A stretch of 64,000 bases of DNA from Candidatus Aminicenantales bacterium. Lineage in GTDB: Bacteria; Acidobacteriota; Aminicenantia; Aminicenantales; UBA4085. Where the stretch lies: contig JBEKTZ010000007.1 in NCBI GenBank assembly GCA_049515535.1, positions 62,001 to 126,000 of the forward strand, written 5' to 3'. The notes below the pieces were generated by a model. That model searched no databases. It saw only the letters and a program-made list of their open reading frames with translations, and had not been told where the DNA came from. Positions within the stretch are counted from its first letter, which is position 1. Each line of letters starts with the position of its first letter. A program made the position numbers and the translations under genes. This document shows, in pieces, positions 1 through 64,000 of the stretch.

Positions 1-1
1 G

Positions 2-598
2 TCTATCACTTTTGAAACGACGGAGAGGAGTTCGCTTCCTCCGCCCAATCAGATCCTCAAGGTCCGCAACGGCGGGGGACAGGTCCTGAGATATTCGGTC
101 AACGCCTCTCAGGATTGGATCGCGGTCAACCCTAACGCCGGAAACTCGTGGGCTTCCTGGACGGACGTGACCGTCTCCATTACTGCCGGAAACTCGATTG
201 CCGGGACCTATAATGGGACGATCAAAGTCGAATCCTCGACGGCTTCCAACGGTTCGATCCAGATTCCCGTCCAGTATCTGGTCAAAGAAGCCCCTCTCTA
301 CATGCCTCTGAATTTCGCGGGGACGAGGATGGGGGGGGCCTACTCCACCTCGAGACAGGACGCCATCATCCTGACCTGGCAGGCCAATGGGCTCAACGCG
401 AACGTGACGAAATACCGCCTTTATGTTTATAACAATCTCGGGGCCCGGACCAAGATCGGCGAGACGGCTCCTTCAACGCTCAGGTTCGAGTTCTACCCGG
501 CCGACAAAAACAAGAGCTATAAGTTCGACGTCGCTGCCGTCAACGACCATGGCCGGGAGGGAGAATCGGCGGCGACGACCGTGGCCAAGAACTTCTAG
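2..598 (+). CDS. Partial (5'-truncated) secreted-type protein: BACON-like Ig domain plus C-terminal FN3-like domain
   Basis: Frame is open from base 2 (SITFETTERSSLPPPNQILKVRNGGGQVLRYSVNASQDWIAVNP...), typical of BACON-type domains. The C-terminus (LTWQAN...YRLY...VAAVN..GREG) is FN3-like. Confidence 0.7.
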   Translation, partial: SITFETTERSSLPPPNQILKVRNGGGQVLRYSVNASQDWIAVNPNAGNSWASWTDVTVSITAGNSIAGTYNGTIKVESSTASNGSIQIPVQYLVKEAPLYMPLNFAGTRMGGAYSTSRQDAIILTWQANGLNANVTKYRLYVYNNLGARTKIGETAPSTLRFEFYPADKNKSYKFDVAAVNDHGREGESAATTVAKNF

Positions 599-651
599 CC
601 GCAGCTGAACCAGAATCATGGCCGTGATGTTCCGGTCGGCGGGGATCTGAA

Positions 652-681
652 TTGACATTTCCGCCGGAAAACTGATAGACT
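652..681 (+). promoter_or_regulatory. sigma70-type promoter for accD
   Basis: TTGACA (652-657), 18-nt spacer, extended -10 TGnTAGACT (673-681), ATG at 694. Confidence 0.55.
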
Positions 682-693
682 TTTTGAACGCTC

Positions 694-1488
694 ATGAACG
701 AAAATCTTTGGACGCGCTGCAACAACTGCCAGAAGATCCTTTATAAAGAGGACATCCTCGAGAACTTTTCCGTCTGCCCGGCCTGCGGTTTTCATTTCCG
801 TCTGTCCGCCTCCGAGCGTCTGGCGATGCTCTTCGACGAAGGCCGTTTCGAGATCGTGGACCACGGCATTTTCCCGCTCGATCCGCTCAAATTCGTCGAC
901 AGCCAGAGCTACGCCAAGCGACTCCTGGATAACCAGAAAAAAACGTTCCTTCCTGAAGCCGTCGTCAACGCCGTGGGGACCATGGGAGGCATCAAAGTCG
1001 TCATGGCCGCCCTGGATTTCGCTTTCATGGGTGGAAGCATGGGCTCGGTCGTCGGCGAAAAAATTACCCGGGCCGCCGAACGGGCGCTCAAGGAAAAAAT
1101 GCCGCTCATCATCGTCTCGGTCTCCGGAGGCGCCCGCATGCAAGAAGGGGCGCTGTCGCTGATGCAGATGGCGAAATCGAGCGCGGCCCTCGCCCGCCTG
1201 GAGGGGGCCGGCCTGCCGTTCATCTCGGTTCTCGCCGATCCGACGACCGGAGGAGTGACCGCGAGTTTCTCCATGTTGGGGGATATCAACATCGCCGAGC
1301 CGAACGCCCTGATCGGCTTCGCCGGCCCCCGCGTGATCGAACAGACGATCAAGGAAAAATTGCCGAAAGGATTTCAGCGGTCGGAATTCCTGCTCAAACA
1401 CGGTATGCTCGACGACGTCGTGCCGAGAAAAAACCTCAAAACGTATATCGTCCGGGCGATCCGGCTGTTCCTCAACCGGGAGCAATGA
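694..1488 (+). CDS. accD: Acetyl-CoA carboxylase carboxyltransferase beta subunit
   Basis: N-terminal C4 zinc finger (CNNC..CPAC) and motifs FMGGSMGSVVGEK, SGGARMQEG, PTTGGVTASF, GFAGPRVIEQT. Confidence 0.97.
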   Translation: MNENLWTRCNNCQKILYKEDILENFSVCPACGFHFRLSASERLAMLFDEGRFEIVDHGIFPLDPLKFVDSQSYAKRLLDNQKKTFLPEAVVNAVGTMGGIKVVMAALDFAFMGGSMGSVVGEKITRAAERALKEKMPLIIVSVSGGARMQEGALSLMQMAKSSAALARLEGAGLPFISVLADPTTGGVTASFSMLGDINIAEPNALIGFAGPRVIEQTIKEKLPKGFQRSEFLLKHGMLDDVVPRKNLKTYIVRAIRLFLNREQ

Positions 1489-2780
1489 ACTCTTCGCGGT
1501 GCCGATCCTATCTTCAGGATCTCCAGCGTTTCGGCATCAAGCTCGGCCTCGAAAACATCTCCGCCGTCTTGTCTTCCTTTCATCATCCGCAGCGCTCTTT
1601 CCCTTCCGTTCACGTGGCGGGAACGAACGGCAAAGGGTCCGTCTGCGCGATGCTGGCGGAAATCCTGTCCCGTCACGGCCTGAAGGTCGGCCTATACACG
1701 TCACCCCACCTCGTCAGGGTCGAAGAGCGCATCCGGGTCGGGGGCCGGTTGATCCCTCAAAAAGATTTTTGCCGGCTGACCGGCGTCGTCAAAAGGAGGA
1801 TCGAACGCCTCTTGGCCCAAGGGAAGCTGGGCGCGCCCCCCACGTTTTTCGAGGTGCTGACCGTCATCGCTTTTCTCCATTTCCGGGAGAGGGAAGTCGA
1901 TATCGTCGTGCTCGAAACCGGGATAGGCGGGCGATTTGACGCGACGAACGTCGTGACGCCGCTTGTGTCCGTCATCACCAACATCTCCAGCGACCACCGG
2001 GAACATCTGGGGACCACGCTGAAGCAAATCGCGTTCGAGAAGGCGGGGATCATCAAGCCGGGCGTTCCCGTCGTCAGCGGGATAGAACGCGGAGTCGCTT
2101 TTCGGGTCATCCGAGCGCGCGCGATCGAAGAAAAGGCCCCCGTCTTCTTCCCGTACGGCAGGGACGGCCGCTTGACCGCGGAGAAAAGACGAGGGCGATA
2201 CGTTTTTCGTTTTCGGCACGACGGCGAAACGTTCCGTTTTTCGCCCGGGCTTCGCGGAGAGCATCAAGGAACGAACGCCGGCGTCGCCATCACCGCGGCG
2301 AGCGTTCTCGACCGGACGTGGAGACCGCTCGAGAAAAAAAAGATCATCGAGGGCGTCGAGAGGGTCGAATGGCAAGGACGCTTGGAGACCTTTTCACGAA
2401 ATCCCCTGGTCCTCCTCGACGGCGCCCATAACGAAGCCGGCGCGGCCGCCCTCAAAAAATATATCGAGGATTTTTGCCGCCGGCCTCTCGTTATTGTTTT
2501 TGCCATGATGAAAGACAAGGCCGTCAAGCGCTTCGCCACCCTTGTCTTTCCCCTCGCCCGAGAAGTGATCCTGACGTCCATGCCCTATCCCCGCGCCGCG
2601 ACGCCGGCCGAAGCCCTGAGTCTTGTCCGGCCGTTCGGGCGGGAGTTTGTGATCGAACCTTCCTTGAAAAAGGCCGTGGCGCTGGCTCGGACCGTGGCCG
2701 GTCGCCGCGGCACGGTCCTCATCACGGGTTCGCTTTTTTTAGTCGGGGAAGCGAAGAAGCAGAGACTCGGCGGAGGGTGA
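1485..2780 (+). CDS. folC: Dihydrofolate/folylpolyglutamate synthase
   Basis: HVAGTNGKGS, YTSPHL, ETGIGGRFDATN, DGAHN, GSLFLVG; classic accD-folC order. Confidence 0.96.
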   Translation: MNSSRCRSYLQDLQRFGIKLGLENISAVLSSFHHPQRSFPSVHVAGTNGKGSVCAMLAEILSRHGLKVGLYTSPHLVRVEERIRVGGRLIPQKDFCRLTGVVKRRIERLLAQGKLGAPPTFFEVLTVIAFLHFREREVDIVVLETGIGGRFDATNVVTPLVSVITNISSDHREHLGTTLKQIAFEKAGIIKPGVPVVSGIERGVAFRVIRARAIEEKAPVFFPYGRDGRLTAEKRRGRYVFRFRHDGETFRFSPGLRGEHQGTNAGVAITAASVLDRTWRPLEKKKIIEGVERVEWQGRLETFSRNPLVLLDGAHNEAGAAALKKYIEDFCRRPLVIVFAMMKDKAVKRFATLVFPLAREVILTSMPYPRAATPAEALSLVRPFGREFVIEPSLKKAVALARTVAGRRGTVLITGSLFLVGEAKKQRLGGG

Positions 2781-2910
2781 GGAGGCCATAAGGAGGCGAG
2801 CGCCTCATTTCATTATTCACGGAGCATTTATGTATTTGCGAGGGCTGGTTGGCGGCAAAAACCGTCTGAGCGGCGAGCGAGCACGGACCCGCTTTATTAT
2901 TTATAGCGAA

Positions 2911-3043
2911 GGGGCAGAGGGTAAGGAGGCCATAAGGAGGCGAGCGGGCACGGACCTGCTTCGCCTAACGAAGCAGGGAGCGAGCCGACGCCAGAGCCGG
3001 GTTCCTCGCCGGGGAAACCGGCGTGCCGACGGCCCTCTGCCCC
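2911..3043. repeat. Nested palindromic intergenic element, with a partial second copy at 2773-2802
   Basis: Outer inverted repeat GGGGCAGAGGG...CCCTCTGCCCC; inner hairpin CCTGCTTCG-cctaa-CGAAGCAGG; the 30-mer at 2917-2946 recurs at 2773-2802 with one mismatch. Confidence 0.6.
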
Positions 3044-3115
3044 AAGCGTGGCTTGAGTTTTTGCCCCAAAAATGCTATTTTTAGCCCTTAGCGTAGAGGT
3101 CTAGATAGCTATCCT

Positions 3116-3532
3116 ATGCTTCAAATCGACGCGACGTTTATAGTCATCTTTTTTGTCGTCTGGATTCTCGTTTTCATCCTGTCGAGGGTCTTCTGGAAGC
3201 CCATGGTCAAAGTCGTGCGAGACCGGGAATCCCAAGTCAGGGGAGATAAGGAATCTTTTGAGAAGAGCACCGAGGCCTGCAAACTCGGCCTCCTGGAAAT
3301 CGACAAGACCTTGACATCCGCACGGGCCGCCGCGGAAAAAGCGCGCGATGGCATCGAAATCGAAGCCTTGAAAGAGAAGTCCCGGATTATCGCTGAAGCC
3401 GGCTCCCGGGCCAAGGATGAAATCGAAAAAGCGAAGGCCGAGCTCCAAGCGGAAATCTTCCGTCTCAAACGGGAACTGGAAATCGAGGCGGAACGCTTGG
3501 CCGGCCGGATCGAGCAGAGGCTTTTGAACTGA
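3116..3532 (+). CDS. atpF: F0 ATP synthase subunit b' (peripheral stalk)
   Basis: N-terminal TM helix, FWKPM..V..R motif, coiled coil; first gene of the atp operon. Confidence 0.85.
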   Translation: MLQIDATFIVIFFVVWILVFILSRVFWKPMVKVVRDRESQVRGDKESFEKSTEACKLGLLEIDKTLTSARAAAEKARDGIEIEALKEKSRIIAEAGSRAKDEIEKAKAELQAEIFRLKRELEIEAERLAGRIEQRLLN

Positions 3533-4113
3533 TGCCGGGCAAAAAGCCGGTCCTGGCCGTTCTTCTGGTCATTCCGTTAATCCTGAACATGACCGCCGGA
3601 GAAGGATCGAAGGCCTCCGGCGCGGGCGAGATGATCGGCAAAATCATCAACTTCGCCGTCCTGTTCGGCGGCCTGTTCTTCATTCTGCGCAAACCCCTCC
3701 GCGATTACCTGGCCAAGCGGACCAGGGACATTCAATCGGCCCTGACCGAAGCCCGCGATGCCCGGCTTGAAGCGGAGCGGAAACTCGATGACATACGGCA
3801 AAGAATCGCCCGCCTTGAGGACGAAGCGGCGCGATTGAGGAAGGATGCCGAACTCGAAGGACTGAAGGAAAAGGAGCGGATCGAGGCCCTGGCCGAAAAA
3901 GAGGCGGGGCGGATCCGGTCATTCACCCGGCAGGAGATCGAGTCGCAGCTCAAAGCGGGGATCCAGGAACTCAAGGAATTTACGACGGAGAAAGCGGCCT
4001 CTCTGGCGGAGGCCGGCCTCAAGGACAAAATCACAAAAGAGGGCCAGTCGGTCCTCATCGATAAGTCCATCGAAAAGCTGGCGGACCTATATGAGAAATC
4101 AAGTTCTGGTTAG
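3532..4113 (+). CDS. atpF: F0 ATP synthase subunit b
   Basis: INFAVLFGGLFFILRKPLRDYLAKR followed by coiled coil. Confidence 0.88.
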   Translation: MPGKKPVLAVLLVIPLILNMTAGEGSKASGAGEMIGKIINFAVLFGGLFFILRKPLRDYLAKRTRDIQSALTEARDARLEAERKLDDIRQRIARLEDEAARLRKDAELEGLKEKERIEALAEKEAGRIRSFTRQEIESQLKAGIQELKEFTTEKAASLAEAGLKDKITKEGQSVLIDKSIEKLADLYEKSSSG

Positions 4114-4633
4114 GCGCTATGCCGAGGGCCTGGCCGGGGCCCTTAAATCCATGGAGGAATACAACGCGGTGCGCCGAGAGTTGGCCGAATTCTCGGACCT
4201 TCTCGAAACGAACGCGAATCTCCGGGAGGCGCTCCTCCGCCCTTTCCTTCCCGCGGAAAAAAAGACAAGGATCGTTCAGGACGTCCTTGACCGGCAATCC
4301 TGCCTGGAAAAGACGCGGCGCTTCATCAATCTTCTTCTCCGGCACCGGCGGATGGAGATCCTGTCTCCGGTCCTCCGGGACCTCCCTTCCCTGTGGAACG
4401 AGCATCAGGGCGTCGTCTCGTTCGAGATCCGCTCGGTGGTTCCCGTCGAGGACGGCCAGAGAATCAAACTCGAGGCGGAGCTCCGGAAGCTCGAAGGACG
4501 TCCGGTTTCATGCACTTATGTCCTCGACCCGGGGATCGTCGGCGGGCTTTACATCAAAAAGGGAAACATGGTCTACGATGTCTCCCTCAAGGGGCAGCTG
4601 GAGCGATTGAAGGAAATCATCAGGGAAAGGTAG
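4091..4633 (+). CDS. atpH: F1 ATP synthase delta subunit
   Basis: RRYAEGL, DPGIVGG....G..VYDVSLKGQL. Confidence 0.93.
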   Translation: MRNQVLVRRYAEGLAGALKSMEEYNAVRRELAEFSDLLETNANLREALLRPFLPAEKKTRIVQDVLDRQSCLEKTRRFINLLLRHRRMEILSPVLRDLPSLWNEHQGVVSFEIRSVVPVEDGQRIKLEAELRKLEGRPVSCTYVLDPGIVGGLYIKKGNMVYDVSLKGQLERLKEIIRER

Positions 4634-4639
4634 AACGCC

Positions 4640-6156
<1,517 letters not shown>

Positions 6157-6157
<1 letters not shown>

Positions 6158-7023
6158 TGGCCACCCTCCTCGACCTTCGTCGCCGGATCAAAAGCGTGAA
6201 AAACACGGAGCAGATCACCAAGGCGATGAAGACCGTCTCGACGGCCAAGTTCAAAAAGGCGCAGCGCGGCCTTTTCGAAGGCCGGCCGCTCTGGCATGCC
6301 GCGCCGGACCTCCTGGCCAGGATATCGCGATGGGCCGGGGCCCGCGCTCATCCCCTGTTCGCCGTCCGGGCCGAAAAGACGATCCACGTCATCGTCATCA
6401 CTTCGGACAAGGGGCTGTGCGGCGCGTTCAACTCGAACCTCCTCTCCCGGACACTGGAATTCGCGGAAGCCAAATCCGGATCGTGCCGCGTCCGCCTCGC
6501 CCTCGCCGGCAGGAAGGCGGCGCATTTCTTCAAGAAATATCCTTTTCCCGTGGATTGGGCGTACATCGGAAAGGTGGACAAGCTCGGCCCGGCGGATATC
6601 GGACAGCTCGCCCGGCTCGTGACGCGACTCTACGCGTTCATGGAGACGGACGGCGTTTACATCGCCTACAACGAGTTCAAGTCCGTGCTCGCGCCGCGCA
6701 TTTCGATCGCGAAGGTCCTTCCCATTGTTCCGGACCCCGGCGTTCCGGCGCCGCCCGAGGCCGGGGCTCCGGATTGGGAGCCGGCCGGGACCGTCCTTTT
6801 CGAGAGCCTTGTCCCCCGCTACGTCGAAGACCAGATCAGCCACGCCTTCTTCGAGTCCCGGGCCGCGGAACAGGCGGCCCGGATGATGGCGATGGACAAT
6901 GCCTCGAAGAACGCCGAGGAGCTGATCGGCGGCCTCGTCCTCGTCCTGAACAAGATCCGTCAGGCGGAGATCACCGGGGAGCTGCTCGAAATCATGACCG
7001 CCGTGGAAGCCTTGAAAAAATGA
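6157..7023 (+). CDS. atpG: F1 ATP synthase gamma subunit
   Basis: ITKAMK, TSDKGLCGAFN, ARMMAMDNASKNA, RQAEITGEL. Confidence 0.98.
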
Positions 7024-7041
7024 AAACCGCGTTTGGAGTGA

Positions 7042-8750
<1,709 letters not shown>

Positions 8751-8760
8751 CGGGACGCCG

Positions 8761-9507
8761 ATGATAAATGTCCCCTGTTTTGAAGACGAGACTCTGGATA
8801 CGTTTTACCGGGGCCGCGTCCTGGTTCTCCAGAAAAAGCGGGGCTACCGCTTCGCCGTCGACGCCCCGCTCCTTGCCGATTTCATCCGGACGCGGCCGGC
8901 GGACGAGCTGCTGGAGCTGGGCACGGGGAGCGGAATCATCGCCCTGCTGCTTGGCGTCAAATCTTTCAACCATATCACGGCGATCGAGATCCAGGCCGGC
9001 CTTGCGGACCTGGCCCGGAGAAACATGGTCGCGAACCGGCGGGAGGGAAAGATCACGGTCGTTCAGGGTGATTTCCGGGAATACAGCCGCCGGAAAAAAT
9101 TCGACGTCGTCTTTTCCAATCCTCCGTATATCGGGAAAAAGGCCGGATTTTTGAGCGCGACGCCCGAAAAATCCGTTGCAAAACACGAGTTAAAATGCGA
9201 TATTCATGAGGTTATGCGCGCGACGGCCAAGCTGCTGAAAAAGAACGGGCGGGCGTATTTCGTCTATCCGGCCAAGCGCCGGGATGACCTGCGGAATGCC
9301 GCCGAATCGAGCGGTCTGGGGCTCAAGACGCTGCGGTTCGTCCTCCCGCGAAAGGGAGCGGAGGCCAATCTTTTTCTGGCGGAATGCCGGTTCGGCGCGC
9401 GGAAAACCCGCGTCGAGCCGCCTCTTGTTCTTTATGATGCCCGGGGCGGGCAGACCCGGGAAGCGCGCCTGATCTTCGAAGGGAGAAGCCGTGGCCCGTC
9501 TCTATAA
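8761..9507 (+). CDS. tRNA1(Val) A37 N6-methyltransferase family (YfiC/TrmN6-like)
   Basis: QKKRGYRFAVDAPLLADF, ELGTGSG, NPPY, AKHE. Confidence 0.85.
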   Translation: MINVPCFEDETLDTFYRGRVLVLQKKRGYRFAVDAPLLADFIRTRPADELLELGTGSGIIALLLGVKSFNHITAIEIQAGLADLARRNMVANRREGKITVVQGDFREYSRRKKFDVVFSNPPYIGKKAGFLSATPEKSVAKHELKCDIHEVMRATAKLLKKNGRAYFVYPAKRRDDLRNAAESSGLGLKTLRFVLPRKGAEANLFLAECRFGARKTRVEPPLVLYDARGGQTREARLIFEGRSRGPSL

Positions 9508-10309
9508 GAATCTCGGAGAGCTCTATAAATACCGCGTGCTGCTCCAGAATCTCGTGAGCCGCGAGCTCAAGGCCCGCTACAGGGGGACTGTCCTTGGATT
9601 CCTCTGGTCGTTTTTCAATCCGCTCCTCCTGATGTGCGTTTACACCATCGTCTTCGGCTTCATTCTCAAGCCGAAGGACCCCGCCTTCGACAGCTCCCCC
9701 TGGTTTTACGCCCTCTTTCTTTTCTGCGGGATCCTGCCCTGGGTCTGGTTCTCGTCTTCATCCATCGAAGCGGCCAATACCCTGATGATCAACGGCAACC
9801 TGATCAAGAAGATCCTTTTTCCGGCCGAGATCCTGCCCATCGTCACCGTGACCAGCAATTTCATCCATTTCAGCCTCGGCCTTCCCATTCTCCTGATCTT
9901 CATCTTCGTTTTCGGCAAGACGCTGACCTGGTACGCTCTTTGCCTGCCCGTCGTCATCCTCGTCCAGTACGTTTTTTCCATCGGATTCAGCTTTTTGATT
10001 TCGGCCCTCACGGTCCATTTCCGGGACATCAAGGACATCCTGGGAAACCTCCTGACGTTCTGGTTCTTCACGACGCCGATCGTCTATTCCCTGAATTCTC
10101 CTCCCATCCAGCAGCATCAGACGCTCAGGACGATCCTCAGCCTCAACCCCATGACCCATATCATGAATGGATACCATGATTGCCTTTTTTACGGGCGCAT
10201 GATCGATTGGCGATCCCTGGGCATTACTTTCGGCGTATCGCTCGTGCTCTTCTATTGCGGCTACGCGGTGTTCGACCGGCTGCGCGATTCGTTCCCGGAG
10301 GAAGTCTGA
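9491..10309 (+). CDS. wzm: Polysaccharide ABC exporter permease
   Basis: RELKARYRGTVLGFLWSFFNPLL, FRDI, TPIVY, LNPM. Confidence 0.9.
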   Translation: MARLYKNLGELYKYRVLLQNLVSRELKARYRGTVLGFLWSFFNPLLLMCVYTIVFGFILKPKDPAFDSSPWFYALFLFCGILPWVWFSSSSIEAANTLMINGNLIKKILFPAEILPIVTVTSNFIHFSLGLPILLIFIFVFGKTLTWYALCLPVVILVQYVFSIGFSFLISALTVHFRDIKDILGNLLTFWFFTTPIVYSLNSPPIQQHQTLRTILSLNPMTHIMNGYHDCLFYGRMIDWRSLGITFGVSLVLFYCGYAVFDRLRDSFPEEV

Positions 10310-11616
10310 TGGTCGCCATCGAGCTCGCCGATGTCACCCGGATTTATCAGAAATATTCGGCCCGGCACCGCTTCCAGACGTTCAAAAGCGCCCTGGTGAA
10401 AGGCGATTTGTTCCGGTCCCTGAAACCGGATGAGCTTGTCGTGGCCCTCGATGGCATCAGCCTCCAGGTGGAAAAAGGCATGACCTTCGGATTGATCGGC
10501 GAGAACGGCTCGGGCAAGAGCACGCTGCTCAAGATCGTCTCCGGCATCGCCAAGCCCTCCTCGGGCCGGCTCCGCGTGAACGGGAAGATCTCCGCCCTCA
10601 TCGAGCTCGGCGCCGGCTTTCATCCCGAGATTTCGGGCCGCGAAAACGTCTTTATCAACGGCATCATGCTCGGCTTATCCAAGAAGGAGATCACCCGGAA
10701 GTTCGACGAGATCGTCCGGTTCGCCGAGCTCGAGGAATTCATCGACGCGCCGGTGAAGACCTATTCCTCGGGCATGTACATGCGGCTCGGTTTTTCCATC
10801 GCCATCAACGTCAACCCCGAGATCCTGCTGATCGACGAGGTCCTGGCCGTGGGCGACGCGGCCTTCGTCCCGAAGTGCCTCGACCGCATCGACGACTTCC
10901 GCCGCCGCAAAAAGACGATTCTCTTCGTCAGCCACGACCTGGCGACCGTGTCCAAGATCTGCGACCGCGTGGTGTGGCTGAAGAACGGGAAAATCCAGAT
11001 GCTGGGCGAACCGAAGCGGGTTGTCGACGCCTACCTCCAGGATGTCGCCGTCCGGCAGGAGGAGGACTTCCAAGAGCGGCAGGACCAGGCCGTCGCGCCG
11101 ACGACGGAACCATCGCTGGAGCCCGAAGCGGTCCCCGACGCCGCGGAGGAGAAGCGCGAGCAGCGCTGGGGAAAACGGGAGATCGAGATCCGCAAGGTGA
11201 CGCTCAAAACGCTTCATGGAGAGGAAAAGCACGTCTTTCATCCCGAGGAAGGGATGATCATCGAAATGGATATCGCGGCCGTCGAGCCGGCCAAGGATTT
11301 TGTCTTCGGCATCGGGATCCTCAACTCCCAGGGCATATCCTGCTACGGGACGAACACGGATCTGGAGGATTTCGAGCCCGTCGCGATCAGCGGAGAGGGC
11401 AAGGCCGTCTGCCGGATCGAGCGGCTGGGCCTGATCAACGGGACGTATTACCTCGACGTGGCCGTTCACAAGCGCGACGGCTATCCCTACGATTATCACC
11501 GGAATTTCTATTCCTTCCTGGTCTCGTCGACGTTCCGGGACGTCGGCATCTCGCGCCTTCCCCACACGTGGGATTTTTCATCGAAGATCAGGTTCAAGCC
11601 GCCGGCCAGAGGCTGA
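10309..11616 (+). CDS. wzt: Polysaccharide ABC exporter ATPase with Wzt C-terminal domain
   Basis: GENGSGKST, YSSGMYMRLGF, DEVLAVGD; start ATG overlaps the wzm stop (TGATG). Confidence 0.9.
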   Translation: MVAIELADVTRIYQKYSARHRFQTFKSALVKGDLFRSLKPDELVVALDGISLQVEKGMTFGLIGENGSGKSTLLKIVSGIAKPSSGRLRVNGKISALIELGAGFHPEISGRENVFINGIMLGLSKKEITRKFDEIVRFAELEEFIDAPVKTYSSGMYMRLGFSIAINVNPEILLIDEVLAVGDAAFVPKCLDRIDDFRRRKKTILFVSHDLATVSKICDRVVWLKNGKIQMLGEPKRVVDAYLQDVAVRQEEDFQERQDQAVAPTTEPSLEPEAVPDAAEEKREQRWGKREIEIRKVTLKTLHGEEKHVFHPEEGMIIEMDIAAVEPAKDFVFGIGILNSQGISCYGTNTDLEDFEPVAISGEGKAVCRIERLGLINGTYYLDVAVHKRDGYPYDYHRNFYSFLVSSTFRDVGISRLPHTWDFSSKIRFKPPARG

Positions 11617-11658
11617 ACGTTTTATCGCGACATGCGGGAAACATGAGTCGGTAAGAAT

Positions 11659-12141
11659 ATGCCGCATTCCAAGGTGCAATCGCTCGCGGACCTCGTGAAA
11701 ATCCGCGCCCGGCTGCGCCGGGAAGGCCGGACCGTCGTTTTCACCAACGGCTGTTTCGACCTGATCCACGGCGGGCACATCGCCCTGTTCAAAAAAGCCA
11801 AGAGCTTCGGCGACGTCCTGATCGTCGCCCTGAATTCGGACGCTTCGATCCGGAAGCTCAAAGGGCCGTCGCGGCCCGTGTTCCCGCTCGCGGAAAGATT
11901 CGAGGTTCTCGCCGCCGTCGCGGATGTCGATTATCTGGCGTCGTTCTCCGAGGAAACGCCCCGGGCGATCATCGCCGCGCTTCTCCCGGACATCCTGATC
12001 AAAGGCGGCGATTGGGGCCCCGACGAGATTGTCGGCAGGGATGAGGTCGAAGCGGCCGGGGGCAGGATCGTCCGCGTGCCCTATCTCAAAGGCCATTCCA
12101 GCACGAATATCATCCGTAAGATCCTGCGGGTTTTCGCTTGA
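11659..12141 (+). CDS. rfaE2: D-glycero-beta-D-manno-heptose-1-phosphate adenylyltransferase (HldC/RfaE domain II)
   Basis: VFTNGCFDLIHGGH, LNSDASI..LKGPSRP, KGGDW, SSTNII. Confidence 0.9.
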   Translation: MPHSKVQSLADLVKIRARLRREGRTVVFTNGCFDLIHGGHIALFKKAKSFGDVLIVALNSDASIRKLKGPSRPVFPLAERFEVLAAVADVDYLASFSEETPRAIIAALLPDILIKGGDWGPDEIVGRDEVEAAGGRIVRVPYLKGHSSTNIIRKILRVFA

Positions 12142-12172
12142 ATCCCCGTCGGGAAATCCATACAATTTGCCC

Positions 12173-13204
12173 ATGAACAAAAGAGCGCTCGTCCCCCTGG
12201 CGGCCATTTTTTTTCTCGTCGGCTTGAGCGTCGGAAGCCAAACCTCTTCGAACAGCCAGAATCCTCCGAAAGCGAGTCCGGCCAAACAGGAGGAGCTCAA
12301 GGTCTGGAAAGTCCCCAACGTCTCCGAGGGCGCGGAATGCTATTTTTCGCCCGACGGCAAGTCGCTGATCTTCAACGGGAAGATGGGCGACGATAAAAAC
12401 CATCAGGTCTACACGGTCAACATCGACGGCACGAATTTGAGACGGATCAACGACAAGGGCTCGGACGCCTGTTCCTATTTCCATCCCAACGGAAAAAGCC
12501 TGATTTGGACGTCCACCCGGGACAACCTCGACCTTCCGGAAGGGAATTATTCCGATCCGAGAAATTATCCTCAGGGCGCGGAGCTGTATATCTCCGATCT
12601 CGAGGGCAAGAACGTCGTCCGCTTGACCACCAACAAGAATTACGATGCCGAGGTCACCTACGCTCCCGACGGGCACAAGATCGTCTTCGGCCGGCAAATC
12701 AACGGCATGATGGATTTGTGGACCATGGATCCCGATGGGAAGAATCAGAAACAGATCACCTTCACGCCCGATTGGCAGGAGGGCGGCTCCGTCTATCTCC
12801 CGGACAACAAAACGATTATCACCCGGGCCTGGAAAAAATCCGAGGAGAATTTGGCGGTGAAGTCCATGCATCTCTTCCTGCTGAACGAAGACGGATCGAA
12901 CCTGAGACAAATCACTTTCGAGGAAGGCACGCAATGGGCTCCTTATCCCGCGCCCGACGGCGTCCACGCCGTATTCGTCAAAGTCCTACCTCCCCGCAAT
13001 TTCGAGATTTTTCTCCTGAACCTGAAGACGGGCGAAGAAAAGCGTCTGACCACCAATGACGCCTTCGACGGGTTTCCTTCCATCTCCCCCGACGGCAAGT
13101 TGATGGCTTTCTCGTCGAGCCGGGGGGCGAAGCCCGGCGAAAGGACCCTGAGCCTTTATTTAATGGACATCTCTTCCCTGTCATTAAGTAAAAAAGCGAA
13201 CTGA
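12173..13204 (+). CDS. Secreted TolB-like beta-propeller (PD40 repeats)
   Basis: Signal peptide; repeats FSPDGK, YAPDG, FPSISPDGK. Confidence 0.85.
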   Translation: MNKRALVPLAAIFFLVGLSVGSQTSSNSQNPPKASPAKQEELKVWKVPNVSEGAECYFSPDGKSLIFNGKMGDDKNHQVYTVNIDGTNLRRINDKGSDACSYFHPNGKSLIWTSTRDNLDLPEGNYSDPRNYPQGAELYISDLEGKNVVRLTTNKNYDAEVTYAPDGHKIVFGRQINGMMDLWTMDPDGKNQKQITFTPDWQEGGSVYLPDNKTIITRAWKKSEENLAVKSMHLFLLNEDGSNLRQITFEEGTQWAPYPAPDGVHAVFVKVLPPRNFEIFLLNLKTGEEKRLTTNDAFDGFPSISPDGKLMAFSSSRGAKPGERTLSLYLMDISSLSLSKKAN

Positions 13205-13229
13205 ATTCAAGAGCCTTTTCACCTCGTGC

Positions 13230-13292
13230 TCAGGAGGATCGTCGGCAGCCGCTTTTGCAGTGGCTGACGCGGGGAACCAGATAGCGCTTCAT
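13230..13292 (-). CDS. Candidate 20-aa small protein MKRYLVPRVSHCKSGCRRSS
   Basis: Strong SD (AAAGGAG) 6 nt before ATG; upstream TTGACA-17nt-TATTGT promoter. Too short for the ORF track. Confidence 0.45.
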   Translation of the reverse strand: MKRYLVPRVSHCKSGCRRSS

Positions 13293-13375
13293 GGCCGGCT
13301 CCTTTCATAAAATCTATAGGAATACTCTACAATACAATCGGCGCCGCGACTTGTCAAATAAATATCCGGCCTTCC

Positions 13376-14503
13376 TCAATGTTTTTTGACCTTATCAAAA
13401 AACCAGTTCCACAGCTTCTTGTGGAATTCCAGGCTCGGGGAGTGGGACCGGAGAAAGCCGTTCACAGTGAAGACATCTTTGTCCTGGGGCGTGAACTTGT
13501 ATTTCGACTCCGTATCCCAGAGCATCGGGAATTCCGGATGGAACTGGACGCCGAGGACATTGGGGAACTTCGCGTGTTCGATGGATTCGACGACTTTGCC
13601 GTCGAGGGACGTGGCCGCGATTTTGAAGTCCTTCCCGATCTTGCCGGCCGCCTGGTGATGGGCGCTCATGATGTACGGCTGGTCCGTCGGCTTGAAGCCG
13701 AGCGCCGCGCAGAGCTTGCCCGCATCCACGAGCTTGATGAGATGGAGCATATGAGGCAGCAGCTTCTTGTCGGTGGGATCCAGCTTCCGCCACGGATTGG
13801 TGTGCCAGTTGGGCTGGCCGAGCGCCGTGATGTCCTCGACGAACGTCTTGCCGTAGATTTCCGACCAAATGTCCTGGACCAGGGTCCCTCCCGTCCCGAC
13901 GTTCAGGCTCTGGCAGCCCAGGCAGATGCCGAGGACGGGAAAATTCGGACGTTTTTCGAGGAATCCCAAAGCCGCCTCGTTTTGCGAGCCGCCGAGGAGA
14001 TGGAAGATGAACGACAGCTCCAGGTAATGGCGATAAGGATCTTCGATGGCCGTGAGCAGGCTCGTCTTCTGGCCGTAGGCCGCGGGGAGGATATCCGGCC
14101 CGCCGAAAAAGATCATCCCGTCGGATTTGGCGAAGATCTCCTCGAATTCCTTGGAGGCAGCGTTCGTTTTGTAGATGTCGTTCAATCCGAGCAGGGCGGA
14201 AACCGCATGGAACTTGATCCAGTCGATCTTGTTGTCCAGGACATATTTATAGGCGTTCTTGTAATTTGTCACTTCCTTGGCGTGATGAACGCCCACGATT
14301 TCGAAACCGGCGGGCAAGAGCCCCTGTTTTCTCAGCTCGGCCAGCGCCTTGATCGTTCCGACCGACGGATAAAAGACCGTCAAGCGCGTCCCGGCGTGCG
14401 GCTCGACCGCCGTATCGAAAAATCGGGGCGGCGCCTGGGCCGAGGCCGCCGCGACGAAACCCAACAGGAGAGCGAGAATCACCAGGGTCTTCTTCAATGG
14501 CAT
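13376..14503 (-). CDS. Secreted class I glutamine amidotransferase-like hydrolase (peptidase C26 / gamma-glutamyl hydrolase family)
   Basis: GGPDI, LGICLGCQ, S.HHQ, VQFHPE triad; signal peptide (AAASA-QA); SD AGGAG before ATG at 14503. Confidence 0.85.
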   Translation of the reverse strand: MPLKKTLVILALLLGFVAAASAQAPPRFFDTAVEPHAGTRLTVFYPSVGTIKALAELRKQGLLPAGFEIVGVHHAKEVTNYKNAYKYVLDNKIDWIKFHAVSALLGLNDIYKTNAASKEFEEIFAKSDGMIFFGGPDILPAAYGQKTSLLTAIEDPYRHYLELSFIFHLLGGSQNEAALGFLEKRPNFPVLGICLGCQSLNVGTGGTLVQDIWSEIYGKTFVEDITALGQPNWHTNPWRKLDPTDKKLLPHMLHLIKLVDAGKLCAALGFKPTDQPYIMSAHHQAAGKIGKDFKIAATSLDGKVVESIEHAKFPNVLGVQFHPEFPMLWDTESKYKFTPQDKDVFTVNGFLRSHSPSLEFHKKLWNWFFDKVKKH

Positions 14504-14573
14504 CGGATACTCCTTTCTATCTTTCGCCGCCAAATGCGCGCGGCGCGCCGCACCGGCCGGGTCCGCCCTTCCG

Positions 14574-15551
14574 CTATTTCGCCAGCGAGCCGACCGCGCG
14601 GGCGACGATCGCCGTCAGCAAATCGACTTTGTAGCCGTTTTCCGCCAGCGGCCGGGCCGCGGCGGCGGCTTTGGCCGCGCCTTTGCGCGCCGCCGCTTCC
14701 GAGAGGCCTTTTCCTTTCAGCGCTTCTTCCGCGACGGTCAGCCTCCAGGGGACGGGCGCGACGCCCCCGCAGACGATCCGGATGTCCTCGATCGTCGAAC
14801 CCGACAGAACGGCTTTGACCGCCGCCGAAACCACGGCAAAATCCCAAGACCCGCGCTCGATGAATTTCACGTAGACGCTCTTCGCCTTCTTCTCGGCGAG
14901 CGGGATGCGGATTTCCTTCAGAATGTCCTGTCCGCTCAGGAGATTTTCTCTCCTGACGTTGACGATGGGAGGCGTGTAGAATGCGGCCAGGGACATGGTC
15001 CGCTCGCCCTGGGGCGAGGCGATCACCGCTTTCGCGTCAAGGGCGATGAACGCCGGGGCCAGGTCCGACGGAAAGACCGAATAACAGATACCGCCGGCGA
15101 AAATGGCGTGGTATTTGTTGCGACCGTTCGCGGCGTAGCACCGGCTTCCGCCCTTCTTGGTGCAGATGACCCGGGCGTCCCGGTAGTACCAGCAGCGCGG
15201 ACGCTGGCAGAGGTTGCCGCCGACCGTTCCCATGTTCCGCAGCTGGGGCGAGCCCACGGACTTGGCCGCTTCATGAAGAACGCGGTAATCCTGCCGGACG
15301 GTCGCGTCGTCGGCAAGCTCGGCCACGGTCGTCAGGGCGCCGACGGCGACGGCGTCCTTCTCCTTTCTTATGTAAGCGAGGCCGGGAATGGCCTTGAGAT
15401 CGATCACGACATCGGGCTCGATCAGCCCTTCCTTGATCTCGCCCAGGAGGTCCGTTCCTCCGGCCATGAGGCAGGCGCTCGGGCTTCCCTTGGCCAGAAA
15501 AGAGGTCGCTTGGCCGAGCGAGATGGGTGTTCCGTATTGAAAGTTCTTCAC
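14574..15551 (-). CDS. Xanthine dehydrogenase-family FAD subunit (PaoB/YagS-like, with Cys-rich 4Fe-4S insert)
   Basis: AGGTDL, RNMGTVGGNLCQRPRCWYYR...C.KKGG..C, PSDLAP. Confidence 0.9.
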   Translation of the reverse strand: MKNFQYGTPISLGQATSFLAKGSPSACLMAGGTDLLGEIKEGLIEPDVVIDLKAIPGLAYIRKEKDAVAVGALTTVAELADDATVRQDYRVLHEAAKSVGSPQLRNMGTVGGNLCQRPRCWYYRDARVICTKKGGSRCYAANGRNKYHAIFAGGICYSVFPSDLAPAFIALDAKAVIASPQGERTMSLAAFYTPPIVNVRRENLLSGQDILKEIRIPLAEKKAKSVYVKFIERGSWDFAVVSAAVKAVLSGSTIEDIRIVCGGVAPVPWRLTVAEEALKGKGLSEAAARKGAAKAAAAARPLAENGYKVDLLTAIVARAVGSLAK

Positions 15552-17809
15552 GGCCTGGCCTCCTTCCGCTTGAGGGCCGCCAGGACTCTGGCGGGCGTCA
15601 TGGGGATCTCGCGGATGTGAACGCCGATGGCGTTGTGCACGGCGTTGGCGATCGCGGCCGAGGACGGGATCCGGGGCGGCTCGCCCAGTCCTTTGGTTCC
15701 GAGGTTGTTCAAGCGGTCGTCCACGACATCAGCGAAGAGCGGAACGATTTCCGGGATGTCCAGGGCCGTGGCGATCTTGTAATCGTGGAAATTGGGATTG
15801 ACCATATTGCCCGTCTCCGGGTCCATGATCTTCTCCTCGAAGAGCGCCGCGCTCAATCCCTGGGTGACGCCGCCGATGACCTGGCTTTCCGCGGTCTGAC
15901 GATTGATGACCCGGCCGATGTCGTGGGCCGCGACGACTTTCTTGACCTTGATTTTCCCGGTCTCCGTGTCCACTTCGACCTCGGCGAAGTGGGCGCCGAA
16001 GGTCTGGTAAGCGAAGCCCGCGGGGATGTCCGAGCGTTCGCCGTGAAAAGGCGTGGGCCGGGGCAAGCTCCGGGCGATCTCCTTGAACTCGATCGCCTTG
16101 GAAGGATCGGATTTCAGGACGAGCTTCTTGTTTTCGAGGACGATGTCGGCCGGAGCGGCGTTGAGTTTTTTGGCGGCGAGCCCTTTGAGATATTCCGCCG
16201 CTTTGAGCGCCGCGTCGCGGACGGCCGGGGCGACGGACGGCGTCGTCGTGCTGCCGCCCGATTGGGGCGCCCATGGATAATCGGAGTCGCCGATTTTGAC
16301 CGATATGTCCTGCGGCTCGAGGCCGAGCGTGTCTGCGGCGACGACCGCGATATGCGTCCGCGTCCCGGTGCCGATGTCCTGCGTCCCGCATTCGACCTCG
16401 ACGCTCCCGTCGGAGTAAATCCTGAGATCGGCGAGCGTGCCCGGCGCGCCCGTGCCGGGCCAGATCTGGCTGGCCATGCCGATGCCCGTTTTGATTTTTC
16501 CGCCTCCGGCGCCGGGCTTTTTATTCCGCCTCCCCCAACCGATCATTTCCGCTCCGAGGCTGTAACAGAGCTCGAGCCCTTTCGTCGAATAGGGGTTTCC
16601 TGTGTCGCCTTTCTCTTTGCCGGAATAGTTCTTGCGTCGAAGCTCGAGGGGATCCATTCCCAGCTTCGCGGCCAGCTCCTCCATGAGCCCTTCGAGTCCG
16701 AAGGTCCCCTGCGTGTGTCCGGGAGCGCGGGTCGCGCGCGAGCCGCACGTGTTGACGAAGATCGAGTACTCCTCGACCTTGACGTTCGGGCATTTATAAA
16801 CGTCCGTCGTCGGCTCGGCGCAGCGGTCTCCCCGGCCGATCCCTCCGCAGTTGTTGCTCTTGAAATGCAGGGCGGTCAGGGTGCCGTCCTTTTTGACGCC
16901 CGCCTTGATGGTCATTTGGGCCGACGGCCGGTAGCCCACGCAATAGGAGTTCTCGCGGCGGGTCAAGACGATTTTCACCGGCCGGCCGGTTTCGCGGGCC
17001 AGCCGGGCCGCGACGATCGTGAAGTCGTTGACCCCGAGCTTGCTGCCGAAACCGCCGCCCATATAGTGCTTGATGACCCGGACGCGGCCGGCCGGGATGC
17101 CGAGCGAGCGGGCCAGCCCGTCGCGAACGGAATTCACTCCCTGGGTTGAATCCCAGACCGTCAAAAAATCCCCGTCCCATTGGGCGATGCTGCCGTGGGT
17201 CTCCGCGGGCTGGTGGACTTCCCAGCTCGTTTTATACGTTTGCTCGAAGACGAGATCGGCCTCCTTGAATCCCTTTTCGACGTCGCCGCGATTGTATTCG
17301 TTGGACTTCTGGACGTTGCCCTGGTCCTGGACGAGCGGCGCTCCCGGCTCCTGCGCTTTCCCTTCTCCGACGACGTGGGGCAGGACCTTATATTCGACCT
17401 TGATGAGCGCCAGGGCTTCCTCGGCCCGCCTCTCGTCCGTGGCCGCGACGGCGGCGATCTGTTCGCCGGCCCATTTGACGCGCCCCTCCTTGAGCTTGAG
17501 GACGGCCTTGACGCCCGGATAACCCAAAGCCTCGCTGACATCGATCGCCTCGAGGTCGGCGCAGGCGTAGGGACAGCGCAAGATCTTGCCGTAGAGCATG
17601 TCCTCGAAACGAAGATCGTGCGTGTATTCGGCGGCGCCGGTGACGATCTTTTTCCCGTCGAGACGCGGCGTGTATTGTCCGATGCGCTTGAATTCGGCGG
17701 CGGGCCGCGGCGCGGGCTTGGACTGCGGCGGCGCGGTCCGGTCGGCGGGGGTTCCGGTCCAGGCCATGTATTCGCGATAGGGATCTTCGATCGGATGTTC
17801 TTTTTTCAT
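15548..17809 (-). CDS. Xanthine dehydrogenase-family molybdopterin-binding subunit
   Basis: GGGFGSK, RAPG, QDIGTG, SGGS, KGLGEP. Confidence 0.93.
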   Translation of the reverse strand: MKKEHPIEDPYREYMAWTGTPADRTAPPQSKPAPRPAAEFKRIGQYTPRLDGKKIVTGAAEYTHDLRFEDMLYGKILRCPYACADLEAIDVSEALGYPGVKAVLKLKEGRVKWAGEQIAAVAATDERRAEEALALIKVEYKVLPHVVGEGKAQEPGAPLVQDQGNVQKSNEYNRGDVEKGFKEADLVFEQTYKTSWEVHQPAETHGSIAQWDGDFLTVWDSTQGVNSVRDGLARSLGIPAGRVRVIKHYMGGGFGSKLGVNDFTIVAARLARETGRPVKIVLTRRENSYCVGYRPSAQMTIKAGVKKDGTLTALHFKSNNCGGIGRGDRCAEPTTDVYKCPNVKVEEYSIFVNTCGSRATRAPGHTQGTFGLEGLMEELAAKLGMDPLELRRKNYSGKEKGDTGNPYSTKGLELCYSLGAEMIGWGRRNKKPGAGGGKIKTGIGMASQIWPGTGAPGTLADLRIYSDGSVEVECGTQDIGTGTRTHIAVVAADTLGLEPQDISVKIGDSDYPWAPQSGGSTTTPSVAPAVRDAALKAAEYLKGLAAKKLNAAPADIVLENKKLVLKSDPSKAIEFKEIARSLPRPTPFHGERSDIPAGFAYQTFGAHFAEVEVDTETGKIKVKKVVAAHDIGRVINRQTAESQVIGGVTQGLSAALFEEKIMDPETGNMVNPNFHDYKIATALDIPEIVPLFADVVDDRLNNLGTKGLGEPPRIPSSAAIANAVHNAIGVHIREIPMTPARVLAALKRKEARP

Positions 17810-17810
17810 G

Positions 17811-18437
17811 TCAGCTCTTCTTCATCGCCTCGGCGGCCGCGCCGACGGCCTCGTAGATCTTCTGGTAGTTGCCGCAACGGCAGAGATTGCCGGCCAGGCC
17901 AGCTTTGATCTCGTCGGAGGACGGCTGCCCGTTTTTGGCCAGGAGGGCCACCGAGGCCATGATGAAGCCGGGCGTGCAGAACCCGCATTGGTAGCCGTCC
18001 TTGTCGATGAACGCCTGTTGAACCGGATGGAGCTTTTCCCCGACGGCCAGCCCTTCGATGGTCAGGATGTCCGCGCCGTCGGCCCGCAAGGCGAGCATAT
18101 GGCAGGAATAAACCGGCTTTCCATCGACGAGCACCGTGCAGCCGCCGCATTCGCCGCGGTTGCAGACGCGCTTGGTTCCGGTCAACTTCAGCCGGTCGCG
18201 GAGGACCTGGAGGAGGGTCTCGTCGGCCCGCACGTCTAGGCTCGTCTTTTTTCCGTTCACGGTGAGCGAGATCCGCTTTGCGGAGAAGATGTCCATCTCG
18301 CCCGGGACGGATTGAACGGCCGGACAGTCTTTTCCCAGGACGCGCGAAACGACGCCGGCGCCGACCGCCCCTCCGCCCATGGTCTGGAGGAAGGCCCGGC
18401 GCGAGACGATTTTTTTCTTCTTCCGGCCGTTGTCCAT
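17811..18437 (-). CDS. 2Fe-2S subunit with twin-arginine signal (PaoA/YagT-like)
   Basis: SRRAFLQ Tat motif; C.RGECGGCTV, QCGFCTPG, NLCRCG. Confidence 0.9.
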   Translation of the reverse strand: MDNGRKKKKIVSRRAFLQTMGGGAVGAGVVSRVLGKDCPAVQSVPGEMDIFSAKRISLTVNGKKTSLDVRADETLLQVLRDRLKLTGTKRVCNRGECGGCTVLVDGKPVYSCHMLALRADGADILTIEGLAVGEKLHPVQQAFIDKDGYQCGFCTPGFIMASVALLAKNGQPSSDEIKAGLAGNLCRCGNYQKIYEAVGAAAEAMKKS

Positions 18438-18448
18438 GCGCTTCCTCC

Positions 18449-19108
18449 TCAGACTAGGCGGATGAGCGCCTGGACGGCAAGACACAGCGCCGCCGCGGCC
18501 GAAGGAATGAGCCAGCGCCGGCGGGCCGGGACGATGTTCCCTTCGACCGCCTCAGTTTTCGCGGCGATGAGAAATCCCAGTGGCACGGTGATCAAAGACA
18601 CCGCGACGGCGAGAGGCGCATAATAAAGCGAAAGCGGCATGGCCCCGCCCGGAACGACGCAGGCGGGGATTCCCGTCGCGAATTTCACGAGCGGGAAGAG
18701 ATTCACGGCGAGGAGCGCCGACATCCCGCCCAGAAACGCTTGTCCCGCGGTTTTTCGTTTCCACGCGTCGGCCAGAAAGGAGACGATGATGAGAAGCGCG
18801 AAACCCTCTGTAACGAAGGCGAACATCGGGTTGGCGATAGCCCCGTGCTTGATGGGGAGTCCCAAAAGCAGGGCGTCAAAAAGCTTGAAGGCCAGGGCCA
18901 TGGCCACGACGAGCGCGGGGCCGGCGACCCGGCGCGTCCGGGCCCAGGCCGCCGAAACGAAAAGAAGGGCGACCCCGGTCATGATCGAGCCGGAGGCGAG
19001 CCTGGCGCAGCTTTCAAGGGCCAGGCCGCAGGCGGCTTCGGTCAGCCCCCAGATAGACCCGATAACGACGAGGAAACCCAGATCGGATGCGGAAATTTTT
19101 CGCGACAT
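18449..19108 (-). CDS. Integral membrane protein, possibly ECF S-component-like
   Basis: About 6 hydrophobic helices; GSIWGLTE...G motif; SD AGGAG upstream. Confidence 0.6.
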   Translation of the reverse strand: MSRKISASDLGFLVVIGSIWGLTEAACGLALESCARLASGSIMTGVALLFVSAAWARTRRVAGPALVVAMALAFKLFDALLLGLPIKHGAIANPMFAFVTEGFALLIIVSFLADAWKRKTAGQAFLGGMSALLAVNLFPLVKFATGIPACVVPGGAMPLSLYYAPLAVAVSLITVPLGFLIAAKTEAVEGNIVPARRRWLIPSAAAALCLAVQALIRLV

Positions 19109-19135
19109 GGTTATCTCCTTTTGCCGGGATTCGGC

Positions 19136-19247
19136 TTTATACGTTCGCGGCGCAAAACCCCAATTTTTAAATTGGGGCTAAAAGCGCCGCTCAGTATCAA
19201 CCCTGAGCATACCCCGGGCTTCAGCCTGGGGAGTCGAATGGGTTGAT
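19136..19247 (+). mobile_element. Cloverleaf non-autonomous element, copy A
   Basis: TTTAT-[102 bp]-TTGAT; homologous to the copies at 34895, 36992 and 54004. Confidence 0.8.
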
Positions 19248-19256
19248 TCTTGAAAA

Positions 19257-22200
19257 TCATTTCACGACGATTTCGTCGACATACATCATGGCATTGGCGT
19301 TCGGTTGGCCGGCGTTCTTGTGCCACTTCGGCAGCGCCCCGACGTTCTTGGCTATGACGTGAATGAATCGACCTTGAGCGTTTTTAAGGGAAAAATTCAA
19401 GTTTTTGAGGGAAACGGGCTGGGCCGTCTCCGGAACGCCGTAGGACTCGGAAGCCGTGACCTTGTAATCCTTGTTGTCGGCCGAGAGGGAAATTTCCACG
19501 GAAGCCGGGAGGAAGATCCGGGCCTCGTTGTTTTCCAGACAGCCGAGCGTGATCTCCACGAGCGTCTTCTCCTGTCCCAGATCCAGAATCACGTCCAAAT
19601 CGATCCGGTCGAACGCCTGCCAAGCGCGGTCGGCGCTTTCGACGGTCGCCCGACGCAGATCGATCAGGGCCCTTTCCCCGCCCGCCCCGGCGCCTCTTCT
19701 AGCCGGCAGCGGGACGACGTATTGGATGCTCTTAACCGGCAGGGAACGGCTGAAATACGCGGTCGCCACGACGCTCGGCAATTTCACCCTGTCAAAGGCC
19801 GCCGCCTTCACGACGGCCGTCTGATTGAGACTGAGCGGCGCCGTGTATTTTGGGGAAGCCGGCGTCGGCAGGCTGCCGTCCAACGTATAGCGGATCTCGG
19901 AGGTTTCGTCCTTGGGGAGCATGACCACGGGCAGCGGCTTGTCATAATCGATATTCGCCTTTTCCGGCGAGATGAGAGGCGCCGGGCAGGCCGCGAAGCG
20001 GACATATTCGGCGGGGTCCCTGGGCAGCGTGTCGAAGAGAGGCTGGGCCGGCACGGTCGCGTCGTTGTCGTTGTGGGCGGCGGTGACGGCCAGCACCTTG
20101 ATCCGCTCATTGGCCGGAAGGGTGAGCTCTTTGGCGCCCTGGGGCAGATCGATTTTATATTTATAGAGGTAGGCGTAGGCGTAGGGCTCGTTGTCGCCGC
20201 TTCTCAGGTGCCGGTGCGTCGTGAAAAAGGCGATGTCGCTTTTGCGGACATAGCCGGGTGTCAATCCGGCATACTCGACCGTGTTCAGATCGAAATTCAA
20301 GTCAGCGGGTTTGACGCCTTCCCACAAGCGCCGGTCCCATTGTCCGAAATATCCGGACCAGACTTCGACCGGGATTTCGAACAAGGCGCCGTCGATCTTG
20401 AAGACGTTTCTGGCGGCGGCATCCTGCCCGCCGCGCGGTCCGCCGCCGCCCATCAAATCCGAGGCGGCGGCCAGAATGTAGAGTCTGTTGAAATCTCCCG
20501 CGGGCAACTTGACCGTCTGTCCCTGGCAGGAGACCGCATTCGCGGCCCCGTCTGCTTTGGGCCCCAGTTTGAAACGGATGTTTTCGCTGGTGATGACGTC
20601 GGGGAGCATTTCGGCGGGGAGCGATCTTCCCCGGCCGTCGAAATCGCCGTCGGCCTTGTGGGCGTCAAAGCTCATGACGTCGACGTTATACGGAAGCTCC
20701 AGGGGCGTGTTTTGGGGTGAGGCCAAGGCCTTGCCGGCCGGTTTGAGTTTCAGGGCGAACGTCCTTAAATGATAGGGGGTGATGTCGAAGACGAGCTTGC
20801 CGTTGCGGACGGAGGCGGCCGCCAAATCCTGTTCCTGGCCGTTGACTTCCCTGGCGGATACGACCGGCCCGGCGAACGACAGCTCGACGTTTTTCACCGT
20901 TTTCCCTTTGGCCTCGACGACCCGGACGATCAGATCGTCGCCGTTCTCCGCTTTTTTGACCGCGGAAACGACGACGCCCCGGTCATTGACCGCGAGGAAG
21001 GAAAACGCTTTTCCCAGCGGGCCGGGATGGGGCGCCGTCTGGAAGACCGTCAGCGGCTGGTTGATGCGGGCGGCCTGGAGGTTGGAATCGGCGGCGCGCC
21101 AGTCGCCCTTGTGGCCGTAAAGGGCGTAGAGGATTTCGTGTTTGCCGAAATCCTGAACGCGCTGCTCCCGGTAGGACGTCCTCACGCCCGGCGTGTATAA
21201 AAGGGTCAGCCGGACGATGTTGTCGGCCGGCTTGTCCGAGCCGTATTTGCAGTCTTCGAGGACCGAAACTCCGTAGCTCCCGTCCTTATGGGTCAGATCG
21301 AACCATTGGTGGGAGGGCACCTCGAACCGGACGGGCTCGTTGTTGCCGCGTTGGAGGGTGCCGACGCCGAACGAATAGGTCGCCAGGGGATTGGAGACCG
21401 AGAGAGGGAAGGCCGCTTTCAAGGACGATTCTTGGGTCGCCCAATCGATATGCGTGTCGAACTCGACCCGGTCCGAGCTTCCGTCGGCGGCCAGCCGGAT
21501 GGTCTGCACGAATCTGGAATGGCGGGATTCCCGATCGACTTCCAGGGCGACCCGGGCGGGGCCGTTTTCCGCGATTCTGATCTTCGCCGGGCCTTCGACG
21601 CAGCCCGAGGCTGGCTTGATCCGGTCTTCCCAATCCTGGTTCCAGGCCGGCCACTGCTGCGGCTTCTCATAATGAAATTCCAGTTTGATCGGAGCGGATA
21701 AAAGCTCTTTTTTCGCGGTCTTATCGAGGATGGAGACGACGTCTCCGTCGGCGTTGAGCTTCACGGCATATTTCGAGTTTTCGAGGGAAGAGAGTGTGAT
21801 TTTCAAGCCCGTCGCGAGGGAGCAGGGCGCGTCGGAAGGCCTCACGTCGAAGGCGGCGTAGCCAAGGGACGGGGTCTTGGCCAGGAAAAGGATCGTGATC
21901 TTGTTTCCCTCGACCTTCAAAACTTGGGAGGGGACTTCTTTGTTGTCACGGCTATAAACCTTGACCGCTTTGGGAGCGGCGCCGGGAAACGTCACCGCGG
22001 CCTCGACGATGTCTTCCCTCTCAAAGGCCAGCGGATTGAAGACCGCGAGGGGAACTCCTTGGGCTTGGGTGTCCATGGCCCGGGCCACGGCGCCCGAGGC
22101 GTCCGCGAAAATATTGGCGAATTGATTGGCGGCCACGAATTCGTCGTTCCAGGCGAATTCATAGGCTCGCGGAATGCTTGTCCCCGGAAGGATGTCGTGG

Positions 22201-23282
22201 AATTGGCCGCCCATGACGAGCCGCCAGGCCTCGTTCATTTTCTCCCTGTCATAGGCCATTCCGCCGAGCCACTCGCCCATGGCCGAGGAGGCTTCGGCCC
22301 GGTAAGCCAGCAGCTCGTTTTTCCGGTTCAGCCGTTTCTGGAAAGCCGCCGACGTGATCGAGCCGGCCGAATGGTTTGTCAATAATAATTCGCCCTTGTA
22401 CGTGGGGAGTTTCGCCTTCTGCGCGGCCGTGAGATCGTTGAACAGCTGGTCGGACTTGGCGGACACGACCTTGAAATCCTTGGCGTTGGCCAGGCTTTTC
22501 TCGATCCACTTGACGGAATCCTCGGTCGGCGATCCGCCGACGTCTCCCGTCCCGTAATACATGTAATCCGCGAAAACTCCGGTCTTGGCCCCGAGGTCGT
22601 AAATCCGTTTTTTCCAGCCCGCATTGAGGCTGAGGTCCTCTTGGACCCTCCCGCTGTAGTCGCCCGGGTTCAGGGCGGCGACGATCGATTCGCCGTCGGG
22701 CCCGATCCACAGGCCGACGTTGAACGGGATGCCGACGTTGGATCCCCAGGCCAATTTCTGCGTCGAGAACCCCTTGATGCCGCAGTGGGCCAGAATCGAG
22801 GGGAGGGAAGCGGGGAAGCCGAAACAGTCCGGCAGCATATAGTCGGTGCTCGAAACGCCGAATTCCTTCCGAAAGTAATTGCCGCCCAGGAGGATCTGCC
22901 GGATGATGGACTCGTGGGACGGGGCCAGGGCGTCGTTCTCCTCCATGGAGGACCCGGCGGGGAACCAGCGGCCCGCGGCGACCAGCTTTTTGACCTTTTC
23001 ATATTCCTGCGGATAGTATTCCTTCATCATTTTGTAGCGGTTGGCCCCGCTGAAATTGAAGACGTAGTCGGGATACTTCTCCATCAGCCGGAAATTCATG
23101 GCCATCGTGTTCCAGATGTATTCGTTGATAGTGGTCTGGTAATCCCACCGCCATTCCGTGTCGAGGTGGGCGTACCCGACGGTATATAACACCTTGTCCT
23201 TCGACAGATCGTTCGACTGCGGGTAGATCGCGATCGAAACAAAAACGAGCAAAGCCAGGCCGACGCGAAAAATGGTTTTCAT
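19257..23282 (-). CDS. Secreted GH38 alpha-mannosidase with C-terminal FN3/chitobiase-like and discoidin-like domains
   Basis: AHLDTEWRW, LPDCFG, FHDILPG, EIRYTLDGSLP; signal peptide. Confidence 0.92.
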   Translation of the reverse strand: MKTIFRVGLALLVFVSIAIYPQSNDLSKDKVLYTVGYAHLDTEWRWDYQTTINEYIWNTMAMNFRLMEKYPDYVFNFSGANRYKMMKEYYPQEYEKVKKLVAAGRWFPAGSSMEENDALAPSHESIIRQILLGGNYFRKEFGVSSTDYMLPDCFGFPASLPSILAHCGIKGFSTQKLAWGSNVGIPFNVGLWIGPDGESIVAALNPGDYSGRVQEDLSLNAGWKKRIYDLGAKTGVFADYMYYGTGDVGGSPTEDSVKWIEKSLANAKDFKVVSAKSDQLFNDLTAAQKAKLPTYKGELLLTNHSAGSITSAAFQKRLNRKNELLAYRAEASSAMGEWLGGMAYDREKMNEAWRLVMGGQFHDILPGTSIPRAYEFAWNDEFVAANQFANIFADASGAVARAMDTQAQGVPLAVFNPLAFEREDIVEAAVTFPGAAPKAVKVYSRDNKEVPSQVLKVEGNKITILFLAKTPSLGYAAFDVRPSDAPCSLATGLKITLSSLENSKYAVKLNADGDVVSILDKTAKKELLSAPIKLEFHYEKPQQWPAWNQDWEDRIKPASGCVEGPAKIRIAENGPARVALEVDRESRHSRFVQTIRLAADGSSDRVEFDTHIDWATQESSLKAAFPLSVSNPLATYSFGVGTLQRGNNEPVRFEVPSHQWFDLTHKDGSYGVSVLEDCKYGSDKPADNIVRLTLLYTPGVRTSYREQRVQDFGKHEILYALYGHKGDWRAADSNLQAARINQPLTVFQTAPHPGPLGKAFSFLAVNDRGVVVSAVKKAENGDDLIVRVVEAKGKTVKNVELSFAGPVVSAREVNGQEQDLAAASVRNGKLVFDITPYHLRTFALKLKPAGKALASPQNTPLELPYNVDVMSFDAHKADGDFDGRGRSLPAEMLPDVITSENIRFKLGPKADGAANAVSCQGQTVKLPAGDFNRLYILAAASDLMGGGGPRGGQDAAARNVFKIDGALFEIPVEVWSGYFGQWDRRLWEGVKPADLNFDLNTVEYAGLTPGYVRKSDIAFFTTHRHLRSGDNEPYAYAYLYKYKIDLPQGAKELTLPANERIKVLAVTAAHNDNDATVPAQPLFDTLPRDPAEYVRFAACPAPLISPEKANIDYDKPLPVVMLPKDETSEIRYTLDGSLPTPASPKYTAPLSLNQTAVVKAAAFDRVKLPSVVATAYFSRSLPVKSIQYVVPLPARRGAGAGGERALIDLRRATVESADRAWQAFDRIDLDVILDLGQEKTLVEITLGCLENNEARIFLPASVEISLSADNKDYKVTASESYGVPETAQPVSLKNLNFSLKNAQGRFIHVIAKNVGALPKWHKNAGQPNANAMMYVDEIVVK

Positions 23283-23556
23283 GGAATCACCTCGGTTGAG
23301 ATTTGACGAAAAGGACGGATATTCCGGTTTTTTCTTGGGGACGATTTCTTTTCCTTCAATGTCCGGGCATCCCGAGATCGAACATGGGCAAACTATAATC
23401 CACTCCGTCGATTTGTGTCAATGAATGGGGCCGGCGGACCGGGGTGCCGTTTCGGGGACATGATTTCCTGTCCCCATGGGATCCTCTTTGCCGCCTCCTC
23501 CGGAAGTTGACAAGCGGGGGCCGTTCCCTCTAGGATAACATCGGCCGCGGCGGCCG

Positions 23557-24270
23557 ATGTTTGCCATGCCCGATCAAGAATCTGTCCACGAGTTCTTCGA
23601 TCTCGTCGCCGTCGTCATCCCCGCCAAGGACGAGGAAAAAACCATCGGCGGGATCGTCGAAAAAACGAAGAAATACGCGCGGGACGTCATCGTCGTCGAT
23701 GGGCATTCCGTGGACGCCACGTCGTCCGAGGCCCTCAAAAAAGGGGCCGTCGTCATCCGGGACCATGGCCTCGGAAAAGGCGACGCGATCCGCTCGTCCA
23801 TCCCCATGATTACAAAGAAGTTCGTGATCTTTCTGGACGGTGACGGCTCCCATGACCCGGACGACATTCCCAGGCTGATGGAGCCGCTCTTGAAAAACGA
23901 GGCTGATCATGTCTCCGGCTCGCGGCTCCTCGGCGGCTCGAGCGAACTCCACGGCGGGTTCGACGAGTTCTTGCGGCTGATGGGGAGTTCTCTCATCACG
24001 GCCCTCATCGGCTGGAAATTCAAGATCCGGATCAGCGAAAGCCAGAACGGCTTCCGGGCCATAAAAACGGACGTCTTGAAGGATCTTGGCCTCAAAGAAA
24101 ACGGGACGACGGTCGAGCAGGAGATGATCATCAAGACCTTGAAAAAAGGATATCGGCTGGCGGAGGTTCCCGCCCACGAATACCGCCGCACATTCGGCGT
24201 TTCGCACATCAGGATCGGAAAAGTTTGGTGGCGCTATCTTTATTCTTTGATCAAGAACCTTTTATTTTAA
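23557..24270 (+). CDS. GT2 glycosyltransferase, polyprenyl-phosphate sugar synthase (DPM1/ArnC-like)
   Basis: VIPAKDE, VVDGHSVD, GKGDA, LDGDGSHDP, GSR, SQNGFRA. Confidence 0.88.
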   Translation: MFAMPDQESVHEFFDLVAVVIPAKDEEKTIGGIVEKTKKYARDVIVVDGHSVDATSSEALKKGAVVIRDHGLGKGDAIRSSIPMITKKFVIFLDGDGSHDPDDIPRLMEPLLKNEADHVSGSRLLGGSSELHGGFDEFLRLMGSSLITALIGWKFKIRISESQNGFRAIKTDVLKDLGLKENGTTVEQEMIIKTLKKGYRLAEVPAHEYRRTFGVSHIRIGKVWWRYLYSLIKNLLF

Positions 24271-25710
24271 ATGGGCTTCAAGATTCTCCTCGTCAACCCG
24301 CCCTTCGACCGGGGAAAGGGGTATAACCGGGAAGGCCGGTGCACGCAGGAGGCGGGGTTCTGGGCGACGCCCTGGCCCCCCTACTCCCTGGCCATGCTCG
24401 CGGCCGTCCTGCGGGAGGGAACGAGCGTCAGGATCCTGGACTGTCCGGCCCAAAACGTTTCGGAAAACGCATTATCGGCCATGATCGCGCGGGGCGTTCC
24501 CGATATCGTCATGGCCTCGGTCGGCACGGAAACCATCGAGAGCGATCTCGCAGCGCTCGCGAAGATCAAGAAGCTGCCCGTCAAGCCGGTCATCATCATC
24601 TTCGGCGTGCATGCGACGGTCTTCGCCGAGGACATTCTCAAAAACAGCGCCGTGGATTATGTCGTGCGAGGCGAGCCCGAAGAAACGGCCAGCGAACTCG
24701 TTGGGGCTCTGCTCGGCAAGCTCGATCCCGAACAGGTCAAGGGCATCGCCGGACGATCGGCTTCAGGACGGATCTTCATGACGGTTCCCCGCGATGTCAT
24801 CCGGGATCTGGACGCGCTTCCCTTTCCCGCCTGGGACCTGGTCGATCTGGACCGCTACCGGCTGCCCGGGTCGAAGCGCAAATTCATCCTGGTCAACACG
24901 TTGCGGGGCTGCCCTTTCCCCTGCGTATTCTGCACCGCGCGGGCCTATTACGGCTCCCTCGCCCGGCTTCGCTCCGTTCAAAACGTCCTCGAGGAGATCG
25001 AAGCCGGCATCGTTCGCCACGGGATCAGGGACGTTTTTTTTTGGAGCGACACCTTCACCCTAGTCCGCGAGCAGGTCAAGGAGCTATGCGCGGGAATTGT
25101 TAGCCGGGGGATGAAAATCCGCTGGGTGGCGAACAGCCGCGTGGACACGGTCGATCCGGAACTGCTCGACCTCATGAAAAAAGCGGGCTGCTGGCTCCTG
25201 AGCTACGGCATCGAATCCGGCGACGACCGCGTTCTGGAGAGGAGCGGCAAGAAGATCACGGTGGCTCAAGTCGAACGGGCGGTGGCATGGACCAGGGCCG
25301 CGGGCATAAAGAGCGCTGGGCATTTTATTTTCGGCCTCCCCGGCGAAACGGAGGAGACGGCGCACAAGACGATCGGACTGGCCCGCAAGCTGGATTTGGA
25401 TTTCGCCCAGTTCTACGCGGCGGTGCCGTATCCGGGATCGGCTCTCTTCGATGAGGCCTCGCGCGAAGGCCGGATCCGGGACAATTCCTGGAGATCGTTC
25501 AATCAGGCCGATTTCGTCATGGGCCTTCCCGGCATCTCCCGGGCGGCCCTTTACAGGATGAGAAGAAAAGCCTATCATGCTTTTTATTTCAGGCCGAGAA
25601 CCCTGAAAACAGCGCTGTCCCAGGCTTCCTTGCGGGGTCCGATCTCAAGCGGAGCGCGCGCCGTGAAAAAGCTCTTCAAAAAAACATCTTTGAAGTGGGA
25701 TGAAGAATGA
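24271..25710 (+). CDS. B12-binding radical SAM protein
   Basis: N-terminal B12 domain (GVHAT, VRGEPE); RGCPFPCVFC; GIESG; GLPGET; PYPGS. Confidence 0.9.
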   Translation: MGFKILLVNPPFDRGKGYNREGRCTQEAGFWATPWPPYSLAMLAAVLREGTSVRILDCPAQNVSENALSAMIARGVPDIVMASVGTETIESDLAALAKIKKLPVKPVIIIFGVHATVFAEDILKNSAVDYVVRGEPEETASELVGALLGKLDPEQVKGIAGRSASGRIFMTVPRDVIRDLDALPFPAWDLVDLDRYRLPGSKRKFILVNTLRGCPFPCVFCTARAYYGSLARLRSVQNVLEEIEAGIVRHGIRDVFFWSDTFTLVREQVKELCAGIVSRGMKIRWVANSRVDTVDPELLDLMKKAGCWLLSYGIESGDDRVLERSGKKITVAQVERAVAWTRAAGIKSAGHFIFGLPGETEETAHKTIGLARKLDLDFAQFYAAVPYPGSALFDEASREGRIRDNSWRSFNQADFVMGLPGISRAALYRMRRKAYHAFYFRPRTLKTALSQASLRGPISSGARAVKKLFKKTSLKWDEE

Positions 25711-27398
25711 TCATTCTGGGAATTTGGGACGGGCACGACGCCGGGGCCGCGCTCATCCGGGACGGCGAGATCGTCTTTGCCGCGAACGAGGAGCGGTTCA
25801 CCCGCAAGAAGCTCGATGTCGAGTTCCCCTCGCTTTCGATCCGTGAAGCGCTGAAGTTCGCGGCCCTCCGGCCCGAGGACGTGACCTGCGTCGCGATCTC
25901 CACTTCGGATTTCGCCAAGACCCTGACCCGCGTTTTTCCCGGCCTTAAGCGCCGCTATTATCTCGTTCGGAGAAGAAAAATCGCGCCGTCCTTCCTGAAC
26001 GGGATCGGCAAAAAGGCGAAATATGCCCTGACCGAGATCGGGCCGAGCCGGATGACGAAATGGATCAGCTCCCGGGCCGTCGAAAAATCGCTCTCGAAAT
26101 TGGGATTCGGCCATGTCGAACTCGTCTGGGTCGAGCACCATCTGGCCCACGCCGCAGCCGCGGTCGGGACGAGCCCGTATGAAAAAGGGCTGTTCTTGAG
26201 CCTCGACGGCATCGGCGACGGCCTCTCGGGGATGATCGGGACCTTCGCCGGCGCGAAGCTCGAAGTCCTCAAGCGGTTCTCCGGGAAGAACTCGCTGGGC
26301 CTGTTTTTCGAGCATGTCACGAACCTCCTCAATATGCGGGAGCTCGAGGACGAAGGCAAGGTCATGGCCCTGGCGGGCTTCGGCTATCCCGTGCCCGACG
26401 ACGAGAACCCGCTCATGGCCTGGTTCGAGACGGACGGCTGCGATCTCCGCTCGAAATATCATTCCTGGAAGCTCCATGAGAAGCTCGAGAAGATCCTCTC
26501 CCTTTATCCCTCCGAACAATTCGCCTATATGGCCCAGCGCGTCCTGGAGGCGAACATCGTCAAGCTGGTCGAAAACGCCTGCCGCGCCACGGGCCTGTCC
26601 GATATCGTCTACGCCGGAGGCGTCGCGTCCAATATCAAAGTGAATATGTTGCTGAAGAATTCCGGGGCCGTGAAGAACCTCTATGTCTTTCCGCATATGG
26701 GCGACGGAGGGCTCGCCCTCGGAGCGGCCGTCTTCGCGGGTCAGACGCGGCAGGGGATTTCCCGCTATCCGCTCGAGGACCTGTTTCTGGGCCCGGAATA
26801 TTCAAGCGCAGAGGTCGAGGAGGAAGTCCGGAAATCGGGCCTTTCTTATCGGAAAATGGAACGCATCGAAGACAAAGTCGCCGATCTCATCCGCGATGGG
26901 CAAATCGTCCTCTGGTTCCAAGGCCGGATGGAATACGGGCCGCGCGCCCTGGGCCACAGGAGCATCCTGGCCCTTCCCGGCAGCCTCGCCATCAAGAACA
27001 AGCTGAATATTTATCTGAAAAAAAGGGTCTGGTACCAGCCATTCTGTCCGACGATGCTCGCCGACGCCGCGGCGGAAATGCTGGACGATGACGGTGGCAA
27101 CGGCAATCCCTTCATGACGATCGGCTATCGGATCAAGGACCGTTACGCCGACCGCCTCGCGGCCGTCATCGGCGCCGACAATTCCTGCCGGCCCCAGATC
27201 CTCGTGGGAGACACGTCGCGCTACGGCCGGCTGCTCGAGAAGATCAAGAACCTCACGGGTTTCGGCGTCGTGCTCAATACGAGCATGAACAAGCACGGCG
27301 AATCGATCATCAACAGTCCCCGGGAGGCGCTCGCTCTTCTCGCCGACAGCCGGTTCGAAACCCTGGCGATCGAGGACTTTTTGGTTTGGAAAAAATAA
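25707..27398 (+). CDS. NodU/CmcH-family O-carbamoyltransferase
   Basis: HDAGAAL, EERFTR.K, HHLAHA, DG.GD, EGKVMALA, EYGPRALGHRS, LNTS.N.HG. Confidence 0.92.
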   Translation: MIILGIWDGHDAGAALIRDGEIVFAANEERFTRKKLDVEFPSLSIREALKFAALRPEDVTCVAISTSDFAKTLTRVFPGLKRRYYLVRRRKIAPSFLNGIGKKAKYALTEIGPSRMTKWISSRAVEKSLSKLGFGHVELVWVEHHLAHAAAAVGTSPYEKGLFLSLDGIGDGLSGMIGTFAGAKLEVLKRFSGKNSLGLFFEHVTNLLNMRELEDEGKVMALAGFGYPVPDDENPLMAWFETDGCDLRSKYHSWKLHEKLEKILSLYPSEQFAYMAQRVLEANIVKLVENACRATGLSDIVYAGGVASNIKVNMLLKNSGAVKNLYVFPHMGDGGLALGAAVFAGQTRQGISRYPLEDLFLGPEYSSAEVEEEVRKSGLSYRKMERIEDKVADLIRDGQIVLWFQGRMEYGPRALGHRSILALPGSLAIKNKLNIYLKKRVWYQPFCPTMLADAAAEMLDDDGGNGNPFMTIGYRIKDRYADRLAAVIGADNSCRPQILVGDTSRYGRLLEKIKNLTGFGVVLNTSMNKHGESIINSPREALALLADSRFETLAIEDFLVWKK

Positions 27399-29056
27399 AG
27401 CGCTTCGCGCCGCTCGCCCCGATCCCGGTCTTGTTCGCGATCTATGCCTTGGCCTTCTCCGAAGATCCGAGCCGGATCATCGAACGCCTGAAATTCCTCT
27501 CTCCCCTTTTCCTGGCCATCGCGTTTTTTTTGTTCGTCGCCTTGTTCGTCGTCTCCCGGAAGGATCTCCTCGAGCCGTTTTCGTCCGTCTCGCGGGGCGA
27601 GGGGCTCATCCTCGCCGCGGTTCTCGTTTTCGCTTTCGGCCTCGCTTTTTTCGTCGCGCCGAAAACCCACCGGATCTATTACGACGAGAACATCTACCTC
27701 CATATCGGTCAGAGCATCGCCTCGACGCAGAAAGCCCAGATGGTCAATTTCGGCGAAATCAAGGACGGCCGTCTCCTGGTGAGCCAGGGGGAATACAACA
27801 AGCAGCCGAACGCCTATCCCTTCCTGTTGAGCCTTTTCTACGGGATCTTCGGCCGGAGCGAAAACCTCTCGTTCTTCATCAACAATCTCTTCTTCCCCTT
27901 GTCCTGCCTCCTCGTCTTCGGCATCGGATTTCTCCTGGGCGGGAGGGCCAAGATCGGGCTCTACGCGGCCTCCGTTTTCGCCGTCGTCCCGCAGAACATC
28001 CTCTGGCACAACACGACTTCCGTCGAACCGGCGAACACGTTTTTCCTCGGCCTGACCGTTTTCATTTTTCTCGTCTTTCTGAGATCCGGAAAAAGACGTC
28101 TGTTCTTCCTGGCCGCGGCAGGGGCCTGTTTCGCGGTCCAATTCCGCCTGGAGTCCGGCCTCATTTTCCCTCTGCTCGCGGTGCTGGCTTTCATCGAAAA
28201 CCCGAAGGCCATGAAACGGGCCGACGTTCTTTACGCACTTTCCCTCGGCCTGTTTCTTCTGCTTCCTCATGCCATGCATCTCTATTGTTTCCAAGGACAT
28301 CCATGGGGGGCGGGCCAGGACAAGTTTTCTATCTTCTATGTCCGTCCCAATCTCCTGAGCAACGGGCTGTTCTTCTTCGATAACAAGGATTTTCCCGTCG
28401 TGCTGACGGCCTTCTTTTTCGTCGCGCTCTTTGCCCGGCGCCTGGCCAAGGAAAAGATCATCCTCCTTTTTTGGCTTCTTTTTTTCTGGGGCGTCTTTCT
28501 CTTCTTTTACGCGGGGAGCTATCATTACGGCGCCGATGTCCGATTCGTCCTGATGGCGCTTCCTCCGTTCAGCCTTCTGGCGGGCATCGGGCTTTCTACG
28601 TTCGACGGCGTGATCAAAAGACTCACCGGGAAAAATTATCCGCTGGCCGCGGGCGTCATCCTCCTGGCGTTTCTGTCGTTCTTGCCCGAGGCCCTGGCCG
28701 TCGGAGAAGAGGCCTGGGCGGCCAGGGCCGATCATCAATACGCTAAGGCCATGGTCGAAAAACTGCCCGCGGACGCCATCGTCTTTACCCACAATCCGAG
28801 CCTCTTTCTTTTCTGGGGGAGAAGCGCGGCCCAGGCCTCGATCCTGGCCGGCTGCGATCAGGCCCGCCTGGAGAGCTGGAAGGCGCAATTTCCGGGCGGG
28901 ATCTTTTTTCATTTCAATTTCTGGTGCAACGTGAGCGACCCGGTTCAGCAGAGCTTCTGCGCGAGAATTCTGGAGAAATTCCGCCATCACGAGGTCCTGA
29001 AATTCAAGGAGAGGGACTACACGTATATTTTATTTAAAATCGATGGAATAAATTGA
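27386..29056 (+). CDS. GT-C fold (ArnT/PMT-like) membrane glycosyltransferase
   Basis: About 12 TM helices; periplasmic YYDE..Y loop; RF late in the protein. Confidence 0.75.
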   Translation: MEKIKRFAPLAPIPVLFAIYALAFSEDPSRIIERLKFLSPLFLAIAFFLFVALFVVSRKDLLEPFSSVSRGEGLILAAVLVFAFGLAFFVAPKTHRIYYDENIYLHIGQSIASTQKAQMVNFGEIKDGRLLVSQGEYNKQPNAYPFLLSLFYGIFGRSENLSFFINNLFFPLSCLLVFGIGFLLGGRAKIGLYAASVFAVVPQNILWHNTTSVEPANTFFLGLTVFIFLVFLRSGKRRLFFLAAAGACFAVQFRLESGLIFPLLAVLAFIENPKAMKRADVLYALSLGLFLLLPHAMHLYCFQGHPWGAGQDKFSIFYVRPNLLSNGLFFFDNKDFPVVLTAFFFVALFARRLAKEKIILLFWLLFFWGVFLFFYAGSYHYGADVRFVLMALPPFSLLAGIGLSTFDGVIKRLTGKNYPLAAGVILLAFLSFLPEALAVGEEAWAARADHQYAKAMVEKLPADAIVFTHNPSLFLFWGRSAAQASILAGCDQARLESWKAQFPGGIFFHFNFWCNVSDPVQQSFCARILEKFRHHEVLKFKERDYTYILFKIDGIN

Positions 29057-29111
29057 CAGCCGGTCGGCGTCCATATAATACTGTCATTTCATTATCGTTC
29101 AAGGAGGGCCC

Positions 29112-30962
29112 ATGAATATCTATCGTCATGTCGGATTCTCGAGGAAAACCCTGGCTTTTCTTGTCCTCGTTTTGTGTTTCGCGAATTTTCCTCTATTTTC
29201 CTTGAACAAAAATGGAGCAAAACAGTCCGTTGATATCAACGCGCCGATGAGCTGGATCCAGGGCTATACCCTGATCCTGCTCAAGGAAAGCGATATCCGT
29301 TCCGTGAATGAGGCCAAGGATTTCGTCGTCAGTGAAGGCGGATCGATCGCCGTCATTTCGGACGCCCATGCCATGCTCGGCTGGGTCCCTCCCTCGGTCG
29401 TGGATCGGATCGTGGGAAAGCACGGCATCGAATCCGTTCATTACGAGCCGGTCGACACGGAAACGCTGAAATACGGGGACGACACCACGCGGACTTTCGT
29501 CAGGTTCTTCAACTCCGCCGCGTCGGGAGAGATCGAGCGGCAATACAGTTCTCCACGGAAAGCGGGAGACCCCCTGATCAGGGACGCCCTGGAGCACCCC
29601 TTCGCCGATCCTCGGAGCGTCGTGGCCAATCTGGCGGACAAACACGTCGACTGGGACGCGGACTTGGCCAGGACCGCAAATAACGGAGGCATCTTCCCGG
29701 GCTACAGCGATTCCATGACCGGGACGATCGCCTGCATGATTTTTTTCGTTGAAAGCAACGGTTCCTATGATCCCGATACGTATTCCTGGACGACTCCGGC
29801 CGTGGACCAAGTCAAAGCTCAATGCGTACTCGGCGCCACGTGGTGGTCCAACAAAGCCAGCTATTACAACAAGACGGCGACCTTCTATTTGTCTTATACC
29901 AATCCGGATAGGACGGAAATGCGGCAACCATACGAACCCATCCTCCATCCCTCGACCGATGATTCTTTATGGATCACTGCGATCATGGCCAATTTGGGAT
30001 ATTCTTCCGGAAACAAGATCGCCCGGGTGACGGCTTACGACGCTTATCTTAAGAGCTACGCGAACACTCAGTGGGCTTATTCCTGTTTCTTCGCCTATAA
30101 TCCTTCCCCTGCTTCGAATACTTTTACCGACGGCTATTTTTCCTATGCCTACCTGGGCGGCCCTTACGTTCACATGCTCTACAGGAACGACGGCTGGTCG
30201 CTGACCGATATCGGGAGAATCTTCTCTCACGAGACGGGGCATATCTTTTGGGCCTGCGACGAATATTACCAGGCGGGATACGGCGGCTGCACGAGCTGCG
30301 CCGCCTGCAGCAGCTACCGGCCCGTCACGAATGGAAATTGCCAGCATCCAAGCTGCAATCCCACCGGCTCGGTCCCCTGCATCATGAGGGACAACGCCGA
30401 CGCGATCTGCAACTACACCGTCCAGCAGGTCGGCTGGGATGTGCCGTTGCAGACCTTGACCATCCAAACGGGAACGGGAGGGACGACGAACCCAACCCCC
30501 GGCACCTATACTTATGATAGGGGGTCGAGCGTCAGCGTCACGGCTGTCGCCGACAACCGCTACCGGCTCAAAAACTGGTCCGGCGACGCCTCGGGAAGCT
30601 CCAACCCCGTGACCGTCACGCTGGACAGCAACAAGACAGTCAAGGCCAATTTCCAGCGGATCATCTATCCCCCGGCGAATGTCGTCGGCCAGAAGGTCCT
30701 GAACCGGTCGCTTGGCCAGGCCGAGTATATCAACGTCATCACCTGGGAGGCCAACTCCAATAACAGCGATTTGAACATCGTGAACTATAAGATTTATCAA
30801 ATCGATGGAAGCACAAGGACGGAGGTTGGCACGGTGGCGGCGACGGCAGAATTGAAATTCATGCAGCGCAAGGTGGGGAAAGACACGCAATACACATTTG
30901 AAATCGTCGCCGTGAACAGTGAGCCGCGGGAAGGCGATGCGGCCTCGGTGATCATCCATTGA
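29112..30962 (+). CDS. Secreted metzincin-like metalloprotease with B-repeat and C-terminal FN3-like domain
   Basis: Signal peptide; HETGHIFWACDEY, Met-turn CIMR; GGTTNP.PGTY...WSGD repeat. Confidence 0.8.
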   Translation: MNIYRHVGFSRKTLAFLVLVLCFANFPLFSLNKNGAKQSVDINAPMSWIQGYTLILLKESDIRSVNEAKDFVVSEGGSIAVISDAHAMLGWVPPSVVDRIVGKHGIESVHYEPVDTETLKYGDDTTRTFVRFFNSAASGEIERQYSSPRKAGDPLIRDALEHPFADPRSVVANLADKHVDWDADLARTANNGGIFPGYSDSMTGTIACMIFFVESNGSYDPDTYSWTTPAVDQVKAQCVLGATWWSNKASYYNKTATFYLSYTNPDRTEMRQPYEPILHPSTDDSLWITAIMANLGYSSGNKIARVTAYDAYLKSYANTQWAYSCFFAYNPSPASNTFTDGYFSYAYLGGPYVHMLYRNDGWSLTDIGRIFSHETGHIFWACDEYYQAGYGGCTSCAACSSYRPVTNGNCQHPSCNPTGSVPCIMRDNADAICNYTVQQVGWDVPLQTLTIQTGTGGTTNPTPGTYTYDRGSSVSVTAVADNRYRLKNWSGDASGSSNPVTVTLDSNKTVKANFQRIIYPPANVVGQKVLNRSLGQAEYINVITWEANSNNSDLNIVNYKIYQIDGSTRTEVGTVAATAELKFMQRKVGKDTQYTFEIVAVNSEPREGDAASVIIH

Positions 30963-30985
30963 TCGGCGATAAAGGAGACGGAATC

Positions 30986-31525
30986 ATGAAAAGAATCCTA
31001 GTGATGGGGCTTATGGTTTTCCTGGCCGCGGGCGCGGCGTTCGGCTCGATCATGCTCAAGGTGACCAGTTTCTCCCCGGCGGACGCCGACTTCAAAAGCA
31101 TCTACGGCGGCGGGATGACGTACGGCGGAGAGCTGTCGTTCGCGGCCGGCAAAAGCCTCGAGTTCTGGATCGGCGCGAGCTATTTTTCCAAAACAGGGAA
31201 AACGAGCTATACGCTGGAGGAGACGAAGTTGTCGCTCATCCCCATCAGCGCGGGAATGAAATTGAAGATCATGCTGAGCAAGAGCATCTCCCCTTATATC
31301 GCCGTCGGGGGGGAATACGTCCTGTATAAAGAATCCAACGCGATCGGCGACGTGAGCGCGGGAGGCTTCGGATTCATCGGGAAAGGCGGCCTGTTCGTGA
31401 AAGTGGCCGACTTTTTCGGAATCGACGCCCACGTCGCCTATTCTTCCTGCTCGATAAAGGGGGTGGACTTCACGTTCGACGTCGGCGGGCTTGAACTCGG
31501 GGCCGGGCTCGTTTTCATATTCTAA
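30986..31525 (+). CDS. Small outer-membrane beta-barrel protein
   Basis: Signal peptide, alternating beta strands, terminal Phe (GLVFIF); SD AAGGAG. Confidence 0.75.
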   Translation: MKRILVMGLMVFLAAGAAFGSIMLKVTSFSPADADFKSIYGGGMTYGGELSFAAGKSLEFWIGASYFSKTGKTSYTLEETKLSLIPISAGMKLKIMLSKSISPYIAVGGEYVLYKESNAIGDVSAGGFGFIGKGGLFVKVADFFGIDAHVAYSSCSIKGVDFTFDVGGLELGAGLVFIF

Positions 31526-31625
31526 CGGCTTCCGGCCGGAGGACAGCCCTGGGCAGTCCCGCCTGAAAAACGGCAAAGGATTAGGTCCGGCCCGGGATAT
31601 TTTCGTATAATGGGACGGCAGTCCC

Positions 31626-34600
31626 ATGAGCCTTGATTTTCTGAAAGACGTTTCCGAATTCAAGGACTTCGTCCGGGCCCTGGAAAACAACGAGCGCCGG
31701 GTCCGGATCTCGGGCCTGGCCGATCCGGCCAAACCGTTTTTTTTCTCCTTTCTGGCCCGGAGTCTTCCTCATAAAAGCCTGGTCTATATCCAACCCGGCG
31801 AATTTTCGCCGGCCCGGTTCGAGGAACGGTGCGCGTTTTTCCTTTCCCGGCTCGGATCTCCCCTCCTGGCCAGGTCTTTTCCTCCGCTCACGGAAAGCCT
31901 TTATCAGGAAGCGCCGCCTTCGCTCGACGCGGTCTCGTCCCGGATGCGGTTCTTCTATGATCTTCTGATCCGGCCGCCGGCGCTCGTCGTGACGAACCTG
32001 ATCGGGCTTCTGCGGCCCGTGCCCGAGCCCGACCGCCTTCCGGGCCTTTTCCTGAGGCTCGACAAGAATTCGTCTTATGAACGGGACCGGCTGCTGCAAA
32101 CGCTGGCCGCGTTCGGCTATATCCGGGAAGACCTGATCTCCTTCCGCGGCGAATATGCCGGACGGGGAGGCATCGTCGACGTTTTCTCGCCCTGGCGGAA
32201 CGCGCCTTTCCGGATCGAGTTCGGCGGCGACGAGATCGTCTCGATCCGGGAATTCGACCTTTCCACGCAGCGCTCCATCCGGCGTCTGGACAGCGTCCTG
32301 CTCCCTTCGCTTCTGGAATCCGCCGGACCCGGCGCCCGGTCCGTCCCGTTTACGCGCTATATCAAAGACGCGGTCTTCATCATCGACCGCGTCGAGGATG
32401 TCGACAAGGAATGGGACGAGACGCGCGCGGAACTCGCGGCCGGGGAAAATCCGTCCGAGGGCGATCTCTCCGCGCTCTGGAACGAGGTTCGCGAAAAAGC
32501 CGTGATCGCCGGAGAATTCGCGCCGGATCAAGGGCCGAAGGACTTCCATTTTCCTTTCCAGTCCGTCCCCCGGTTCGACAACAAGATCCCGTTCTTCCTG
32601 GATTATATGCGCCGGCTTCAACGGGAGCGGGACCGCTGTTACATCTTTCTCTCGAGCCCGGCGATCCGGAAAAAGATCGGCGATCTGCTCGCCGAGAATC
32701 GGATCGAGAGCCGGGATTCGGAAACGGCGCTGGCGAACCCCACGAGCGGCGAGCTGATACTCCTCCTCGGCGATCTCGAGCGGGGGTTCTGCTTCCCGCG
32801 CGAGAAGATTTCGTTCTTCGGGGAAACCGACATCATCACCGAGGAGAAGGTCGTCGTCAGCCGCCCTTCGGTCAGGCCGTCGCTCACGCAGTTCCAGGAC
32901 CTGAAATCCGGCGACTATATCGTCCACGCGGATTACGGTGTCGGCGTTTTCCAGGGACTTCTCAGAATGGACGTGGACGGGAGTGCGCGCGAGTTCATGG
33001 AACTCCGCTACCGCGACGACGACAAGCTCTTCGTCCCCGTTGAAGACCTGAATCTCGTCCAGAAATACGCCCAGGTCGGCGCGGCCCTTCCTCCGCTCGA
33101 CAAACTGGGCACGAACTCGTGGCAGAAGACCAAGGGACGGACGAAAAAGGCGGTCGAACAACTGGCTAAGGAGCTTCTCGAACTGTACGCCCAGCGGAAA
33201 GCGGCCAAGGGTTTCGGCTTCAGCGCCGAAGGGGACTGGCAGACCGAATTCGAGAAGACCTTCGAATATGAAGAGACCGAAGACCAGCTCCGCTCCATTC
33301 GGGAGATCAAGAACGACATGGAAGCGGATTCTCCGATGGACCGGCTGCTATGCGGCGACGTGGGCTATGGAAAAACCGAAGTGGCCATGCGGGCCGCCTT
33401 CAAGGCCGTCATGGACGGGAAGCAGGTCGCCATCCTCTGCCCGACGACCGTCCTCGCCAGCCAGCATATGAAGACGTTCACGGGCCGGCTGGTCCTTTTC
33501 CCCGTCCGCGTCGCGGAGCTGACCCGCCTTCAGTCCAAGGCCGAACAGCAGAAGATCGTCGACGACCTGAAAAAAGGACGGCTCGACGTCATCATCGGCA
33601 CGCATCGGCTCCTCTCGAAGGATGTCGAATTCTTCGACCTGGGGCTTCTCATCGTCGACGAAGAGCAGCGTTTCGGCGTCAAGCACAAGGAAAAGATCAA
33701 GCATATGAAAGCGAACATCGACGTCCTGACCCTGACGGCGACCCCGATTCCGCGGACGCTCAACCTTTCTCTCACGGGACTGCGCGACATCAGCCTGATC
33801 GAGACGCCGCCCCGGGACCGGCTGGCGGTCCACACGGTCGTGACGACGTTCAGCCCGAAACTCGTGGCGACGGCGGTTAAGCAGGAGCTTGCCCGCGACG
33901 GGCAGGTTTATTATATCTTCAACAAGATCGAAGAGATGGAGCCCATGGCGGCGCTGATCGAGAAATGGGTGCCGCAGGCCAAGGTCGTGACGATCCACGG
34001 CCGGATGACCCCCCGCGAGCTCGAGAGACGGATGCTCGATTTCATCGAGCGGAAATATAACGTCATGGTCTCCACGACGATCATCGAGAACGGCATCGAT
34101 ATCCCTCTCGTGAACACGCTGATCGTCCACCGGGCGGACCACTTCGGGCTGGCCCAGCTGTACCAACTGCGGGGCCGGGTCGGGCGCTCTTCCCGCCAGG
34201 CGTTCGCCTATTTTCTCGTTCCGCCTTTCCAGGAACTGACCCCCCCGGCCAAGCGCCGCCTCGAAGCGCTCAAGGAATTCAGCGAGTTGGGCTCGGGCTT
34301 CCGGCTGGCGGTGAAAGACATGGAGATCCGCGGCGCCGGCAACGTCTTCGGCGCCAAACAGCACGGCGCCATGGAGGCCGTCGGCTTCGATTATTTCATT
34401 CATCTCCTCGAGCAGACCATCCGGGAACTCAAGGGGGAGGCCGTCGAGGAGGTCAAGAGCGAGATCAACCTCAAGGTCGATATCCGGATTCCGGAGGATT
34501 ATCTGCCGCAGATGAACCTCCGGCTCAACCTCTACAAGAGGATCTCCTCGGCCGAGAACCTGGACGAGATCCGGGTCATCGAGGACGAGATCAAGGACCG

Positions 34601-34877
34601 GTTCGGGCCGCCGCCCCGCAGCGTGCTCAATCTTTGCCAATACGGGAGGATCAAACTCCTGGCCCAGAAATTGAAGATCAAAGCGGTGGACCGCCTGGAC
34701 GAGCGCCTGATCTTCAAGTTCCTTCCGGCTACGACCGTCGCCCTCGACCGTATGACGAAGCTTCTCAACCGACACGCCGGGACCATGACTCCCCAGGGGG
34801 TGATGAGCCTGCCCCTTCGCGCCCGGGGCGAGGAGGACTTTCTGAGTGAAACGATCGCCGCCTTGAAGGAGTTATAG
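31626..34877 (+). CDS. mfd: Transcription-repair coupling factor
   Basis: UvrB-like N-terminus, CarD/RID (VHADYGVG), CGDVGYGKTEV, DEEQRFG, QLRGRVGR, TRCF tail. Confidence 0.97.
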   Translation: MSLDFLKDVSEFKDFVRALENNERRVRISGLADPAKPFFFSFLARSLPHKSLVYIQPGEFSPARFEERCAFFLSRLGSPLLARSFPPLTESLYQEAPPSLDAVSSRMRFFYDLLIRPPALVVTNLIGLLRPVPEPDRLPGLFLRLDKNSSYERDRLLQTLAAFGYIREDLISFRGEYAGRGGIVDVFSPWRNAPFRIEFGGDEIVSIREFDLSTQRSIRRLDSVLLPSLLESAGPGARSVPFTRYIKDAVFIIDRVEDVDKEWDETRAELAAGENPSEGDLSALWNEVREKAVIAGEFAPDQGPKDFHFPFQSVPRFDNKIPFFLDYMRRLQRERDRCYIFLSSPAIRKKIGDLLAENRIESRDSETALANPTSGELILLLGDLERGFCFPREKISFFGETDIITEEKVVVSRPSVRPSLTQFQDLKSGDYIVHADYGVGVFQGLLRMDVDGSAREFMELRYRDDDKLFVPVEDLNLVQKYAQVGAALPPLDKLGTNSWQKTKGRTKKAVEQLAKELLELYAQRKAAKGFGFSAEGDWQTEFEKTFEYEETEDQLRSIREIKNDMEADSPMDRLLCGDVGYGKTEVAMRAAFKAVMDGKQVAILCPTTVLASQHMKTFTGRLVLFPVRVAELTRLQSKAEQQKIVDDLKKGRLDVIIGTHRLLSKDVEFFDLGLLIVDEEQRFGVKHKEKIKHMKANIDVLTLTATPIPRTLNLSLTGLRDISLIETPPRDRLAVHTVVTTFSPKLVATAVKQELARDGQVYYIFNKIEEMEPMAALIEKWVPQAKVVTIHGRMTPRELERRMLDFIERKYNVMVSTTIIENGIDIPLVNTLIVHRADHFGLAQLYQLRGRVGRSSRQAFAYFLVPPFQELTPPAKRRLEALKEFSELGSGFRLAVKDMEIRGAGNVFGAKQHGAMEAVGFDYFIHLLEQTIRELKGEAVEEVKSEINLKVDIRIPEDYLPQMNLRLNLYKRISSAENLDEIRVIEDEIKDRFGPPPRSVLNLCQYGRIKLLAQKLKIKAVDRLDERLIFKFLPATTVALDRMTKLLNRHAGTMTPQGVMSLPLRARGEEDFLSETIAALKEL

Positions 34878-34894
34878 AAATGTCCTATAATAAA

Positions 34895-35006
34895 TTGATA
34901 CGTTTGACGGCGCCAAACCCCGATTTTAAATCGGGGTTAAAAGCGCCGCTCAGTATTAACCCTGAGCATACCCCGGGCTTAAGCCCGGGGAGTCGAATGG
35001 GTTGAT
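34895..35006 (+). mobile_element. Cloverleaf element, copy B
   Basis: TTGAT-[102 bp]-TTGAT. Confidence 0.8.
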
Positions 35007-35007
35007 T

Positions 35008-35994
35008 ATGAAAAAGATGAGAGACGTCCTTCGCCCACGGACCGGGTTTTGTATCCTTACAGCCGGCATCTTGTTGAGCTTTTTCCCGAGCTGCGGGAGC
35101 GGGAAGCCTGGTCCGAGGGACTCCGCGACGACCGCGGCCGAGAGACAAAAACAAAACCGCGTCGTCCTGAAAGTCGCGGGGGCGAACTTCACCAACGAAG
35201 ATTTCGACCGGTACGTTCGCGCGACGGTGGGCGAAAAGAGCTCCGCCTTCTCGGCGCCCGCCCTCAGCCGGCTGTTCGATGCCTTCGTCGAGGAAAAGAT
35301 CTTTTTCAAACGGGCCCAGAACCAGGGCGTCACCCTGACCGAGGACGAGAAAACGGGCTACCTGAGCAGGCTCGAGAGCGCGATGGGCGGGACAAAGACG
35401 ACGAGAACCCCGGCCGAGGAGACCGCCCTCGCCGAAAGACTCCTCGTCGAAAAATATCTTTATCTCCTCGTCAAGGACTTGAAGGTCGACGACAAGGAGA
35501 TCTCCTCCTACTACAACCAGAACAAAGGCGATTACCTGCAGCCGGAAAAGGCCCAGGTCAGCCAAATCCTATTGGCGACGGAAGGCCGGGCCAGCCAGGT
35601 CCGGGACCGGCTGAACAACGCGACGGAAGATCAGTTTCGGGCGATCGCGCGGGCGGAATCGACCGGGCCCGAGTCGGTCAAGGGCGGCGTCATGGGCGTC
35701 TTCAGCGCCGGCCAACTCCCGCCGGAACTCGAGAAGTTCATCTTTCCCCTGAAAGAAGGAGAGATCAGCCGGGTCGTCGAATCCTCCTACGGTTACCATA
35801 TTTTCCGTTTAGACAAGAAAATCGAGGGGCGTCTCGTGACGCAGGCCGAGGCCGCGCCGTCCATCCGGTCGAAGCTTCTCGATCAAAAAAGCAAGCAAGC
35901 CATCGCGGACCATCTCGTCGTGATCAAGTCCGCGCTGGACTGGAAATCCACTACCGAAAACTTAACGTTTGCCTATCAGAGGAACGAAACATGA
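35008..35994 (+). CDS. PpiC/parvulin-type peptidyl-prolyl isomerase, probable lipoprotein
   Basis: VSQIL, F..IA..ES, KGG.MG, GEIS.VVES.YGYHI; hydrophobic stretch followed by Cys. Confidence 0.85.
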   Translation: MKKMRDVLRPRTGFCILTAGILLSFFPSCGSGKPGPRDSATTAAERQKQNRVVLKVAGANFTNEDFDRYVRATVGEKSSAFSAPALSRLFDAFVEEKIFFKRAQNQGVTLTEDEKTGYLSRLESAMGGTKTTRTPAEETALAERLLVEKYLYLLVKDLKVDDKEISSYYNQNKGDYLQPEKAQVSQILLATEGRASQVRDRLNNATEDQFRAIARAESTGPESVKGGVMGVFSAGQLPPELEKFIFPLKEGEISRVVESSYGYHIFRLDKKIEGRLVTQAEAAPSIRSKLLDQKSKQAIADHLVVIKSALDWKSTTENLTFAYQRNET

Positions 35995-36965
35995 TCCCAA
36001 AAAAGGCGAAGCTGCTCCTTGCCGTTCTCGGCCTCACGGTCGCGCTCGGCCTGGCTCAGGAGATCGTGGAAGAAATCGTGGCCGTCGTCAACGACGACAT
36101 CATCACGCTCTCCCAATATAAGCACGAGTACGACACGCGGGTCCAGGGGGCCCGCGGCCAGCTGCAGGGCGAAGATTTCAACAAATATCTGACGGAGCTC
36201 AAGACCGGGCTCATGGACGCCATGATCACCGACCTGCTCCTGCTCCAAATGGCCCGGGAGAGAAATCTGAACGTGACCGAACAGGTGAAGTTGACGATCG
36301 AAAACATCAAAAAGGAAAACAAGCTCGAATCCGACGACGACCTGAAGCGGGCGCTCCAGAGCCAGGGCATGGAGTGGAACGCGTGGCTCAAGCAGCTGGA
36401 GGAGACGATGCTCCGCCAGGGGGTCGTCGTCCAGGACGTGAACCGTTCGCTCGTGCTGGACGACGCGGAAGTCATCGCTTATTACAAGAAGAACTCGGCG
36501 GAGTTCGTCGAACCCGAGGAATATAAAATCCGGGCGGTCTATTTAGCGAGCGAAAAAACCGAGGCCGAGGCTCTCGAAGCGAAGAAGAAAGAGATCGACG
36601 ACAAGATCAAATCGGGGTCGGATTTCACCGAGCTCGCGGGAACCTATTCGGACGATCCGCTCAAGGAATTGAAAGGCGATCTGGGAACCATCAAGAAAAA
36701 GGACCTGGACAAGAGCCTGCAGCAGGCGGTGGAAAAACTGAAGAAAGGCGACGTCTCGTCCTGGGTCCAGGCCAAGGCTGGCTGGTATCTGATCAAGCTC
36801 GAAGACAAGAAGGACAGCCGGCTTTTCGCGTTCGACGAGGCGAAGAAAACGATCGAGGAAAAGCTCTACAACGAGATGCAGAACGCGAAGCTCAAGGAGT
36901 TCATGGACAACCTCAAGAAAAAGAGCTACATCAAGATCCTCAAGCCCAATCCGCTGAACCTGTGA
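35991..36965 (+). CDS. SurA-like periplasmic chaperone/PPIase
   Basis: EIVEEIVAVVNDDIITLS, F.ELA..YSDD, GDLG, GWYLIKL. Confidence 0.85.
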   Translation: MIPKKAKLLLAVLGLTVALGLAQEIVEEIVAVVNDDIITLSQYKHEYDTRVQGARGQLQGEDFNKYLTELKTGLMDAMITDLLLLQMARERNLNVTEQVKLTIENIKKENKLESDDDLKRALQSQGMEWNAWLKQLEETMLRQGVVVQDVNRSLVLDDAEVIAYYKKNSAEFVEPEEYKIRAVYLASEKTEAEALEAKKKEIDDKIKSGSDFTELAGTYSDDPLKELKGDLGTIKKKDLDKSLQQAVEKLKKGDVSSWVQAKAGWYLIKLEDKKDSRLFAFDEAKKTIEEKLYNEMQNAKLKEFMDNLKKKSYIKILKPNPLNL

Positions 36966-36976
36966 CAGCGGACGGC

Positions 36977-36994
36977 GGGCCGAGGCCCTTTTTT
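36977..36994 (+). terminator. Short intrinsic terminator
   Basis: GGGCC-GA-GGCCC followed by T6, after the SurA-like gene. Confidence 0.45.
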
Positions 36995-37102
36995 ATACGT
37001 TCGACGGCGCAAAACCCCGATTTTCAAATCGCGCTTTTGCGCCGCTCAGTATTAACCCTGAATATACCCCGGGCTTCAGTCCGGGGAGTCGAATGGGTTT
37101 AT
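36992..37102 (+). mobile_element. Cloverleaf element, copy C
   Basis: TTTAT-[101 bp]-TTTAT; the right pentamer contains the stop codon of the convergent gene. Confidence 0.8.
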
Positions 37103-37668
37103 TTCTTGTCCGGCTCTTTCTTGTCCGCGCCCATGTGCGCGGGCTGATCTTCCTTGAAGTCGATCTTGCGTGAAACCGGCCATTCGCCCAGGAGGACATG
37201 TCGCGAGCCGCCCATCTGGGCGAAAATCCTGACGAAATAGGTCTTCCACGCGGGGTTGCTCTTGAAATCCTCCAGCCGTTTGCCTTCGACGCCGAAATTG
37301 CACTTCAGCGTGATGGGATCGCTCCACTCGCCGGGAAGGACCGGCTTGCTGCCTATCGCCAGGAGAAAATGGTCGCCTAAGTTGTCTGCATCATCCTTAT
37401 TCTTGAAGATCCCGTTGAAATAGACATACCGGAGAGGCTCGGCCGATATGTTTTTGACGCGGAACGTGATCGTCGGGACGAGCGTCAGCTTGGGCCGCGG
37501 CCATTGTTTGTACTCTTTGGCCACCCAAGCCGTGCCCAACACCTCGAGCTGCAAAGCGCCCTTGACTTGCTCATCGGTCATCGTCTTGCATGCGGCGAGA
37601 AACCCGAGGAAAGAGACGAGGATCGCGATGCCGGCCGTCAAGCCGATGACTCTTTGTCCTTTTTTCAT
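37099..37668 (-). CDS. Hypothetical lipoprotein
   Basis: Lipobox FLAAC; SD AGGAG. Confidence 0.75.
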   Translation of the reverse strand: MKKGQRVIGLTAGIAILVSFLGFLAACKTMTDEQVKGALQLEVLGTAWVAKEYKQWPRPKLTLVPTITFRVKNISAEPLRYVYFNGIFKNKDDADNLGDHFLLAIGSKPVLPGEWSDPITLKCNFGVEGKRLEDFKSNPAWKTYFVRIFAQMGGSRHVLLGEWPVSRKIDFKEDQPAHMGADKKEPDKK

Positions 37669-37738
37669 GGCGGGTCTCCTTGTTCAAATGATAGCGGATG
37701 ATTTGAATTTAATCAACTGTGATAAAATCAAGAAAAAG

Positions 37739-38656
37739 ATGAAAACGCGCTTTCTCAGACTCAACCTCGCCCTGGGCCTTTTCTTGTTCGCAGCGTCGGC
37801 GGCGCTTCTGGCCGCCGGGACGCCGTTCATGAAAGTCTGGTTTTATAGCTTCGCCTGGTGGTCGTTCATCCTGGCCCTGGACGGACTGAATTATCGGAGG
37901 CGGGGCGTTTCTCTTCTTTCCGGGCGCGTCACGGATTTCCTGTTCACGGCTTTTCTGTCGGTTCCGGTCTGGCTCGTCTTCGAACTTTTCAACCTCAGGC
38001 TGAAGAACTGGTCCTATCATGACCCGCCCCCGGGCCTTGACGTCCGCTGGGCGGGATATTTCATCGCCTTTGCCACGGTCATTCCCGCCCTTAAAGAGCT
38101 GGCCGCGCTCTTCCAGAGCATCCCGAAAGGGGCGTGGAAAAAAGGCTTATTCCGCCTGCGCATTACGCGGGGGCTTCTGTGGCTCGGCAAGGGCACGGGC
38201 GCGTGTTTTCTGTTCCTGGCGCTCGTCTGGCCGCGGCTCTTTTTCCCGCTGGTTTGGCTCGGATTCATCTTCTTGATAGAGCCGCTCAACTACCGCCGCG
38301 GGCGGCCTTCGTTTCTGAGAGACCTGGAGACCGGCGAGACGGTCCGGGTCTGGAGTTGGATGTTGGCCGGAGCGACCGCCGGAATCCTCTGGGAACTCTT
38401 CAATTTCTGGGCGGGCGGCCATTGGGAATATCATCTCCCTTATCTCGATTTCGGGAGGATCTTCCAGATGCCCGTCCTCGGCTATGGCGGGTTCGTCCCC
38501 TTCGCCCTCGAGATTTTCGTCCTCGATGTCTTCCTTGGCTCCGTTTATCGTTCGATCAAGGCCAAGGCCGTCTTCCGCTACGCCTTCCTTGCGGCCTTGA
38601 TCGTCTTCGATCTCGTCTGTTTTTATCTCATCGATCGATTCTCGGTCTTCCGCTGA
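37739..38656 (+). CDS. Hypothetical multi-pass membrane protein
   Basis: About 9 TM helices, with internal repeats W..FE.FN..W.Y; MPVLGY.GF.PF. Confidence 0.7.
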   Translation: MKTRFLRLNLALGLFLFAASAALLAAGTPFMKVWFYSFAWWSFILALDGLNYRRRGVSLLSGRVTDFLFTAFLSVPVWLVFELFNLRLKNWSYHDPPPGLDVRWAGYFIAFATVIPALKELAALFQSIPKGAWKKGLFRLRITRGLLWLGKGTGACFLFLALVWPRLFFPLVWLGFIFLIEPLNYRRGRPSFLRDLETGETVRVWSWMLAGATAGILWELFNFWAGGHWEYHLPYLDFGRIFQMPVLGYGGFVPFALEIFVLDVFLGSVYRSIKAKAVFRYAFLAALIVFDLVCFYLIDRFSVFR

Positions 38657-38867
38657 TCTGACCGTAGTACAGTTTCGGGTACCCCTTTTCTTATCTTAGA
38701 AACTGTACTGCCGTCTTGCGCTGAAAAGACATCGATCCAACATCTCCTGAAAGCGTTCGTCGAATGGAAAGAATCCCGGACGCATCGGGGCCGGCCGTCT
38801 CACAATTGGATTGACATTTCATCCGATTCATCATATTTATTTCGCATCGTCCTCTAGGAGATACGCC

Positions 38868-40652
38868 ATGGGATTGGTTAAAAAAGGGAATAAGCTCTGG
38901 TTCTTCGAGGATCTCTACAAAGACGTGACGTACGGCTTCGAAGTCGCCAAGGTCATCGTCCCGGAAATCTCGACCGGCTTTCAGAAGCTCATGATCCTCG
39001 AATCGGACCGTTTCGGCCGCGTCCTGATCCTCGACGGCATCGTCCAGCTGACCGAGGAAGACGAAGGGATTTATCACGAGTGGATCGCCCATTGGCCTCT
39101 GTTCGCCCTTCCCCGGCCGGCCGAGCACGTCCTGATCATCGGCGGCGGCGACGGCGGCGTCGCCAGGGAAGTCCTCCGCCATGCGGATATCAAGAAGGTG
39201 ACGATGGTCGAGATCGACAAGATGGTCGTCGACCTCTGCCGCGAACACATGCCCTCCATTTCCGCGGGGATCTTCGATGATCCGCGCTTCGATCTGATCA
39301 TCGGCGACGGCGCCGAGGTCATCCGGGCCATGAAGGGAAAATGCGACGCCGTCATGATCGATTCCACGGACCCGATCGGCCCCGCCCAAAGCCTGTTCAA
39401 CACCAACTTCTATGAAAGCGTCAAGGACGCGCTCAAGGACGACGGCATCACCATCCACCAGACCGGCGCGTTCATCCTCCAGCCGTTCGAGGCGCCGGGA
39501 AGCTGGCGCCAGATCGAGCGGACCTTCGACGACGTCCGGGTCGTCCAATTCGCCAACGTGAGCTACATGGGAGGGCCGTTCAGCCTGACCGCCGGCTCCA
39601 AGGGCAGGCGGGTTTTCAAAAACGCCGTCCGCAACGCTAAAAGGAATTTCAAGCGCGCCGGAATCAAGACCAACTGGTATTCGCCCGACATCTCGGCCCT
39701 CCCGTATCCTGAATTCCAGCGCCGGCTCGAGCGCGACAAATACGGAGAAGAGGTCGTCCTCGACATCGAACTGCCCGGCCGCCGCCACCCGTCCGCGAAA
39801 GAGGTCGGGAAATGGAGCCGGGACGCTTCGAAGGCCATCCGCATGGTTGCCTTCGGCGAACCCCTGGTCTCGAATACGGCGATGGGCGACGGGGACACGC
39901 TTGTCCAGTACATCGAAACGAGCGCCATCAACTACCGCCGTTTCGACGACAAAGCCTGCGCCAACATTTTCACCTGCGCCGCGCTTCCCGCGGACAAGGC
40001 CGTGGACTTCTCCCTGGATTATTTCGGGGCCGCGGCAGCCGTGTGCTGGCACCTGCCGCGGGGGTCTTTCGCGGACGTCCGGACGATCCGGAAGAGCACC
40101 AAGATCTACAGGGCCGCCTTGAAAAAGACCGAGTCTCACGGGATCGATGTCCTCTCCAGGATTTACCATCCGAGACTCGTGGAGAGCGCCGCGATTTTTG
40201 CGCCCGATTTCCGGCTGCCCCAGGAGCGAGGTCTGTCCTCGGCCGTCGAGCTGATCATGGACATCTACGACTGCGATTACTCGCGGATCTCCAACTGCGA
40301 GACGGTCGCGCGCTGGGCGGGCGCCGAGTTCCGCGAAGCGAGCGGACTGGCGACGGTGGGCCGCCCCGACGCTCCCGATTTCGGCCATGCCAAGAAGAAG
40401 ACGGCCGGCCCATCCGTCATCCAATTCCTCAAACAGGGCTCGAACATCAGCCATTTTTCCATGAACTGGCTCATGATCGTCGTCAACATCGTCACCCGGG
40501 ACGCCTTTCCCGTCCGGAAGGTCATCGAAAACGCCATGCGTTATTTCGGAGGAAAGTCCGCCGTCTGCTGGATCGTGCCCAGGGGGCTCAAGATCCAGAA
40601 TATCGCCGAGATCGCGGAGAACACGCTGATTTTTTCGGTGGAACAGAAGTGA
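38868..40652 (+). CDS. speE: Spermidine synthase (aminopropyltransferase) fused to two tandem AdoMet-decarboxylase-like domains
   Basis: LDGIVQ, YHE, IGGGDGG, VEID, DSTDP; C-terminal repeats ...VQYIETS...NIFTC and ...FGH...GPSVIQ...SHF; SD AGGAG. Confidence 0.85.
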   Translation: MGLVKKGNKLWFFEDLYKDVTYGFEVAKVIVPEISTGFQKLMILESDRFGRVLILDGIVQLTEEDEGIYHEWIAHWPLFALPRPAEHVLIIGGGDGGVAREVLRHADIKKVTMVEIDKMVVDLCREHMPSISAGIFDDPRFDLIIGDGAEVIRAMKGKCDAVMIDSTDPIGPAQSLFNTNFYESVKDALKDDGITIHQTGAFILQPFEAPGSWRQIERTFDDVRVVQFANVSYMGGPFSLTAGSKGRRVFKNAVRNAKRNFKRAGIKTNWYSPDISALPYPEFQRRLERDKYGEEVVLDIELPGRRHPSAKEVGKWSRDASKAIRMVAFGEPLVSNTAMGDGDTLVQYIETSAINYRRFDDKACANIFTCAALPADKAVDFSLDYFGAAAAVCWHLPRGSFADVRTIRKSTKIYRAALKKTESHGIDVLSRIYHPRLVESAAIFAPDFRLPQERGLSSAVELIMDIYDCDYSRISNCETVARWAGAEFREASGLATVGRPDAPDFGHAKKKTAGPSVIQFLKQGSNISHFSMNWLMIVVNIVTRDAFPVRKVIENAMRYFGGKSAVCWIVPRGLKIQNIAEIAENTLIFSVEQK

Positions 40653-40665
40653 CGAACGGGTCCGG

Positions 40666-41538
40666 CTATTTTGACCCGACGATTTCGGAGGCGAAGACGA
40701 GTTTGACCCCGTAGGCGCCGGCCGATCCAAGGTATTTCGCGAGCGCGGCGAGGGTCTCTTTTTTGGGATGACAGATCCCCACCGCCTGCCCTTTGTCCCG
40801 CGCGGTTTGGAACAACTCCTCGATTTTCGCCTTGATCGCGGCTTCGGTCAGATCTCCGTCGAGGAAGACCTGGCGCGAGGCCGCGGGAACCCCCATCCGC
40901 CGGGCCATATCGAAGGCGATCGTGTTCTTCGTCGTCCGGCTGTCGATGAAGTAAAGTCCCCTTTCTTTCAGGACCTCGAGAATGACGGGCATGATCCGGT
41001 CGTCTTCGGTGACCATCGATCCGGCATGATTGTTCACGCCTTGACATCCGGGGATCTGGTCCAGGCACGCCTCGACGTTCCGCCTGATCTCTTCTCCGGT
41101 CATGCTGGTATAGATCGTGCCCGCGGAAGCCGTGCTGATTTTTTGATGCAGGGATTCGAGCGGCAGATGGAGCATGATCTCCAGACCGCACGCGCGCGCC
41201 TCGCGCGCGGTCTCCTGGGCGGCCGGCGTGAAGGGGAGGATGGACACGGTCACGGGCTGTTTGAACGCGCAGACGGCCCGGACGACCTCGAGATTATAGC
41301 CGAGATCATCCATGATCACGGCCACTTTCTTGGCGGAAACAGCCGGTTTCGTCGGACGTCCGGCGGCTTTCTTTGGCGCGGGAGGTACCTCCCGTTCGCC
41401 GCCTTTCCGGGGGAGGGACGTCTTTGAGGCCGGCGCGGGGCCGTTTTTTTTGGCCGGGCATTCGATCAATAAAAAGACGATCAGGAGCAAGATGACGGAG
41501 AATAGGAAAAGGAGGGGGAAAGAAAGCGTTCTCCGCAT
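40666..41538 (-). CDS. Divergent polysaccharide deacetylase family (YibQ-like)
   Basis: IMDDLG, MLHLPLE, NNHAGS, FIDSRT, VFLD, GICHP. Confidence 0.9.
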   Translation of the reverse strand: MRRTLSFPLLFLFSVILLLIVFLLIECPAKKNGPAPASKTSLPRKGGEREVPPAPKKAAGRPTKPAVSAKKVAVIMDDLGYNLEVVRAVCAFKQPVTVSILPFTPAAQETAREARACGLEIMLHLPLESLHQKISTASAGTIYTSMTGEEIRRNVEACLDQIPGCQGVNNHAGSMVTEDDRIMPVILEVLKERGLYFIDSRTTKNTIAFDMARRMGVPAASRQVFLDGDLTEAAIKAKIEELFQTARDKGQAVGICHPKKETLAALAKYLGSAGAYGVKLVFASEIVGSK

Positions 41539-41541
41539 GGC

Positions 41542-42687
41542 TCAGCGGCGGGAGAGCAGGCCGATGGTTTTTTCGATATAAGCCTTGGTATCCGTCTTGC
41601 CCGGATCCAGGTTCAGGCCGGGCGTCACGCCTTTGCTCCAGAGTTTTTCCCCCGATTTAAAACAGAAAATGCCCGTCGACAGGAGCAGGGCGTCTCCGTT
41701 TTCGAGAGGGAAAAGATCCTGTCGGGCGACAAGTCCGGGCGTCGCGATTCCGATCACCGTGGCCTTTTTGATGTCCTTGAGGACACCGGCTGCCAGTTCC
41801 GCCGGCCCGATGGTCGCCTGGTTGACCCAGAGGATGAGAGGGAGCGCGTCCAGCGGGGCTTCGTCGGGACAGGACAGGAATTCCTTGACGCCCGCCTTCT
41901 TTTCGAAATAGCCGATTTTTTCGGCTTTGAGGAACACGTTCAGAAAAGAGCGGGCTTCGGCGTTGTCGCCTTCGTGGCAATCCCTGAAGTCCAGGACCAG
42001 GGGGAGTTTCCGGCCCCGGACGCCGGGCAGAACGGATTTCTGGAATTCCGCGGTGAGCGAGGGATAGAAATGGTTGATTTTCACGATCCCGGATGTCCCG
42101 CCGAGAGGCGTCGTCGTCAGCGGATGGGGATAGAGGTCGCCCCGCTCGACGTTCATCTCTTTGGTCGAATTTTCGCGGATCACGCGGATCTTGACCGCCG
42201 CGGGACTCTCGTTTTTAAGATAGAGATGGATCTCCGGAAGGCTCCAGATCAGCGTCGAGCGGTCGTCGAGGGCGCTCAGATAATCGCCGATCCTGATTCC
42301 GGCCTTATCCGCCGGAGAATTTTCGGCGACGCCGATGACGAGAGGAAAAAGGCCGTAGCGCTTGAACAGAACGACACCGACGTCCATGAGCCGGAGCTTC
42401 TGGGGGCTGATGTATTTGGCGACGGCCGCTTTATCCAAGAAAGCGGAGAGGACGTCGAGCGAATTGACCAGTCCCTGGAAAGCTCCCTCCATGGTCTTTT
42501 TCGGATCGGCATCCTCCAGGTAATCGCTCTTGATGTAGCGGATGACGGAGGACAGGATCTCGTTGTTTTTCGGAGGAACGTGCCGCTGAGGTCCGCCGGG
42601 CAGAACGCTTTTCTCGAACCAGAAAAACAGGACCGCGGAGACCAACAGGGTCGCCCAAAGGATCCGGCCTTTACGCGTTTTCAACAT
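41542..42687 (-). CDS. S41/CtpA-like PDZ protein, catalytic residues absent
   Basis: SPADKAGI..GD PDZ domain; LVLDFR; TIGPAE in place of SASASE; TPGL in place of TFGK. Confidence 0.8.
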   Translation of the reverse strand: MLKTRKGRILWATLLVSAVLFFWFEKSVLPGGPQRHVPPKNNEILSSVIRYIKSDYLEDADPKKTMEGAFQGLVNSLDVLSAFLDKAAVAKYISPQKLRLMDVGVVLFKRYGLFPLVIGVAENSPADKAGIRIGDYLSALDDRSTLIWSLPEIHLYLKNESPAAVKIRVIRENSTKEMNVERGDLYPHPLTTTPLGGTSGIVKINHFYPSLTAEFQKSVLPGVRGRKLPLVLDFRDCHEGDNAEARSFLNVFLKAEKIGYFEKKAGVKEFLSCPDEAPLDALPLILWVNQATIGPAELAAGVLKDIKKATVIGIATPGLVARQDLFPLENGDALLLSTGIFCFKSGEKLWSKGVTPGLNLDPGKTDTKAYIEKTIGLLSRR

Positions 42688-42720
42688 GGAGGATATTCTT
42701 TTCCGTAAAAATGGATTCTA

Positions 42721-43890
42721 TCATCTTCGCGAGAGCCATTGCAAGGGATCGAGGGGCTTGGTCTTGTACCGGATCTCGAAATAGAGGGATTTGACATCCA
42801 GCATGGATCCCGTGTCTCCCGCCAGCGCGATCTGTTGGCCGGCCTTGATGAAATCGCCCGTCTTGACCTTGAACTCGGCGCAGTGGCCGTAGAGCGAGTA
42901 ATATGTCTGGCCGTGATCGATGATGAGAAGATTGCCGTAGCCCTGGAAATAGTCGGCGAAGACGATTTTGCCGCCGTGGACGGCCCGGACGGTCGGGTCG
43001 CCTTCGCCGGGCGCGATTTCGATCCCATTGTTCATGGTCAGGGTGTTGAACTTCGGGTGCCGCTGGATGCCGAAGCCTTGGGCGATTTTCCCGTCGGCCG
43101 GCCAGGGAAGCCGGCCTTTTTTTTCCGTGAACGGCACGAGCGGGAAAGGCAAATCCGGCTCCTGCTTTTCGAGCTTTTGGAGAAGCTCCTGAAGCTGGCG
43201 GGCCTGGACGCTCAATTCCTCCATGGTCTGTTCGTAGGTGATCTTGTTCGATCTGATCTGGTCGACGAGCGCCCGGTTCTTTTTCTCCTCGGCCTCGAGC
43301 GCGGCTGTCCGGGAGCTTTCCTTCCCGATCAGGTCCTGGATGTCCCGCTCCTTGGACTTGAGGCTTTCCGCGGCGCGCCCGAGCTCGGCCAGGTTTTTGG
43401 CGTAATCGGCGATCATCCGTTCCTGGGTGGAAGCGAGCAGGGACAGGTTTTTGCTCTCCTGAAGCAGGGAGGCCAGGTCCGGGGACTGGAGGAAGAAGCG
43501 GATAAAGTTGAACCGGCCGTATTTATAGAGCGTGACCAGGATCTTGATCAGGGCGTCCTTTTCCCGCTCCAAATTCGTCTGGAGTTCGGGGATGTTCTTT
43601 TTGATCGCGCCCAGCTCGACCCGGTTTTTTTCGAGCTGCATGTTGAGGAGGGCCAGCTCGTTCCGGAGCAGGCTTTTGGTGAGGCCGATCCGGTCGAGCG
43701 AGGAGAGCATGGTCTTTTCCTTTTTTTCCTCGCCGGCGATCTTCCCCTTGAGGCCTTCGATTTCCTCCTTGATTTTGGCCAGGCGCTTTTCGTAGTCCGT
43801 GGACTCCTGCCCTGTCCGGACAAGCGCGGGACGGCTCAACATCAGGATGAGCCCCAGCGCGACGCAGAATGCGGCCTTCAGCGGTTTCAT
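42721..43890 (-). CDS. envC: Murein hydrolase activator (coiled coil plus degenerate M23 domain)
   Basis: Long coiled coil; LPWP..G, NNGIEI, GYGNLLIIDH, YGH, LYFEIR. Confidence 0.85.
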   Translation of the reverse strand: MKPLKAAFCVALGLILMLSRPALVRTGQESTDYEKRLAKIKEEIEGLKGKIAGEEKKEKTMLSSLDRIGLTKSLLRNELALLNMQLEKNRVELGAIKKNIPELQTNLEREKDALIKILVTLYKYGRFNFIRFFLQSPDLASLLQESKNLSLLASTQERMIADYAKNLAELGRAAESLKSKERDIQDLIGKESSRTAALEAEEKKNRALVDQIRSNKITYEQTMEELSVQARQLQELLQKLEKQEPDLPFPLVPFTEKKGRLPWPADGKIAQGFGIQRHPKFNTLTMNNGIEIAPGEGDPTVRAVHGGKIVFADYFQGYGNLLIIDHGQTYYSLYGHCAEFKVKTGDFIKAGQQIALAGDTGSMLDVKSLYFEIRYKTKPLDPLQWLSRR

Positions 43891-44831
43891 TTTCGGGACA
43901 CGTAGATCGCCCCTCCGATCAAACCGACGATGAGTCCGAAGGCGATCTCGATGATGGAGAAGGACCAGGCTCCTTCCGCCTTGATGCCGTAGAACATGAA
44001 GATCTCGATATAAGAGCCTTCCCGGAGCCCCCAGCCGTTAATCGAGATCGGGATGATCTGGATGAGCAGGACCAGGGGGATGAAAACGAAATAATCGAGA
44101 AGGGGAATCGCCAGGTGGAGGGCCTTTCCGATCAGGAAATAGAAAAGGATGACGTTCATCTGGAGCAGGAAAGCCCAGGCCGTCGCCCGGGCGAATTCCC
44201 GGCGCCTTTCCCCGTAAAAAAGGATCGTCGTCCGGAAGGCGATGATCTTCTGCTTCATGGTCCGCAAAAAGCCTTTTTCCGGAAGCTTCCCGAGCAGGCG
44301 TCCTGAGATGGGAAGGAAGAAAAGCCCGACCGCGGTCAGGCCGAGAATGCCGAAGCCGAGCGCCGCCCAGATCACGGGCACCTGGCGGGCCATGTCGAGG
44401 CGGAAGAGGGACGCCGTCAGAGCGAACAGGAACAGGACGATGATGCCCGTCGAACGCTCGACCAGGACGATGGCCGAGGATTTGACCAGGGATTTGGAGT
44501 ATTTCGAGCCGTCCCAGATGCGGACAACGTCCCCGCCGAAGCGGGTTGGAAGAAAATTATTGAAGAACATTCCGACGAGATAGGATTTGGCCAGGTAAGG
44601 AAGCGGAACGTCGTCACCCTGAGCGCGGGCCAGGATCTGCCAGCGGAGGGCGCTGATCAGGAGGCCGAGCGCTTGGAGGGAGAAGGCGACGCCGAGCCAC
44701 CCCCAGGAAGCGCCCTTGATCTTGAGGCCGATCTCCTTGAACGACGTCTTCGTCGCGACGAGAAAAAAGACAATCACGGCGACGCTGAAAAGGAGCTTGA
44801 GAAGGAAACGGGCCGTCTTTTTTTTTGCCAT
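43887..44831 (-). CDS. LPG-synthase TM domain / UPF0104 flippase-like membrane protein
   Basis: RWQ.L, FFNNFLP..GGD..R, ER, PISING.G.REG. Confidence 0.88.
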   Translation of the reverse strand: MAKKKTARFLLKLLFSVAVIVFFLVATKTSFKEIGLKIKGASWGWLGVAFSLQALGLLISALRWQILARAQGDDVPLPYLAKSYLVGMFFNNFLPTRFGGDVVRIWDGSKYSKSLVKSSAIVLVERSTGIIVLFLFALTASLFRLDMARQVPVIWAALGFGILGLTAVGLFFLPISGRLLGKLPEKGFLRTMKQKIIAFRTTILFYGERRREFARATAWAFLLQMNVILFYFLIGKALHLAIPLLDYFVFIPLVLLIQIIPISINGWGLREGSYIEIFMFYGIKAEGAWSFSIIEIAFGLIVGLIGGAIYVSRK

Positions 44832-44936
44832 CGGGCTGGGCGATATTGTATCATATCTCCGATGCGGAGGAGAGGGTCGCCCTCATCGTCGTCGGTCCGC
44901 CGGAGATGAAGGCCGTGGAGTCGAAGCTTTTTTGCC

Positions 44937-44965
44937 TTGACATTGGCGGCGATATAACCTATCAT
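44937..44965 (+). promoter_or_regulatory. sigma70-type promoter
   Basis: TTGACA-17nt-TATCAT upstream of the OMP gene. Confidence 0.55.
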
Positions 44966-44994
44966 AATAGTCAATTCTAAGAGTAGGAGATTTT

Positions 44995-45522
44995 ATGAAC
45001 CTCAAAAAAATCGGTGTTCTGTTGTTGAGTTTCGTCATTGTCGCGGCCGTCGCTTCGGCCGGGACAAAGGAATTCAGCCTGGGCAAGTTCTATCTGACGC
45101 CCCAAATCGGCTTTTCCTCCTGGGGAGGGAGCATCCCCTTCGGCGCCAACGCCGAATATGCGTTGAACGAAAACATCGGGATCGGCGGGACCGTCATGGC
45201 CCAGTTCTGGAGCGAGACGGGTTGGTCGGAAAGCCTGGTCTCTATTGCGGCGGAAGCGAATTATCATTTCATCAAGTTGAATGCCGAGAAAATCGATCTC
45301 TACGTGGGTGCGGGAATCGGCTATTCGGTCGTCAGCTTCAGCTATAGTAGCGGCATTTCGACCGGCTTTTCGGGCTCGTCCGGATTGAACCTCCAGCCGC
45401 TCATCGGCGCCCGGTATTATTTTTCGCCGAAAATGGCGGTCAGCTTGAGGCTCGTCGGATCGCTCATCGGCGACTACACCGGGATCGGGGCCACCGCCGG
45501 CGTGACCTTTATCCTTAATTAA
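44995..45522 (+). CDS. Small outer-membrane beta-barrel protein
   Basis: Signal peptide; YHF, LYVGAGIGY, GARYYFS; SD AGGAG. Confidence 0.8.
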   Translation: MNLKKIGVLLLSFVIVAAVASAGTKEFSLGKFYLTPQIGFSSWGGSIPFGANAEYALNENIGIGGTVMAQFWSETGWSESLVSIAAEANYHFIKLNAEKIDLYVGAGIGYSVVSFSYSSGISTGFSGSSGLNLQPLIGARYYFSPKMAVSLRLVGSLIGDYTGIGATAGVTFILN

Positions 45523-45672
45523 ACCTGGGAATTATTTCATAAGCGGTGGATAAGGCCGAGGCCATGGAGGCTCTCGCGACGCGCAAAGGCGGCGCATGGG
45601 CCGTATCGATGGTATGACGATTTTGAATGAGACGCCTTTTGAAAGGCGGCTAATAAAAAAGGAGAATGGATC

Positions 45673-46398
45673 ATGAAAAAGTTTTTGATTTGCCTGATGA
45701 TGTTATCGGTCGTCGCTCTGTCCTTGAGCGCCGATGTCTACATCAAAATGAAAACCCACACGGACGCGATGTCGGTCATGGGACAGAACACGCCGGCCAA
45801 GGACGGCTTCAATGAGCAGTGGATTGGAACCGACAAGTTCGCCATGGTTTCCGATGAGCAGGCCTATATCCTCGACTTGAAGGCGAACATCGGCTATATC
45901 GTCAATCACAAGAGCAAATCCTACGTCGAAACCCCCCTGCCCCTCGACCTCGCGAAGCTCCTGCCTCCCGAGGCCGCCTCGTTCGCCGGCATGATGAAGA
46001 TGAGCGCGACCGTGAATGCCACGAACGAAACCAAAAAAATCGGGCAGTGGAATTGCACGGGCTACGATGAAACCATCACCGTCATGGGCATGGCCATGAA
46101 AATGAAGATCTGGGCTTCCACCGACGTGGGGTTCGACTGGGCCGCCTTCAATTCGAAAATGTTCATGAACTTCGTTAAAGGCCAGATGATGATCGACGAT
46201 GCTTCCGTGAAGGAAATGATGAAAGTCAAGGGCATCGCGATCTCGAGCGAGACATCCGGCGAAGTCATGGGCGCCAAGATTAGGTCGACGAATGACGTCG
46301 TGGAAATCTCGAAGAAAGACGCCCCGGCCAATCTGTACGCTGTCCCGGCCGGTTATGCCAAGAAAGCTACGCTCGACATGAGCGAGATCCGCAAGTAA
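45673..46398 (+). CDS. Secreted DUF4412-like protein
   Basis: Signal peptide; TNETKKIGQWNCTGY, IWAS, Y.VPAGY.K. Confidence 0.75.
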   Translation: MKKFLICLMMLSVVALSLSADVYIKMKTHTDAMSVMGQNTPAKDGFNEQWIGTDKFAMVSDEQAYILDLKANIGYIVNHKSKSYVETPLPLDLAKLLPPEAASFAGMMKMSATVNATNETKKIGQWNCTGYDETITVMGMAMKMKIWASTDVGFDWAAFNSKMFMNFVKGQMMIDDASVKEMMKVKGIAISSETSGEVMGAKIRSTNDVVEISKKDAPANLYAVPAGYAKKATLDMSEIRK

Positions 46399-46419
46399 GA
46401 GTTCTTTCGAATCCGGATC

Positions 46420-46522
46420 CTATCCCCCGACCCTCTCCGGAGGGCGGGGGATTTTTTTTTATAGATATTCGGCCCAGTGCTTGATCGGAAGAAGCTCGGT
46501 CCGTTTCGAGGCCAGGGCCTGG
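46420..46522. repeat. Left direct repeat: terminator plus the last ~64 bp of carB
   Basis: Matches 53966-54175 with 2 mismatches once the 107-bp cloverleaf insertion is removed. Confidence 0.9.
46422..46460 (+). terminator. Intrinsic terminator (left copy)
   Basis: ATCCCCCG-A-CCCTC-TCCG-GAGGG-CGGGGGAT plus T-run. Confidence 0.85.
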
Positions 46523-46586
46523 GTCATTGCTCTCGCCCTGGGAATGGCTATAGCGGTTGGCTGCTTAGGCAAAAAACGATTATCTA

Positions 46587-47686
46587 ATGTTAACGCATTA
46601 AGATATGTTACAGAGCCAGCGGATTTTCTTTAGTGACCACGAGCGGCGGGCTTTAAGGATGGCCGACCAGATCAAATCCAAGTTCTGGAACCACCGATTC
46701 GTCGTCGCTTCATATCGCGTTTGTTTCCAGATTTGTTCCTGAGGATTGAGCCCCGGTTGATAGGGCGGAAGATAAGCCAGATGGAAACGCGGGTGCTTTT
46801 GAAGAAAACGATCCACCGGTTCTCCTTTATGCCACCGCGCGCGATCGACATAAAGCCAGATCGCATAGCCGCGAAGACGCCGGTAAAGATGCCGCAAAGC
46901 TTTCATGAAGCCTTCCCGGTCTCCTCGTTCCGTACGGATGATCCCGTAACGCCCCAGGAGAGGAGCCACCCAACCCGAGAGATTAAGCCGTTGTCGATGT
47001 TGGCTGGTCGTGGGGATGCGAAAAGAATGTCCTCTCTTGGCCCATCCCCGTCCCAATCGCGGATGGAGGGTGAACCCCGTCTCATCCTGAAAGACCACCG
47101 TTTCCCGAGGCCCCAGATTTTGAAGTTTTTTTTAACTCCCGGCGAAATTGCTTCGCTTCTTCCGCCCGGGCTTGAAGATAGACATAACTGGCTCTTTTTA
47201 GCCGATAACCCAGTTGGTGCATCCAAGCTTGAGCTTGTCGCACTTTCAGTTTCAAACCATAGCGGCGTTTTAAGTGCTCGACGAGAGTCGGTCCGTCCCA
47301 GCGAGACCGGTTCAAGCCAAAATCTTGAGGGGATTGCTCTAAATGCCGTTCCACCTCCTGGGCGATCTGCGGGGTCAGCCGGGACGGGCGTCCCGGGATC
47401 GGTTTGCTCTTCAGGGCTTTTAACCCGTCGGCATTTACCGCCCGAATCCATCGATTCAGGCTCATACGTGTCAGCCCTAAAACCTGGGAAGTCCAGCCGG
47501 GCCGTTGCCCCTCGACGATTAAAAGAAGGGCGGCAATCTTCAACCCCGTCCAAGCCCCGGGCGTGTCCTTGGCGTAGGCCACCAGGCTCTCCCGGGTCAC
47601 CTCCGGATGATGGATGTCGATAGGTTCCATACCAACAGTTTAACACAAAACAGGCTCACTCGTAACAATATTAATTGCGTTAACAT
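46587..47686 (-). mobile_element. IS630-family insertion sequence (1100 bp)
   Basis: TIRs ATGTTAACGCA...TGTTAC; TA duplication (46585-86, 47687-88) in a CTAG target. Confidence 0.92.
46598..47630 (-). CDS. IS630 transposase, two ORFs joined by a frameshift at A8
   Basis: HTH ORF (PGRPSRL, W....L) ends after ELKK; DDE ORF has FQDETG, YVDRARWH, LNPQEQIW. Confidence 0.9.
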
Positions 47687-47796
47687 TAGCAAGAAAAATA
47701 CTCGGAAAAAAACGGCCGTGTCAACTGTTGTTCGCAAAAAAAACTTGACAGGAACTCTAATTTTAATATGATAAATTCAATAGTCAAAAGGAGAGG

Positions 47797-48177
47797 ATGA
47801 TGAAGATGAAATGTTTGACGGCAGTTTTCATGGCGCTGATTTTATTTTTTCTGCCATTTTTAGTCGAGAGAGCATACGCTCAGGTTGCTGAAGCACAAGC
47901 TCAAGCGAGAAGCGATGTCAGCACTACATTGTGGTTAGGCCTGGGATGCCTTTTAGGCGTTGTGGGCTATGTGATTGCTATGTTAGCAATCCCTAATCCT
48001 TCAGCCAGCTCACTCTTGGGGAAATCGCCGGACTATATTGCCGTCTATACAGATGCTTATAGAGCAGAAGCAAAGAGTATTCAAACGGGGAAGGCGCTGA
48101 TCGGTTGCTTAGCCGGGACCGCCGTCGAAGTTTTGTCTTATGCCCTGATCTTCGCGGCTGCGTCGCCGCATTTTTAA
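47797..48177 (+). CDS. Hypothetical small exported protein with hydrophobic helices
   Basis: Signal peptide (AYA-Q), hydrophobic segments, LLGKSPDY motif; SD and TTGACA promoter upstream. Confidence 0.75.
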   Translation: MMKMKCLTAVFMALILFFLPFLVERAYAQVAEAQAQARSDVSTTLWLGLGCLLGVVGYVIAMLAIPNPSASSLLGKSPDYIAVYTDAYRAEAKSIQTGKALIGCLAGTAVEVLSYALIFAAASPHF

Positions 48178-48277
48178 TAAAACGAAGAATAAAGCGAATA
48201 TTTATCCTTATAAAAAAAAGTTCTCTCTCGACGTGAGGAGGCCTTTGTTTGGATGCGTTTGAAAGAAAATAGGTATC

Positions 48278-49015
48278 TTGCGTGATTTTAAGGATGGGCA
48301 TAGGAATAAATTCCTAAAAACGTTTTGTCTGATTTCTCTCATTGCGGGCTTGCAGATACCGGCCAACGGTGAGATTTTCAAAACATTTGTGGCGGAGTTT
48401 ATTCGCGAATATTCCACTCAAAGCAAACAGGAGATATTGAAGGGGAAGCTCTTTTATGAGGCGGATTCCGGCAAACTGCTGATTGAGGTTGATACGCCCA
48501 TCCATCAATGGATGATTCTCCAAGGAAATGAAACGCTTATTTATTATCCAGAAACGATGCAGGCCTTTCGTATTCGATCAAAAGCGGAGGCCGTGATGCC
48601 TTTTTTTAAGGTTATCCTAGGCTGTCTCAAGGAGGATTTTGGATTAAGTCAGCAAGGGTACACATTGGCTCATTATGAAAAAAAAGGCAGCGTATTGCTT
48701 TCGACCTGGAGCCCCCCACCTCAATTGTCGAAACTCATTGGGAATGCCGTTTTAGAATGTCAGACCAATAAAATCATGCGCATAGAATATCATACACCTG
48801 ACGGGAAACTTTTAAGTCAAGCGATCTTACGTCAGCATGTGTTCTTCAGCGGATCTTATTTTCCTTTAGAGGTTTCCATTTCTTACAAAACCAATCAGGA
48901 AGCTAGGGCGGAGAAAGTGGTTTATGCCCATCCTCAGTTCAATGCTCCGCTGCCTGGCGATATCAGGGAATTCAAAATACCTCCCGGAGCAAAGGTAAAA
49001 GACATTGAATGGTAA
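48278..49015 (+). CDS. LolA-like periplasmic protein
   Basis: GKLFY, TP..Q, LIYYPE, N.PLP....F.IP.GA.V; start codon uncertain. Confidence 0.6.
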   Translation: MRDFKDGHRNKFLKTFCLISLIAGLQIPANGEIFKTFVAEFIREYSTQSKQEILKGKLFYEADSGKLLIEVDTPIHQWMILQGNETLIYYPETMQAFRIRSKAEAVMPFFKVILGCLKEDFGLSQQGYTLAHYEKKGSVLLSTWSPPPQLSKLIGNAVLECQTNKIMRIEYHTPDGKLLSQAILRQHVFFSGSYFPLEVSISYKTNQEARAEKVVYAHPQFNAPLPGDIREFKIPPGAKVKDIEW

Positions 49016-49445
49016 GAGGATCGGAGCCTTCCTGACAACGTATCTGATCGCGGGCGCCCTCTCGTTCTCATCCGGACAATTCCGGGATGACCTCGCTTTC
49101 ATCGTGAGAAATCGGACACCCGCGATAAAAGCAGAGGAGAACTCTTTTCGGCGGGCTCTGGAGAACGGGTCAGAACTGAAGTCCGCCGTCGTGGGCCTCC
49201 TCCGGTTTTATCAGATCTGCATTTCCTCCCAGGATACATCCGTCTGCAATTTTCTCATGAGTTGTTCGCATTTCGGCATGGAGGCCATCCAAGAATATGG
49301 AATCCTCCATGGGCTCTTAATGGCCTCCGACCGGCTTCAGAGATGTAACGGACTGAGCCGGAAATTTTATCCCGAAGACCCGAAGACCACGTTGGCGATC
49401 GATTTCCCCCTGGAGGCCTACTATCTCGGACGGGTCAAAAAGTGA
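49005..49445 (+). CDS. YidD-like (membrane protein insertion efficiency factor family) protein with N-terminal extension
   Basis: FYQICISSQ...CNF..SCS.F..EAI..YG...G.....RLQRCN. Confidence 0.8.
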   Translation: MNGKRIGAFLTTYLIAGALSFSSGQFRDDLAFIVRNRTPAIKAEENSFRRALENGSELKSAVVGLLRFYQICISSQDTSVCNFLMSCSHFGMEAIQEYGILHGLLMASDRLQRCNGLSRKFYPEDPKTTLAIDFPLEAYYLGRVKK

Positions 49446-50326
49446 GACGTCTTTTTTTGTTATGGATGACGGCATCGCTCCTGGGGACGTTCCGACCGGC
49501 CGCCGGCCAGGAGATCGTCTATTTTTCGCCTGAAAACATCCTGCGTTTCGCGGATGCTCTTTTCCAGGAGAAAGATTATGGACGGGCCGCAGCCGAATAC
49601 CGGCGTTATCTCATGACCGGGGATATGCCTTCCACAACCGCCGCTTCGATCTATTTCAAGATCGGCCTTTGCTACAGGCTCGCCCAGGACTATCCGAAGT
49701 CGATTTCCGTTTTTCAAACCATCATCGAAAAACATTCGCAGAGCGAAGCGGCCGAGGATTCGTTTTATCAGGTCGCCTACAATCATTTTTTATGGGGACG
49801 ATATGAGGATTCCTTGTCCTTGGTGGACAGTTTTTTGCCCAGGATCGGGCCGCCGGAGAAAAAGCTGAAGCTATTACAACTGAAGGGGATGAATTTTCTT
49901 TATCAGAAAAAATGGCAACAGGCGGATGCCTATCTCCGGATCCTTTCCGAGACGGCCGTCCCGGATCCTCTGACCGCGACGATGAAAACGTTCGCCGAAC
50001 AAGGCCAGCGTCTTCCCCATAAAAGTCCGTTTCTGGCAGGAGTCCTATCGGGCTTAATCCCCGGAATGGGCAAGATCTATGCCGGCCGGACGAGTGACGG
50101 GTTGTTTTCCCTGTTCACCATCGCCCTTACCGGCTGGCAGGCTTACGAGGGTTTTCACAAGGACGGAATTCGTTCGATGAAAGGCTGGATCTACGGCTCG
50201 CTTGGGGCCTTTTTCTATGTCGGGAACATCTATGGTTCCATCGCCGCCGTGAGGATATTCAATGAACAATCGGAAAATCAGCTTCTTCAGAGAATAGGAA
50301 TGACCGTGAATGTTTATTTTCAATAA
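49442..50326 (+). CDS. Exported TPR protein with C-terminal TM2-like membrane region
   Basis: Signal peptide, TPR helices, KSPFLAGVLS..IPGMGKIYAG. Confidence 0.8.
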   Translation: MRRLFLLWMTASLLGTFRPAAGQEIVYFSPENILRFADALFQEKDYGRAAAEYRRYLMTGDMPSTTAASIYFKIGLCYRLAQDYPKSISVFQTIIEKHSQSEAAEDSFYQVAYNHFLWGRYEDSLSLVDSFLPRIGPPEKKLKLLQLKGMNFLYQKKWQQADAYLRILSETAVPDPLTATMKTFAEQGQRLPHKSPFLAGVLSGLIPGMGKIYAGRTSDGLFSLFTIALTGWQAYEGFHKDGIRSMKGWIYGSLGAFFYVGNIYGSIAAVRIFNEQSENQLLQRIGMTVNVYFQ

Positions 50327-51179
50327 ATTTTTTCAGGTGGGGCTCGTCCTCTGCCTTTCGGCCTTACCCGTTCGTTCGGATCGCGTCCTGAGCTTCGCCG
50401 ATCATCTCTTTGTGGTGGGCCAGGATGAGGAGGCCATCACGGAATACAAGAGATATGTCTTTTTTCATTCCGAGGATCCCGAGAACACCGTGGGATACGC
50501 GTATTATAAGATGGGATTGGCTTATCGGAATCAAAGCCGCTGGGACGAGGCCATCGCTATGCTCCAGAAATCCGTTCAATCCGAGAACGAGGAGAGGGTG
50601 AGAGACGAACGCCGCATCACCCTGGGCGTCACGCTGATCGCCTGCGGCCGCTTCGGCGAGGCCGATTTTCTCCTTCTGAAAATCGAGATATTCAGCCCCT
50701 TTGACGAGACGATAAAAAAGGCCTCCTTCTTTCGCGGCATCTGCAATCTTTACACGTCTAATTGGGCCGAAGCCCGAACCGCCTTCCAGAGCTATTTTCG
50801 CGGACAGCGGCCTGAAACGGGCGATCTCGAAATGAAGGTCGACGAACTTCTCTCCCAGGCTCCCAAAATCGGATACAAATCTCCCGGGCTGGCCAAAGCA
50901 CTCTCAACAGTCGTTCCTGGCTTGGGCCAAATCTACGCTACGGATTGGGCCGGTGGGATCAATGCCTTGGTGATCAATGCCGCGATGGGCTATCTGGTCG
51001 TCCATGACTTGGCCCAAAAGCAAATACTGGACGCCGTCTTCAACGCGCTCTTTTTGTTCGAGCGATTTTATAGCGGAAACCGGCAGAATTCCGAAGAAGC
51101 GGTGACGAGGTATAATCAGAACTTGAATCGCCAATTCGTCGCTCAGATCTTGAAGATCCTGGAAAGAGTGGACAAGTGA
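50310..51179 (+). CDS. Paralogous TPR protein with TM2-like region
   Basis: FADHLF, EYKRY, KSPGLA..LS.VVPGLGQIY. Confidence 0.8.
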   Translation: MFIFNKFFQVGLVLCLSALPVRSDRVLSFADHLFVVGQDEEAITEYKRYVFFHSEDPENTVGYAYYKMGLAYRNQSRWDEAIAMLQKSVQSENEERVRDERRITLGVTLIACGRFGEADFLLLKIEIFSPFDETIKKASFFRGICNLYTSNWAEARTAFQSYFRGQRPETGDLEMKVDELLSQAPKIGYKSPGLAKALSTVVPGLGQIYATDWAGGINALVINAAMGYLVVHDLAQKQILDAVFNALFLFERFYSGNRQNSEEAVTRYNQNLNRQFVAQILKILERVDK

Positions 51180-51754
51180 GATTCACGCGCGTGATGGGGA
51201 GAATTCTTCTCGGAATCGTGACCCTGTCCGCTGTCTCTCCCGCGGCAACGAAAAGATGCATTGAAGATAGGTATCACGAAGCCGGTCTTCTGCTCGACGC
51301 TGGCCGCTATGCCGAAGCGCTGATCGTTTACAAGGAGGCTTTAAAGGAGGACGGCGTCCTCGATGGTAAAAAAAGGTCGAGGATTTTCAACAACATAGGG
51401 TATTGTCATTACAAGCTCGACGACCTCGATGCGGCCATTGATTATTATCGGCAGGCCCTCGAGATCGATACGGACTATGCTGTCTGTCTCAACAATATGG
51501 CCGTTGTTCTGATGAACCAGAAGAGATACAAGGACGCCCTCCCGTACCTCGAGCGGGCTGACCTGATCCAGAAAAACGTCAAAATTCTCTTCAATCTGTT
51601 CTCCGCCCATTATTATTTGGACAACCGGAAAGAGGCCCTAGCCTATATCAAGGATGCGTTCCGCTTGGACGAGGACTATACGGAAGATCGCTTGAAGAAA
51701 AAGAACATCAGCCGAGAGGATATTGATCGGCTGAAGAAATATATCAGGGACTGA
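51176..51754 (+). CDS. Exported TPR protein
   Basis: Signal-like N-terminus; NNIGY.....D.D.AI.YY..ALEI. Confidence 0.8.
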   Translation: MRFTRVMGRILLGIVTLSAVSPAATKRCIEDRYHEAGLLLDAGRYAEALIVYKEALKEDGVLDGKKRSRIFNNIGYCHYKLDDLDAAIDYYRQALEIDTDYAVCLNNMAVVLMNQKRYKDALPYLERADLIQKNVKILFNLFSAHYYLDNRKEALAYIKDAFRLDEDYTEDRLKKKNISREDIDRLKKYIRD

Positions 51755-52497
51755 TCTTGGGGGATTGGCTTAGAGAGCTCTCTCCAAACCAGCTTGGTGG
51801 CTGCGATCTCCGCGACCCCCCCCCATTTCTCAGCCCATCTCTCCCCCCTTTTCTGGAATAAAAAAATCCGGTCCCCGCGTCTATGATGAACGCAATGACC
51901 AGATGCACTTTCAGGCCAGAACGCGTATTTTACGAAGAAGGTTACGCCGAGTGCAGTGCTGAAGCTCGACCTACTTCTAATCAAAGGGTTCATGAGTAGG
52001 AGGCTGATGGCCATCTTGGGCAAAATATCGCGTTGTCGATTATACGGCTCACGGCTTGAATATTTGATTATTAAAGCGATCAGCGAACGAATCGGCTTTT
52101 GCGAACCTCCCTTGAGGAGATTCGTTTTCGGATAATCAAGATGTGGTATAAGTCTCGGAGTGTAATCTTTTGTCCCTTGGATCGGAGGCTCCAGATTTTG
52201 CCGTATTGTTGCTACCCGCGCTAAGTGATGGAAGTCGGCGTCGTCCAGTCCATCCATTTGTCTCATCGACTAGCAACCCGGGAAACCTTCCGTCTCCGGG
52301 CCAACAGCGCGCGAGCTAGAGCACGCTCTATCGCTCGTTAAGGAGTTAGGGCAACTAACAAGTTGGCCGCCTATGAAACACCGTAGATTAACTTTCTTAA
52401 TGGTAGACGGGACTCCAGTCAAATGCCCGGCTTGCCTTATACTCTAAATAAATCCGCTTATGATCATAAAATAATGAATCTTGCGAATTTCTAAATT

Positions 52498-53312
52498 TTA
52501 AAAAATAAATCCAATTGGAAGATCGAAGGATCCGGTGGAATTGCCTTTATAAATAATTAATCTAATACGTGGATTAAAGTAAAGCGCTCCGTATCTGACC
52601 CCAAAAAACAGATCAGTTGCAAACGCGGCTTCGACGTTTGAGTGCGATCCATAGCCGTGATAATATACGTCATCGACCGCAAACCCGAGGTTTAAACCTC
52701 CAAATATTCGGAATTTCTCGTTAAGCGGGTATCTATATTGTAGTTCCAGCATCGGCTGTAGCCGAAGCAGATTTGAGCTATACTTACCCGGGAAGAAATA
52801 TCCTCCAAGATACCCTCCGATATATATACGATCAACAACGCGAAGGAGGGCATGCAGTTCTATACCAAAACCGACAGAATAATACGAAGCCAAATCTCCT
52901 ATAGTTATGGCAAGCCCCCCCCCAAACCAAACAAAAAATCATTTTCGACTCCGACTTTTTTCGAAGAGTCGATAATTGGGGTCTTGACGGGTTTGACCTC
53001 TGCCTGCAGAGCACCTTGTTCCGGTTTTATGCCGCCATGGCTGGCGACGTCGACGACGCTGATGTTGATGAAGCCGGACATCGATAAACCCTTGTCGTCA
53101 GTGACCATGACTTCATACCAGTCGCCAATCTTCTGATGTGACTCGAGCGTGGTCCCGATCTTCATTTGTTTAATAATCGAGGCGTTAATGTCCGGCTCGG
53201 ACCGGATATTGGCCACTTGAACCTTGACCTTCAGGATTGTAGTCTCCTGGGCCCAAAGGCCGACGAAGGCGAGAGTGAATATAACAAGACACAGGATAGC
53301 GATGCGTTTCAT
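52498..53312 (-). pseudogene. SH3b plus outer-membrane beta-barrel gene, frameshifted in a G9 tract
   Basis: ORF1: signal peptide and SH3 (ANIRSEP, GDWYEV, GFI). ORF2: beta barrel ending IGFIF. Adding one G joins them. Confidence 0.75.
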
Positions 53313-53772
53313 GTCCCCTCCTTTCCGACGTTAATCATAGGTTGTTCCTTTTATTAAGGGGATAAGAAATTTCCTTCTTGTGTTGCAAAACTTTCGCTTT
53401 CCTAAGACGCGAAATTAGTATCCCCCCTATATATAAAAATAATAATCCCGGTAGCGGATCGTTGTCAATGGCGATGTTTTCCAAGTCGGAACCATAGTTG
53501 GGCGTTGGTTAAAAGCAAGCCCAATTTTGACATTATCGCCAAATGAAGGGTATAAGAAATTGCTTACACGAATTGCGCTTTACTTGAGCTCGGAATAAAT
53601 ATCCGGCATCGTGAAAAAATATTAATCGCGGACAAGGGCCCTATTTACCGAAATTGTTTTCTGGAATATTTACGCGCTCAGATGACCGACAGCATCACCT
53701 CGCGCTTAAAAATGATTCCGGTCGAAAAAAAACGGAGCCGCCGCCATGTGTTAAAATGGATCAACGCGAGTC

Positions 53773-53965
53773 ATGGCGAAACATAAGACTTGATCGTTTC
53801 TTCTCAAAGTTGTCTTCAACCTCGCTGTCCTCGTGTCCGTATTCTCGAAAACTCCTCTCCGGTACATCGGCCAGTCGCTCGCCGGCGTGACCTAGTCGTG
53901 GCTCGTCCTCGCTTTTTCCCTTTTTGCTCCCGGGCTTCTCATTAGCGCCTTCAGGGGTAGAGATT
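53773..53965 (+). pseudogene. Degenerate 5' fragment of a UPF0104 flippase paralog
   Basis: Translates MAKHKT*SFLLKVVFNLAVLV...IGQSLAGVT*SWLVLAFSL..PGLLISAFR, colinear with the N-terminus of 43887-44831. Confidence 0.75.
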
Positions 53966-53967
53966 CT

Positions 53968-54006
53968 ATCCCCCGACCCTCTTCGGAGGGCGGGGGATTT
54001 TTTTTT
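53968..54006 (+). terminator. Intrinsic terminator (right copy)
   Basis: Same hairpin as 46422, with a TTCG loop and T-run. Confidence 0.8.
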
Positions 54007-54115
54007 ATACATTCGACGGCGCAAACCCCCGATTTTTAAATCGGGGTAAAAGCGCCGCTCAGTATTAACCCTGAATATACCCCGGGCTTCTGCCCGGGGA
54101 GCCGAATGGGTTTAT
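54004..54115 (+). mobile_element. Cloverleaf element, copy D
   Basis: TTTAT-[102 bp]-TTTAT; the empty homologous site is at 46458-46462. Confidence 0.85.
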
Positions 54116-57100
54116 AGATATTCGGCCCAGTGCTTGATCGGAAGAAGCTCGGCCCGTTTCGAGGCCAGGGCCTGGACGAAAAGTTCGGCGATCTGGAGGT
54201 TCGTCAGGAGCGGAATGGAAAAATCGACGGCCGTCCGCCGCAGGAGATAATCGCTGTCGAAGGAAGCCTTTTTTTCCGGGTCGGGGACCGAAATGACGAA
54301 ATCGATCTTCCGTTCGGCGAGATAGTCCTTGATATTGGGCTTCTTTCGCTCGTGGACTTTATGGAGGCGCGTGCTCGGGATGTCGTGGCCGTTGAGAAAA
54401 ACCGATGTCTGTTCGGTGGCATAGAGAATATAGCCCAGGCCGTGGAGGCGTCGGGCCGATTCCAGGAATTTCATCTTGTCCCCGCGGCTGCCGATGCTGA
54501 GGAGGAGGGACCGTTTCGGTAAGACGAAACCCGCCGAGAGGATGGATTTCAGGAACGCCTCATGGACGTCTTCGCCGAGGCAGGCGACTTCGCCCGTCGA
54601 GGCCATCTCGACGCCCAGCGTCGGATCCGCTCCCTTGAGCCGGGAAAAAGAGAACTGGGGGGCTTTGACGCCGACATAATTGAGATCGAGCGTGGACTTC
54701 GTGTTTTTCGGATGTCGGCCGAGCATGGCCTCGACCGCCAGCTCGATGAAGTTGACTTTGGATACTTTGCTCACGAAGGGGAACGAGCGCGATGCCCGCA
54801 GGTTGCACTCGATGACCTTGATCTCGTTGTCCTTGGCGATGAACTGGATGTTGAACGGCCCGCTGATGTCGAGGGCCGCGGCGATCTTCATCCCGGTCGC
54901 GCGGATCTTGCGTATGGTTTCGATATAGGTCTTCTGGGGGGGCAGAACCATGGTCGCGTCCCCGGAATGCACGCCGGCGTTCTCCACGTGCTCGACGATG
55001 GCCGAAACGATGATTTCGCCGTCCTTGGCCACGGCGTCCATTTCGATCTCCTTGGCGTTGAGGATGAATTTGCTGATGACGACGGGGTATTCGGGCGAGA
55101 CGCGCGAGGCCTTCTTCAGGTAGACGTCGAGATCTTTATTATCAAAGACGACGCTCATCGCCGCGCCGCTGAGAACATAGGACGGCCGGACGAGGACGGG
55201 GAAGCCCGCCGTCGCGGCGAAGGCCTCGGCCTCCTTGACGCTCCGCAACTCCCGCCATGCGGGCTGGTTGATGCCGAGCCTGTCCAGGAGACTGGAGAAC
55301 TTGGTTCGGTTCTCCGCCTTGTCGATGGATTCCGGCGAGGTCCCGAGGATGCGCAGGCCGGCCTTGAAACACTTCATGGCCAGATTGTTCGGGATCTGCC
55401 CGCCCATGGCCAGGATGATCCCCCGCGGATTCTCGCGCTTGTAAATGTCGAGCACGCGCTCGAAGCTCAACTCCTCGAAGTAGAGGCGGTCGCAGATGTC
55501 GTAGTCGGTGGACACGGTCTCGGGATTGTAGTTGACCATGATGGTCTCGTAGCCCATCTTCTTGAGGTGGACGACGGCCGAGACGCAGCACCAGTCGAAC
55601 TCGACGGACGAGCCGATGCTGTAGGAGCCTGAGCCCAGAACCATGACCTTGTTTCCGCCCGGGCCGAAGCGGACGTCGTCCTCCTGACCGTGATAGGTCA
55701 TATAGAGGTAATTCGTTCGGGCCGGATATTCGGCGGCCAGGGTGTCGATCTGTTTGACCACGGGCAACACCCGGAGACGCGTCCGCTTTTTCCGGACGTC
55801 GAGCTCATCGGATCCGGTGAGAATGGCGATTTGCTTATCCGAAAATCCCTTGCGCTTGGCTTCGGACATGAGCGCGGCGGACAGCGTCGCGAGCGAGTGC
55901 TCGCGGATCTTTTTTTCGACCGCGACGATGTTTTTGATCTTGGCCAGGAACCAGCGGTCGATCCTCGTCAGGCGGTGGATCCGGTCGATGGACACGCCTT
56001 TTTTCAGAGCCTCGGCGATCCCGAAGAGGCGCTCGTCGGTCGGCTGGCGCAGTTCCTTCTCCAGGTTCTTGAAGGAATAGCTCTCGTTGCCGACGACGCC
56101 GTACATGCCGATCTGCAGCATCCGGGTCGCTTTCTGGATGGCCTCCTCGAAATTGCGGCCGATGGCCATGACTTCGCCGACGGACTTCATCTCTGAGCCG
56201 ATTTTTTTCGAGACGCGCCGGAATTTCTTGAGGTCCCATCGGGGGATCTTGACGACGAGATAGTCGAGGGCCGGCTCGAAGCAGGCCGTCGTCTTCTTCG
56301 TGATCGAATTGATCAGGCCGGGGAGCGAATGTCCGAGCACGAGCTTGGCCGCGACGAAGGCCAGCGGATAGCCCGTGGCCTTGCTGGCCAGGGCCGAGCT
56401 CCGCGACAGGCGGGCGTTGACCTCGATGATCCGGTAATCGCCGTCCTTCGGATTGAGGGCGAACTGGATATTGCATTCCCCGATGATCCCAAGATGCCGG
56501 ACGGCCTTGATCGAGATCTCGCGCAGGCGGTGATATTCCGCGTTGGTCAGGGTCTGCGACGGGGCGATGACGATGCTCTCGCCGGTGTGGATCCCCATCG
56601 GATCGAAGTTCTCCATGTTGCAGACCGTGATGCAGTTGTCGTCCATGTCGCGGACGACCTCGTATTCGATTTCCTTCCACCCTTCGAGATATTCCTCGAT
56701 CAAAACCTGGGGGGAATGGGCGAACGCCTTTTTGAGGGCTTCCCTGAGCTCTTTTTCGTTCAAGGCCAGGCCGCTGCCCCGGCCGCCCAGCGCGTAGGCG
56801 ACGCGGGCCATGACGGGATAGCCGATGTCCCTAGCGATGCGCAGGCCTTCCTGAAGGTTCTTGGCCGCGACGCCCTTCGGAGATTTGAGGCCGGATTCCG
56901 CCAGCCGGGCGTTGAAAAGCTCCCGGTCCTCGGTATTCTCGATGGCTTCGATGGGCGTGCCGAGAACGGCGACGCGGTATTTCGCGAACACGCCCGCTTT
57001 CGCCAGGGCCACCCCGCAGTTGAGCGCGGTCTGGCCGCCGAACGAAAGAAGAATCCCGTCGGGCCGCTCCCTGGCGATCACCCTCTCGACGAACGGGGGC

Positions 57101-57294
57101 GTCACCGGAAGGAAATAGACTTTGTCGGCGAGATAATCCGAGGTCTGGATCGTAGCGATATTGGGGTTGATGAGGACGACTTCGATGCCCTCCTCCTTGA
57201 GGGCTTTGATGGCCTGGCTGCCCGAATAATCGAACTCCCCCGCTTCGCCGATCTTGAGGGCGCCGCTGCCGAGGAGGACCGCTTTTTTTATCAT
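54112..57294 (-). CDS. carB: Carbamoyl-phosphate synthase large subunit
   Basis: GEFDYSGSQA, two ATP-grasp domains (IHTGES, GVHSGDA), MGS domain. Confidence 0.98.
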   Translation of the reverse strand: MIKKAVLLGSGALKIGEAGEFDYSGSQAIKALKEEGIEVVLINPNIATIQTSDYLADKVYFLPVTPPFVERVIARERPDGILLSFGGQTALNCGVALAKAGVFAKYRVAVLGTPIEAIENTEDRELFNARLAESGLKSPKGVAAKNLQEGLRIARDIGYPVMARVAYALGGRGSGLALNEKELREALKKAFAHSPQVLIEEYLEGWKEIEYEVVRDMDDNCITVCNMENFDPMGIHTGESIVIAPSQTLTNAEYHRLREISIKAVRHLGIIGECNIQFALNPKDGDYRIIEVNARLSRSSALASKATGYPLAFVAAKLVLGHSLPGLINSITKKTTACFEPALDYLVVKIPRWDLKKFRRVSKKIGSEMKSVGEVMAIGRNFEEAIQKATRMLQIGMYGVVGNESYSFKNLEKELRQPTDERLFGIAEALKKGVSIDRIHRLTRIDRWFLAKIKNIVAVEKKIREHSLATLSAALMSEAKRKGFSDKQIAILTGSDELDVRKKRTRLRVLPVVKQIDTLAAEYPARTNYLYMTYHGQEDDVRFGPGGNKVMVLGSGSYSIGSSVEFDWCCVSAVVHLKKMGYETIMVNYNPETVSTDYDICDRLYFEELSFERVLDIYKRENPRGIILAMGGQIPNNLAMKCFKAGLRILGTSPESIDKAENRTKFSSLLDRLGINQPAWRELRSVKEAEAFAATAGFPVLVRPSYVLSGAAMSVVFDNKDLDVYLKKASRVSPEYPVVISKFILNAKEIEMDAVAKDGEIIVSAIVEHVENAGVHSGDATMVLPPQKTYIETIRKIRATGMKIAAALDISGPFNIQFIAKDNEIKVIECNLRASRSFPFVSKVSKVNFIELAVEAMLGRHPKNTKSTLDLNYVGVKAPQFSFSRLKGADPTLGVEMASTGEVACLGEDVHEAFLKSILSAGFVLPKRSLLLSIGSRGDKMKFLESARRLHGLGYILYATEQTSVFLNGHDIPSTRLHKVHERKKPNIKDYLAERKIDFVISVPDPEKKASFDSDYLLRRTAVDFSIPLLTNLQIAELFVQALASKRAELLPIKHWAEYL

Positions 57295-58367
57295 CCGATA
57301 CTGTCTAAAAATCGATCGAATAGAAACTCCGTGTCCGTCGGACCGGGGGCCCCTTCCGGGTGGAACTGGACGCTCATGAACGGCCCGGACCGGTGCCGGA
57401 TGCCTTCGTTCGTTTCATCGTTGACGTTCGTGAACCAGGGTCGCCAGGCCTTGGGCAGGCTTCGGACGTCCACGGCGAAACCGTGGTTCTGGCTCGTGAT
57501 ATAGCAGCGCTTCGTCCCTTCTTCCCGGCAAGGCTGGTTCTGGCCGCGGTGGCCGAACTTGAGTTTATAGGTGTTGCCGCCGGCGGCTAGGGCCAGGATC
57601 TGGTTGCCGAGGCAGATGCCGAAGATGGGGATCCTGTCTTGCATGAGCCGGCGGACCGTGGCGATCGTAGCCCCGCACTGCTTGGGATCTCCGGGGCCGT
57701 TGGAGATGATGACGCCGGCGGGCGCGTAATCCATGATCTTGGCATAGTCGGCTTCGGCCGGAACGCGGACGACCCTCGCGTTTCGACGCAGGAGGCACTG
57801 CAGGATGTTCATTTTCAGGCCGCAGTCGATGAGGGCCACGGTCTTCTTGCGGTCTTTGTTATAAACCTTGATTTTTTTCGTCGTGACCTCGGTGACCAGA
57901 CGGCGTTTGTTCGGGTCGGGGATGAGCCTGGCCTCGCGCCGCAGCCCGGCGAGGTCGGCCTTGGTGAAATAGGTCTCGAGGATCCCGAGCATAACGCCGC
58001 GGACGCGCAGTTTCTTGGTGAGAGCGCGCGTGTCGACGCCGGATATGCCGGGGATGCCGTTTTCCTTGAGCCAGTCGGACAGCGTCTTTTCCGACGTGGC
58101 GTGGGAAGGGACTTCGCACAATTCGGCGACGACGTACCCCCAGATCTTCGGCTTGTCGGATTCGAAACTCCTGGAGCTCACCCCGTAGTTGCCGATGAGC
58201 GGATAGGTTTGGCAGAGGATTTGGCCGTGATAGGAAGGGTCTGTGATCGACTCGGGATAGCCGACCATGCCCGTGTTAAATACGACTTCGCCCGAGACCT
58301 TGGCGAAGGCGCCGAAACCTTCGCCCGGCCAGACGCTGCCGTCTTCGAGGACCAGGACCGCTTTCAA
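57291..58367 (-). CDS. carA: Carbamoyl-phosphate synthase small subunit
   Basis: GEVVFNTGMVGY, SNGPGDP, GICLGNQ, QNHG, QFHPE; TTG start. Confidence 0.98.
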   Translation of the reverse strand: MKAVLVLEDGSVWPGEGFGAFAKVSGEVVFNTGMVGYPESITDPSYHGQILCQTYPLIGNYGVSSRSFESDKPKIWGYVVAELCEVPSHATSEKTLSDWLKENGIPGISGVDTRALTKKLRVRGVMLGILETYFTKADLAGLRREARLIPDPNKRRLVTEVTTKKIKVYNKDRKKTVALIDCGLKMNILQCLLRRNARVVRVPAEADYAKIMDYAPAGVIISNGPGDPKQCGATIATVRRLMQDRIPIFGICLGNQILALAAGGNTYKLKFGHRGQNQPCREEGTKRCYITSQNHGFAVDVRSLPKAWRPWFTNVNDETNEGIRHRSGPFMSVQFHPEGAPGPTDTEFLFDRFLDSIG

Positions 58368-58579
58368 AGGGGAAGATCTCCTTTCGATTTCGACCCATTA
58401 TATATTTTTCGTTTGGGTGAGACAATCCCGCTTCAGAAAAAGAATAGAAATTGCTCCGGCCTCGGGAGTGATTTCGCAAAAAATGGGGAATCAAGTATTG
58501 TGTCTCCTTTTTTCCGCTCCTTTTTTCCGAAAAATCGCGTCGGCGGATTTTATGGGAATCTCCAGGCTTTTCGCCCGAG

Positions 58580-58608
58580 TTGACGGCCGGACCAGAGGGC
58601 GCTAAGAT
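58580..58608 (+). promoter_or_regulatory. sigma70-type promoter, near-leaderless, for rlmB
   Basis: TTGACG-17nt-TAAGAT, with ATG 8 nt downstream. Confidence 0.55.
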
Positions 58609-58616
58609 GGTCAGGA

Positions 58617-59336
58617 ATGGACAAGATCAGCCGGATCAACCCGCTCCTTGAGATCCTGCGGACGTCGCCGCAACGCGTCAACAAGATTTTCCTGCAGAAA
58701 GAAGGCGGGCGGCGGCCGGTCGGAGAGATTGTCGCGCTGGCCAAGGCCGGGCATGTTCCTTATCTCTTCATGCCCAAAAAGGCGCTCGACAAGCTCGCAT
58801 CCTATCACCAAGGCGTCGTGGCCCTCGTCTCCGCCAAAGAGTTTGTTCCCTTGGATGCCATTCTCGCCGCCGCGAAGACGCCTTTTCTCCTTCTTCTCGA
58901 TGAAATCGAGGATCCGCAGAACCTCGGCGCGATCCTGCGCAGCGCCGAAGGCGCGGGCGTGGACGGCGTCGTCATTCCCGAGCGCCGTTCGGCCGGATTG
59001 ACCGAAACCGTTTTCGAAGTCTCGGCCGGCGCGCTCGAACATCTCAAGGTCGCGCGCGTCCCCAATCTGGCCCAGGCCATGGATCTCCTCAAGGATAAGG
59101 GGATTTGGCTGGTCGGAGCGGAGGGAGAAGGGGACGGCCGATATTGGGAGTTCGATTACACCCAGCCCGTCGGCATCGTTCTCGGCTCGGAAGGGAAAGG
59201 CCTGCGCCCGCTTATCCGCAAGAAATGCGACAAGATCCTGTCCATTCCCCTGCGCGGCAAGGTCAATTCCCTCAACGTCGCTTCCGCCGCCTCGGTCTTC
59301 CTCTTCGAGGTCGTCCGCCGGCGACTCAATTTGTAG
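58617..59336 (+). CDS. rlmB: 23S rRNA G2251 2'-O-methyltransferase (SPOUT)
   Basis: HQGVVA, LDEIEDPQNLGAILRSA, GSEGKGLR, SLNVASA. Confidence 0.95.
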   Translation: MDKISRINPLLEILRTSPQRVNKIFLQKEGGRRPVGEIVALAKAGHVPYLFMPKKALDKLASYHQGVVALVSAKEFVPLDAILAAAKTPFLLLLDEIEDPQNLGAILRSAEGAGVDGVVIPERRSAGLTETVFEVSAGALEHLKVARVPNLAQAMDLLKDKGIWLVGAEGEGDGRYWEFDYTQPVGIVLGSEGKGLRPLIRKKCDKILSIPLRGKVNSLNVASAASVFLFEVVRRRLNL

Positions 59337-59374
59337 GCGTTGATTTCCGCCCATCGCCGCCTTTGCCTTCGTTC

Positions 59375-59404
59375 TTGACACGGGTTCGCCCGTCCCTATA
59401 GAAT
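59375..59404 (+). promoter_or_regulatory. sigma70-type promoter for accA-hisS-aspS
   Basis: TTGACA-18nt-TAGAAT. Confidence 0.55.
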
Positions 59405-59449
59405 AAACGCGTTCTTTACGGGTGGAAAGCCGATAAGACGGGTGTTTTA

Positions 59450-60409
59450 ATGACTCAGACGACCGAAGATTATTATCAACTTGAAAAGCCGATCATGCTC
59501 ATCAAGGAGCAAATTGATGCGCTTCAGCAGAACGGCGAGCCCGGCGCCCCGGAGAAAATCGCCGCTTTAAGGCTCGATATCGAGCGCGAATGGGCCAAGA
59601 TCTATCCCAATCTTACGCCCACGCAGATCGTCCAGATTGCGCGGCACCCCAAGCGGCCTTATTCCCTGGATTACATCAACGCTCTTATGCAGGATTTCAT
59701 GGAGATTCACGGCGACCGCCGGTTCGCCGACGACCCGGCCCTCGTCGCGGGCTTCGCCTTCTATAAGGGGGAAACCGTAGCCGTCCTTGGCCAGCAGAAA
59801 GGCCGGACGACGCGCGAGCGGATCGAGCGCAACTTCGGCCAGATGAATCCGGAAGGCTACCGGAAAGCTCTCCGGGTCGTGAAAATGGCCGAAAAATTCG
59901 GGTTCCCCGTCATCTCCCTTGTCGATACACAGGGGGCCGCCCCCGGGATCGGCGCGGAAGAACGCGGCCAGGCCGAGGCCATCGCCTATAACCTCAAGAT
60001 CTTCTCGACGCTCCGCGTTCCGATCGCGGTCATCGTCATCGGCGAGGGGGGAAGCGGCGGCGCCCTGGGCATCGGCGTCGGTGATTCGGTCATGATGCTC
60101 GAGAACTCGTTTTATTCCGTCATCAGCCCCGAGGGCTGCGCGGCCATCCTCTGGAAGGACCAGAACGCCGTCAAGCAGGCCGCGGAGAACATGAGAATCC
60201 GGGCCCAGGACCTTTTCGCCCTGGGCGTCATCGATAAAATCATCTCGGAACCCCCGGGCGGCGCTCATATCGACCCCGAGCAGACGTTCAAGAACGTGGA
60301 CATTCCCTTGAGCCAGACGCTGAAGAAGCTCAAGGAGACGCCGAAGGACAAGCTCCTCGAAGAACGGTATCAGAAGTTCAGGAAGATGGGGATCTACGTC
60401 GAAAAGTGA
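59450..60409 (+). CDS. accA: Acetyl-CoA carboxylase carboxyltransferase alpha subunit
   Basis: ARHPKRP, HGDR, PEGYRKA, GEGGSGGAL, VISPEGCAAILW. Confidence 0.97.
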   Translation: MTQTTEDYYQLEKPIMLIKEQIDALQQNGEPGAPEKIAALRLDIEREWAKIYPNLTPTQIVQIARHPKRPYSLDYINALMQDFMEIHGDRRFADDPALVAGFAFYKGETVAVLGQQKGRTTRERIERNFGQMNPEGYRKALRVVKMAEKFGFPVISLVDTQGAAPGIGAEERGQAEAIAYNLKIFSTLRVPIAVIVIGEGGSGGALGIGVGDSVMMLENSFYSVISPEGCAAILWKDQNAVKQAAENMRIRAQDLFALGVIDKIISEPPGGAHIDPEQTFKNVDIPLSQTLKKLKETPKDKLLEERYQKFRKMGIYVEK

Positions 60410-61683
60410 GCACCGAGAGCCCCGCGAAAAAGGATCTGGCCGCGCTCAAGGGGACCAAGGACATCCTCCCCGGCGAAGTCGAGCTCTGGCAGATGGTCGA
60501 GACGGAGGCCAAGCGGCTGTTCGAGCTCTACGGCTACCGCGAGCTGAGGGCGCCGATCATCGAGCCCACCGAGCTTTTCGAGAAGGGGACCGGCGAAACC
60601 ACGGATATCGTCACCAAGGAAATGTACACTTTTACGGACAAGGGCGGCCGCTCGGTCACGCTCCGTCCCGAGTACACGCCGTCCGTGGCCCGGGCCATCA
60701 TCGAGCACCGGCTCGACCTCCTGCCCGACCCGATGCGGTACTATTACATCGGGCCGATGTTCCGCTACGACAAGCCGCAGAAGGGCCGCTACCGCCAGTT
60801 CCACCAGATCGACATCGAGGTGTTCAACGAAAAAGATCCGGCCATCGACGCCGAGATCATAGAGATGGCCGCCGCCCTGCTCAAAAAACTGGGCGTCGAA
60901 GGAACCAAGACCCTCGTGAATTCCGTCGGCTGCCGGGCCTGCCGCCCGGCGTATGTGAAAGACCTCCGGGCGTACGCGGAAAGCGTCCGGGCGTCGCTCT
61001 GCCCCGACTGTCAGCGAAAGATCGCGACCAACCCCCTGCGCATCTTCGACTGCAAGGTCGAAGGCTGCCGCGAGCAGGCGAAAAATTTTCCCAAGATCAC
61101 GGGCTACTTGTGCCCGGAATGCCGCGAACATTTCGAGGCCGTCCGCTCCTACCTGGACCTTTATGAGGTCGATTACATCCTCGAGCCCGATCTCGTGCGC
61201 GGCCTGGATTATTACACGAAGACCACGTTCGAGATCGTCAGCGGCGGGCTCGGAGCGCAGAACGCGCTTCTCGGCGGCGGCCGCTATGATGACATGATGA
61301 AAGATTTCGGCGGGCCGGACATTTGCGGAATCGGATTCGCGATGGGCATGGAGCGGCTGATCTCCATCCTTCCCGCCCGGCCCGGGAAAAAGGGCCTCCT
61401 CTATTTCGCCTATATGGGAGATGAGGGGAAGAAGAAGGCCGTCGCGCTGGCCCGCTATTTCCGGCGGAACGGAGTCGAATCCCTGATCGAGTTCGGCCCC
61501 AAGAGCCTCAAGAACCAATTCAGCCGGGCCGGCAAGCTGGGCGCGGCGTGGGTCTGCGTCGTGGGCGAGGACGAAATCCGCAAGGGGCTGTTTCAGCTCA
61601 AGGACATGGCGGCCGGGATCCAGACCGGGGGGACGCCCGGCGATCTGTTAAAAATCATTCTCGATAAAAATAAGCAACCCTGA
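60406..61683 (+). CDS. hisS: Histidyl-tRNA synthetase
   Basis: KGTKD, LRPEYT, FRYDKPQKGRYRQF, LVRGLDYY, GGGRYD. Confidence 0.98.
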   Translation: MSTESPAKKDLAALKGTKDILPGEVELWQMVETEAKRLFELYGYRELRAPIIEPTELFEKGTGETTDIVTKEMYTFTDKGGRSVTLRPEYTPSVARAIIEHRLDLLPDPMRYYYIGPMFRYDKPQKGRYRQFHQIDIEVFNEKDPAIDAEIIEMAAALLKKLGVEGTKTLVNSVGCRACRPAYVKDLRAYAESVRASLCPDCQRKIATNPLRIFDCKVEGCREQAKNFPKITGYLCPECREHFEAVRSYLDLYEVDYILEPDLVRGLDYYTKTTFEIVSGGLGAQNALLGGGRYDDMMKDFGGPDICGIGFAMGMERLISILPARPGKKGLLYFAYMGDEGKKKAVALARYFRRNGVESLIEFGPKSLKNQFSRAGKLGAAWVCVVGEDEIRKGLFQLKDMAAGIQTGGTPGDLLKIILDKNKQP

Positions 61684-61735
61684 CGCGGCGAGGCGCGAGG
61701 CGCCGCGACAACGTCGCTCATGAAGGCGGGGAAAA

Positions 61736-63490
61736 ATGGCTGAACAAAAGGCAACCTGGAAGCGGACCCATTATTGCGGCGAGCTCCGGCCGGCGCACGC
61801 CGGGCACGACGTGGTCTTGATGGGCTGGGTCCATAAGAACCGCGACATGGGCAACTTGGTTTTCATCGATCTCCGCGACCGGGAAGGCCTGGCCCAGATC
61901 GTCTTCCGCGCGGACAGGCCCGCCTTGATCGAAGAAGCGAAAAAACTCCGGACGGAATACGTGGTCGGCGTGAAAGGAACGGTCCGGACGCGTGAGGCGA
62001 AGAACAAGGACCTGGTCACGGGCGAAGTCGAGGTGGAGGCCGAAGAATTGAAATTGTTCGCCGTGTCCAAGGTCCCGCCGTTCCCCATCGCAGATCCCCC
62101 GCAAGCCTCCGAGGAGCTCCGTTTCAAACACCGCTATCTCGATCTGCGGCGGCCGGCGATGCAGCGGAAAATCCGGCTGCGCCACGAAGCGGCGCTCCGC
62201 GTCCGGAATTTCCTGAGCCGGCACGGATTCTTCGAGATCGAAACGCCGTTCCTGGGGAAGTCCACGCCCGAGGGCGCCCGCGATTATCTCGTCCCCAGCC
62301 GGATTTACAAGGGACGCTTCTACGCCCTGCCGCAGTCCCCGCAGCTCTTCAAGCAGACGCTGATGATCGCCGGGTTCGACCGCTATTTTCAGATTGTCCG
62401 CTGCTTCCGCGACGAGGAGCTCAGGGCGGACCGCCAGCCGGAATTCACCCAGATCGATATCGAGATGAGCTTCATCGACCGCGAGGAATTTTTCGCATTG
62501 ATCGAGGGGATGATGGTCTCGCTGTTCGAGCTCATCGGCGAAAAATTGACGCCGCCGTTTCCGCGGCTGAGCTACGCGGAGGCGATGGAAAAATACGGGA
62601 GCGACAAACCGGACCTCCGCGTCCCTCTCGAGATGAAGGACCTGACGGGAATCGCGGCCGGGTTGAGCGCGGAATTCATCAAGTCCGTCCTGACCTCGGG
62701 CGGCCAAGTCAAAGGATTGCTCGTGCCGAAGGCGGCCGGCCTGTCGCGCGGACAGCTCGACAAGCTCGGAGAGAAGGCCAAATCGCTCGGGGCGAAGGGC
62801 CTGATGTGGATCAAAAAGCAGGACGGTTTCAAAGCGTCCCTGAAGCTGGCCGAAGGCGAGTTCGAAACGATCTGGAGGGAGCTTGGCGGCGGCGACGGCG
62901 ATCTGGCCCTGCTCATCGCCGATAAAAAGGAAACGGCCCTCAAAGCCCTCGGCGAGATCCGCCGGACATGGCCCCAAGAGCCTCCGGCGGGCGGCCGGCG
63001 CGTTTTCAAGTTCGCCTGGATGACGGATTTTCCGCTTCTCGAATGGAGCGAGGAGGAAAAGCGGCTGGTCTCCATGCACCATCCGTTCACCTCGCCGCTC
63101 GATGAGGACGTGGAATTCCTGGACACGGACCCGGCCCGGGTCCGGGCCAAGGCCTACGACCTGATCCTCAACGGCACGGAGATCGGCGGCGGCTCCATCA
63201 GAATCCACGACATGGATTTGCAGAGGAAGATGTTCGGCGTCCTGAAATTGACGCCCAAGGAGACCGAGGAAAAATTCGGATATTTTCTGGAGGCGCTCGG
63301 CTACGGCACGCCTCCGCACGGCGGGATCGCCTTCGGATTCGACCGGCTGGTCATGCTCCTGGCCGGGGAAGAATCCATCCGCGAGGTCATTCCGTTCCCG
63401 AAGACGACGAGCGCGCTGTGCTTGTTCACGAATTCGCCCTCGGAAGTCTCGGAGCGCCAGCTGAGCGAATTGGGCCTGAAACTGAAGTGA
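61736..63490 (+). CDS. aspS: Aspartyl-tRNA synthetase
   Basis: FIDLRDR, TPEGARDY, LPQSPQ, FRDE, GGGSIRIH, PPHGG.A.G.DR; GAD insert. Confidence 0.98.
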   Translation: MAEQKATWKRTHYCGELRPAHAGHDVVLMGWVHKNRDMGNLVFIDLRDREGLAQIVFRADRPALIEEAKKLRTEYVVGVKGTVRTREAKNKDLVTGEVEVEAEELKLFAVSKVPPFPIADPPQASEELRFKHRYLDLRRPAMQRKIRLRHEAALRVRNFLSRHGFFEIETPFLGKSTPEGARDYLVPSRIYKGRFYALPQSPQLFKQTLMIAGFDRYFQIVRCFRDEELRADRQPEFTQIDIEMSFIDREEFFALIEGMMVSLFELIGEKLTPPFPRLSYAEAMEKYGSDKPDLRVPLEMKDLTGIAAGLSAEFIKSVLTSGGQVKGLLVPKAAGLSRGQLDKLGEKAKSLGAKGLMWIKKQDGFKASLKLAEGEFETIWRELGGGDGDLALLIADKKETALKALGEIRRTWPQEPPAGGRRVFKFAWMTDFPLLEWSEEEKRLVSMHHPFTSPLDEDVEFLDTDPARVRAKAYDLILNGTEIGGGSIRIHDMDLQRKMFGVLKLTPKETEEKFGYFLEALGYGTPPHGGIAFGFDRLVMLLAGEESIREVIPFPKTTSALCLFTNSPSEVSERQLSELGLKLK

Positions 63491-63530
63491 GCCCGGGCGG
63501 CGGGCCAAATGCGAGGCGCCCGCCGGAGCG

Positions 63531-64000
63531 TCATTCCTTCAGAGCGTACCCTTTTTTCCGGAACAACGTCAGACACGCCGAGACGACGGCCGGGTCGTAG
63601 AGGACGCCTCTGTTGTTTTCGATCTCTCTCAACGCCGCCTCGATTCCCAAAGCTGGGCGATACGGTCGATGGGAGGCCATCGCCTCAATGACGTCGGACA
63701 CCGCCAGAATTCGGGATTCAAGAAGAATATCGTCGCCCTTCAGTCTCTGCGGATACCCGGATCCGTTCATCCGTTCATGATGCTGGAGAATCATTTGGGC
63801 GATAGGCCAGGAAAAATCGATGTCATGGAGAATGTCGTGGCCGACTTTAGGATGCGATTTGATCATTTCAAATTCTAGATTCGTCAGGCTGGCCGGTTTG
63901 CTCAAAATTTCCGCGGGGATGGATACTTTCCCGATATCGTGAATGATCCCGGCCGTGCGCAGCCCTTCCACCCGGTCCGCGGTGAGTCCCATTTCCTGGC
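63531..64000 (-). CDS. HD-GYP domain protein (cyclic di-nucleotide phosphodiesterase family), 5' end outside window
   Basis: HDIGK, HHERMNGSGYP, AVSDV.EAM.S.RPYR. Confidence 0.9.
   Translation of the reverse strand, partial: QEMGLTADRVEGLRTAGIIHDIGKVSIPAEILSKPASLTNLEFEMIKSHPKVGHDILHDIDFSWPIAQMILQHHERMNGSGYPQRLKGDDILLESRILAVSDVIEAMASHRPYRPALGIEAALREIENNRGVLYDPAVVSACLTLFRKKGYALKE

What the first reader, a model, noticed from the sequence alone, without database searches (positions are those of the whole stretch)
19189..19247. The element's central loop is the reverse complement of its own predicted circle junction (built-in guide or kissing loop)
Seen: joining the right end (GGGTTGAT, 19240-19247) to the left start (AC, 19141-19142) gives GGGTTGATAC. 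The central arm reads GTATCAACCC (19194-19203), its exact reverse complement. In the circle, GTCGAATG/C(G/A)TTCGAC would close a loop GGTTGATA opposite the loop TATCAACC: 8/8 complementary in A, one G-T pair in B, one mismatch in C and D. Established: IS608/ISDra2 choose cleavage sites by base-pairing with guide sequences inside the element. Inference: a nucleic-acid-guided excision and targeting mechanism in a minimal element, potentially reprogrammable. This is my best candidate for an undescribed system in the window.
Basis: partly seen in the sequence, partly recalled or inferred. Interest (0 to 1): 0.85.

Follow-up and report, generated by a model that had tools for sequence, protein, structure and literature searches.

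The report
Mini IS200-type transposon, self-complementary end
This is a 107-base, gene-less jumping element of the known single-strand "peel-and-paste" (IS200/IS605) kind, common in Aminicenantes bacteria, whose middle carries a conserved stretch that base-pairs with its own right end; that extra pairing did not turn up in the papers searched.

Summary
The 107-nt repeat at 19141-19247 has 4 copies in the window and 22 in the genome. It occurs in 27 of 101 related genomes and in MAGs labelled as other phyla. Its central segment GTATCAACCC (19194-19203) is the exact reverse complement of its right end joined to its first two bases.

The pairing is not a relic. Across about 130 homologues, loop and 3' tail stay paired through compensatory changes.

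It is not a new system, though. It is a gene-less IS200/IS605-type element (a PATE).
- Contigs from other metagenomes lack copies A and C precisely, leaving one pentamer.
- Left-flank pentamers covary with the canonical 5-nt guide beside the left hairpin, not with the loop.
- In one complete relative genome, 36 of 39 copies have the folding strand on the lagging-strand template.

So target choice follows the known guide rule. The loop is a third, longer complement that tracks the element's own right end (10 of 11 informative haplotypes). In the excised circle it would span the junction.

Its role (clamp or mask of the right cleavage site or junction) and the Y1 enzyme that mobilises it remain untested. 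Verdict: new variant of a known kind, moderate interest.

The parts
19136..19140 (+). Target pentamer (TAM) TTTAT in the left flank of copy A; not part of the element.
   Evidence: Contigs of runs X3 and X6 join 19138 to 19246 with 2 letters of ambiguity, which equals loss of 19141-19247 and leaves GGCTTTAT|TCTTG. X4 shows the same with one T fewer.
19141..19247 (+). Copy A of the 107-nt gene-less IS200/IS605-type element (PATE). It lies between two genes on the minus strand.
19142..19147 (+). 5' strand of stem P1 (CGTTCG). It pairs with CGAATG at 19235-19240. The stem is 8 bp in most other copies.
   Evidence: helix 1, 93.7% of cells paired; cloverleaf is the minimum-energy fold of the family consensus.
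19147..19153 (+). 5' strand of stem P2 (GCGGCGC), pairing with GCGCCGC at 19184-19190.
   Evidence: Folds; compensatory changes between the two families.
19153..19157 (+). Canonical left guide GL (CAAAA), directly 5' of the left hairpin. It matches the TTTAT target of this copy.
   Evidence: Guide-to-target covariation. Guide position as described for IS608 (PMC5934647, passages).
19158..19177 (+). Left subterminal hairpin (CCCCAATT / AATTGGGG).
   Evidence: 3 pairs changed on both sides.
19189..19208 (+). Central hairpin P3: stem GCTCAG/CTGAGC, loop TATCAACC (19195-19202).
   Evidence: The stem itself shows no change on both sides and is weak in the commonest subtype of the second family.
19194..19203 (+). 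Anti-TEM segment GTATCAACCC. It complements the right end GGGTTGAT (8 bp), and GGGTTGAT+AC in the circle (10 bp).
19207..19211 (+). Canonical right guide position GR (GCATA), directly 5' of the right hairpin.
   Evidence: Its last base covaries with the last base of the right end (A with T, G with C). The fit at -3 is inconsistent.
19212..19231 (+). Right subterminal hairpin P4 (CCCCGGGC / GCCTGGGG).
   Evidence: 99.3% of cells paired, 2 pairs changed on both sides.
19240..19247 (+). 3' tail GGGTTGAT. Its last five bases (19243-19247) are the element's own terminal pentamer (TEM).
34900..35006 (+). Copy B. Target TTGAT at 34895-34899, loop TATTAACC at 34954-34961, tail GGGTTGAT.
36997..37102 (+). 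Copy C. Target TTTAT at 36992-36996, loop at 37050-37057, tail GGGTTTAT. Absent from strains in two other runs.
   Evidence: Contigs of X2 and X4 join 36991 to 37098 with 5 letters of ambiguity, which equals loss of 36997-37102.
54009..54115 (+). Copy D. Target TTTAT at 54004-54008, loop at 54063-54070, tail GGGTTTAT.

Best explanation
The repeat is a non-autonomous IS200/IS605-type element (a PATE). I infer that a Y1 HUH transposase supplied in trans moves it as single-stranded DNA by 'peel and paste'.

Shown here:
- It inserts directly 3' of a pentamer (TTGAT, TTTAT, TTCAT, TTGAC ...) without duplicating it.
- It carries two subterminal hairpins on one strand.
- The pentamer is read by the known rule: a 5-nt guide directly 5' of the left hairpin pairs with it.
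- The folding strand sits on the lagging-strand template.
- The central loop is a third, longer complement. It pairs with the element's own 3' tail (GG + terminal pentamer, 7-8 bp).

Inferred:
- After excision the loop would pair across the right-end/left-end junction (10 bp in copy A).
- The element can adopt two folds of similar energy. One is a cloverleaf (P1+P3) with loop and tail free to kiss. The other pairs loop and tail as a long stem around the right hairpin.
- This helix is a cis-acting clamp or switch on the single strand. It holds or masks the right cleavage site and the circle junction, whose sequence equals the element's own target.
- The helix competes with the short canonical right guide, so it would set when the end is offered to the transposase.

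It does not select targets.
For: **Copy number and spread**
- 22 copies in the 3.45-Mb genome.
- Matches in 27 of 101 relatives, several at the 37-match scoring cap.
- Of the 80 titled rows of the public-genome scan, 49 are Aminicenantes. Others are labelled Thermodesulfobacteriota (8), 'delta proteobacterium' (7), Syntrophaceae (4), NC10 (1) and other groups. About 5 of the 116 loci are chance hits.

**Precise presence/absence**
- Copies A and C are skipped exactly in contigs of other runs (A in 3 runs, C in 2).
- At A the empty site keeps the left TTTAT, while the element ends in TTGAT.

**Left guide rule**
- TTGAT/CCAAA 29, TTGAC/CTAAG 25, TTTAT/CAAAA 4, TTAAC/CTAAG 3, TTCAC/CGAAG 2, TTCAT/CGAAA 1.
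- 82% of cells pair. Position -3 shows GU 29, GC 26, AU 5, CG 3, UA 1. No shuffle of 500 reaches the score.

**Orientation in complete genome G028**
- dnaA lies at 0.504 Mb.
- 19 of 20 left-end modules are '+' between 0.504 and 2.6 Mb, and 17 of 19 are '-' elsewhere, so 36 of 39 fit.
- The genome's 11 IS200 tnpA copies switch strand the same way, 11 of 11.
- This is the published hallmark of the family (PMC5027513, passages).

**Loop-to-tail helix**
- 93.1% of cells pair.
- Compensatory variants: TATCGGCC/GGGCCGAT, TATTAGCC/GGGCTTAT, GGTCAATC/GGGATTGAC, TATGAACC/GGGTTCAT, GGTTAACC/GGGTTAAC.
- The loop follows the right end in 10 of 11 informative haplotypes.

**Other**
- Several different left-end modules share the same loop + right hairpin + tail module.
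- Folds are (z about -5).
- G-T pairs are tolerated on the + strand only.
Against: - No cognate transposase was identified. A canonical IS200-type tnpA is found in only 4 of the 16 element-rich genomes, against 15 of the other 85.
- The one in the window's own genome is broken by a stop codon.
- The ends of the IS200 copies differ from those of this element.
- No copy lies beside 12 RAYT-like or 12 IS200 loci, apart from one weak match.
- The TTTAT subtype keeps a T-T mismatch with the loop (7 haplotypes).
- In 4 of 11 informative haplotypes the left guide does not pair with the flank.
- The P3 stem has no covariation and is weak in the commonest subtype of the second family, so the cloverleaf or kissing geometry is uncertain.
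- A 1-nt linker ahead of a 7-bp second helix suits an RNA pseudoknot better than B-form DNA (my inference).
- Genes co-directional with replication would also show an orientation bias.
- In the own genome the GC-skew test is weak (15 of 21).
- Circles and junctions were not observable.
Confidence: 0.7

Rival explanations
1. The central loop is the working guide. It selects both the cleavage sites and the new target by base pairing, so the element could be reprogrammed through the loop.
For: The loop also complements the left flank plus the first base: 86.5% of cells pair, and the first base covaries with loop position 1 as A:T or C:G. Where the target is TTAAC, the loop GGTTAACC pairs with it perfectly.
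Against: Where the target and the right end differ at -3, the loop pairs with the target in only 3 of 11 haplotypes, against 10 of 11 for the right end. TTCAT and TTCAC targets go with guides CGAAA and CGAAG while the loop stays unchanged. The bases upstream of the target pentamer are not conserved, so the loop's CC has no partner in targets. The two changes on both sides seen coincide with one family split.
Confidence: 0.07
2. The element is, or encodes, a small structured RNA: four stems plus a pseudoknot between loop and 3' tail. It would work like the guide-RNA scaffolds carried by some PATEs, for an RNA-guided protein acting in trans.
For: The fold is as good with RNA parameters (z -5.6). 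The pseudoknot geometry is classic for RNA (my inference). The ISDra2 TnpB RNA scaffold is 116 nt, has four stems and has a pseudoknot using the last bases before the transposon end (PMC10097598, passages). PATEs often carry such RNAs (PMC10055086, passages).
Against: TnpB (PF07282) was not found in 100 of 101 relatives (one weak hit) nor in 6 element-rich genomes, and PF01385 was not found in the own genome. No Rfam family comes near its threshold. Copy A lies antisense between two genes of one direction. The pairing partner in ISDra2 lies at the far 5' end of the scaffold, not in a central loop.
Confidence: 0.08
3. The complementarity has no function. It is a leftover of an inverted duplication of the right end, or a by-product of selection for hairpins in general.
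For: Part of the loop region is itself palindromic in the second family (GGTTAACC). The TTTAT subtype tolerates a mismatch.
Against: Changes on both sides occur at 4 of 7 pairs in independent lineages, and no shuffle of 500 reaches the score. Sliding the partner by one column drops pairing from 93% to 41-58%. The module is kept across different left ends and across MAGs of several phyla.
Confidence: 0.05
4. It is a REP/REPIN-like repeat moved by the genome's RAYT-like Y1 protein (341 aa, contig C13) rather than by an IS200-type TnpA.
For: A RAYT-like gene is present: NCBIfam REP-associated tyrosine transposase scores 74.1 bits against a cut-off of 80, and Pfam Y1_Tnp scores 47 bits. Homologues occur in 79 of 101 relatives, including element-rich genomes that lack a canonical tnpA.
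Against: No copy lies within the fetched flanks of 12 RAYT-like loci. The element shows target-pentamer and guide logic and insertion 3' of the pentamer, which are IS200/IS605 traits. RAYT homologues are nearly ubiquitous here, so co-occurrence says nothing.
Confidence: 0.1

Closest known systems
IS200/IS605 family insertion sequences (IS608, ISDra2) and their gene-less derivatives, PATEs
   Same: - No terminal inverted repeats, and subterminal hairpins on one strand.
- Insertion 3' of a tetra- or pentanucleotide without duplication.
- A guide directly 5' of the hairpin pairs with the cleavage site.
- The active strand lies on the lagging-strand template.
- TTGAT is also the ISDra2 target.

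Sources (passages only): PMC5934647, PMC10055086, PMC3119063, PMC5027513.
   Different: - There is an extra central segment of 8-10 nt fully complementary to the right end or junction.
- The spacer between right hairpin and terminal pentamer is long (11 nt).
- A stem (P1) joins the two ends into a four-way junction.
- A more compact related family in relatives (loci L044-L047, L050, L052, L054) shows the ordinary arrangement, from my reading of the sequences printed.
Engineered IS608 with extended transposon-to-target pairing (Morero et al. 2018, PMC5934647; passages read)
   Same: An 8-nt stretch downstream of the left hairpin forms an extra helix with DNA next to a cleavage site. Wild-type IS608 also has a second small hairpin at that place.
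   Different: There the extension was designed to pair with the target, upstream of the tetranucleotide. Here the natural stretch pairs with the element's own right end, including the pentamer itself, and does not track targets.
REP/REPIN repeats and RAYT (TnpA-REP) transposases
   Same: High-copy intergenic hairpin repeats in a genome that holds a single RAYT-like Y1 gene.
   Different: This is a 107-nt multi-hairpin element with target-pentamer and guide logic. It does not flank the RAYT-like gene. The REP features cited are recalled or taken from search listings only.
TnpB guide-RNA (omega RNA) scaffold of ISDra2
   Same: About 110 nt, four stems, and a pseudoknot that uses the last bases of the transposon's right end, with TTGAT as the adjacent motif (PMC10097598, passages).
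   Different: No TnpB was found in these genomes. The partner of the tail is a central loop, not the 5' end of the scaffold. No RNA evidence was obtained.
Bridge RNA / seekRNA of IS110 and IS1111 elements (recalled, not tested in any call)
   Same: Loops of a folded nucleic acid complement the element's joined ends.
   Different: Those are RNAs made by elements that encode a DEDD recombinase. Here there is no such gene in the element, and the traits tested are those of IS200/IS605.

Membership tests
IS200/IS605 family / PATE | No terminal inverted repeats; subterminal hairpins at both ends on the same strand | tested here: met
   Hairpins at 19158-19177 and 19212-19231 both start CCCC and end GGGG on the + strand. 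The ends ACGTTCG... and ...GGGTTGAT are not inverted repeats.
IS200/IS605 family / PATE | Insertion directly 3' of a specific tetra- or pentanucleotide, without target duplication | tested here: met
   Empty alleles of copies A and C occur in contigs of other runs. At A the empty site keeps TTTAT while the element ends in TTGAT. At C both pentamers are TTTAT, so a 5-bp duplication cannot be excluded from that site alone.
IS200/IS605 family / PATE | A guide directly 5' of the left hairpin foot pairs with the flanking cleavage site | tested here: met
   Covariation: 82% of cells pair, five pair types occur at position -3, and 0 of 500 shuffles reach the score.
IS200/IS605 family / PATE | A guide directly 5' of the right hairpin foot pairs with the terminal cleavage site | tested here: inconclusive
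   The guide's last base covaries with position -1 (A:T or G:C). Position -3 fits in some subtypes (GCATA/TTGAT, ACAAG/TTGAC) and not in others (ATATA/TTTAT, ACAAG/TTCAC).
IS200/IS605 family / PATE | Active strand on the lagging-strand template | tested here: met
   In G028, 36 of 39 left-end modules and 16 of 20 further copies fit replichores set by dnaA at 0.504 Mb. In the own draft genome the test is weak, 15 of 21 by GC skew.
IS200/IS605 family / PATE | Mobilised by a Y1 HUH transposase (TnpA) | tested here: inconclusive
   Y1 genes exist: a broken IS200 tnpA and a RAYT-like gene in the own genome, and 11 intact tnpA copies in G028. There is no shared end sequence, no linkage and no co-occurrence signal.
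IS200/IS605 family / PATE | Single-stranded circle intermediate with joined ends | not testable with these tools
   Only assembled contigs of DNA runs were available.
IS200/IS605 family / PATE | PATE: too short to encode a transposase | tested here: met
   The element is 106-107 nt. No left-end/right-end pair with cargo was found in the own genome.
REP/REPIN with RAYT | Repeats flank the RAYT gene and occur as short palindromes or inverted doublets | tested here: not met
   No match within the fetched flanks of 12 RAYT-like loci. The element is a single 107-nt unit with four stems.
TnpB guide-RNA scaffold carried by a PATE | A TnpB-type nuclease in the genome to use it | tested here: not met
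   PF07282 gave 0 hits in the own genome and in 5 element-rich genomes, and 1 weak hit in 101 relatives. PF01385 gave 0 hits in the own genome. The genomes are 76-97% complete, so the correct wording is 'not found'.
Any Rfam RNA family | Match at the family's gathering score | tested here: not met
   0 matches in the window. The best sub-threshold hit scores 18.2 bits against a cut-off of 49.5. No tRNA was found.

The most novel reading that the evidence does not exclude
The loop is an essential built-in DNA 'junction guide'. After excision, the single-stranded circle closes a 10-bp duplex across its own joined ends. This duplex, rather than the short canonical right guide, would be what the mobilising enzyme recognises. 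That enzyme could be the RAYT-like Y1 protein with its DnaA-like DNA-binding tail. Such a mechanism would be a second, longer and rewritable layer of nucleic-acid guidance in the smallest known transposons. It would also be a natural counterpart of the engineered extended pairing in IS608.
Probability: 0.15. Interest if true: 0.75.

Novelty: new variant of a known kind. Interest (0 to 1): 0.45.

Why it matters
IS200/IS605 elements are the simplest transposons known. They are the textbook case of DNA-guided site recognition, and they are the cradle of the TnpB and IscB nucleases.

This widespread gene-less family has been recently mobile. It keeps, through compensatory evolution, a third and much longer complement of its own cleavage site and circle junction. 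[quoted passage not shown]

The data also give a clean natural illustration of the guide rule. Five target variants each have a matching guide, including G-T wobble use of TTGAC and TTAAC by a single guide.

Practically, the family explains many intergenic repeats in Aminicenantes and other sediment and peat MAGs. The repeats break assemblies and differ between strains.

Tried and rejected
**RNA evidence**
- No RNA holder was listed among 20 runs, so expression could not be examined.

**Laid contigs**
- No contig joined across copy B. Contigs simply end there.

**RNA family and tRNA searches**
- Rfam at gathering and at permissive thresholds, and a tRNA scan, gave nothing useful.

**Search for the mobilising enzyme**
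- The IS200-type tnpA copies have different ends from this element.
- Presence of a canonical tnpA does not track presence of the element: 4 of 16 element-rich genomes against 15 of 85 others.
- RAYT-like homologues are too common to be informative, in 79 of 101 genomes.
- The covariance model found no copy beside 12 RAYT-like and 12 IS200 loci, apart from one 28-bit match near an IS200 copy.
- nhmmer with separate left and right halves found no cargo-bearing or autonomous version in the own genome. It found only one extra, 3'-truncated copy at contig C10:34963-35059.

**Orientation**
- GC skew around the own genome's 21 copies gave only 15 of 21 with the expected sign.
- The P3 pattern used in G028 is partly palindromic and hit both strands at two places. 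One of these copies was left out of the orientation count.

**Readings considered and rejected**
- A 5-bp target duplication. Left and right pentamers differ in many copies, and the left one follows the guide.
- A tRNA-like gene.
- A TnpB guide RNA.

**Not used**
- Structure prediction and complex prediction were not used, because no protein partner could be named.

Full report
**1. The observation**

The sequence is as described. The element runs from AC (19141-19142) to GGGTTGAT (19240-19247). GTATCAACCC at 19194-19203 is the exact reverse complement of GGGTTGAT joined to AC.

The window holds four copies, all on the + strand:
- A: 19141-19247
- B: 34900-35006
- C: 36997-37102
- D: 54009-54115

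The closing stem CGTTCGAC/GTCGAATG is 8 bp in B, C and D but only 6 bp in A, which lacks one base.

A 10-nt complementarity spanning the junction arose in 17 of 20000 dinucleotide-preserving shuffles of copy A.

**2. A repeat family**

blastn and nhmmer find 22 copies in the 3.45-Mb genome:
- 18 of the window's type, ending in TTGAT or TTTAT;
- 3 of a diverged second type, starting CC, with loop GGTTAACC and end GGTTGAC;
- 1 copy of the second type truncated at its 3' end.

Of the 80 titled rows, 49 are Candidatus Aminicenantes. The rest are MAGs labelled Thermodesulfobacteriota (8), 'delta proteobacterium' (7), 'Eubacteriales' (5), Syntrophaceae (4), NC10 (1), Acidobacteria (1), Planctomycetales (1) and four chance hits. 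About five of the 116 loci are chance matches by inspection. MAG labels can be wrong. However, several contigs of one Thermodesulfobacteriota MAG carry copies.

**3. Anatomy**

The single strand folds well (DNA -30.3 kcal/mol, z -5.0; RNA z -5.6). The parts are:
- stem P1, which joins the two ends;
- stem P2, which encloses the left hairpin;
- a central hairpin P3;
- the right hairpin P4;
- an 8-nt 3' tail.

Between the two families, P2, the left hairpin and P4 keep pairing through changes on both sides. G-T pairs occur that would be A-C on the other strand, so the + strand is the one that folds.

P3's stem shows no such covariation. It is weak in the commonest subtype of the second family.

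Minimum-energy folds fall into two classes of similar energy:
- a cloverleaf (P1+P3), which leaves loop and tail free;
- a two-domain fold in which the 'loop' segment pairs directly with the tail as a stem around P4. This class includes copy A, the major second-family subtype, and loci L048, L102, L122 and L142.

Folded as a circle, this helix extends across the junction onto the first two bases.

**4. It is a mobile element of the IS200/IS605 kind**

(a) *Empty sites.* Contigs from other metagenome runs skip exactly 19141-19247 (runs X3 and X6, with a 2-letter ambiguity; X4 with one T fewer). They also skip exactly 36997-37102 (X2 and X4, with a 5-letter ambiguity). At A the empty site reads GGCTTTAT|TCTTG. 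The left pentamer TTTAT stays, and the element brings its own TTGAT. So this is insertion 3' of a pentamer without duplication.

(b) *The guide rule.* The left-flank pentamer varies between copies and subfamilies. It follows the 5 nt directly 5' of the left hairpin:

| Target | Guide | Count |
|---|---|---|
| TTGAT | CCAAA | 29 |
| TTGAC | CTAAG | 25 |
| TTTAT | CAAAA | 4 |
| TTAAC | CTAAG | 3 |
| TTCAC | CGAAG | 2 |
| TTGAC | CCAAG | 2 |
| TTCAT | CGAAA | 1 |

On 96 public homologues, 82% of these cells pair. Position -3 shows GU 29, GC 26, AU 5, CG 3 and UA 1, and no shuffle of 500 reaches the score. This is the guide/cleavage-site rule established for IS608 and shown by covariation for Geobacillus elements (PMC5934647, passages; PMC10055086, passages).

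(c) *Orientation.* In the complete relative genome G028, dnaA lies at 0.504 Mb. Of 39 left-end modules, 19 of 20 between 0.504 and 2.6 Mb are on the + strand and 17 of 19 elsewhere are on the - strand.
- By my hand calculation, 36 of 39 has a binomial tail of about 2e-8.
- The terminus was read from the switch itself, near the antipode of dnaA. With the exact antipode the count is 34 of 39.
- Twenty further copies found only by their P3 pattern fit in 16 cases.
- The genome's 11 IS200 tnpA copies switch strand in the same way.

The folding strand is thus on the lagging-strand template, the family's hallmark (PMC5027513, passages).

(d) *Size.* The element is too short to code, has no terminal inverted repeats and has near-terminal palindromes. 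That is the definition of a PATE (PMC3119063, passages).

**5. What the loop does and does not do**

*With the terminal pentamer and the G's before it: yes.* 93.1% of cells pair, 4 of 7 pairs change on both sides, and sliding the partner by one column drops pairing to 41-58%. Independent variants are listed below.

| Loop | Tail |
|---|---|
| TATCGGCC | GGGCCGAT |
| TATTAGCC | GGGCTTAT |
| GGTCAATC | GGGATTGAC |
| GGTTAATC | GGATTTCAC |
| TATGAACC | GGGTTCAT |
| GGTTAACC | GGGTTAAC |

*With the target: no.* In 11 haplotypes whose left and right pentamers differ at -3, the loop pairs with the right end in 10 and with the target in 3. The left guide pairs with the target in 7. Bases upstream of the target pentamer are not conserved.

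Several unrelated left-end modules share the same loop + right hairpin + tail module. This marks the loop as part of the right-end apparatus.

The element's first base does covary with the loop's first base (A:T against C:G). That fits a helix across the circle junction or across the left cleavage site. However, the two states coincide with one family split.

**6. Mechanism proposed**

*Shown:* PATE anatomy, precise presence/absence, the left guide rule, the strand bias, and a conserved loop-tail helix.

*Inferred:* the helix works on the single strand. The terminal pentamer can pair either with the short canonical right guide (whose first two bases lie in the P3 stem) or with the far more stable 7-10-bp loop complement. 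So the loop most likely acts as a clamp or switch that holds or masks the right cleavage site. After excision it would do the same for the junction, whose sequence equals the element's own target.

Whether it promotes or restrains cleavage cannot be decided here.

**7. Rivals**

- *RNA or guide-RNA reading.* It has a real resemblance to the ISDra2 TnpB RNA: a 116-nt scaffold, four stems, and a pseudoknot using the last bases of the right end (PMC10097598, passages). But TnpB was not found in 100 of 101 relatives nor in the element-rich genomes, and Rfam gives nothing.
- *Relic reading.* It is contradicted by the compensatory changes.
- *REP/RAYT reading.* It lacks linkage and does not explain the guide rule.

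**8. The enzyme is unresolved**

- The own genome has one IS200-type tnpA, broken by a stop codon and sitting inside an IS1-like gene. It also has a 341-aa RAYT-like Y1 gene.
- G028 has 11 intact tnpA copies, but with different ends.
- A canonical tnpA occurs in 4 of 16 element-rich genomes and in 15 of the other 85.
- These are draft MAGs, in which multi-copy IS are often unassembled. Absence is therefore weak evidence.

**9. Novelty**

Six of the library searches found no paper on this family. None described a PATE with a built-in complement of its right end or junction, and none of the listed papers holds 'Aminicenantes' together with the transposon terms. The library is open-access only. 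Supplements of the papers cited were not read.

Earlier notes of this scan on the same genome describe hairpin repeats, one ending in TTGAC and one filed as a PATE. The present work adds the guide rule, the empty sites, the strand bias and the loop-tail covariation.

Noticed in passing
own genome contig C9:67988-68137 (minus strand); locus L035:1501-1650; window 37081-37083 (inserted letters in run X4): A subfamily carries a 37-nt hairpin-forming insert in the loop of the right hairpin P4. The insert occurs in both orientations in different genomes. Variants of 145-150 nt are seen in at least six genomes.
   Followed up: partly
window 23449-23481: A small GC-rich hairpin (GGGGACA ... TGTCCCC) lies upstream of the 1341-aa gene. 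Contigs of three other runs diverge exactly at its two edges, and depth rises there. It looks like another small strain-variable repeat.
   Followed up: no
loci L063, L065, L069, L070, L073 (G028), flanks of the IS200 copies: Several of the 11 IS200 copies sit inside a long palindromic repeat (GGGGTCAAACCTACACTTTGT ... ACAAAGTGTAGGTTTGACCCC). The same repeat abuts copies of the element studied here in L128 and L149. So one repeat family serves as a landing site for others.
   Followed up: no
L024:942-2370 (own genome contig C9): The only IS200-type tnpA of the window's genome has an internal TAA stop. It is inserted into an IS1-like transposase gene, splitting it into two ORFs.
   Followed up: partly
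window 37099-37101 and 54112-54114: The stop codons (TAA) of the convergent minus-strand genes at copies C and D are formed by the element's terminal TTTAT. The empty allele of C gives the same stop from the target TTTAT, so the insertion is silent for the gene.
   Followed up: yes
loci L044-L047, L050, L052, L054 (relatives): A more distant, more compact PATE family of 120-130 nt has the same hairpin style. In it, the guide beside the right hairpin and the terminal pentamer form a simple extension of the hairpin stem (for example ATGAAA / TTTCAT). It has no separate central complement.
   Followed up: partly
loci L091, L097-L099, L101, L110, L117, L120, L121, L124, L164-L166 and others: Mosaic elements occur. 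The same loop + right hairpin + tail module is joined to at least three unrelated left-end modules.
   Followed up: partly
loci L094, L123, L167, L168 (contigs of one MAG): Copies with one and the same left guide CTAAG sit after either TTGAC or TTAAC. This is natural evidence that the guide's T accepts G (wobble) or A.
   Followed up: partly

Follow-up and report, generated by a model that had tools for sequence, protein, structure and literature searches.

A 106-107-bp repeat family of Candidatus Aminicenantales with the probable organization of a guide-directed IS200/IS605-type PATE

PATEs (palindrome-associated transposable elements) of Haloquadratum walsbyi have no terminal inverted repeats, carry IS605-related palindromes near their ends, and insert without target duplication; they are too short to code, occupy strain-specific positions, include core-deleted single-hairpin forms, receive small repeats inserted in their palindromes, and are mobile despite broken resident IS200 genes (PMC3119063). 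The family of 106-107-bp repeats considered here shares these properties, and all of the testable features listed for PATEs (PMC3119063, PMC4810608) were found in it. It differs from the Haloquadratum PATEs in its bacterial host records (Aminicenantes-lineage and deltaproteobacterial), in its unrelated sequence, and in its middle, where instead of the remnant of a coding core there is a REP-like doublet scaffold whose central segment is complementary to either end.

IS608 chooses its target by DNA guides, in that a tetramer 5' of each hairpin pairs with the cut site (A+16:T-3, A+17:T-4); guide/site pairs of this type include AAAG/TTAC and GAAT/TCAA (PMC5934647). The family shares with IS608 and ISDra2 a guide at the 5' foot of the hairpin, the cross-pairing register, and insertion 3' of a target tetramer (PMC5934647), and the ISDra2 target TTGAT is one form of its pentamer; it differs from both in having neither tnpA nor tnpB, a right tail of 15-16 nt, and A or C as its first base. 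Guides that covary with left and right motifs, including TTTAT versus TTCAT, are also found in ISGst1-5 and the PATEs of Geobacillus stearothermophilus, where one TnpA serves several element families in trans (10.1101/2023.03.14.532601). There the covariation separates TnpB/IscB-coding families (10.1101/2023.03.14.532601), whereas here guide and motif vary together between 107-bp copies of a single family, with changes in all four base directions; searches for an RNA-guided nuclease gave none. REP doublets, REPINs, and BIMEs are likewise intergenic, multi-copy, and built of two inverted imperfect hairpins (PMC3733652, PMC8266576, PMC6006769); unlike these, the element is two-ended and guide-directed, inserts precisely, and has no GTAG/CGTC tag and no linked RAYT. 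The motifs TTCGAC, GTCGAA, and CTGAGC are absent from the main text of PMC3733652.

The family is very probably a non-autonomous IS200/IS605-type ('peel-and-paste') element of the PATE kind, that is, two ends without a gene between them. It is new: no description was found in the literature searched, although related sequences could stand in supplementary element tables. Since this kind of element has been described before (PMC3119063), the novelty is lower, and with the guide rule also established the finding extends existing knowledge rather than changing it.

Window copies and their ends

The window is the whole 64,000-nucleotide stretch that was analysed, part of contig C7 of a 3.45-Mb, 32-contig source assembly (G000). 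The four copies reported in the initial annotation were re-found at 19136-19247, 34895-35006, 36992-37102, and 54004-54115, all on the + strand and all intergenic. Without the left pentamer, copies A, B, and D measure 107 bp and copy C 106 bp, and at 106-107 bp the element is too short to encode a transposase. Their parts are as follows.

19136..19140, + strand: copy A target pentamer TTTAT (CL = TTAT), host DNA outside the element, from empty alleles
19141..19247, + strand: copy A element, 107 bp, between a GH38 mannosidase gene and a hypothetical gene, both on the - strand
19154..19157, + strand: copy A left guide AAAA, reading TTAT, from guide/target covariation
19158..19177, + strand: copy A left subterminal hairpin, bearing the compensatory double change
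19194..19203, + strand: copy A central segment GTATCAACCC, complementary to the left junction TTKATAC and the right end GGGTTGAT, from covarying helices HL and HR and the fold of A
19208..19211, + strand: copy A right guide CATA, reading TGAT, from guide/target covariation
19212..19231, + strand: copy A right subterminal hairpin, from the fold and comparison with IS200 ends
19243..19247, + strand: copy A right end TTGAT (CR = TGAT), which moves with the element and is missing from empty alleles
34895..34899, + strand: copy B target pentamer TTGAT, from alignment
34900..35006, + strand: copy B element, 107 bp, between mfd and a SurA/PrsA-like gene
34914-34917 and 34967-34970, + strand: copy B guides CAAA and CATA
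34918-34936 and 34971-34990, + strand: copy B hairpins
36992..36996, + strand: copy C target pentamer TTTAT, from the empty allele in runs X2 and X4
36997..37102, + strand: copy C element, 106 bp, left hairpin decayed
37011-37014 and 37063-37066, + strand: copy C guides AAAA and TATA
37099-37101, - strand: TAA stop of ORF 37099-37668, formed by the copy C right end
46416..46522, + strand: empty version of site D, a duplicated carB 3' end and adjoining hairpin without the element, 97% identical over 107 bp to the joined D flanks
54004..54008, + strand: copy D target pentamer TTTAT, from the paralogous empty site, where the pentamer lies at 46458-46462
54009..54115, + strand: copy D element, 107 bp
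54023-54026 and 54076-54079, + strand: copy D guides AAAC and TATA
54112-54114, - strand: TAA stop of carB, formed by the copy D right end

A sigma70-like match (10/12) at 34863-34891 ends a few bases before copy B, which may be part of the leader of the SurA/PrsA-like gene. Directly after the carB duplication, within 46416-47700, is an IS630 transposase remnant (family match 46598-47098).

Copy A is missing from three of four related-strain sequencing runs. In runs X3 and X7 position 19138 is joined to 19246, with 107 bases skipped, and in run X4 position 19137 is joined to 19246, with 108 skipped; these empty alleles lose the right TTGAT and retain the left TTTAT, which in X4 is one T shorter. 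Copy C is missing from two of the four runs (X2 and X4), 36991 being joined to 37098 with 106 bases skipped and 5 letters shared; because the X2 contig and the window are the same but for 19 positions in about 2,650 bases, the copy C insertion is polymorphic between very close strains. No empty allele of copy B was present among the runs compared. The source genome itself contains two paralogous empty sites, that of site D and one on contig C3, where the empty version reads TTTAT and the filled one has TTTAT on the left and TTGAT on the right. Sites C and D leave the left/right register ambiguous; copy A and the C3 paralogue are informative. In their empty versions the left pentamer is present and the right one is gone, as expected from the earlier proposal that the left pentamer is the target and the right one belongs to the element. 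The co-segregation of the right pentamer with CTGAGC or CTGAAT among the four window copies is also as first described.

In a wider set of copies, 66 of 116 have the same tetramer on the left and on the right and 50 do not, so the two do not represent a target-site duplication. Insertion is precise, takes place 3' of a T-N-A-(T/C) tetramer without duplication, and leaves the element with its own right cleavage tetramer. Terminal inverted repeats are absent and palindromes lie near both ends; the bases 5' of the target pentamer are unconstrained except for a mild T bias at the adjacent position. On one strand or the other, every T-N-A target includes a stop codon (TAA or TGA, or the complement of either), which is inherent to the motif.

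Guide tetramers, fold, and central segment

The initial annotation had compared the family with IS200/IS605 single-strand elements without locating guides. These are present, and the comparison is strengthened: the four bases 5' of each element hairpin complement the cleavage tetramers according to the IS608 rule, with guide position 1 paired to site position 2, guide 2 to site 1, and guide 4 to site 4. Fourth-position pairing is part of the rule in IS608 and can be read off the combinations AAAG/TTAC and GAAT/TCAA.

The guide analysis covered 121 canonical copies under 21 genome labels (some perhaps the same assembly), parsed from 189 right-end matches; the 68 unparsed matches include window copy C, and those inspected were interrupted by inserts, cut off at contig ends, or decayed in the left hairpin. 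Metagenome loci (60) were left out; the register of five-C stems was adjusted, and in one case the guide was assigned manually. On the left, guide 1 and target 2 (n = 121) combine as A:T 22, C:G 47, G:C 9, T:A 4, T·G 33, and other 6, giving Watson-Crick pairs in 82/121 and, counting T·G, pairing in 115/121. With targets shuffled within genomes 51.8 Watson-Crick pairs are expected and 0 of 20000 shuffles reach 82; the copies are related and hence not independent events, but each target base lies in a separate host site. The agreement is seen within single genomes, in 15/16 copies of the source genome (7.5 expected), 26/28 of G024 (11.8 expected), and 8/8 of G015. Between subfamilies, guide position 4 and site 4 change together from A:T (72) to G:C (40); three source-genome copies with guide AAAC are mismatched at this position.

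On the right, Watson-Crick pairing is found in 93 of 116 copies (84.9 expected, p 3e-4) and T·G in 4, so that 97 are paired in sum; guide/site combinations include CATA/TGAT (26), TATA/TAAT (19), AATA/TTAT (8), and CAAG/TGAC (32). The 19 right ends that mismatch guide position 1 include those of copy D and four other TTTAT-ended copies of the source genome, and the unparsed copy C has the same combination of guide and right end as copy D. A reading of the right end by the left guide was tried for these and not adopted: 10 of the 19 mismatched ends are Watson-Crick to the left guide, and over all copies within genomes the agreement is weak (38/116 versus 32.8 expected, p 0.03), which makes it a lead. 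As judged from the compared sequences, one-base guide changes are shown to retarget the element among TGAT, TTAT, and TCAT within a single genome.

The four window copies fold strongly, with z-scores of -4.1 to -7.2 and none of 200 shuffles equalling any copy on either strand. The initial annotation had each folding as a four-way junction. This does not hold for copies A and B, whose minimum-energy DNA folds on the + strand have two long arms; the predicted folds of C and D are cloverleaves with a 4-bp arm 2. In an intact consensus-type copy the cloverleaf is best at -34.4 kcal/mol, versus -24.7 for a hand-built two-arm alternative. The proposed closing stem TTCGAC/GTCGAA is exact in C and altered in A (TTCG-C), B (TTTGAC), and D (GCCGAA); its core TTCG/CGAA is kept across the family but, being mostly invariant, gives little information on pairing. 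Arm 2 is Watson-Crick in 67/117 copies at pair 1 and 50/117 at pair 2, with no compensatory change, and its GCTCAG is almost fixed though pairing is lost in several lineages. Given this decay of arm 2 without compensation, a four-way junction was rejected as a family-wide conserved feature. The compensatory double change noted in arm 1 of copy A (CCCCAATTT/AAATTGGGG) is real and was seen in that single copy.

The central segment, GTATYAA in the window subfamily and GGGTYAA in the sister subfamily, complements the left junction; two positions are T:A in 75 and C:G in 42 copies, and A:T in 75 and C:G in 42, so that 117/117 are paired. The central RTYAACCC also complements the right end, with A:T 71 and G:C 41 at one position (n = 112) and T:A 27, C:G 19, G:C 3, T·G 45, T-T 16, and other 2 at the third (n = 112); this covariation, on both sides, rests on few evolutionary events. 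Template switching at quasi-palindromes can produce such paired changes without selection. The middle is possibly a REP-like doublet in origin, or possibly an IscB-type end, in view of the similar pairing of GUCAA with a UUGAC further on in the HEARO consensus. Simpler TTCGAC..GCTCAG doublets, which the initial annotation mentioned for other genomes, do exist: complete examples with 2-4 nt in place of the arms occur at three loci (L292, L341, and L370) of the 83 viral-collection loci searched, most of the others being chance matches.

Candidate helper and alternative explanations

For an element of the PATE kind, a Y1 HUH transposase (IS200 TnpA) acting in trans would bind both hairpins on single-stranded DNA at the replication fork; a circle of 106-107 nt would be excised and then reinserted. 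The source genome has two Y1 matches. One is an IS200 tnpA interrupted by a stop codon; the other, a RAYT-like gene of 355 aa, has terminal repeats of its own. The IS200 element (L013, C9:107900-108490), whose internal stop is TAA, has hairpin loops that differ from those of the repeat family and is accompanied by a miniature family of its own; the gene into which it is inserted presumably encodes an IS1-type transposase. Intact relatives of it number 11 in genome G026, with a different left guide/target pair.

A second IS200 clade of the same order (L381, L446, L474-L480, and L500; NCBIfam NF033573) has a right hairpin, CCCCGGGCTTYAGCCCGGGG, that is identical or one base off, matching arm 3 of the element at 23/24 bases. 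Its autonomous members have the guide/site combinations AAAA/TTAT, CAAA/TGAT, GAAA/TCAT, and TAAA/TAAT, and 13 of 14 parsed ends obey the guide rule. The likeness covers only about 24 bases: the two differ in left hairpin and spacers, and the right tail is 15-16 nt in the element versus 8-11 in the autonomous ends. With the same right-hairpin 20-mer and the same guide/target set, this clade would be the likeliest helper. It was not found in the source assembly, and many matches to it sit at contig ends. Among genomes with this TnpA that were searched for the element, none was found in G001, G009, G022, G032, and G033, and two weak matches in G013. The near-complete G151, with 71 copies, has no IS200-class TnpA among its three Y1 matches, which are RAYT-like only.

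A longer autonomous version with the same ends, one expectation of the initial annotation, was not found in at least 119 genome-collection loci. None occurred in 60 metagenome loci, where the search pattern matched the miniature form by chance, and viral contigs and plasmids gave 0 and 0; no transposase gene was flanked by full element ends among the Y1 loci inspected. A GIY-YIG link, also raised there, failed to appear: the two genome matches were a UvrC-sized frame and a small one without the element in its surroundings, a crude motif check detected none beside simple doublets, and the literature search was also without such a link. TnpB zinc-ribbon searches gave no match in six carrier genomes, and IscB RRXRR searches none in 41 relatives, with the search control also silent. 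Locus L468 (G174:C34:83682-83870) contains an apparently frameshifted RRXRR-family frame (IscB/Cas9-like N-terminus) with no element seen upstream.

The alternative that fares best, though quite unlikely, is a REPIN/BIME-like REP doublet that would owe its spread to a domesticated RAYT/TnpA-REP or to some other HUH enzyme and would have acquired its IS200-like hairpins later. The scaffold TTCG(AC)..GCTCAG..CTGAGC..GTCGAA does amount to two imperfect hairpins of which simple versions exist, and class-2 (RAYT-like) Y1 genes are present in every carrier genome checked, including G151 with no IS200 TnpA. However, no inspected RAYT-like gene is flanked by the element, many having unrelated terminal repeats, and in place of a GTAG/CGTC tag the hairpin feet read CAAA/AAAA/GAAA/TAAG and CATA/TATA/AATA/CAAG. 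Each of the two guides varies together with its own fixed cut site, and the insertions are polar and precise, whereas TnpA-REP of E. coli cuts CT dinucleotides 5' or 3' of the REP (PMC8266576).

A host-selected structured RNA that is not mainly mobile DNA (a regulatory element, a terminator, or a relic of an IscB/TnpB omega-RNA) is very improbable. The strong folding would suit it, PATE-derived RNA is reported functional in Halobacterium (PMC4615843), and the HEARO first stem GUCAA/UUGAC resembles the pairing of the central segment; yet the Rfam check gave no family at threshold, its matches being weak ones to HgcC (at most 24.2 bits, gathering 50) and to HEARO (RF02033) on the - strand of one sister copy (18.7 bits, gathering 83). 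Copies are present or absent among close strains beside unrelated flanking genes, and the TnpB and IscB searches described above (six carrier genomes; 41 relatives, control silent) gave no match. A MITE or recombinase element, such as an IS630 MITE at TA, with the pentamers as its target duplication or crossover core, is scarcely credible: both ends read TTKAT and are identical in 66/116 copies, sites C and D are ambiguous in register, and an IS630 remnant lies in the window, but the ends differ in 50/116, terminal inverted repeats are lacking, the target base tracks an internal guide base, and the empty sites of copy A (three runs) and C3 keep the left pentamer and not the right, which contradicts duplication.

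Distribution, strand orientation, and stop codons

That the PATE-like elements of the window belong to a genomic family was borne out by BLAST with the four copies, which found 18 full copies in the source genome. In one of these the right hairpin loop carries an insert; the identity of the remaining 17 is 83-100%. A sister type bounded by TTGAC has four copies there (three by BLAST and one by pattern search). The element is found in 13 of 41 relatives, a patchy and bursty spread, and the exact pattern in 10 of 151 class genomes, with a maximum of 71 copies in one genome (G151, 5 contigs). Named carrier records, among at least 119 genome-collection loci, are mostly Candidatus Aminicenantes, the others being deltaproteobacterial, Thermodesulfobacteriota, Syntrophaceae, and Eubacteriales bins. 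Copies border unrelated genes and are present or absent between close strains; a core-deleted single-hairpin form exists (L125), and some copies have nested insertions in hairpin loops. A small palindromic insert lies in the right-hairpin loop at C9:67988-68137 of the source genome, at L007 and L010, and in run X4, and sister copies hold other nested palindromes, resembling described repeats that target PATEs. In many metagenome contigs (L230-L289) a variant with a rebuilt left arm lies in a conserved larger repeat, preceded by GCTGCGG and followed by CACGCC, and may now be part of a composite repeat.

Other repeats were observed in the same genome. A short palindromic repeat at 23449-23481 of the window has copies on at least six contigs, sequences like it flank RAYT-like Y1 genes in relatives, and run X7 has a 3,564-base insert in place of window 23458-23491. 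A second multi-hairpin miniature family (C1:75571, C3:80466, C3:168846, C6:210075, C7:182024, C9:140789, C12:22898, C13:83557, and C16:9207) starts after TGAC-like tetramers and has the hairpin of the resident IS200, of which it is probably the PATE. A third hairpin family, ending CCCTTGAC and often in tandem pieces, occurs at C1:375010, C1:171915, C2:350974, C3:182794, C5:214800, C6:78577, and C7:175454.

IS608 and ISDra2 are known to be oriented on the lagging-strand template (PMC6006769). In G026, a single contig for which the origin was taken as dnaA (503.6-504.9 kb) and the terminus as the opposite point, 53 of the 64 exact left-end matches of the sister subfamily listed (to 3.37 Mb) are on leading-strand sequence (p 5e-8); this sequence is the lagging-strand template, so the sister copies are oriented in the same way. 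Beyond 3.37 Mb 8/9 right-end matches have this orientation, as do 9/11 IS200 copies of G026. GC skew in G026 is noisy (20 samples, means +0.010 and -0.009); in the source genome, 16/22 copies of both subfamilies pooled agree with a weak local GC skew. The downstream gene is on the element's strand in 50/70 loci, and gene orientation could account for part of the strand bias.

All six source-genome copies that end in TTTAT, C and D included, have inserted at a target whose TTA serves a gene on the opposite strand as its stop codon TAA, a pattern recognized post hoc and in one genome only. The TTTAT end restores the last codon base and the stop in frame, leaving the proteins unchanged. Five of the six genes have family matches in frame (carB, fucose-isomerase-like, DUF6786, metallo-beta-lactamase fold, and AhpC/TSA); the sixth has no family match. 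The two source-genome copies that combine a TTTAT target with a TTGAT end lie away from stops. Among tolerated sites 4-13% are stops, by motif, a share that by estimate may be up to about twice as high since gene calls cover 81% of the genome.

Stop-codon targeting by the whole family is unsupported outside the TTTAT-ended type. By a cruder coding test, in which 19/116 copies were untestable and two expected source-genome genes were missed, stops were hit by 0/19 TGAC/TGAC copies, 0/4 TCAC/TCAC copies, 7/43 TGAT targets, and 1/15 TTAT targets with a different right end. Copies presumably persist where they are harmless, and those ending in TTTAT would be tolerated between the last codon and TAA because they bring an identical A-TAA along. 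Selective retention would explain why mismatched ends avoid stops, but does not fully explain six of six. Re-supply of a stop codon was not found stated for IS200/IS605 elements in a full-text literature search.

A more elaborate reading, possible but doubtful, would make the element a chimera of IS200 guide-hairpin modules set in the loops of a REP-like doublet, with the inverted central copy of the pentamer as a self-encoded switch: pairing with the target junction or the element's own end would lock a landed copy, and the alternative cloverleaf would bring the two cut sites together so that the copy could be excised; the left guide might then read the right end as well. One subfamily would then have specialized on stop codons, its end having evolved to return TAA. 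Should the enzyme, in addition, not be IS200 TnpA, which the near-complete carrier G151 does not have, the element would represent a new pairing of HUH enzyme and element.

The family provides a compact natural test set for DNA-guided target choice, in which single-base guide changes switch the target and empty alleles fix the ends, and it is suited to retargeting work on HUH transposases. The copies at stop codons point to a simple way in which elements of this kind could be maintained in genomes dense with genes.
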